64,000 bases of DNA from Amoebidium appalachense (taxonomy: Eukaryota; Protista; Ichthyosporea), in assembly GCA_963693365.1 (NCBI GenBank), contig CAVNZM010000014.1, positions 5,270,001-5,334,000 of the forward strand, written 5' to 3'. This document shows positions 1 to 64,000 of this stretch, piece by piece. Made by a program: the position numbers and the translations under genes. A model generated the notes under the pieces. The model was not told the origin of the DNA and searched no databases. It saw nothing but the letters and a program-made list of their open reading frames with translations. Position 1 is the first letter of the stretch, and the number at the start of each line of letters is the position of its first letter.

Positions 1-143
1 AGAGTGGTGCATATCCCGTAGATATGCCGGATGCACAGAGGAAAGATTTGATGCTCAAGGTGGGTGTGCGTGGAATTGAGGAGTGGGCTGGCGGGAGGTG
101 GGAGGGTGGGGGTGGGGGTGATGATGGCGGCGGCGGTGGTGGT

Positions 144-181
<38 letters not shown>

Positions 182-284
182 GGGGGGGGGGGGGGGGGCT
201 GGGGAGTGCCTGGGGGAGGATATGTGCAAACACCTGCATTCACAGTGTGTGTAGGTTCTGTAAGATGTGTGTTTGTGTGTGTGT

Positions 285-319
<35 letters not shown>

Positions 320-707
320 GGGGGGGGGGGGGGGGGGGAGGGGGAGCGGGTTGTGGGTTGTGTGTGTGTGTGGGGGGGGGGGGGGGGAGAGGGGGAGAGG
401 GGGGGGGAGGGGGGGGGGGGCTGTGGAATAGGGGAGGGGGGGTGGCTGTGGGGTGTGGTGGTGGGAGGGGGGGGGGGGAGGGGGGTCGTGGTGGGGGAAG
501 TAATCTGAGGTATGGAAAGTAGGGGTGGGGGGGCCGGGGGGGAAGAGAGAGAGGGGGGAGGGGAGGGGGGGGGGGGGGGGAGGGGGGGGGCTGGCTATTT
601 AAATGTATTTGAATTTCAGCCTGCACGTTTTGACGGTTTGCTTCGATGGTAGCCAATAGGCGGTGTATTTCAAAAAGACGGATCGGTGGTGGTGGTGGGG
701 GCGGGGG

Positions 708-756
<49 letters not shown>

Positions 757-1612
757 GGGGGTGATGAAAACAGATGGGAGGAAAGTTTGGGCCGGGGGGG
801 GGGGGGGGGGGGGGGGGGGATATGAAGCTGGGCCGAGACATGGGTGTGTGGGGCTGAAGCAGAGAGATAGGAGGGGGGGGATCTTTATGGGGAAAAAAAA
901 GAAAAACCGAAATGTGCGCAGAGTTGGCTCAGGGAGAAATGCATCCTCTCTTGACTGTACCACCTAGGCCATTATCACAACCTGGGTTGCACTTAAGTAC
1001 ATAGCAAAAAGCAAAACATAGCTCATGATCTTCTCTCGTTTCCTTCAGGTTTTCAACGATAAGTGTGTCTCCATCGACATGTTCGATTCCGTCTCTGGCA
1101 TCATACCACCCACATCCACTCCCGTCGCAGCGCCAAAACCACCACCAGCCCAACCAATCGAATCCACTGAACACAACGATGATCTAACCGCCGCAATCTC
1201 TTCCATCACCCCAACTCCCGCCCCCATTCCTACCCCTGCCCCCGCCCCCACACCAAAACCTACCCCTACACCCAAATCCACCACCACCACCCCACCCCCC
1301 AGCAACAAACCCTCTCCACCCACAACACCAAAAACGGTACCGAAACCAACACCGGCCCCCGTGGTTACCCCACCTCCCGCACCCGTTCCGGCGATTTCAA
1401 CCGAGACGAAATCTAGTTTTGTTAACCCTACCTCTACGGATTCTCTTGCGTCGGTTCTTCGCATACAGAAGAAAATTGAACAGGACGTGATGAAGGAGTT
1501 GGGAACGACGGATTTGGATAAGGAGATTGATAGTTGGTTGACGGGCGGGCAGGATGACGATTTGGCGGTGATTGCCGATTCGATGAACGCGCTCAACGAT
1601 TTTTTGAAGTGA
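1..1612 (+). CDS. 3' part of a multi-exon gene; last exon 1049-1612 encodes a Pro/Thr-rich linker and an acidic helical C-terminus (hypothetical protein)
   Basis: Exon 1-59 (..YPVDMPDAQRKDLMLK) ends at an AG|GTGGGT donor. A pyrimidine-rich acceptor (ttccttcag) at 1046-1048 opens a 188-codon non-microsatellite frame (VFNDKCVSIDMFDS...DSMNALNDFLK*). Internal exons not resolved. Confidence 0.65.
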
Positions 1613-1961
1613 GCTTTGTGTGTGTGTTAGGCTATCCCGTTCATTCAGTGTAGTATGACCGACCCCTATTGGCGTGCATTTCAAATGCATTTTTCTACCA
1701 TCCCCCCTCCGGCTTGCCACAGCCAAATCAGGGTGGCACGCGCTTTTTTACAAACACCCGCTTAAAGTTTCAAATAAGGTAATTTGAATACAAACTTTAC
1801 GTTAACAGGATATCGTTATATCCGGAAACGATTAAATTATGGATGGAGTAGTATATCAAGCCAGAGACCTACCTAATAAGTTACACACAGGTTTGCTTCT
1901 AAGCTTAAAGTTTATCTTTTAGGCCCTTTTTGCATGCCAGCAAGAGGAACGGGCTGCGTGT

Positions 1962-2598
<637 letters not shown>

Positions 2599-3129
2599 TG
2601 CGACGTCAGTGACGAGAAAGCCCGAGCCAGGGTTAACGTTGTACGGAGTACGTATTAGTGTGTTTGGTTTTTTGGTTGTTGTCGTGCAAACTGACGTTTG
2701 AAGGGCCTAACAGAACCGCGCACAAACGTCAAATGGATAAACAAGTTGTATCCATGCCACTGTGTGCATAGATGAGGAAGGAGGGACAGAATGCCAGGGT
2801 GTATAAATCAATGGCATATGGGTAGGTTGCAGTCACAGTGAGTGCATTCCATCCACAAGTCATATAGAAATGTTATGACTGTGTGCACCGGCGCCGTGCG
2901 TTTCCAAAACAATTTGACTCTGTGCACATGCACCATCATTGGCGTGGTGGCGCAGAGAGCCGGTGTCATTGCCATCTACTTGTGGGACTGGTTTCAGAAC
3001 TTGAAGTGGACACGTTTTTGGCCGTTCGGTGTGACAGTCCAATTATACCCTCTATAGATCTGAATAAAGAAGTTTCAACAAACTTGATAATGCATACCAT
3101 TCCTTTTCAAACTTAGGAACCTGAAATTT

Positions 3130-3167
<38 letters not shown>

Positions 3168-3465
3168 CTCGCTCCCTCCCCCCCTGCCCCTCCCCCCCCC
3201 CCCCCTCCCCCCCCCCCTCTCCCCTGCGTCCCTGGGCCCTGTCCACTCCCTCCATAGCAAACACCTATGCACACGTGCGCGCGGCGTACACACGCACAAT
3301 GCGCAGGCTCGCGTACCTATGTACACTTGCACACACAGACACACACACATACACAGACGCAACCACACAAGCACACACACGCACATACACACACACACAC
3401 AAACACACACAAACACACAAACACACACACATGCACACACACACACACACACACGCACACACACG

Positions 3466-3571
<106 letters not shown>

Positions 3572-3782
3572 CACACACACGCACACGCACACACGTAGCG
3601 TCACACACGCGCAGCCTCACATGGTGACATACACCCGATACAACCATTACAGCGGACTCTGAGTCAGCCATCCAATCAAAAGATCATGTCTATGTATCAT
3701 GAGTTTCGAGGCTTTCCAATTTCCGGAGAGAGAGAGTGTGTGTGTGTGGGGGGGGGGGGGGGGGGGGGGGGGGTGGGTGGGT

Positions 3783-3832
<50 letters not shown>

Positions 3833-3969
3833 ACACTTGCTGTACGTTCTTTCCTTTAACATTTTTAGGCCAAAACGTATGGGTTATGCTGGCGGGCTCT
3901 AGGGGCCTCATGATTCCACTTGATGGTGGCGCTCATCAGTGGTTTAGATTTTGAGGGTACTGTGGGTGA

Positions 3970-8790
<4,821 letters not shown>

Positions 8791-8913
8791 GCCAAGTGTT
8801 ACGCAACGATACTAGTATGAAGTGTACACTGTACCTATCAATGATCAATATTCCAGCTTAGAGGTACTCTGTCGTAGTGAACAAAATCGTGGAGCGCGTG
8901 CGCGTGTGTGCAC

Positions 8914-8949
<36 letters not shown>

Positions 8950-9054
8950 GCGTGTGCGTGCGTGCGTGCATGCGTGCGTGCGTGCGTGCGCGCGTGCATG
9001 TGTGTTTGTGTGTGTGTGTGTGTGTGTGTTTGTGTGTGTGTGAAAGCTTGATTA

Positions 9055-9280
9055 TACGGCAGAACCGGGACTATTATGTTCTGAGCAGAAAGACTCTGCT
9101 TTGGAAAACTTCTGCAAGACGCAACATTATTTTGCTCACGGCAGCAGAAGATTCTGTTTTTAACAGAATGATGTTCGAGCTAATTTTAGCAGAATATTTT
9201 GCTCTTTTCAGAATTATTCTGCCCTTTTCAGAACAATTCTGCTCAGAGCAAAGTTCATTCTGCCTATGTGTTTGGGAACG
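9055..9280. mobile_element. Degenerate partial second copy of the foldback element
   Basis: Eroded gcagaa..ttctgc units ending in aagttcattctgcctatgtgtttggga, which resembles the right TIR at 5569-5597. Confidence 0.6.
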
Positions 9281-9422
9281 TAAGGGATCGAGGGGGCAAG
9301 TCCCCGGCAGGGCTCTGAAGAGGCCAGTTACGTTTGTGTGGTCTTTGGAAGAGAAAATATGTTTGAGCTTAGGGGGCAGTTGGGCGCGGGCACACAAACA
9401 CACACACACACAAATGCGGGCG

Positions 9423-9456
<34 letters not shown>

Positions 9457-9474
9457 GACATGCACACACACGTG

Positions 9475-9570
<96 letters not shown>

Positions 9571-9784
9571 ACACACACATGATGCACACACGCACACACG
9601 CACACGAACACACGCACACACGCACGAACACACGCACACACGAGCGCACACACGCAATGATACCTGGAACATTTCTTCCCTTCGCCCAACGTTTTTTATG
9701 TGTCTTGTTCCAAACTGGTGTAAATCAACTGTACTCTACGTTCTGTGGGATGTACTACATCCCCCCCCCCCCCCCCCCCCCCCC

Positions 9785-9813
9785 AATAATAATAATACTA
9801 TAATAATAACTTA

Positions 9814-9846
<33 letters not shown>

Positions 9847-9923
9847 TTAATATTAATACTTAAAAATAAATCAAAATATTAAATAATAATAATAACAATA
9901 ACAACAACAACAACAACAACAAC

Positions 9924-9982
<59 letters not shown>

Positions 9983-9985
9983 TAA
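9785..9985. repeat. (AAT)n/(AAC)n microsatellite
   Basis: Seen directly in the sequence. Confidence 0.95.
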
Positions 9986-10147
9986 TGAAATTAGCAAATA
10001 AAAAATATAAAAAAAGACAAGTAGAAATTGTCAAATGTGTACAGAATTACGTCTAAAAACATAGAAAAACACCCCATCCCCCCCCCCCCCCCCCCTCCCC
10101 CCCAACTCACTCACACCAATGGCCCCGTGGCACACGCACACATGGTC

Positions 10148-10286
<139 letters not shown>

Positions 10287-10623
10287 ACCCCGAAAGAAAA
10301 AAATCCCCCTCCAAAAAAAAAGACAAAAAAAAAAAAAAAAAACTTTCGGGTATGCACGGGAGATAATACGGCTATAACAACAAACAGATGGATACAGGAG
10401 CTGCCTAGTAATATTGGCCTATCACACGGTAGCATAAAGGTCACGAGCCCCAGGACGGGGAGAGGGGGCCTTGCCGTGTTATATGCCCCGGGGGTACGGA
10501 GGGGTTGGGGGGAGGGGGGAGGGAGGGGGAGAGAGAGCCTCAGAGAGAGGGAGAGAGAGACGGGTGGGGGAGGTGGGGGGGGGAGGTGGAGGGAGAGGAG
10601 GGGGGAGGAGGAGGGGGGAGGAG

Positions 10624-10655
<32 letters not shown>

Positions 10656-10839
10656 AGGGGGGGGGGGGGGGCTGGGTGAAGATGGATGTACGTGTTACCT
10701 TCCAAAAGTGTAGGCTCCACTACATGTGATTTTTTTAAAACTTTATCCCTGAAATGAAACTTGCTTTCACTCCCTAGATAAATGCATGCGTTTGTGTTAA
10801 CACACTATTAACGTTGTGCTCGTCAATGATGAGCAGGTA

Positions 10840-11170
10840 GCTGACGTCGACCCTGTTGCCAAACGAGCCACTGCATGCGAAAAAAGTTAACATTTATCAT
10901 AGTTCAATTATTTATTTAGTTATTTATTTATTGCTATTGTTTTTCTTATTATTTTGTTTTGTTGCAGTATTCTGAATTCGAAGTTCGGCTAGCGCGCGGG
11001 ACATGACGACGAAATACGTCACTGAATCGAACAACATTTCCATGCAGACTCCATTATTTATCAAATCAATTGATTCTTCGCAGACTTGTATAATAAGATG
11101 ACGTCATATTAGCAGACTACACATAGGCAAGACACGTGATACAATTATCCCAGACGTCGACGCGTCACGG
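10840..11170. promoter_or_regulatory. Putative ACR3 upstream regulatory region with CRE/ATF-like bZIP sites
   Basis: Perfect ATGACGTCAT at 11098-11107, plus TGACGTC (~10843), TACGTCA (~11015) and GACGTCGACGCGTCA (~11153), in microsatellite-free DNA 0.4-0.75 kb upstream of the ATG. Confidence 0.35.
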
Positions 11171-11591
11171 GCACTCACGGTGACAGTGTGTGTGACAGTG
11201 TACATGTGCATGCATGCCACACACCAGGCTTGGGCACCCATCATCACACACACAGCAATCCCACACACAGCAATTGCACACATCATCTTACATCAAACCG
11301 TCTTTTTGCACGGGCATTACAAGAAAGCTGGTTTGTAGTTGGTCTACCGTCCGAAAATTTTCGAACCATCTTGTCCTTTTTGTTTTGCCTTCTCACTTTT
11401 CTGTATCCCAGCCGTTTTAGTGGGTCCCAGCCCCAAGTTTCTTTCTCCTTAGGTCTACCGCCCCTACGACTTTGAACCAAGCGCTTCTGTGCCGTCACTC
11501 AACACTACGTTTCTTTTGTCTTTTCCCCCCGCCCGTCACTGTGTTGTGAGCCGAGCGCCTTGTGCGGTTTTTAACAGTAGTGTCATTCACC

Positions 11592-12836
11592 ATGGCCGTT
11601 CAGGCACTAAGCAAAGGTTGTCACGTAGACCCATCTTCAGGTAAACCTTGCCACGTGGATGAAAAGAACGAGTGTGTTCTTGATGATTCGACGGACCATG
11701 CATTGGAAATTAACACGGGAAACGATGGCTCTACTCTTCCAACCGATGCTACCAGCGAAAACCTGAACACACCCCCACGACAGTTGGATTGGGTTTCCAG
11801 ACTGTTAACTCTATGGGTGGCTCTAGCGATGGCCTTCGGGACTCTTCTAAGTCACTATGCACCTGGGGTAAGGGAAGCACTGACTAAAGCGGAAGTAGGG
11901 GATACTAATTTGGTAATTGCCATCGGCCTCATCCTCATGCTTATCCCGCCTCTCGCTAAGGCGCACTATGGTAACATCCTCTCGCTGGATTACTACGTGG
12001 AATACAGGTGGGAGCTGTTGATAAGTGTTGCGCAAAACTGGCTAATTGGCCCTGCACTCATGTTTTTGCTGGCATGGGGTTTCCTCCACAACGAACCGGG
12101 GCTGATGCACGGCATCGTTATGGTCGGTTTGGCAAGATGCATTGCCATGGTTGTGCAATGGAACGAGCTGGCATATGGCGACACGAACCTCTGTGTGGTG
12201 ATGGTTGCCATGAATTCCATCCTTCAGGTGCTTCTCTTTGCTCCAATGGCCCTATTTTACGTCGTTTTCTTGGGCGATGCAGTGGGAGCACCAGCAGATG
12301 GTCTTTCTGGTTCCCAGGCCGTAGTGACGGTTGTTACGAGTGTCCTCATCTACCTGGGCATTCCAATGGTGATTGGTGTGTGTTCGTGGGTGGGGTTGAG
12401 AAGATGGAAGGGGGAGAGTTGGTATTACGAAGTGTTTATCCCCCGTTTGGATCCTTTGGGTTTAATTGCCCTGCTGGTAACGATTGTTTTCATCTTTATT
12501 ATTAAGGGAGAGCAGCTGATAGACAGGCCTCTAGATGTCTTGTTGGCGGCTGTTCCGTTGGTTTTCTACTTCTTGATCATGTTTTTCGGTTCCTTGACTG
12601 TGGCGTTCTTCATGGGTTTTTGCTATGAACGTGCGGCAACCCTAGCTTTCACTGCTGCTAGCAACAACTTCGAGCTGGCTATTGCCATTTCCATTGCTAC
12701 GTTTGGCTCCGAGAGTGATGCATCGTTTGCCACCGTGATGGGACCTCTCATTGAGGTTCCCATCATGTTGATATTTGTACAGATTGCCCTACTTCTAAGG
12801 AAGAGATGGGATGCAAAATTGAAGCGAAGAATGTAA
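11592..12836 (+). CDS. ACR3: Arsenite/antimonite efflux transporter Acr3 (BART/SBF superfamily), 414 aa, intronless
   Basis: About 10 hydrophobic segments and the family signatures QNWLIGPALMF, GLARCIAMVVQWNELAYGD, AASNNFELAIA and GPLIEVP. ATG in a caccATGG context at 11592. Confidence 0.96.
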   Translation: MAVQALSKGCHVDPSSGKPCHVDEKNECVLDDSTDHALEINTGNDGSTLPTDATSENLNTPPRQLDWVSRLLTLWVALAMAFGTLLSHYAPGVREALTKAEVGDTNLVIAIGLILMLIPPLAKAHYGNILSLDYYVEYRWELLISVAQNWLIGPALMFLLAWGFLHNEPGLMHGIVMVGLARCIAMVVQWNELAYGDTNLCVVMVAMNSILQVLLFAPMALFYVVFLGDAVGAPADGLSGSQAVVTVVTSVLIYLGIPMVIGVCSWVGLRRWKGESWYYEVFIPRLDPLGLIALLVTIVFIFIIKGEQLIDRPLDVLLAAVPLVFYFLIMFFGSLTVAFFMGFCYERAATLAFTAASNNFELAIAISIATFGSESDASFATVMGPLIEVPIMLIFVQIALLLRKRWDAKLKRRM

Positions 12837-12941
12837 ACTGAGTCTGTTTTCTTCGCTAATTTAGACAGAATTGTAAGCAGTTAATATCGTAGTGTAGATA
12901 GGTACGAACACGGTGTCTCTCTGGTCTGAGACTAGAAATAA

Positions 12942-12981
<40 letters not shown>

Positions 12982-13098
12982 AAAAGAAAAACCAAGGAAA
13001 AAAAGAAGTTTCCAGCTGCTGTACAACGTGTATGGTCCCAATGTGTGGATTTTTTCGTGGAAGTGATTATCGCCACTTCCGACCCATCCCCCCCCCCC

Positions 13099-13129
<31 letters not shown>

Positions 13130-14170
13130 ACACACTTTCAAAGTTTGTTTTGTGGTGGTGGAAGTGAGGAAAAGTGGGGAGGTGGAGGAGGAGGGAGGGG
13201 GCTGCGAACCATGCACATCACAACCTCAGGAGCATATTGTATGACTAGACGAATGAAACAGTAGACTAGTAGAGTAGTGCAGGTGGTGTGTGACTCTGTA
13301 CTTGCACATACATGTGTATTCATGTATGTCTGTATGAACGCGTGTGTGTATATGTGTAGGCACACATGCATGTATGTGCACGTAAGTGTGCTTGTGTGCG
13401 TGAGCGTTCCTAAATGCATGAGTGCGCACATAAGTGCAGTGTACGAGCGTGTGTCTGTGTGGGTGCGTATATGACTGTGTGAGCGAGTGTATGTGTTTGT
13501 GCGTGCATGTGGGCGTGCGTGCCTTCCCGCTTTCCCTGCGGAGGGAGGGTGGGGCGGGGTGGGATGGATGGATTGATGGAATTAAGGGGGGATGGGGACA
13601 CATTAGAAAAACTATTGTAACGATCCCCAAAAAGAGGAAGTAAGAGCACAAACTTCTAGCAGGAGGGAGAAAGACGAGAGGAGGTGAGAAGTAAGGGGAC
13701 GATGCATGGGGGAAAATGTCGTAGAATAGATTGCATAGCATCGAGCACCGGGGGGAGGAGGGTGGGCGGTGAGGGTGGGGGGGGAGGGGGGGGGGGGGAG
13801 AGAGAGAGGGGGGGGGGGGAGGGGGGGGGGGACTGAGCTTGGAACGAGAAGCAAGGGGAGGGATGAGGGTGAGTGTGTGCGGACTTTCCACGTATGTTGG
13901 ACAGTGTGCATTTGCGTGTGCACGTTGGTGTGTGTGTGCATAGGAAAGGGGGAGGGGGGGGGGGGGGGGGGGGGGGAAGGGGGGAGGGGAGAGGGGAAGG
14001 GAGGGAACCGGGTAAGGGGAAGTTGAATATGTGGAGATGCTAAAATACGCTGAAACTGGAAGAACAACACAAAGCAGATATGAAAAAATGAAGCAAAAAG
14101 GCACCGCAAGTACAGCAAGGGTGCATATGTTTACGTTTGTCTGTTGAACAGTGTGTGTGTGTATGTGTGT

Positions 14171-14238
<68 letters not shown>

Positions 14239-14389
14239 GACTTGTGTGTGTAATGGGGGAAGGGGATGGCGGGGCGGCCCAGGGGGAAGGGGGAGGGGGG
14301 GGGGGGGGAGGGAGGGAGGGGAAGGAGAGGGAGACAGAGAGAGAGGAGCGGGAGGGTGGAGAGGGGGAGGGGGAGGGGGGGGGGGGGGC

Positions 14390-14572
14390 TGTTTTTGTTG
14401 AAGAAAACGAGGCCGTCTTTGCGTCTTTGTAGCGGGGCCGAGCTCAGCCAGAGCGTCATCAAACAGGGTTGTGGGGGTGTTCCGTTTGTTGAGAATCTCA
14501 TCCATCAGCCGCTTGCGCTGCAGCGCAGACAGCCCAAGGAGGGGGTGGCTGGCTTCCGTGGTGATGTAGGTC
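14390..14572 (-). CDS. Isolated coding-like exon (hypothetical, possibly a pseudogene remnant)
   Basis: Acceptor ccccacag followed by the open frame TYITTEASHPLLGLSALQRKRLMDEILNKRNTPTTLFDDALAELGPATK. Partner exons not found. Confidence 0.3.
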
Positions 14573-16440
14573 TGTGGGGTGTGTGTAACTTTACGGGTAC
14601 GGGGATAGTTGGTGGGAATAGACCACTGATAATAAGTAACATGCGCCTGTGGTGATGTATGTCTGTGTGGTGGGTGCAAGATATACCGTCGGGCCGGGAG
14701 ATGTTTGGAGCATATATGCAACGGAAAAGGGCATGATATTGTCAGCAGGACCGGGTGTGTGTGAGATGTGCGGATAAGGAGCCCAGTGCTCGGAGACTAT
14801 AGACCATTATATATTGAAAATTCTGGTGTATTTCTGCATGGTGTATATGAGATATACCGATTAGGGGATATTGCACGTGTATGGACGGGATAGACCGTTG
14901 GGTGGGAGGTGCCTATAGGTCGGTGACTTAATGCATAAATGGTAACGTGATATTTACTAGCAGGGAGATATTCAGAGAGGATAGATCACCGAAAAGGTGG
15001 TGATAGATGTCGACGCCCGAACGGTCCTGCATTTTAGTGAGTGTGAGGTATACGTAGGGCTACCTTTCCGTAATTTAGCTCCCCCCCTGCACCCCCCTAA
15101 CTGACGTATACGGGGAAGGGCATATATCACTCAGCATGGAGCGGGATTTTATTATAAACGTGGGGAGTGTATTCATGTTGGGATGGGTAAGATGAATGGG
15201 AAGGGAGATACTCAAGACCAAATAGAAGGCTCTACCGAGTGTGAAATAAGTTTGCATAAATCTGATGAGATTCGAATTATTGGATATGTGTTTCAGAAAG
15301 GCGATACATATATTATGATCCTACATTCCTACTTTTTTTTTCATTTCATGGAAACTTGTTTTGCGCGCCAAAACTTTCCGCCAAATTTCCATATTTGGCT
15401 AATAGTAATCAGTCAAATCACACACGAATTTGTTATGCAATTTTTTTATTTAAATTACGATATTCCTGTTCTATTTTTTGTTTTTCATATGTGCTGAAGG
15501 AGATGAGATCCACCGTTGCCGACGTATGTCTATATGATAGTGTGCATGTGAGATATCCCAAAAACTTTAAAGTTGGTGGGAGCTCCGTGCATCAGAATGG
15601 CCTGCGCAACGTCCCCGGAATGGCAACTAAGGGATAATTAAAAGCACACAATACTAGTCGTGGAACAAAAGCATCTCTAAGGGTCAAAGCTCAAACCTTC
15701 CAGGGTGGATGTGCTCATGATTTTGGCGTGTAGCGTGGGGGGAGGATAGGGAGGGGGGGGGGAGAGAGAGAGGGAGGGAGAGAGAGAGTGAGAGAGAGAG
15801 AGAAATATGCATTACCTGGTTGGAATTATTGAAGTCCATTTTTTTTCTTCGGGAGGGGGAGGGGGGAGATTGGGGGGTGTGGCAGCAGCACCTCAGCCCT
15901 TGAATAGACACTTGTCCGTACTGAGGATATTATGTTTATGAAATTAAGACCGCCGCGCCAGACGGCTGGGCCGATTTGCGGCCAAATCATAGGTCTTGTT
16001 AATTTTAAAAAACACACTGTAGTTGCCACTCCCTCTCTCCAATCCTAGAAATTTTTACTTGGTTGCAAAGTAATGTGCATATATTGGCACGTTTTTCATT
16101 CGCAGAGTGCAACCAGGGGAGGAGGACGGGCAAAAAAAAAAAAAAAAACACACAAGCTTCTCGCTCCATTTCTAGCTCTCAGCTACAGAGTACCTACTGA
16201 TTAATTCTTATTCTTTGAAAAGCCCAAAACTGGATCTTACATCGTTAAAAGATATTCCTCTCTCCTACTGTTTTTGCATGTTGTTTATATTATAAATTCT
16301 CAACTGAAAACATTCGACCTTCGATAAAAATTGCCTTTTTACAACGTGCAAACCCAGTTCCCACCACCCCAGCTCAATAAAGTTCCTGAAGATTGCCAGA
16401 ATGTTCATGAACAAATATCACGTTCAGATTTACGGAAAAT

Positions 16441-17203
16441 TCAATGGGCAGCAGAGAAAAAGCCAATTTTCGGCATGGAGTCGGAAAACCTCCTCTTGAG
16501 CTCCACAGCGTCCCTTTTGATGTGCAGTGGGGGGAGATCCTCAGACTGTGAGGCACTATGCAGGGTAGCCCATGACTCCTTGCTCAGGGCGGCATAGTTT
16601 GGCGTTTCATCACAGTTGTACCCAATTGTAGCAACAAGAGCGAGGGTAGGGTGGGGAAACTCCTTTCGTTGCACGTTGTTGCGAGGGAGAATGTCTTGTG
16701 ATGAAAGCGGGGAGGGAGACAGCGGGTTGGGGTGCTCGGCGTAGACTGGGAACTCGTCAGAGCCAACGGAGGCAAAGAGAGAGAGGCTAAGCTGATAGAT
16801 GTACGCTGTGGGACGAGAAGGGAAGAATTGTTAGTGTTTTTGGTCTTTTCCCTCACATGAGTGTCATAACTACGCGAGTAATGTTGACACTTCAACAGCA
16901 CTCTTTGTACGTACACTTGCACCTCAGGCTTGATTTAGTTTTTTCCTCGCTCCCTTGTTGCACAAAGCCTACGTGCATCTTTTCAACATACTTGGTTCTT
17001 GTCTCTTGAAGGTGTCTGGTAGTGTGTTGGAATCGGGGCAAACATTTCGTTCACTATGCCAAAGAAAAACATGTCACGGAGAGCCGCACAAACAAGCACA
17101 TTGATTACAACCTGAAACGATTACAGCACAATACACAAGACTGTTTTCACTTGTCACACGCACAAAGAAAGCCCGGGGAATAGCAGAACTTTGACTTACC
17201 CAT
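16441..17203 (-). CDS. Compact 3-exon gene, hypothetical protein; best splice model has an in-frame UGA at codon 14
   Basis: Exon 1 ATGG (17203-17200) with a GTAAGT donor. Exon 2 17111-16992 (tttcag acceptor, GTATGT donor). Exon 3 16805-16441 (CTAAC branch, polypyrimidine tract, cag) encodes YIYQLSLSLFASVGSDEF...KIGFFSAAH*. Total 489 nt. Confidence 0.6.
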
Positions 17204-18229
17204 TTTTTTGTGTCAATTTGTAAATTGACGTTGTTGGTTGTAATTCACGCAAGTCGGAACACCTCGTATGCACGTCAACTTGTGGGTTGAAAGCTAGTTC
17301 TCAACTGGAATGGTGTTCCAAGTTTTATAGGCGCGGCCCGTCAGGAAAGCATGATACAAAGCAAAAAGCTGTGCATAGGTTGGTGTACTATTTCTAAATG
17401 ACTTTGAGCCAATGAACTTATATAAGGAATCATCACAGATCGATTTAGCCTACACCGTCATGCCAATCTAGATTGATAAAAGCTATGGTGGCCAATTTTA
17501 AATAGAAAAAAGTATTTATTATTAATATATTATTCATAAAATTGGGTGTTTGGTATTTTGAAAAACTGTAAAGAGCACATTTGCAAATCTGAGTGATGTC
17601 GACGTCGTTTTTAGGTTCATCATTATCCAATCATAACGACGCAACATCGACCAAAATATAGCCAGAGCCTATGGTAATTGCATTTGGTAATCAGCTTCGT
17701 CAGACCCAATAGAATTCGGCTCATCACAGAATGGGTGAATCCGGATTGCTTTCGGTCAGCTTTTTCACGCTGCTGAGCTGCGGCTCGCACGTCGCTGAGT
17801 CAGGCGGGCACAGGCTTTCAAGGCAAAGTCTATACAAGTCCTCATAAAACCGCTTTCATACATATGGAGAAATTTTTTTAACGATGATATTTTTGCGTAA
17901 TTCATTTAACAGCATCATGTATAAAAAATAACCCATAGAAAAGTCTACTGTAGGCCTCTAGGTGCGGGGGCCTCAAGGCTGAGCGGCAGCTGATAACGGG
18001 TCGGTGGTGATAGAAAGCACTGGTCGGTGGTCAGAAAAAAAACCAGTGACAAACGGAATGATGGCATTTTTGTCATTCTAGGTGTATTTGATAGGAAAAC
18101 TGTTGAAAACTTGATAAAGAAGCCTCATTACATGCAGATTTCTCACTCCCGAGACACACCGTATTGAATGCCTTGGAAGCGGGTGCTTTTGGCTGGTGCG
18201 TGGCTCTTTCAAAAAAAAATTTACGTCCC

Positions 18230-18345
18230 AAAAAAGGCGCGTTTACTGTTTTCAGCCAATCGTAGGCAATCTGTCCGTTTTACGTTAGCCAATCGGAGAT
18301 TGTATTTTTATCACTAACTCACTAGTAAAGCCAATTAAACGCCTA
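18230..18345. promoter_or_regulatory. CCAAT-box cluster in a probable divergent promoter region
   Basis: Three AGCCAAT(C/T) motifs at about 18254, 18287 and 18329, and another at ~17407. They lie in a long microsatellite-free interval between the - strand gene at 17203 and a downstream + strand gene. Confidence 0.5.
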
Positions 18346-20269
18346 GAAAAATAGAACAGATCATTAGTATCAATCATCTTATTAGTCCAAAATCATGTTG
18401 TAATCAGTTGTGGTTTAGTGCAGGGCCGGCTGTCATACCGGTGAAACGCTGGTGGTCAACGCTCTACGTGGTTGGTCGTCTCAGAACACAGCAACTTTGA
18501 TCTCAACGTTGCAATTGTTGTTCCGTGTTGAGCTCGCATGTGGACTGTGCTTCAAAATATATCGTGACAGAGTAGTGGCCATGGGCAAATGGATAGGGCT
18601 ATAGGATGGCAAACATTTGCACTATTTCAAGCCTTGCGACTATCTAGCTAGATAAACGGCAATGGCAATATTGCCGTAGAGTAGTGTGGGCAACTTGCGG
18701 CATGCATGATCACTAGTGAACCTGGGTAACGTAGGGCCCCCTTTCGTCGTGATCGTCTAGATTGAGAAGTATGCAGGAGCATGACAGGTGTTTTTTTTGG
18801 TTAGCGTGACAGGTGTGTGCAGGAAGTACTAGCATGGATGGCTGTGCTGGTAGTGCTGCGTGGCGATGGGCCCAGCGCCATGCGCCTGGCTGAGGGCCTG
18901 TGCCGCCTGAGAGGAGTGCGTTTTCCAAAAGCAGGTTGGTTGCACACAGTTATTCGATGGCACAGCGAAAGGAGATCAGTTGAGTGTAAAAACTGCACCA
19001 ACGAATGCAATTACATGCAATCACAAACGTGCTGCATTGGATAAACGAGTACATTTGTGTGCACGCTGCGTAAACGAGCACAAAGGAATGAAAGAACGTT
19101 CTGCATAGTGGCGAGAGCGTGCATCTTGCACCATCCTTCACCATCATCCTGGCTCGAAAGTTTAATTATGCACATCCGAAGCATGCCGTTGCAGAGTAGA
19201 GTAGAGTGGGAAGCATGGGAACACGAAATGATGACAAACAGCAGAGGCAAAAAGCTAGGAAATGGAGTGGTCAACAGTCGTGCTTCTAATAAAATACTGA
19301 TGTCTACCTTGTACAAAATGCCCCCATTTACTTGATCCCAATAAGAGCAGTGTGGGGAAGCGAGCTTGGAGGGCGGTTGGACGGAGGGAGAGAGAAATGT
19401 GGAGAGAGGAAGCATGAGAAGAGTTTTGGGGGAGGGGGGAGGGGCGGAGGGGGAGGGGGTGGGAATTCAAGCCTGGTCCGAGGACGGAAAACTTAACGAG
19501 TGAACTAAATGTAACACATATATGCAGCGTGCAACTAAAAAATACAACTTCTAATGCATGTTCGTCTTAGAGCCGGTCTTGAGCCTGCCTGTTGCCTGGT
19601 TGCCTGTTAATGCTGTAGGCATGTTTGAGATAAATGAACGTGTGCATAGACAAAACATGCAACCTCGCTTTCAACCTTGTATGTGATAATCGCTACATGT
19701 TGCTTTCTTATGGTGTGAAACAATCATCTCTTTGAGAGTATACAACCCTGCTGATAATAAAATGTGATAATGCAAAAGCAGTCGAGTCTTGCCCTGCCTA
19801 GCAGCGTATAGCCTGCGTGGGCCCGTGGGCTTTGCCCCCCCCCCCCCCCCCCCCCCCCTTTCTCCCTCCACTCCCTCCCTCCACCCTCCGTCCCTCCCCC
19901 CCCCCCCCTCTCCCTCCCCCCTCCCTCCCTCTCTCTCTCCCTGACTGCCTCCCTTCCCTCCCTTCCTCCCTCCCTCTCTCATCCTTCTCCCCAATGACTC
20001 ATTCACTCCCCCTCCGGCCCCTCGCCCCCCACCGGCATGCCTTCTCTCTAACCCTACTTCCCCCCTCCCCTCCCCCTCCCCCCTCCTTCCCCCTTTCATG
20101 CGCAAGGGCTCACCCTATTTTCATCCCAACAGACCTTGCCCCCCCCCCCCCCCCCCCCCCCCCTCCCCCCCTCCCCGCCTTTTTTTCGTTCGCACACCTC
20201 CATATTTCCTCGTGCGGTCGAACGGGATATGATACCCCCCCCCTCCACCTATCACATTCTGGCACTTAG

Positions 20270-20617
20270 AGGTTGCGACAAGCTGTTGCATTCACTAGCT
20301 TGCTCTCCCCTTGGGTATTTTCTGCAAATCCCCCCTTTCTGCAAATCCCCCTCCCTCCTCCCATCCCTTTCCCCACCTTCCCCCCCCCCCCCCCTCCCCC
20401 CCTCCCCCCTTTGTCCCTCTCCTCCCCCTTCCTCCCCCCCCCCCCCCCCCCTCTCCGGCGGTCCCTGTCCCTCCCTGTCCTTCCCTTGACATTTTCTCCG
20501 GCTTTCTCGTCCCCTCCTTACCCCCTCACGGTTTCTTTTAAAGTCTTACATATTCTTGCTGGCCCACAGAGGCGACCAGTGCGGCATGGGCCAAAACGTA
20601 TGACCAAAGTCTTGTGC

Positions 20618-20653
<36 letters not shown>

Positions 20654-20831
20654 AAAAAAAGGAAAAAAAAAAACCCTGCCCCCTCCCCCCCCCCCCCCCC
20701 CCTCCCCCCACCTCTACCCCGTAATCCTCCCTTTTCCAGCCAATCCCTCCCCCCCCCCCCCCCCCCCCCCCCCCCACCCACCCCACACTTCCCTCCCCTC
20801 CCAGCCCTTCCCCCACAATTTCAGTACCCCC

Positions 20832-20872
<41 letters not shown>

Positions 20873-21803
20873 TCCCCGCCCCCCTCCCCCTCCTACTCCT
20901 CCCCTTTAATTTCTTTGGCATTACCATCCCTTTGTCTTGCAAGTTCGCTGTACCTAAATTGTCACCAGTAATCCATCGCCCTGGCTTTTGTGGATCGGAA
21001 GACACGGTGAATGGGGAAACGGGGAAGAATCGAAGTTTGGAAGGGAAGGAAAGCGGAACGGAAGAAAGGCCTAAACGTGATGTTAATGAAATGAAAGGGT
21101 GGTGTTGTTGGTGTGTGTGTAGGGGGGGTTGAGGGAGGAAGGGAGGGCGGGGAAGGGGGAGAGGGAGGGAGGGAGGGAGCGGTGCAAGGGGCAGGGAGGG
21201 GGGCGGGGGGTAGGGGTGGTGGTGGTGGTGGTGGGGGCGGGGTTGGGTGGTGTGGTGTGTGTGTGAGTGTGTGTGTGGGGTGTCACGGTGCGTGTGTGGG
21301 GGGGGAGGGGGGGGGAGGGAGGGAGGGGGGGGGGGGGGGGAGGGGGGAGGGGGGGGTAGGTTTTCTTGTGTGTATGGTTGTTTGTATGCGTGTGTGGTGC
21401 TGCTGGTGGTGGTGGTGTGTATGTGTGTGTGTGGGGGGGGGAGGTGGGGGGGGGGGGGGGGGGGGGGGAGAGGCAGGAGGCTGTGATGCATTCACCACAT
21501 CTCAATTTTCGGATTTTTTCACTTACAGGGGATCGAGGTGCATGTTGTGGATTATTCCGGAAACCCTAACCAAAACCCGATGCATTCTTCCGAAAATGAA
21601 GTGGAAACCCGTTTGCTGCAACTTCTACAGAACAGGAATTCGCATTCAAATTTACGGATACTTAATGTGTTGGTTATGGAACCCCATAACCCTACACCAT
21701 ACGTAGCCGTGAAAACGGTGGGGGGTAAAGTAGAACGAAAACCGTGTGTTGGATTTTCAATGTTGGGTTCCGTGCAAAGTATGAAAGCGGACGTAGTGGT
21801 AAG

Positions 21804-21838
<35 letters not shown>

Positions 21839-22158
21839 CCCCCGTCCCCTCACCTCCCCCGTTCACACTCCCCCCCTGTCTCCTCCGCCACCCCTCCCCC
21901 TGCTCCCCCCTCCCCCTTCCCCACTCGCCTGTCTCCCCCCGCTCCTTGTCCTCACTCCCCCTCTTCCCTCTCCCGTCCCCTTGCCCACTCCCCTACCCTC
22001 CTCCACTCTACCACACCACCCTCCCTTCCCCGCCCCCCAACGTGCCTATTGCTGTTGAAGCAGAGGATGGGTTTAAAATTACATGGACAGAGTCTAAGGA
22101 AATGAGTCGATTTATTCTGTGGAGGCATAGGAGTCCCCCATTGGTGGACCGTTTTTAA
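20270..22158 (+). CDS. Multi-exon hypothetical protein gene (5' exons probably extend to about 18.8 kb)
   Basis: Phase-compatible exons 20270-20314, 20570-20597, 20969-21006 and 21529-21798 (GIEVHVVDYSGNPNQ...MKADVV|GTAAGT). The last exon near 22060 has an ambiguous frame (stop at 22105 or 22158). Confidence 0.55.
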
Positions 22159-22560
22159 AATGTCCTTTTCGTGGGCATTTGTTTTGGTTTCCGGTTTCTG
22201 TTTGATTTCCTTTTTTGTCTTTTTCTTTTTCGTCTTCTTCTTCTTATTCTTCTTATTCTTCTTCTTCTTCTTCTTCTTCTTTTTTTTTTTTTTTTGGTGT
22301 GTGTGTGTGTGGGGGGGGGGGGGGGGAGGGGGGGGGGGGGGAGAGGGGGGGGGGGGGGGGGGGGGGGGGGGTTCTGCAAGCCCGAGCACATGCCAGACGC
22401 TCACTTCTCGCCATCCTCCCCCCCTTGCCCCGAACCCAATCCTGTTTACCTGTCTCGCCAGCCCCCTCCCCCCCCCCCCCCCCCCAAAAAAAAAAAAAAA
22501 AAAAAAAAAAACAAAAAACAAAAAAACAAAACAAAACAGCTTGACACCCACGATAACCTC

Positions 22561-22660
22561 CTAGTACGTCTCAATAAGGTCTTGGAGCCTCTCCACTTGA
22601 AACTTCTGCCCCGGGAGCTTCGTTCCCAGCGCCACGTACCTTTTTCGGTTAATTTTCTAT

Positions 22661-22703
<43 letters not shown>

Positions 22704-23878
22704 ACATCCTCTCCCTCCTCGCCCAATCTTTATCCCCCTCCTTCCCCCCCCCCCCCTCCCTCCCCCCCCTTCCCCACCTCTTCGCCCTTTTTCGATACCA
22801 TTTTTTCTTTTTGGGTGCATTGTCCGAGACCCATACATCTCCTCTTTGCTCCTTAACTAGTCAAGACAATGATAAGAGAAGGCCCCCTAAAGGAAAGGGG
22901 TGGTGGTGGTGGTGGTGGTGGGTTGGGGGGGGGGGGGGGGGGGGGGGAGGGGGGGGGGGGGGGGGGGAGGACTTGATATCTCTACATCACGTTCGAGAAA
23001 GTATCACATTCCAGCTCACATTCCAGCACTTCTGATTGGATGGTGGTTGCCATGCCAACAGAAGGACACCAATGAGCCGCTCCCATTTGCCTTCTATCCA
23101 AACCTGTGGGCGGAAGAACCGTCGCTGTTGAATCTTGTTACCACCATTTTGATGAACGAGTATATCCCCCCCCCCCCCCCCCCCCCCCCACGAAACACAC
23201 ACACCCTCCTCCCCCCCCTTTCTCCCTCGCTCTCTCCCTTCACATCCTCCCCCCCCCCCCCCCCCGTCTCCCTCACTCCTTCCCTTCACACTCTCCACTC
23301 CCCCCCCCCCCCTCCCCCCCCCCCCCCCCTTCCCCATATTGGTCTCTCTTCAAGTGTCTTCTGCCTGCACGTTTTCTATCTGTTCCATTTTACGCTTCGA
23401 CTTCGGGGTTTGTTTTTGTGACGTTTTGTGTTCCTTTGGTGCCTCCTTCATATCTCCAACCCTCTAATGCACACATACCCCCCCCCCCTCCCCCCCCTCC
23501 CCCCCCCCCCCCCCCCCTCCCCCTTCTCTTCTCCCCCTCCCTACCCCTTCCCTTCCACCCTTACCTCTTCACTAGTTGCTGTCTTATCTCGCCCGGCTAC
23601 TTTGTTTCAGTTTGCGTAATTGTTTCAGACATGTCTGTTTTGTTTGCGTCGACTAATGCATCTCAATCCCCTCCCCCCCCCCCCCCCCCTCTCCCTCCGC
23701 CCCAATCTCACCCATCCCCTCCCCCCCCTCCCCCCCCCCCCCCCCCCCCCCCCGGAACCCCCCTGATGATGGGCCCTGTTCAAGTGTCTTCTGCCTGCAC
23801 ACTGCTCATTTTTGTGACGTTTTTGCTTTTGCTCTTTGTTGTCTCCTCCATATTTCCAACCCTCTAACGCATACATCC

Positions 23879-23935
<57 letters not shown>

Positions 23936-24231
23936 ACACACACAACAGGGTAGTGTACACGACCGAGAAAGGTCGAGGCACCCAAGGGGCCAGTCTTGTG
24001 CAAAAATCACGTTACATTCGATTGGAGGGCAGGGAGGCATGCGGAGTCACTTTCAAGTAACAAAATCCCCCCCCCCCCCCCCCGCCCTCCCCCCCCCCCC
24101 CCCCTCCCCCCCCTCCCCCCTCCCTCCCCCCCCTCCCTCCCCCCCTTTCCCTCCTTAAAACGAACGGAGCGTGGGTAGGGAACCACACGTGAGAGGTTAT
24201 ATAGTCGAAACCCATTCTTTTGTGGAGGCAT
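22561..24231 (-). CDS. Multi-exon hypothetical protein gene, convergent with the previous gene
   Basis: Phase-compatible exons 23103-23020, 22851-22799 and 22639-22561 give VWIEGKWERLIGVLLLAWQPPSNQKCWNEQRGDVWVSDNAPKKKKWYVALGTKLPGQKFQVERLQDLIETY*. The 5' exons and the ATG at 24231 are tentative. Confidence 0.55.
23350..23877 (+). repeat. Short dispersed repeat (~130 bp), two copies here; others at about 24905-25284, 32535-32710 and 33790-33906, with fragments at about 26100, 26445, 38860 and 53130
   Basis: Shared blocks gatgggc(c/t)ctgt(t)caagtgtcttctgcctgcac, ttttgtgacgtttt and cctccatatttccaaccctctaatgcacacat. Confidence 0.75.
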
Positions 24232-24334
24232 ACACGTTGGTTTATATGCGGCTCATTTTAGCAACGGTATGCTGTCCGCGATGCAGCCGGCGGAAGACTG
24301 TCTTTCACAGAAAATGTGATATAGATTATCTTGA

Positions 24335-24545
24335 TTGTTAGCCAATCAGGTGAATTGCGTACACATTGTGAGCCTCGTGAGGTGATATCAGTTAGAGTTG
24401 CTGATTGGCCACGCACTCTAAATGATCTGACTCAACCAATCACAGTACAACCGGCAACAGGCCCTTTTTGCTTATGTTTTTGAAAGGCTAAATAAAAGGT
24501 AACTTTAGTAAAGGTTCAGTTTTTCAGCTTCTTGAGCCAATAGAA
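24335..24545. promoter_or_regulatory. CCAAT-box cluster, probable divergent promoter
   Basis: agccaatca (~24340), tgattggc (~24402), aaccaatca (~24434) and agccaatag (~24535) lie between the - gene start (~24231) and the + gene starting downstream. Confidence 0.5.
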
Positions 24546-24978
24546 ATGTCCCGTAAAAAATATAACGGACTTTAAATAGAACCAAGTCATTTGGTCATAG
24601 AAAATTTGTTGATTTCGCTAGAATTGACGAATTGATTTCCTTACCATCTATGTATATATCTTCAATGTGTGTGTTATTGAAAGTAGAAAAAAACTATAAT
24701 TCTATTAGGAAAACAGAATTATTCTATGACCATTATAATAAATACATATATATATATATATATATTAGCTCTTGAAACCTCCAATATAGTGTTTTTGTAG
24801 CAAACTATTCCAGAACAGCACCAAGAGTATACCCCCTTTTGATAGCGGGAGCACGTGTCCGTTTGCTAAGATCAGTGATTAATTAGCCAACGTGATCCAT
24901 AGGAACCCTCCTGATGATGGGCTCTGTTCAAGTGTTTTCAACCTGCACGTTGTTTAAAAATATTTTGGTTCCACTTAA

Positions 24979-25190
24979 GGAGCAAGAGTTCAAAACAGAC
25001 TACGTACCCGATCTGACTAGCAAAATTTAGCCGCCGCCGGCTAAGATTGCTATGGTATGTGACGTTTACCGATTTCTTAATGAACATGGTAGCAAATCGG
25101 TGTGACGTTATATACCATGGCAATCTTAGCCGCCGGCGGCTAAATTTTTCTAGTCTAACGTATTACGTAGTCTGCTTGAACCCTTAGTCC
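24979..25190. mobile_element. Palindromic MITE with TTAA target duplication (Kolobok-like termini GG..CC)
   Basis: TTAA at 24975-24978 and 25191-25194. The two arms are imperfect reverse complements over ~95 bp. The flanks rejoin into the host repeat, which is uninterrupted at ~23370-23420. Confidence 0.85.
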
Positions 25191-25558
25191 TTAATGGTTC
25201 AACTTGAGGTTTTCATTTTTGTGACGTTTGATATTCTGTCCTTTGGTGTCTCCTCCATATTTCCAACCCTCTAATGCACACATCCAGCCCCCCCCCCCCC
25301 CCCCCCCCCCCCCCTCCCCCCCCCCCCCCCCCTTCCCCCTCCATCCCGTGTCACGCACCTTTAGGCGCGCTAACCACTCGGCATCCGTTTTGAAATTCTC
25401 GTTCCTTTAATGCATGTATATTTCGGATGCAAGGTGGAAAGGAGAGGGGGAGAGAGGAGAGGAGCGGAAGGGGAGTAAGAGGGGGGAAAGGGGACTTGGG
25501 GACGAGGGGGGAAAAGGGAGGAGGATGGATGGGGTATGGGGTGTGTCTGTGCGTGTGT

Positions 25559-25589
<31 letters not shown>

Positions 25590-25819
25590 GGGGGGGGAGG
25601 GGGGGGGATGGGGGGGGGATGAGTGGTTAGTGAAGACAAAGCCTTTGCAGGGTTACAATTATAAATCTTGAATGCATTAAGTTGCTTGCACCATGTTGAT
25701 ATACCCAATGTTGATATACCCTTGTTTGGATATACCACAGGGGTCAGGCATATCATCCCGAGGAATTTTCGTTTCTTTCCGACCTGCTGGTGGCCATGGG
25801 TCAGGAGGCAACGGTAAAG

Positions 25820-25866
<47 letters not shown>

Positions 25867-26123
25867 TTCCCCCCCCCCCTGAAAATTATGTGAAATAAAA
25901 ATAAAAAATAAAAAGAAAAGAAAAAAGGGAGAAGAAAAGAAAAAAAAAAGGGAAAAAAAAAAAAAAAAGGAAAATGGCAGTAGCACTGTCGTCGTATGGA
26001 GGCATAGGCATTCCCCCTTCCAAATTGCTTTGTTTCAAGTAAGTTCGCCTGAAAAATTATTTTTATTCTGTATTTTTTTTTTGTTTTTGTTTCTGTGTGT
26101 TCCATGTTTGTCACCCTCCAATA

Positions 26124-26155
<32 letters not shown>

Positions 26156-26650
26156 CCCCCCTCCCCCCCTCCCCCTTGCCTCCCCCGGGCCCCTCCCTCT
26201 CCTCTCCTCTATCCCGATTAGTGCCTACACCCGGGTCCTCCCGGCGGACCATTTTCCAAACATCTGTATTGGTTTAAACATACCCACGTACCTACCACGT
26301 GATTTAAACCTCGTTTCTGACACCAATGCTTTTGTGCACCTTCATGAACCGGTCACATAGACTCATACCCCCCCCCCCCCCCCCCCCCCCCCCAACGCGA
26401 GGGGAATAGGTCGAAACTCGGGTACTGTGGATGACGTGGGGCCCCCCTGAGGATGGGCTCTGCTTATTATGCATACTCTTTATGTATGGCTTGCATTCTG
26501 CATCGTGTTATCCGTTTGTTCTTGTGTACTTCGTACTTTTTGACGCATTCAAAACCCCCCCCCAACGCGCACCTCTTCCCCCCTCCCTTCCCCTTCTCTT
26601 GGTACCCAATGACCCGCCCTCGCCTGTCCTCACATTCCAATGACCCTTGC

Positions 26651-26770
<120 letters not shown>

Positions 26771-26930
26771 AAATAAAAATAAAAATAAAAAACGCAAAAA
26801 AAAAAAGGCCATACCGGATTTTGGCTACGGCATATCATACAACAGTGTGCAATACAGTGCATTCCCCCCGGCCAGCCTCGAAGAGATTGCAAGCGCAAGG
26901 GACCCTAAAAACCTGGTGTGGGTATCCCCT

Positions 26931-26999
<69 letters not shown>

Positions 27000-27302
27000 A
27001 AAGGAAAGACAGAAAAGAAAAGAAAACAAAAAAGAGATCAGAACAAAAAATTTCCTCTTAAGTGTAATTCACGGCCGGTCGATGACGATGAAAATGAGCG
27101 CAGTGGTTGGTGTTTACCATGCATGGGATGTCTATTTCTAATAAACTGATGTACAAGGAAAAGTGCATGCATGTCATTGAAAGTCTACACAAGTACGCTG
27201 AAGCATAGACACGATTCTACGCGTTAAAACATAGATACAATAGTTCTGTTTATCTATTTAGGTGATCAACTCTAACTGTTCTGATTGGATGATTGTATGC
27301 AG

Positions 27303-29086
27303 GCAGGAGGGGTATGGGCGGCATCAAGACGACGAGGGATATTTGCGCCACCACACAGAGGATGCAGAGGGGTGGGTGTGCTCTCTCTCTCTGCCTCTCT
27401 CCTCTCCCTTCCTCCCTCCCTCCATCCCCCCCTCCCTCCCTCCCTCCCTCCCTTCCTGCCTGCCTCCCTGCCCCCCTCCCTCCCTCCCTCCCTCCCTCCC
27501 TCCCTCCCTCCCTGCCTCCCTCCCTCCCTTCCCTCCCCCCCCCCCCCCCCCTCCTCCCTCCCTCCCTCCCTCCCTCCCTCCCTCCCTCCCTCCCTCCCTC
27601 CCTCCCTCCCTCCCTCCCTCCCTCCCTCCCTCCCTCCCGGCATCATGGCCTCCCTGCTTCCCTCCCATCCTCCCTCCCCCCTCCCTCGGTTGCCTCCCTC
27701 CCCCTCTTCCTCAATCCCCCGGTGCTCCTTCAACTTTTTGGTTCCAGGTTCCAGCTTTCTGTCTGGCATCCCCGGGCATACGAGCAAAACGACTGTGGTG
27801 CTGCGTTTTCGTTACCTGTACCGTGTTGTGTTATCTTAGGTGTACGGTGTTATGTGGTTCACCGATCTGGTTTTTGATTGGTGCGGCTGGATGGCATTCC
27901 TGTCCCACAATCACGGCTACGAAATTGCTTTGGTATAAAAGCAATTCGGTAGGTCAGTTCATCTGGGGAATGATTGCCGGTAATGGCGATCTGGCACAAT
28001 AAATGGTTGCGCCTTTCAATGACGTACACCAGCCCGCCACATAGTAACAGTAAGCCAAGCTCCCAAAAGAGCGACCGCGAGCCGGACACGACAAGCTACA
28101 CCCCCGCTGGGTCTTTCGTGCCCATGGAGTCGAGTCAGGAGACTCTAGCTTGTCCTTTGCGGGAGGGGATTGTTATGTGGTTCACCGATCTGGTTTTTGA
28201 TTGGTGCGGCTGGATGGCATTCCTGTCCCACAATCACGGCTACGAAATTGCTTTGGTATAAAAGCAATTCGGTAGGTCAGTTCATCTGGGGAATGATTGC
28301 CGGTAATGGCGATCTGGCACAATAAATGGTTGCGCCTTTCAATGACGTACACCAGCCCGCCACATAGTAACAGTAAGCCAAGCTCCCAAAAGAGCGACCG
28401 CGAGCCGGACACGACATACGGTGAGGTGTTTCATCAAAGTGTACGGTGTTGTGTTTTCGTCATCTCTGCCTCGCTGTGTTTTCTTTCACTGTACGGTGAG
28501 TTGTGTACAGATGCGAACATTGGACAGGCACTAAGTCGGTTTCTCCCGCAGCTGTGGTGGGAGCATTCCTATTGAATCATAGCCATGCCCAGTTAAATTG
28601 TCTTTCTTTCCGCATGTGGGGCAGGCCGATTTATGTTTTGTTCCTGTTCAAGACATCATGAATTCAGTGTTAGATTCATTCTGGTGGTACTATTTTTATC
28701 CCCAGGCGGCCTCTTTCGACAACTGAGATAAAGTCATCCATCACGGCGTTCACCTTTAACTTCTACAGTATTCCGGAGGAGGACGGTGGCTGGGAGGTAA
28801 GGTTTATTTTCTTGCTGTTGGGACACGGGAAGGTGTGGCTTCTTTAAGGAGCAAGCTATGCTAAATCCGATTTGGCAAGCATGCACGCTTGAACGTGTAG
28901 CTTACATGCACACACACATGCGCGCGCGCACACACACACACACACATAAACATGCACACACACACACACGTGTATGCACATCTGTACACACACACAGACA
29001 GATGCGCATGTGCACATACACACCAACACACAAATGCACACATGCACACCCGCACACACACACACACACACACATACACAGACACA

Positions 29087-29131
<45 letters not shown>

Positions 29132-29153
29132 ACACACACACACGCGTCCGCGT

Positions 29154-29198
<45 letters not shown>

Positions 29199-29450
29199 TT
29201 AGCTCATTCACTCCCTCGCTCACTCACCTATACGTGTGCACGCACACACACACACACACATCTCTACGTGCACGTACGTACATGCACATGCACAGGCATA
29301 CCAGCAGCAAATCGAGAATTACAACCCAGCCTCAGACTCAGAGCCCCACCCTTCCCTCCTCCCCCAACACACACACACTCTCTCTTCCCCCTGGCCCCTC
29401 TCTCCTCCACCCCCCCTCCCCCCCCTCTCCCTTCCTCCCTACCGACACAT

Positions 29451-29532
<82 letters not shown>

Positions 29533-29935
29533 CACACACACACGCACACACACACATACACCCCCCCCCCCTCCCCCCCCCCCCCCCCCCGCCCCATCAC
29601 ACACACACACATTCTCCCTTCCTCCATTCCCACCCCTACCCACCCCCTTCCGTTCCCCCCTCCCCCCTCCCTCCGCCCTTCCCCCTACTCCCCCCCCTCC
29701 ACACACACACACGTACAGGTTCTCATCATGCCAGCCGATGACTCCCCCTCTTTCCGTCCGTGCCTCTCCATTCCCCAACTTCACGGTAGCGGATATTTTC
29801 AAGCTCCGGGCTCCCAGTCCCACTTCTTCCACGGCTCAAGGGGACCCCTTCTGAGTGGGGTTCGAATTATTGTGGTGCTAAGATTGGTGGTTCCGGGGTT
29901 TTACTTGTGTAGCGGTGGTGAAAACTGTAAGAACG

Positions 29936-29967
<32 letters not shown>

Positions 29968-30668
29968 AGCCACCTTCTTTTTCTGCACATTTGCTTGGTT
30001 TCTTAACTTTCATTTTCCTTTCCTTTCTTTGCTTTTCTTACCACCCAGAAAAAAAAATAAAGAAAAAGAAAAAGAAAGAAAAGCAATTAAAATGGGAGGA
30101 GAGGGGCAAAGAGGGGGGAGGGGGGGAGGGGGGGGGGGGGGGGGGAGGTAGACAAGCTAGCTGGAGTCGGTGTGGCTTATGCGCCTGTGCCTGCCAGCAT
30201 GTGACTTGCTTGCAAGACAGACACTTTCGTCGCCAGCACCTCTATGCAGATAAAAGCCAGCTTACAACCCCCCTCCCTCCCCGCCCCCTCCCCCCCCCCC
30301 CCCCCCTTTCCCCCCCATCCCGCCTCTCCCCTCCCCCCACCCTCCCCTCGTTACTGTTGATGACTTGGGCCCTCCGGAGGATGGGGCCTACTAACGGTGC
30401 ATACATGTAGTGTACATGTGCCCTATATTGCAAAGTGTATATTGGGTTATCAGTCTTGAATGTGTACCTGATACTTTATATAGCATTCTAAACTCCTCCC
30501 CCCCCCCCCCTCCCCCCCTTCTACCGCCCTCCCCCTCCCCCCCCCCCCCCCCCTCCTCTTTCCGTTCCACCAGCCACCCCCCTGCTCGTATCCGACAGTA
30601 TGTTTCGGACCACTCTGTCTGCCTCCGGCCGTGTGCTCTACCCAAAACTCGTCACCCTGGCAGCGTAC

Positions 30669-30702
<34 letters not shown>

Positions 30703-32262
30703 CCCCTCCCATGCACACAGATCACACAAATACAGAGATGCACGGGTGTGCGTGAATTCCCAACCCCCACTCCGATTTTGAGCGTGTGTTGGTGTCTTTT
30801 TGCTCATGCTCATGTGTGTGTGTGTTGGTGTCTTTTTGCTCATGCTCATGTGTGTGTGTGTTGGTGTCTTTTTGCTCATGCTCATGTGTGTGTGTGTTGG
30901 TGTCTTTTTGCTCATGCTCATGTGTGTGTGTGTTGGTGTCTTTTTGCTCATGCTCATGTGTGTGTGTGTTGGTGTCTTTTTGCTCATGCTCATGTGTGTG
31001 TGTGTTGGTGTCTTTTTGCTCATGCTCATGTGTGTGTGTGTTGGTGTCTTTTTGCTCATGCTCATGTGTGTGTGTGTTGGTGTCTTTTTGCTCATGCTCA
31101 TGTGTGTGTGTGTTGGTGTCTTTTTGCTCATGCTCATGTGTGTGTGTGTTGGTGTCTTTTTGCTCATGCTCATGTGTGTGTGTGTTGGTGTCTTTTTGCT
31201 CATGCTCATGTGTGTGTGTGTTGGTGCCTTTTTGCTCATGCTCATGTGTGTGTGTGTTGGTGTCTTTTTGCTCATGCTCATGTGTGTGTGTGTTGGTGTC
31301 TTTTTGCTCATGCTCATGTGTGTGTGTGTTGGTGTCTTTTTGCTCATGCTCATGTGTGTGTGTGTTGGTGTCTTTTTGCTCATGCTCATGTGTGTGTGTG
31401 TTGGTGTCTTTTTGCTCATGCTCATGTGTGTGTGTGTTGGTGTCTTTTTGCTCATGCTCATGTGTGTGTGTGTTGGTGTCTTTTTGCTCATGCTCATGTG
31501 TGTGTGTGTTGGTGTCTTTTTGCTCATGCTCATGTGTGTGTGTGTTGGTGTCTTTTTGCTCATGCTCATGTGTGTGTGTGTTGGTGCCTTTTTGCTCATG
31601 CTCATGTGTGTGTGTGTTGGTGTCTTTTTGCTCATGCTCATGTGTGTGTGTGTTGGTGCCTTTTTGCTCATGCTCATGTGTGTGTGTGTTGGTGTCTTTT
31701 TGCTCATGCTCATGTGTGTGTGTGTTGGTGTCTTTTTGCTCATGCTCATGTGTGTGTGTGTTGGTGTCTTTTTGCTCATGCTCATGTGTGTGTGTGTTGG
31801 TGTCTTTTTGCTCATGCTCATGTGTGTGTGTGTTGGTGTCTTTTTGCTCATGCTCATGTGTGTGTGTGTTGGTGTCTTTTTGCTCATGCTCATGTGTGTG
31901 TGTGTTGGTGTCTTTTTGCTCATGCTCATGTGTGTGTGTGTTGGTGTCTTTTTGCTCATGCTCATGTGTGTGTGTGTTGGTGTCTTTTTGCTCATGCTCA
32001 TGTGTGTGTGTGTGGTGTGTGTGGCGTGACTCCACACCCACTGCTATATGCCCAAACGACGTTTGAGAGAGGACATAACAGGATGCCAACACTGTAGGTC
32101 TTTCTTTTTTTTTTTTAACTGGTTTCTGGCATCCATCAACAGATCGATCTTGGAAAACTATTGTGGTCCTCCTCCCCCCCCCCCCCCCCCCCCCGCCCCC
32201 GCCCCCTCCTCCCCCCTTCCCTTGATGTAAAAGAGGCTAAGGGGTCGAAGCTCAGATGCAAT

Positions 32263-32303
<41 letters not shown>

Positions 32304-33028
32304 CCCCCCCCCCCCTCCCTTCGCCCCTCCCCCCAGGTTGGGCTCTGCTTATGGTGCACACTGCACACGTTGCTGATGTTTCGTCATTGAGTGTTTGCCT
32401 TTGCATGTGCCCTGAACAGTGTTTCTCATCGAGTAGTTGTACTCCGCGCCTTGTTCCACATACCAACCCGTTTCCCCCCTCCCCCCCCTCCCCCCTCCCC
32501 CCTCCCCCCCTCCCCCCTCCCCCCCCACCCCCTCGTGATATGGGCTCTGTCTAAAGGTGCCTTTTGCTTGCACACTGTTTTAGCGTGTCACATGACGTTA
32601 AAGGTTTATCATATGCTGTCTTTTTTTTTTTTTTGGGGGGGGGGGGGGGGGGGAGGGAGGGTTGGCCTCTTTTTTTTTTTTACTCCCTTCCCCCAACCTC
32701 TAATGCATACCGCCCCCCTCCCTCCCCCCTCCTCCCCCCTTCCCTCTCGTCCTCCACCCTTGTCCTGTTTCCCTTCCCCATTCTCTTCCTCCTTAAGTTA
32801 ACCCAACCTACCCTTCTATAACATTTTGACAGACCATACATGACTGACCTTACCTTTATTACGTGCACCTATGGCCTCAGGATTGCTTCGAGGTGGTGCA
32901 AGAAATTCTCTGGGTCATCAAAGATGAAGTATGCCCCCTCCTTCCCCCCTCCCCCAGTCCCTCTCCTCGTTGTTGTAAATGCATGAAATCCCCCCCCCTC
33001 CCCCCCAAAAAAACAAAAACAAAAAAAA

Positions 33029-33068
<40 letters not shown>

Positions 33069-33093
33069 CGCGTGGGCGCTGCCCACACACACC

Positions 33094-33134
<41 letters not shown>

Positions 33135-33206
33135 TCTCTCTTTATTCCGTGTTGTGTGTGTGTGTGTGTTTGGGTGTGTGTATGTGCGCGCGCACTTGTG
33201 TGTGGA

Positions 33207-33253
<47 letters not shown>

Positions 33254-34958
33254 TTGGGTTTCGGGTTTATGCTGTGACGTGTGTGTGTATACTACATCTC
33301 TCGTTTTGTGATTTGTGTATGCAAGGGCGTGCATGTGTGTATGTGTGAGTGTGCACCTGCTTGTGTGTGCCTCTGCGAGCGTGTGTGCTTGCATCCCTGT
33401 GTGTATATGTGTGTGCATATGTGTTTGTGTCTCCCATCCATCATTTGTTGTTTGTTAAACATGTGCACCTGCTGTCTGGTGGGTCTAAAAGCAATAAAAC
33501 CTACCTCTAGTGTATGAGTTTTTAGGACTCAATGACAGCCGTGCAAACACTTATCGATATCCCTCACAGGGAAGAGAAAGCCATTGAGGGCGAATCAATC
33601 AAACCAGAAACTAGCCTTATAAGGCAAGAGCAGCCAGCCGTGCAGGGGGAAACAAGCATGCAGCAAAGCAAATTCTTCCATCCAACCAGGTTGGTGATCG
33701 TCTGCTCTAAATTTTTGCATGGATCCTCCCCCCCCTCCCCCCTCCCCCCTCCCTCCTCTTCCTCCACGGCACGGCGCCTCTGAAAATGTACTCTGTCCAA
33801 GTTTCTTCTGCTTGCCACGATCGTTTTCGTTTCTGTTTTTTTTTCATTTTTTTTCATGGTTTTTGATGTCCTTACTTCCATGTTTGCCACCCTCTAATGC
33901 ATACATCAAGCCCCCCTTCCCCTGCCCCCCCCCCCCCCCCCCCCCTCCCCCCCCTCCCCCCCCCTCTCCCCCCCCCCCCCCTCCCCCCCCCCCCGGCGCC
34001 GCCCCGCCCGTGTTAACCCGGTGCCCCCCCAGAACAGTGTGGCGTGGTGTGGAAATATTTTGGAGCCCCGCATTCCACCTCCCAAACTTGGAGCCCGGCC
34101 GGACTGACAAAATCGTAGCCCGGGCAAGGTTAGTACCCCCCCCCCCCCCCCCCCCCCCTGCCCACCCCCTCTCTTTCCCCCCCTTTCCCCGCCCCCCTCC
34201 CTCCCCCCCCTTTCCCCCCGACTCTTTCTCTGTCACTTACACACACACATACACACACCCACCCAAAATCTCCCCCTCTCTCTCTCTTCTCTGTTTCTCT
34301 TCTCTCTCTCTTTTCTATCTCTTTCTCTCTTTCTCTCTCTCTCTCTGCTCGTGGCTCTGGGGGTGGGGGTGGGGGGTTTGACATGAGCTGAGGGGCTTTG
34401 AGGTCAAGAAAACGACATGGGATAGCGGATGTCCGTAGGTGGGGGAGGGGAGGGGGGGGGGGGGGAGATGGGGGGGGGAGGGGGGGGAGGCGGCCTGCAT
34501 GTGTTTGCGCTGGCGCGTGCGCGTGCGGGGATATGTGTGTGCACGTGTGGACGTGTGTGTGTGTGCTTGTAAAAGCGCTTGCATGTGCACATGTGTATGC
34601 ATATACGTGTGGGTGTGCTGTATGAGTGTGTGTGAGTGTGTGTGCAATGCATGCCTGTGTGGATTTGTGTGGGTTTCTGTGTGTGTGATTTGTGGGCTTA
34701 AGGAGAGCCCGGGGGGGGGGGGGGGGGGGGGGGGAGGGGGGAGGGACGGGGATTCAAACATAGACAAAGGTAAATGTTTTTTTTTCCCCCAGTGTGGGCA
34801 ACGCTTTCTGACCAGCACATGATACATTTTGCAGAGAGAAGTTTTCCGGAAGGGGGGCAAGAGACAAAAACGACGACCGGGCAGAAGGAGTGGTACCGCC
34901 ACCAGAAGTGGCAATCAGGCAAATACCCCATGTCCATTGGCTGCATATCACAGACTGA
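27303..34958 (+). CDS. Multi-exon coding region, probably the N-terminal half of the SRA-domain gene (further candidate exons at 25741-26915)
   Basis: Phase-compatible exons 27303-27371, 27748-27797, 28511-28556, 28706-28796, 29719-, 30161-, 30599-30664; then 32880-32927, 33526-33689, 34033-34127, 34835-. Peptide ..HHTEDAEGFQLSVWHPRAYEQNDCDANIGQALSRFLPQLWRPLSTTEIKSSITAFTFNFYSIPEEDGGWEVLIMPADDSPSFRPCL.. The links across 30.7-32.9 kb and 34.9-35.6 kb are unresolved. Confidence 0.6.
27410..27637. repeat. (CCCT)n microsatellite
   Basis: Seen directly in the sequence; intronic. Confidence 0.9.
27848..28416 (+). mobile_element. TRIM (terminal-repeat retrotransposon in miniature), intronic and recent
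   Basis: Two apparently identical 246-bp LTRs (27848-28093, 28171-28416) with TGT..ACA ends, each containing TATAAAA and AATAAA. The 77-bp internal region ends in the PPT gggagggga. A 5-bp TSD (TACGG) lies on both sides. Confidence 0.95.
30784..32012. repeat. 36-bp minisatellite, about 34 copies, intronic
   Basis: Unit gtgtgtgtgtgttggtgtctttttgctcatgctcat. Only three units carry a single T>C variant. No spacers. Confidence 0.97.
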
Positions 34959-35431
34959 GGATTTGATTGCATTGCTGCCTGCATTCTTTCCGGGCTAAGA
35001 TGATATATGTGGTGGAAGATGTGTTGCTATTGAAGCATGTGACGCACACACACGGTTTATTACGAGTTTTTATCTTTTTTTGAACAGCCAATGAACTCAG
35101 GACGTTTACATCACTGATTAGGATCGTGTGTGTGATTGGGTGCACATCACAAAGCACAGAGCACGCACGTACACGACGACTCTGGAGAATATTTCGGTGA
35201 GGGATTGTCTGTGACACTAGCGTGTACGTGTACACCATTACGAATACAACACACACACGTATACTCACACATGCTTTTTCATGTGCTCACACATGCTCAC
35301 ACATATTCACATCCGCATGTGCAAGGTATGCGTACACGTCCAATAACAATGAAGCGTCAAACTACTGTTTTTAACACTCTGCCATGTACACCAACACACA
35401 AGCACACATGTGCAAACACGCACACGCACGC

Positions 35432-35527
<96 letters not shown>

Positions 35528-35641
35528 CCCCCCACCCCCCACCCCCCCCATACACACACATACATACACACACACGTATACACACACACACACACACACT
35601 TACAAACACACGTACACACACACATACATGTACACGTACAG

Positions 35642-38297
35642 GCAGGGATGCACGTGGGAGCACGACACGCACCTCCTGCCCCTTCTGACTGCCCTTGGTA
35701 ACTGTGGGGTGGGCTACTGCATGCACTGTCAGAGCCCCTGCCAGGCCAAGTGTGGCACAAAGTACTACGGCCCACACCCGGGTGTGCAACGTAAATATCC
35801 CCATCCCTCCTACTCCCTCCTTCCCCATGGACGTGGTCTTTATACTTTATAACACACTCTAAATTCACCCCCTCTTCCCCCCGCTCTTGGTCATCCCCTC
35901 CCCGCCCCATATAGGCACGCACACAGCCGCGTGCATGGGCACGTACATGCACACGCACGCACACGCGCACACATACACGCATGCAACACACACACCAAAG
36001 CCCATACATACGTTCACGAGCATGCACGCAGGCACACGACCTACACGCCCACACATGCGCGCACACGCGCGCACACACACCTTTTGCCTCTTATGCAGGG
36101 AGTCACGTTTTCCTCTTTTTTTTTTCCCTTTTTTTCTTTTTCACCACCTGTACCCTTTCCTATCCCTCCACGTGCCCACCTCCACACATCCAATCATAAT
36201 ACTGCGTGATGTCATATTTGATTATGGCGTCGCCAGCTTTTTCAGATACGAGATTTGCTGGCATTGAACACACACGTGATCTAGTAATCGAATTTTTTTC
36301 GGTCCAACTTTTGGCGACTGCCGCACCTTCTTGACGTGTCCTGGATAGATCCAATATTTATCTAATGTAGGCCACCGTAAGTGAACCAGATTCCGATCCA
36401 ATAACCTGAATGTACACGTCCTCTGATCATCCGGTTATCCATCTTATGCCAGGTATATCTCAAAGCAACATACCCTTGAATGAAGGGAGGTCCAGTGTCC
36501 CAATTTCCAAAAAAAAAAAACATTCCACATATCTCACGTCTATTCAAATCCCCAGCCAACGGCACCTACACCTCGCAGCAAGTATTGGATATGGGTGTGA
36601 TCGTCTCGAGTGACTCCAACACTGTCTTTCCCGGCAACCGGAGAGACGGGACGGCCGTTGTGTGGATGAGGTGTGGAGAGAATGTGAAGTCTGGGTGAAG
36701 AACCCCCCCCCCTCCCCCCCCCCCCCCCTCCCCCCCCCCCCCCTCCCCTCCCCCCCCCCCCCCCCCCCACACACACACATCACCATCCCCACCACCATCA
36801 GTCATTACCCGCCACACATACACACACACACACGCACGCACGTACACACCCACACACACACGAACACACACACACTCTCTCTCTCACGCACACACTCTTT
36901 CTCTCTCTCTCTCTCTGATCATCTGTACTACTTGTGCACGCTTTGCAAAATCTGCGGTGTTGCATGTCATGATTCTTGTACTTGGTACTTTTAACACATT
37001 CTTACCGCTCCCCCCTCTCTCCTCCCCCTCCCCCCCCTCCCCCCAGCCATTCCGTCCCGCTGCTGAACACTTCATATATGACCCCCCCCCCCCACCTCCC
37101 CTCCCCTCTCCTCTCCTAACAGCAGCTAACCTTTACATGATGCACATATGCACACACCTGTGTCCACACGACTGAAAGTGCCAGGTGCACACAGTACAAA
37201 CATGCTACTACTCCTCCTCGTGTCGCCTCCTCACCCCCCCCCCCCCCCCCCCCCCCCCCTACACACGCACACACACACACACCACCACCACCACCACCTC
37301 CCCCCCTCCCCCCCCCCCCCTCCAACCCCAGCCGAACCCCCACTCCTACCCCACCCACCTACCCGCTTCGCCACAAACATACACCCACACAATTTGTGCT
37401 CTCAGGGGAGCGCAGAATTCCGGTGGAAGTTTGAAGGATGGACGGGCATATTTTATCGTTGAGGGGAGAGGTGGAAAGAAGAAAGAGGGCACAAAGATGA
37501 CCAAAGTGCAACACCAGGTGGGTGGGGTGGCGGGAAAAGGGGGGAGGGGGGGGGGGGGGGGGAGAATGTGGTGGTGGTGTTGGTGGTGGTGACGGTGGTA
37601 GTTGGGGGGGAGGGGGGAGGGGGGAAGGGGGGAAGTGTGGTTGGTGCCTGCATGGCTTAGTTCATATCGAATACAGCATGTGTGTTCGTGCGCCTGTGTG
37701 TGTGTGGGGGGGGGGGGGGGGGGGGGGGGGGGGGAGGGGGGGGGGGGAGGAGGTATGTTGGACCTGTGTGTGCCTGTTGAAGCCTTCTTGCGGTGCTGAC
37801 GCGGGCATGGGTTAGATTGCACTCGGACTTGCATGTATTTGTGTGTGTGTGCGTGCCCACAGGTGCGGGTACTGTGTGTGTGTGTGTGTGTGTGTGGATG
37901 TGTAGGCATGTAGGTGAGAAAGTGAGAGTAGCTGGTCATGGAGTTGGATGGAGGGGGGACGGGGGGAGGGACGAGAGGGGAGGGAGTGAGGGAGGGGTCG
38001 GGGGGGGGGGGGTCGTCTGGAGACGGTGAGAGATAGTGTGTGTGGATCTTTGAGCCTATACATGCATGTGGGTATAACCGTGCAACTAGAGGATTCATAA
38101 CCCATAAACCCCTGTCCCCCCCCAGTCTGTGCGAGACAACTACCCCCCCTTTGTCAACCTGCGCTACGGCGTGCCTGTGCGGTTTCTGTTCAAGTTGGAC
38201 AAGAATGAATGGTATGTCCAAAAGCATTATGAAATAAATCCAGTACCATTTAGCCCTGAATCACTCTTCTCCGTTCTCTTTCCCCCCCCCCCCCCTT

Positions 38298-38328
<31 letters not shown>

Positions 38329-38420
38329 GGGGCTGTGCTTCTACACACGCTAACATCACACACAACATTTCACTGGGCTAAAGTCAGTGGGAGGTCGGGA
38401 AAGAGTTTTTTTTTTTTTGT

Positions 38421-38471
<51 letters not shown>

Positions 38472-38602
38472 TGGATGGACCATGCCTTTGTTTGAATGGT
38501 GTCATATAATCTTACATGACGTCACCCTTTAGGTTGTATGTGGGCATGTTCACGGTGGCCTAGGCCAGCTACAAAAAGTTTTTGGGAGTTTGGGAGATTT
38601 TT

Positions 38603-38656
<54 letters not shown>

Positions 38657-41594
38657 AGGGTGCCTTTTTATGACGTCATATAATTTCACATGACGTCACC
38701 TTTCAGGCTGTATTTGGGCATGTTCACGGTGGCCCGTGCCAGCTACTCCATCGGACCAAGGGGGTTCCTTCGGTTCATGTTTCTATTGGTCGAGCATCGT
38801 CCGGCAACCACCGTGGAGGCTTGGAGGCTGGCACGCCATGTAATGACTCCCCCTTCCCCCCTGAGGATGGGCTCTGCTTGTTATGTGTGTGTGGTCTGCA
38901 CTCTGCATCGTGTTGTCCGTTATGTATGAATGTGTACCTCGTATTATAAAATGCATTTTAACTCTTCCATCCCCCCCCCCCCCTCTCTCTCTCTCCCCCC
39001 CCCCCCCCCTCCCCCCTCCCCCCCCCTCCCCTCCCCCCCAACCACCACCACCGCCCACACCCACACACCCACTGCCACCATCAACCACGACCACAGCCAT
39101 CACCACCACGCACCATCCATCCCCTGCATTCCCCATTCGATTCTTGTGCTTGATCTGTCGGTTGTTTTGGTGCGAAACGCAGGCCCCTGGGGGGGGAGGG
39201 AGGGGGGAGGGGGGGAGGGGGGGGAGGGGGTAAGCCAGGGGAGGGGGGGAAAGGGGGGGCGGGGGGAGGGGGCTCTTAGGTAAGGTTGTGTTGCTGGAAA
39301 TGCGGATGTTTAACGGGTGGATTGAATGGCTAGGCAAGTCCTTGGTTCCGGTTAGCGTGGATGGTGTGTACGTGCCAGTGTGCATGTGTGTGCACAAAAG
39401 TTCCGTTCTTCCTTTATCTTCATTTCGTTGGTGCTGTGGGAAGGAGAAGGGTGTGGGGGGGGGAGGAGCGGGGAGGAGGAGAGTGAGGAAAGAAAAGGAA
39501 GATGGGAAGGGGGGGGGGGGGGGGAGAAGGAGTGTGTGTTTGTTGGGGGGGGGGGGGGGTTTGAGGGAAGGGCTTGATATAGGAATATCTCAGACTTGGA
39601 GATGTGCTGTTCTGCGAGCTTCATGGTTCGAAACGACTGTATGGGTTATCCCATTGTTCTCACTATGTTTCCCACCAATACAGAGGCTACACACTGCGGA
39701 TTTTCTTACCCCAGACCAGAAAAGCGCACTTGCGCTCTGTTTGGACAATAATTACACATCCGCAAATGGGAGTCTCCCACCCGTCGACTTGGGTCTGTTG
39801 GTTGCAATTGGTGGAGAAACGCACAAAACAAATGGAGGCATAAGCGAGGCGGACTGCGACGAATTCGACACGGTTTTGGAGGGACATCGGCATCACGTAC
39901 CGATGGCGATTACCGATCCGATTGAACCGATTCAAAGTGAGATCATCCAATCAAATCTTCAAGAAATTGGTTGTCCTGGTGATAACGAATTCGATTTTAA
40001 ATACCCGATCGATTGCGCGTTTTCAGCACCTGAACCCATCGCCGCGGCGTCTGCGTGGGAGGATTTTGGGCCAATCGGAACGCCCGTTATGTCAGGCTCG
40101 CCGCTTTTTAGCCAATCAGATATCTACGTGCATGATTATCACCCAGTAGCAAGCATGCACGTGGTCGACCCGGAGCCTTCCGAAATTCACCGCCGGATGT
40201 CATTGGATACTGAGCAGCCAATCAAGAAGCCCCGTAAACCGCGAAGACCCAAGAACGCACCAATGATAGCCGACCTTGGCCCGACGGAGGCCTGGCCACC
40301 AATGGAAATCCTTGACGAGGGTGGTCCGCGACCAATCGATTTGCGGGAAACGGATCCGTGGATTCCAACGTCCGTCGGCCAATTCGCACACCAAACACCC
40401 GTGCTGCAAAACCCGGATTATTCATTGGGGAACCCAGGGGTATTGGCGTTTTCCGGGAATGATGCCGATTGCAAAGATGAGATCCTTGATGACTCCAATT
40501 TCTTGGATAGTGGGGTTTTATGGCCGTCGGCGTGTGAATTTGCGCCTGCCGTGATTGCAACCCCCCAAACTCCATTTCAACGGGGGGTTGAATGTGCAAT
40601 GAAACCCCCTAGTCCAATTGGCACGAATGACTGGAATGCAGAAGCCCCTGTTGGTGCCACGGGTATTGCACAGAATTCGGTAGAAGCAAGATGGGAGGGG
40701 GAGGATTGGACGAATGTTGAAAGTTTCCTAATCGATGAAAGCGATCTTATACTTGACCCGCCACCGAATGTTTTGCATCCGGTTCGACCCAACCCACATG
40801 GAATCGAACCGGCAAAGGTTGATATATTCCCTACGCCCAGCCCTAACAACCCCAGCGGCATACCACCAGTGCATCGGAATTCACCCACCGACCAATACGA
40901 TTCACAGACGGTAATGATTGGTTGGCAATCAGCTAACCAGCGTGAACCCCCGCCGCCTCAGCGCAAAGGCAATATGAGATTTGTAGCCCAAGAGAGGAAC
41001 GCGACACCTATTCACAGGGAAAACGCCAGCCCAACAACACTGCCTTACGTAAGGCGATGGATGAGTGAAGATCAAATACACACCAATCAGAACAAGCTGG
41101 AGGATTCCCCACGTCGGGTATGTTGCACAGGGCCATGCTGTGAAACAAAACCCGGTTTCTGCCAGGATTCGAGATTGGAAAACCGATTTCATCATCAACT
41201 TTTGGTTTCCTGTCGAAGTTCGAGAGAACACGCCAATACGTATACCATGAATGACCGGGGGGTTTCCGCAAACTCTGAACCCAATACACCACCAGTCTAT
41301 TATCAGACTCATCCCGCACATTCGACTCCACCAATGATTTTCCACCGACAACATTCCGCGTATGCGACTCAGCCAATGACAGCGCACCGTACGCCTTCTC
41401 TGGAATCCACGGAGCGAGAAAATTTCCAAAGTTGGCAGTATTTCAAGCCGTATGGTAGGGTGGTTCACCCGTTCTCGAATTGTGTTGCCGTTCGTTCGCA
41501 TTCTCATCCGTATCCGTTGTCGCACCAATGGGTAGGGAGAAGGCACACAGAAACGTGCAGATGTTGCGGCGAGTATTGTCCGCCAATAGAATGA
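35642..41594 (+). CDS. Divergent SRA/YDG (SAD) domain protein with an upstream Cys-rich segment and a ~630-aa mostly disordered C-terminus
   Basis: Phase-compatible exons 35642-35790, 36556-36670, 37406-37517, 38126-38211, 38707-38839 and 39684-41594 give [89 protein letters not shown]. This is colinear with UHRF1-type SRA motifs (HYGPIPG, QVSESGV, DGAYSLVL, FTYTGSGG, GKPVRV, YDGIYKV, GKSGFLVWRYLL). Confidence 0.8.
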
Positions 41595-41809
41595 TTCTTT
41601 TAAATGTTTATTATGAATGCTTCGGAAATTCTTCAATTGCTCTTTAATGTGGACGGTTATTCTGAAATTTCTTAATCCACTATTGAGTTCAGATTAGGTT
41701 CGTTCACCCATGTTTTTTTTTGTTTGTTTTTTTTTGTTTTTTTTTTAGGAGGGCGCTTCGGAAAACCCCTACACTACTTAACACTATTTTTGGCTCTAGA
41801 CGATTGCTT

Positions 41810-41863
<54 letters not shown>

Positions 41864-42465
41864 AAAAAAAAAAACAACCCCCCCCCCCCCTTTTTTTTTT
41901 TTGGGGGGGGGGGGGGGGGGGTTAGACTACTGAATGAGAGATGAGTATGAACACATTTAATTGCTGCGGATAGTGAACTGAATTTTAAAGTGTCTTACCG
42001 ACATCTTCATAGACCTTGACTGGTAGGATTATTAATAATCTTAACTGTGATGGTAAGCGTACCGTAGAAGAATCTAGCAAGTAGCCTTTTTTTAAACGAC
42101 GTATAATCACGTTGTACTTAGCCCGGCGCTGGGTCGTGGTTAAGGTGTTATGTGCATAACGTAATAAGGGACAGAGCTTTCGAAAATCATTTGCAAAACT
42201 GCTTTCTTCACTTTGTTTCGAATGTTGTTACGCAGATCAAAGCGAGGCTATGATACAGTGGTATGTTTTCAGGTTGGACAGCTGCTGCATATGTTTTCAG
42301 AGAAAATCGATGATTTAATATGAAGAGATGATGATCACAAAAGTGAATCTTGTGGAGCTTCTTCCCAATCCCCGTGCAGCGATTGTGGCAGTGGTGACTT
42401 CTACGGGTGTGGGTGGGCAGGGGTGTGGTGGAGGGGGAGAAAGGGGGGGAGGGGAGGGGACACAC

Positions 42466-42560
<95 letters not shown>

Positions 42561-42704
42561 ACACGCACCGTCACACGCACACACACACACGTACACACAC
42601 ACACACACACACCCTTACGTACTCACGGAACCACTCAGCCACTCGACCACCCAAAGGTTAGGCGCAGACTGGAAGTATGTAGTTGTGGTTTTGGGGTGGG
42701 AGAA

Positions 42705-42742
<38 letters not shown>

Positions 42743-42999
42743 CCCGTGGGTGGGGTGGGGTGGGGGGGGGGGGGGGGGAAGAGCACTGGCTTGGGGCTGG
42801 CATGGAATCAACTGCAACTGTTTGTATTTGAACTGTGCGCTAAAAGCCCGGCACAGCGCTATCAAAACATCAGTATGTGCTCTAAACACCTTGCAAAAGG
42901 GTCACAAGGGGCTGACACTTACCTTACTACATGCATGCTGTACTACTATGATGTGGGCATGGACAACATGAAATATTGTTGTACACGTACTAGGCACTT

Positions 43000-53900
<10,901 letters not shown>

Positions 53901-54075
53901 GGGTAGAGAGAGGAGCACCGAGCAGAGAGCTCGAGTCGCAGCGACGCGGGGCAAGAGGGGGTGGGAGACAGACATGTTGGGGGCGGCGGGGGCGGCGGGG
54001 GGAGGAGGGGGGGCATGGGGGGGGGGGGGGGTGTTCAAACTTGGGAGGGAGAGAGTGTTTAGGAAAGAGGGGGTG

Positions 54076-54168
<93 letters not shown>

Positions 54169-54244
54169 TGTGTCTGTGTGTGTGTGTGTGTGTGTGCGCG
54201 CGTATGTGTGCGTGTGTGTGCGCGCGCGTGTGTGTGTGTGTGTG

Positions 54245-54281
<37 letters not shown>

Positions 54282-54538
54282 GTAGGACATGGTAAGTATA
54301 TATATAGATATATCTTGAGATATATATATATAAAGAGAGAGGTAGAGATATATATATAGAGAGATAGACTGATAGAGCGACAGACACACACACACACACC
54401 AATAGTGAGAGGGGGGAAGAGAGAAAGAGAGAGAGGCCCTGGGGGTTTGAGAGAGAGGGGGGGGGGGGGGAGAGGGGGAAAGAGAGGGGGGGGGGGGAAG
54501 AGAGGGGGGGGGGAGGGGGGGGAGCGAGAGGAGAAGAA

Positions 54539-54581
<43 letters not shown>

Positions 54582-54694
54582 GGGGGGGGGGGGGAAGAGA
54601 GAGTAGTGTGTGTGTGTGTGTGTGTGTGCGTGTCTGGGTGAGTGGGTTGGTGTATTTGTGTGTAACACGGTGACTCGTGCGCTTGTTTATCACG

Positions 54695-54798
<104 letters not shown>

Positions 54799-55002
54799 TT
54801 CTGTGCAAAAACCATGATAATGTTTGATAAGTTATGCTCCCTTTTTTACTTTTTCACTCACCGTCCAATCTGATGATGACCTTTTTAAGTGTTCAATTTT
54901 TCCACAAGTTCCACTCTCGTTAGGCTGGTGCAGGAGCGTCACCTAGTGGCGATTATTCGTCGACCATCAATAGTATCCAATCCCAAAATCCAAGCAACAA
55001 AT

Positions 55003-55037
<35 letters not shown>

Positions 55038-55408
55038 GACCACGGCACCTACCGTAGCCATATATGGAAACTCGAAAAAACCGTTTTTACGAAAGGGTGC
55101 CCCTACGTAAATCTTGTCGTTTGGGCAGCCCGTGGCCGTTCCCACATTTTGCAGTCAGCTGTGCTTTACTAAGGTACAAATCTGCATGCCTCAAAGTATC
55201 CTTATCCGAGGAGGGTTGCTCCTTATTATATGCTTAAGAAATCTGATTTGGGCTCAATCTAAACACTATCACAACCACCACCACCGGTGGTGACCGCCAA
55301 ACCATTCACCCATGGCCACCTGGGGGCCGGGATATGCAATGGGCATGCAGTAGTTATGAATCATGGCATCTGCGGGTGGCATTTGTTTGGTGCTTCCCCC
55401 GAGTTTAT

Positions 55409-55448
<40 letters not shown>

Positions 55449-56038
55449 CCCCTCCCCATCTCCCCCAAACCGTGGGCCTTCCCTCCCCCCCCCCCCCCCC
55501 CCCCTCCCCCTCCCCTCTGCCCCTTTCCTCCCCTCCTCCAGCTCTCCCTCTCCCCTCGGGGCCCTACTGCCAGGTGGCTACCCATCCACCCAGTATAATC
55601 CATTTTTGATGCATATAAAACCACGGGAGGCATGCTAAGCTGTGTCTTCAAGCCACTTCAACCACCAAAGTAGTAAGGAGCCAGTAACTCTTTTTGAAGT
55701 TTTCAGTGTTCTGCAAGTGGGTAAATACACGTTAGAAGATAAAAAAGCATGAATCAAGTTGAGCCCCTAAGTAGTTGCAATATTGCCAACTCTTCCCCCC
55801 TCCCCTCCCCCCCCTCCCCCCCTCCCCCCCTCCCCCCCCCCCCCCCTCTTTCCCCCCTCCCTCCCCCCCCCCCCCCCTCCACCGCCGCGCAATTTAGGTC
55901 ATCTGTGCTGCCAGTCAACCCTTTTTATGCCCCCTCCCCCCCTCCCCCCCTCCTCCCCTCCCTTCCTTTTTCCTCACTAATTTGTTTTTCCCCAATGCTT
56001 TCGGGGTCCAGAGGGAGGTGGGGGGGAGGGGGGGAAAG

Positions 56039-56070
<32 letters not shown>

Positions 56071-57072
56071 GGGGGGGGGGGGGGGGAGGGGGGGAGGGGG
56101 GGGGGGAGGGGGGGGGGATGTAACTTTTAATCTTCTGCATTATTATGATGACCTTTTACCTAGTTTTAGGTTAGTGCCATACAGAGATGCTGACCTGTTC
56201 ACATTCAGCTTTCACGTTCCTCTGGTGATCGATATATCTGGAGTGGGGGTTTCACAACAGTCACACACAGACAGGTGCAATGAAATAACCGGAAGAGGGG
56301 TGGGGTGGCACTGCGGTGGGGTGGTGTGGTGTGAAGGTGCACGCGCGCACACACGCGCACGCGCGCGCGCGCATGTGTGTCAAGAAAAATTTCCACGGGT
56401 TTGTCTGCCTCAAGGTTAAAACAATCGTCCTGGTGCAGCATTAGCCTCCTAAGGTGGGGAGGTGGGGGGGGGGGGGGGGGGGAGGGGGGGGAGGGCGAGG
56501 GAGGGGGGGCGGGGGGGGGGAGAGGGGGGATGGGACTGTTTTGATAGCACCACATACCGTCCAAGCGTCAACTCCAGTTGCACTTAGAGGAGTATAAAAT
56601 CATGCCTTACAACGGAGCAAAAGCTAAGTGATGGTTTAATTTGCCTGCAGAATCGGAAAGGGAGTACAGATAGAGACATTGGTCGGATGTATTCAGGCCG
56701 TGGTTTATCCTTTATTTTCGCTTCTAAAGGCCTAAACCTTTGGGTGATCATGAAAAAAAAAGGGAAGCATACACCATTACGATACATTGAACAACAACAA
56801 TCACTTCAGCTCTCAGGGGTCAAAAAATAAAATAAAACAATCACGAGTTTAAAAAACAACAACAACAACAACAAAAAAAAAACTCTTTAAATGGTTAAGA
56901 AAATACGCTTTTCAGTCGCAACACGGAGGACTATGTTACAAAAACAAAAAAAAATCAATTTAAAAAACATCTCATGTGATATCGTGGAAAAAATCCATCT
57001 GTTCATCAAACACGCTGATATGTACATTTGTAACCATATTTGGAAACTTCGACAAAAACTCCCTGAACTTAA

Positions 57073-57219
57073 AGGGGGTTTTTCTTTTGGGCATCCGGAT
57101 CGGGTCAGACCCGGATGGGATACATGCAATATGATTGGCTTGGTGCACATCACACAGCATTTGGCCCAACCCGAGGATCAAAAAAAGATGACAATAGTTC
57201 GGCATAAAAGAAACCCCCT
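57073..57219. mobile_element. 147-bp MITE with TTAA target duplication (Kolobok-like termini AG..CT)
   Basis: TTAA|agggggtttttctttt ... aaaagaaaccccct|TTAA, with an internal hairpin catccggatc..gacccggatg. Confidence 0.7.
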
Positions 57220-57607
57220 TTAAACTGGGACACCTGCAATAGAATAGTACTGTATAAGCATTGAATACGATCGCCACCGATAAAGATAATCACAACAATA
57301 TAACTACATTGCCTGCAGTTCCTGTTGGTAATGTATGAAGGCAATATCTGTATGGAGTTCAGCTGCATTTGCACCATTCTGGCCGTGTCCGTTTCTCATT
57401 GAAACGTGTACAAACAGGCAAACACATAATTACAGCGCAATTGGAGTAGTTACAAGAATAAATCGGAAAAAAGTGCTTTGAACAACATATAAAACAGTTT
57501 TTAGCCTGAAAACAAATTAAGAAAAAGTACGATCCAATCCTGTATATACCAATTTTTTGTGGCCCACCTATCCGGGAAGCTCACAAATACCCTTGTTTCC
57601 GACCGTT

Positions 57608-64000
<6,393 letters not shown>

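Follow-up and report, generated by a model that had tools for sequence, protein, structure and literature searches.

TRIMs are defined, in the sections of PMC10886601 available to us, as non-coding elements of less than 1 kb that carry a pair of LTRs, a primer-binding-site (PBS) position and a polypurine tract (PPT); the PBS types reported in those sections complement tRNA 3′ ends or anticodon loops. For plant elements, the accessible text of PMC6317226 distinguishes three primers: a whole tRNA, a tRNA half produced by a cut in the anticodon stem, and a self-primer. A 5′ piece of an internally cut tRNA is the primer in the half-tRNA group, which comprises copia, Ty5, Osser, Bryco, Bianca, fungal Copia and Helenus (same sections of PMC6317226 and PMC10886601), with annealing and cut both located at the anticodon arm. 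In Tf1, the site pairs with 11 nt at the 5′ end of an RNA, which RNase H cleaves between bases 11 and 12 (available part of PMC7175516); the Tf1/sushi elements (Tf1, Tf2, Tj1, Tosmo and Tcn1) have in common a short primer from an RNA 5′ terminus, released when the RNA is cut where the duplex ends and supplied by the element's own LTR. Priming is reported as unexplained for Skipper of the dictyostelids (PMC5006619), SM-Tcn1 (PMC2864245), Tcn2–5 (PMC7175516) and Tca3 (PMC4139406), for which the accessible descriptions give neither a TGG nor a self-primer.

The locus described here lies in a 64,000-nt stretch of Amoebidium appalachense DNA (hereafter, the window). Positions 27848–28416 form a 569-bp element with two direct LTRs that begin with TG and end with CA, enclosing a core of 77 nt. 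The features of the element are as follows.

27843–27847, + strand: target-site duplication TACGG, left copy, from the sequence
27848–28093, + strand: 5′ LTR, 246 bp, TG...CA; its bounds are those at which contigs of the family start and end
27934–27939, + strand: TATA-like box TATAAA, predicted Pol II promoter, from a consensus motif scan
27954–27959, + strand: initiator-like TCAGTT, with a predicted transcription start near 27957, from a consensus motif scan
27998–28003, + strand: AATAAA poly(A) signal, present also in the 3′ LTR, from a consensus motif scan
28090–28098, + strand: 5′ arm of a predicted 9-bp stem, spanning the LTR/PBS junction, from folding
28094–28105, + strand: PBS position, perfect complement of tRNA nt 1–12, from the sequence
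28146–28154, + strand: 3′ arm of the predicted 9-bp stem, closing a three-way junction with two hairpins, from folding
28161–28169, + strand: polypurine tract GGGAGGGGA, followed by a single T and then the 3′ LTR, from the sequence
28171–28416, + strand: 3′ LTR, same sequence as the 5′ LTR, from comparison of the LTRs
28417–28421, + strand: target-site duplication TACGG, right copy, from the sequence

We take TATAAA, TCAGTT and AATAAA in the LTR to be Pol II signals, as judged by consensus sequences. The TATA box, AATAAA and the purine tract together set the orientation of the element as +, and its predicted RNA would run from approximately 27957 to approximately 28341, or roughly 385 nt. The TATA-like box also forms the loop of an imperfect palindrome (27917–27952; 36 nt, 78% self-complementary). 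The three reading frames scanned over the element gave no Pfam match, and a second copy was not found within the 64-kb window. The element is a young, non-autonomous TRIM: the two 246-bp LTRs are 100% identical, and TACGG flanks the element on both sides. A preliminary description of this DNA had already called it a young TRIM and had taken apparently identical LTRs and an intact target-site duplication to suggest recent activity. It shares with described TRIMs a size below 1 kb, two LTRs, a PBS position and a PPT, the lack of coding capacity and a 5-bp duplication; unlike the PBS types given for TRIMs in the available sections of PMC10886601, its site corresponds to tRNA nt 1–12.

The sequence AGCTACACCCCC at 28094–28105 directly abuts the 5′ LTR, with a spacer of 0, and matches the complement of a tRNA 5′ end at 12 of 12 positions, ending exactly at tRNA nt 1. 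The core starts with AGCT, the first TGG lies 14 nt into it, and the lack of a TGG at the LTR junction rules out canonical priming from a tRNA 3′ (CCA) end. The preliminary description was therefore right in placing the site directly against the LTR and in noting that a TGG-type PBS is missing. In the window, the complement of the 12-mer has a single occurrence, the one at 28094–28105; it is not present in the LTR.

The tRNA side of the match was examined in viral contigs. With a pattern that had been designed to find tRNA 5′ ends, 86 loci were collected, and in 78 of these the 12-mer lies at position 1 or 2 of a tRNA called by ARAGORN (63 tRNA-Ala and 15 tRNAs of seven other kinds). A further 200 loci, picked for placement of the 12-mer in an anticodon arm, yielded three tRNAs; in each of them the 12-mer occupies position 1, and an internal position was not seen. 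The 12-mer is accordingly at the 5′ end in all 81 called tRNAs that contain it, most of them tRNA-Ala, all from viral contigs and none of them host tRNAs. Eight of the Ala genes appear to be of eukaryote type, judging by their features. The 12-mer had been described as a common 5′ terminus of tRNA-Ala and of some tRNA-Cys; the Ala part is borne out, whereas tRNA-Cys was not seen among the 81. No tRNA gene was detected within the window. The 12-bp duplex between the site and tRNA nt 1–12 has a computed energy of −26.0 kcal/mol.

The reading that we prefer, to which we give an even chance, is that this young TRIM, with a site complementary to tRNA nt 1–12, primes its minus strand from the 5′ end of a host tRNA, most likely tRNA-Ala, with the tRNA annealing and being cut after nt 12 in the manner of Tf1, in trans. 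Such an element would resemble the Tf1/sushi group in its short primer from an RNA 5′ terminus, freed by a cut at the duplex end, and would differ from it in the source of the primer, which would come in trans from a tRNA, the LTR here being without a complement to the site. With the half-tRNA group it would share a primer made from an internally cut 5′ tRNA piece; unlike the anticodon-arm site of that group, as the accessible texts describe it, the site here corresponds to the acceptor strand and the 5′ side of the D-stem.

Self-priming by the LTR was considered in some detail. The best pairing of the LTR with the site, eight of nine positions at 27880–27888 with one G–U pair and one mismatch, was equalled in 81 of 1000 shuffles, and the LTR/site duplex (−10.9 kcal/mol) was matched or bettered in 576 of 1000. 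Tf1-type self-priming is rejected, since this best pairing is at chance level and lies upstream of the TATA-like box; that self-priming is not evident had already been stated on the ground that the LTR lacks the complement. A weaker version, which we regard as rather unlikely, holds that the site is what remains of Tf1-type self-priming that started at 27880 and has since decayed, or else that the tRNA match is fortuitous and another primer is used. The mismatch in the eight-of-nine pairing, at 27884, is one of two positions at which this element differs from the family majority, but pairing with the site fails for both alleles at 27884, and a start at 27880 would leave only 32 nt of LTR before it, again upstream of the TATA-like box. 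With regard to coincidence, an exact 12-mer match has a chance of 5e-8 to 6e-7 per position, or 2e-5 to 3e-4 with four offsets and 100 tRNA 5′ ends; counting a match to any one tRNA 5′ end out of thousands (5000 ends, four offsets) raises the chance to between 1e-3 and 1e-2, both set sizes being assumptions. Many elements were screened overall, which favours coincidence.

Priming of the copia type, from a half tRNA annealed through the anticodon arm of tRNA-Tyr(GTA) with mismatches, appears very improbable. The complement, placed with its 3′ end at nt 39, does read U33-GTA-G37, and the tRNA-Tyr anticodon loop is used by fungal Copia and Helenus (available sections of PMC10886601). This is the only register that combines U33 with a purine at 37, and it requires G32 and C38; no register from nt 37 to nt 44 satisfies Y32, U33 and R37 together. 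Among 155 distinct tRNAs, mostly viral and of bacterial type, the best internal identity was 9 of 12, and the anticodon arms of tRNA-Tyr reached at most 7 of 12. None of the 200 loci chosen for an anticodon-arm placement had the 12-mer there. On the lack of a Y32/U33/R37 register and the absence of internal matches at these loci, in tRNAs other than those of the host, anticodon-arm priming was rejected.

The same 12-mer would be predicted if the primer were the 5′ end of a tRNA-derived transcript acting in trans (from a SINE, from a TRIM of the Helenus kind, or from a self-priming partner with a tRNA-like sequence at the start of its RNA), or if the site had been inherited from such an ancestor. 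TRIMs with tRNA-derived LTRs do exist (PMC10886601) and the RNA 5′-end primer of the Tf1 type is of nearly equal length (PMC7175516), as far as the available parts of these sources go; for Helenus, the former reports no complementarity of the tRNA-like part to the PBS. A scan of the LTR with consensus sequences detected neither an A nor a B box of a Pol III promoter, and the LTR has no tRNA or Rfam match, which argues against such an origin; we consider it unlikely. Across the window, one search returned no Rfam match and another returned two weak ones (E 2.9). Membership in Helenus, Ajax or Cassandra, with their tRNA- or 5S-derived Pol III promoter in the LTR, was likewise rejected, as that promoter was not found.

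Folding of the element RNA predicts that 28090–28098 pairs with 28146–28154 in a 9-bp stem that encloses two hairpins, a feature absent from the preliminary description. The first 5 nt of the primer site would be paired within the RNA (probability 0.96–1.0), and 28099–28103 would be unpaired (0.76–1.0). A match of 9 nt or longer arose in 183 of 20000 shuffles, and the fold z-score is −2.33 for 28086–28160. The stem buries part of the site, and priming might instead rest on the element's own fold: an internal TAGCT would pair with the site beside the LTR, nicking at 28150/28151 would leave a 3′ end in register for priming, and the tRNA match would be a relic or a coincidence. The elements of unexplained priming named above (Tca3, Tcn2–5, SM-Tcn1 and Skipper) give this idea some precedent. 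Only 5 bp would hold such a primer, however, the template would be cut in two by the nick ahead of the purine tract, and the other seven matching bases would be left unexplained; in wider windows, moreover, the fold is no better than in shuffles (z-scores of 0.04 and −0.59). We judge priming of this kind to be distinctly improbable.

The net energy of annealing, with the folds of both partners paid for, was computed with one foreign tRNA-Ala, modifications and tertiary structure being ignored, and was favourable, at −10.0 kcal/mol for nt 1–12, −12.7 kcal/mol for nt 1–33 and −8.9 kcal/mol for the whole unmodified tRNA. Tf1 requires three duplexes (accessible text of bioRxiv 10.1101/2022.12.06.519325). 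Extended pairing of tRNA nt 13–40 with U5, which was apparent at nt 17–36, did not rise above shuffles and was discarded: between 401 and 1390 of 2000 shuffles were equally good, so that we found no tRNA–U5 pairing beyond chance.

Priming from the tRNA 5′ end, if it occurs, might proceed as follows. The particle of a partner element would package the ~385-nt TRIM RNA, and a tRNA, or a tRNA 5′ half, would anneal to it, probably making first contact with the unpaired ACCCC stretch and then opening the 9-bp stem. The overhanging tRNA would be cut after nt 12, probably by the RNase H of the partner, as in Tf1. Plus-strand synthesis would finally run off the 5′ end of the primer and so rebuild a site that ends at tRNA nt 1. 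The earlier proposal was of a very short 5′ tRNA fragment that ends at nt 12; the match to the tRNA 5′ end upholds its first half, while a pre-existing 12-nt fragment seems doubtful to us, and a cut after annealing is favoured, because a cut after nt 12 would fall inside the D-stem.

The site fits no priming mode in the accessible parts of the sources compared. Somewhat more tentatively, at a little less than even, we suggest a fourth class of LTR priming, in which the reverse transcriptase/RNase H of the partner would take the 5′ terminus of host tRNA-Ala and cut after nt 12, leaving the 12-mer as primer. A site for tRNA nt 1–12 would add a fourth primer to the three of PMC6317226, the available text of which also records that no PBS was detected in 6% of the plant elements surveyed; PBS finders restricted to tRNA 3′ ends would miss sites of this kind. 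If the proposal holds, Tf1 chemistry acting on a tRNA in trans could link tRNA priming with self-priming, and it could explain some elements whose priming sites have found no explanation. Skipper, SM-Tcn1, Tcn2–5 and Tca3 are like the present element in lacking a TGG and a self-primer, and Skipper has a pyrimidine-rich tract at the PBS position (available part of PMC5006619), all of these being compared by description only. tRNA-Ala 5′ fragments would, on the same supposition, be possible primers or inhibitors of a mobile element. An RNA of 385 nt and a primer of 12 nt make up a small and direct experimental system.

Part of the stretch is contained in 20 public sequencing runs under three organism labels. 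Contigs were compared for four of the 24 listed runs, namely the DNA runs X1, X2 and X11, and X20, which we guessed to be RNA. The element belongs to a mobile multicopy family with several distinct junctions. Contigs of the family start and stop at the LTR bounds, 27848 and 28093. In X1 the core is represented by a single contig of 135 nt at a depth of 811, compared with 36.7 for the unique left flank and about 1300–4000 for the LTR; the core is thus some 22 times as deep as the flank, which would correspond to about 20 copies, as a rough figure only, depth not being copy number. The sequence of a loose end ahead of the LTR in X20 closes with GACCC, the same five letters with which a loose end past the LTR in X1 opens; the pair implies a second insertion, flanked by a 5-bp duplication. 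Four loose ends are listed past the end of the LTR, and none of them starts with TGG.

No variant falls inside the 12-mer among the listed contigs of X1, X2 and X11, contigs being apt to drop rare variants. Conservation of the site among copies, which had been put forward as a test, is to that extent found, but since the whole core is equally uniform the invariance shows no selection on the site. Two LTR positions set the present element apart from the family majority, 27884 (A in the majority) and 27987 (T in the majority); both of its LTRs have C at these positions, a shared difference that would be expected if both had been copied from one RNA. X20, with its guessed run type, has no contig over the core, and the left flank is without contig cover in X2; neither gap counts as evidence.

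Several further contigs touch the LTR. Both X1 and X2 contain an LTR that stops at 27986 and gives way to other sequence, the same in the two runs; this is a truncated or interrupted LTR copy common to two organism labels. A 792-nt contig of X20 (depth 970) contains LTR positions 27988–28093 and then approximately 680 nt of other sequence, the first 30 letters of which share an 11-mer with LTR positions 28022–28032; this other sequence may be a flank reached by read-through, or it may be the core of a different element that shares the LTR. A poly(A) site at 28015 was considered and ruled out, as two X20 contigs overlap there by ~30 nt, which marks an assembly break.

Relatives of the element were sought in metagenome and viral contig collections, both poor in eukaryotic repeats. 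The 22-mer at the family junction has no match in the metagenome contigs. A pattern combining the site with a PPT gave 104 matches there, 89 of them distinct, and among the 80 for which flanks were examined the only one bearing a repeat proved to be a duplicated bacterial-type ORF. In the viral contigs, searches yielded 7 and 76 matches; none of these was LTR-like, and two had weak repeats of 14–25 nt. An autonomous partner was not seen either: the 138 complex segments of the window that were searched, out of 449, gave no reverse transcriptase or integrase match. Since the searches turned up no independent element with a site of this kind, the case depends on a single family.

Neither the 12-mer nor any of three variants of it was found in the supplement text of PMC6317226 (17,418 characters, the main element table probably lying outside it), PMC6875170, PMC4007536 (file 1 lying outside) and PMC10886601, nor was a shorter motif found in the supplement of PMC5006619; a match split by a line break in a sequence file could escape such comparisons of text. 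The accessible parts of PMC5006619, PMC6317226, PMC4600332, PMC10886601, PMC7175516, PMC4139406, PMC2864245, PMC13570524 and bioRxiv 10.1101/2022.12.06.519325 do not describe a PBS for a tRNA 5′ terminus. More generally, we found no description of priming from a tRNA 5′ terminus in the open-access literature, a scope that leaves aside Repbase reports and most subscription papers.

The window itself is microsatellite-rich, eukaryote-like DNA. The element sits in a short degenerate repeat of TGTACGGTG-like units (27817–27847 and 28417–28500), and a low-depth X2 contig also matches 27839–27847 before the LTR, a weak hint that the element may have a target preference. Close by, at 30779–32000, is a very homogeneous 36-bp minisatellite of at least 34 copies. 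An intronless gene of the ACR3 family of arsenite transporters (PF01758) is located at 11592–12836 on the + strand; its best named matches are bacterial and archaeal, at ~50% identity, and a horizontal origin is possible. Another exon of the window gave no match at all. A stop-free frame of 786 codons extends over 39234–41594 (+ strand), the complex part of which has no Pfam match. The window also holds three older families of short dispersed repeats, with identities of 70–87% as a range common to all three.

4034–4223, 6878–6959, 7480–7664 and 8642–8757: older repeat family one
23396–23476, 23806–23878 and 25198–25285: older repeat family two
44462–44543, 51645–51733, 53333–53423 and 53600–53681: older repeat family three

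Towards the far end of the window, 57611–57916 on the − strand is an exon that encodes a MYND zinc finger (PF01753, E 4e-13).
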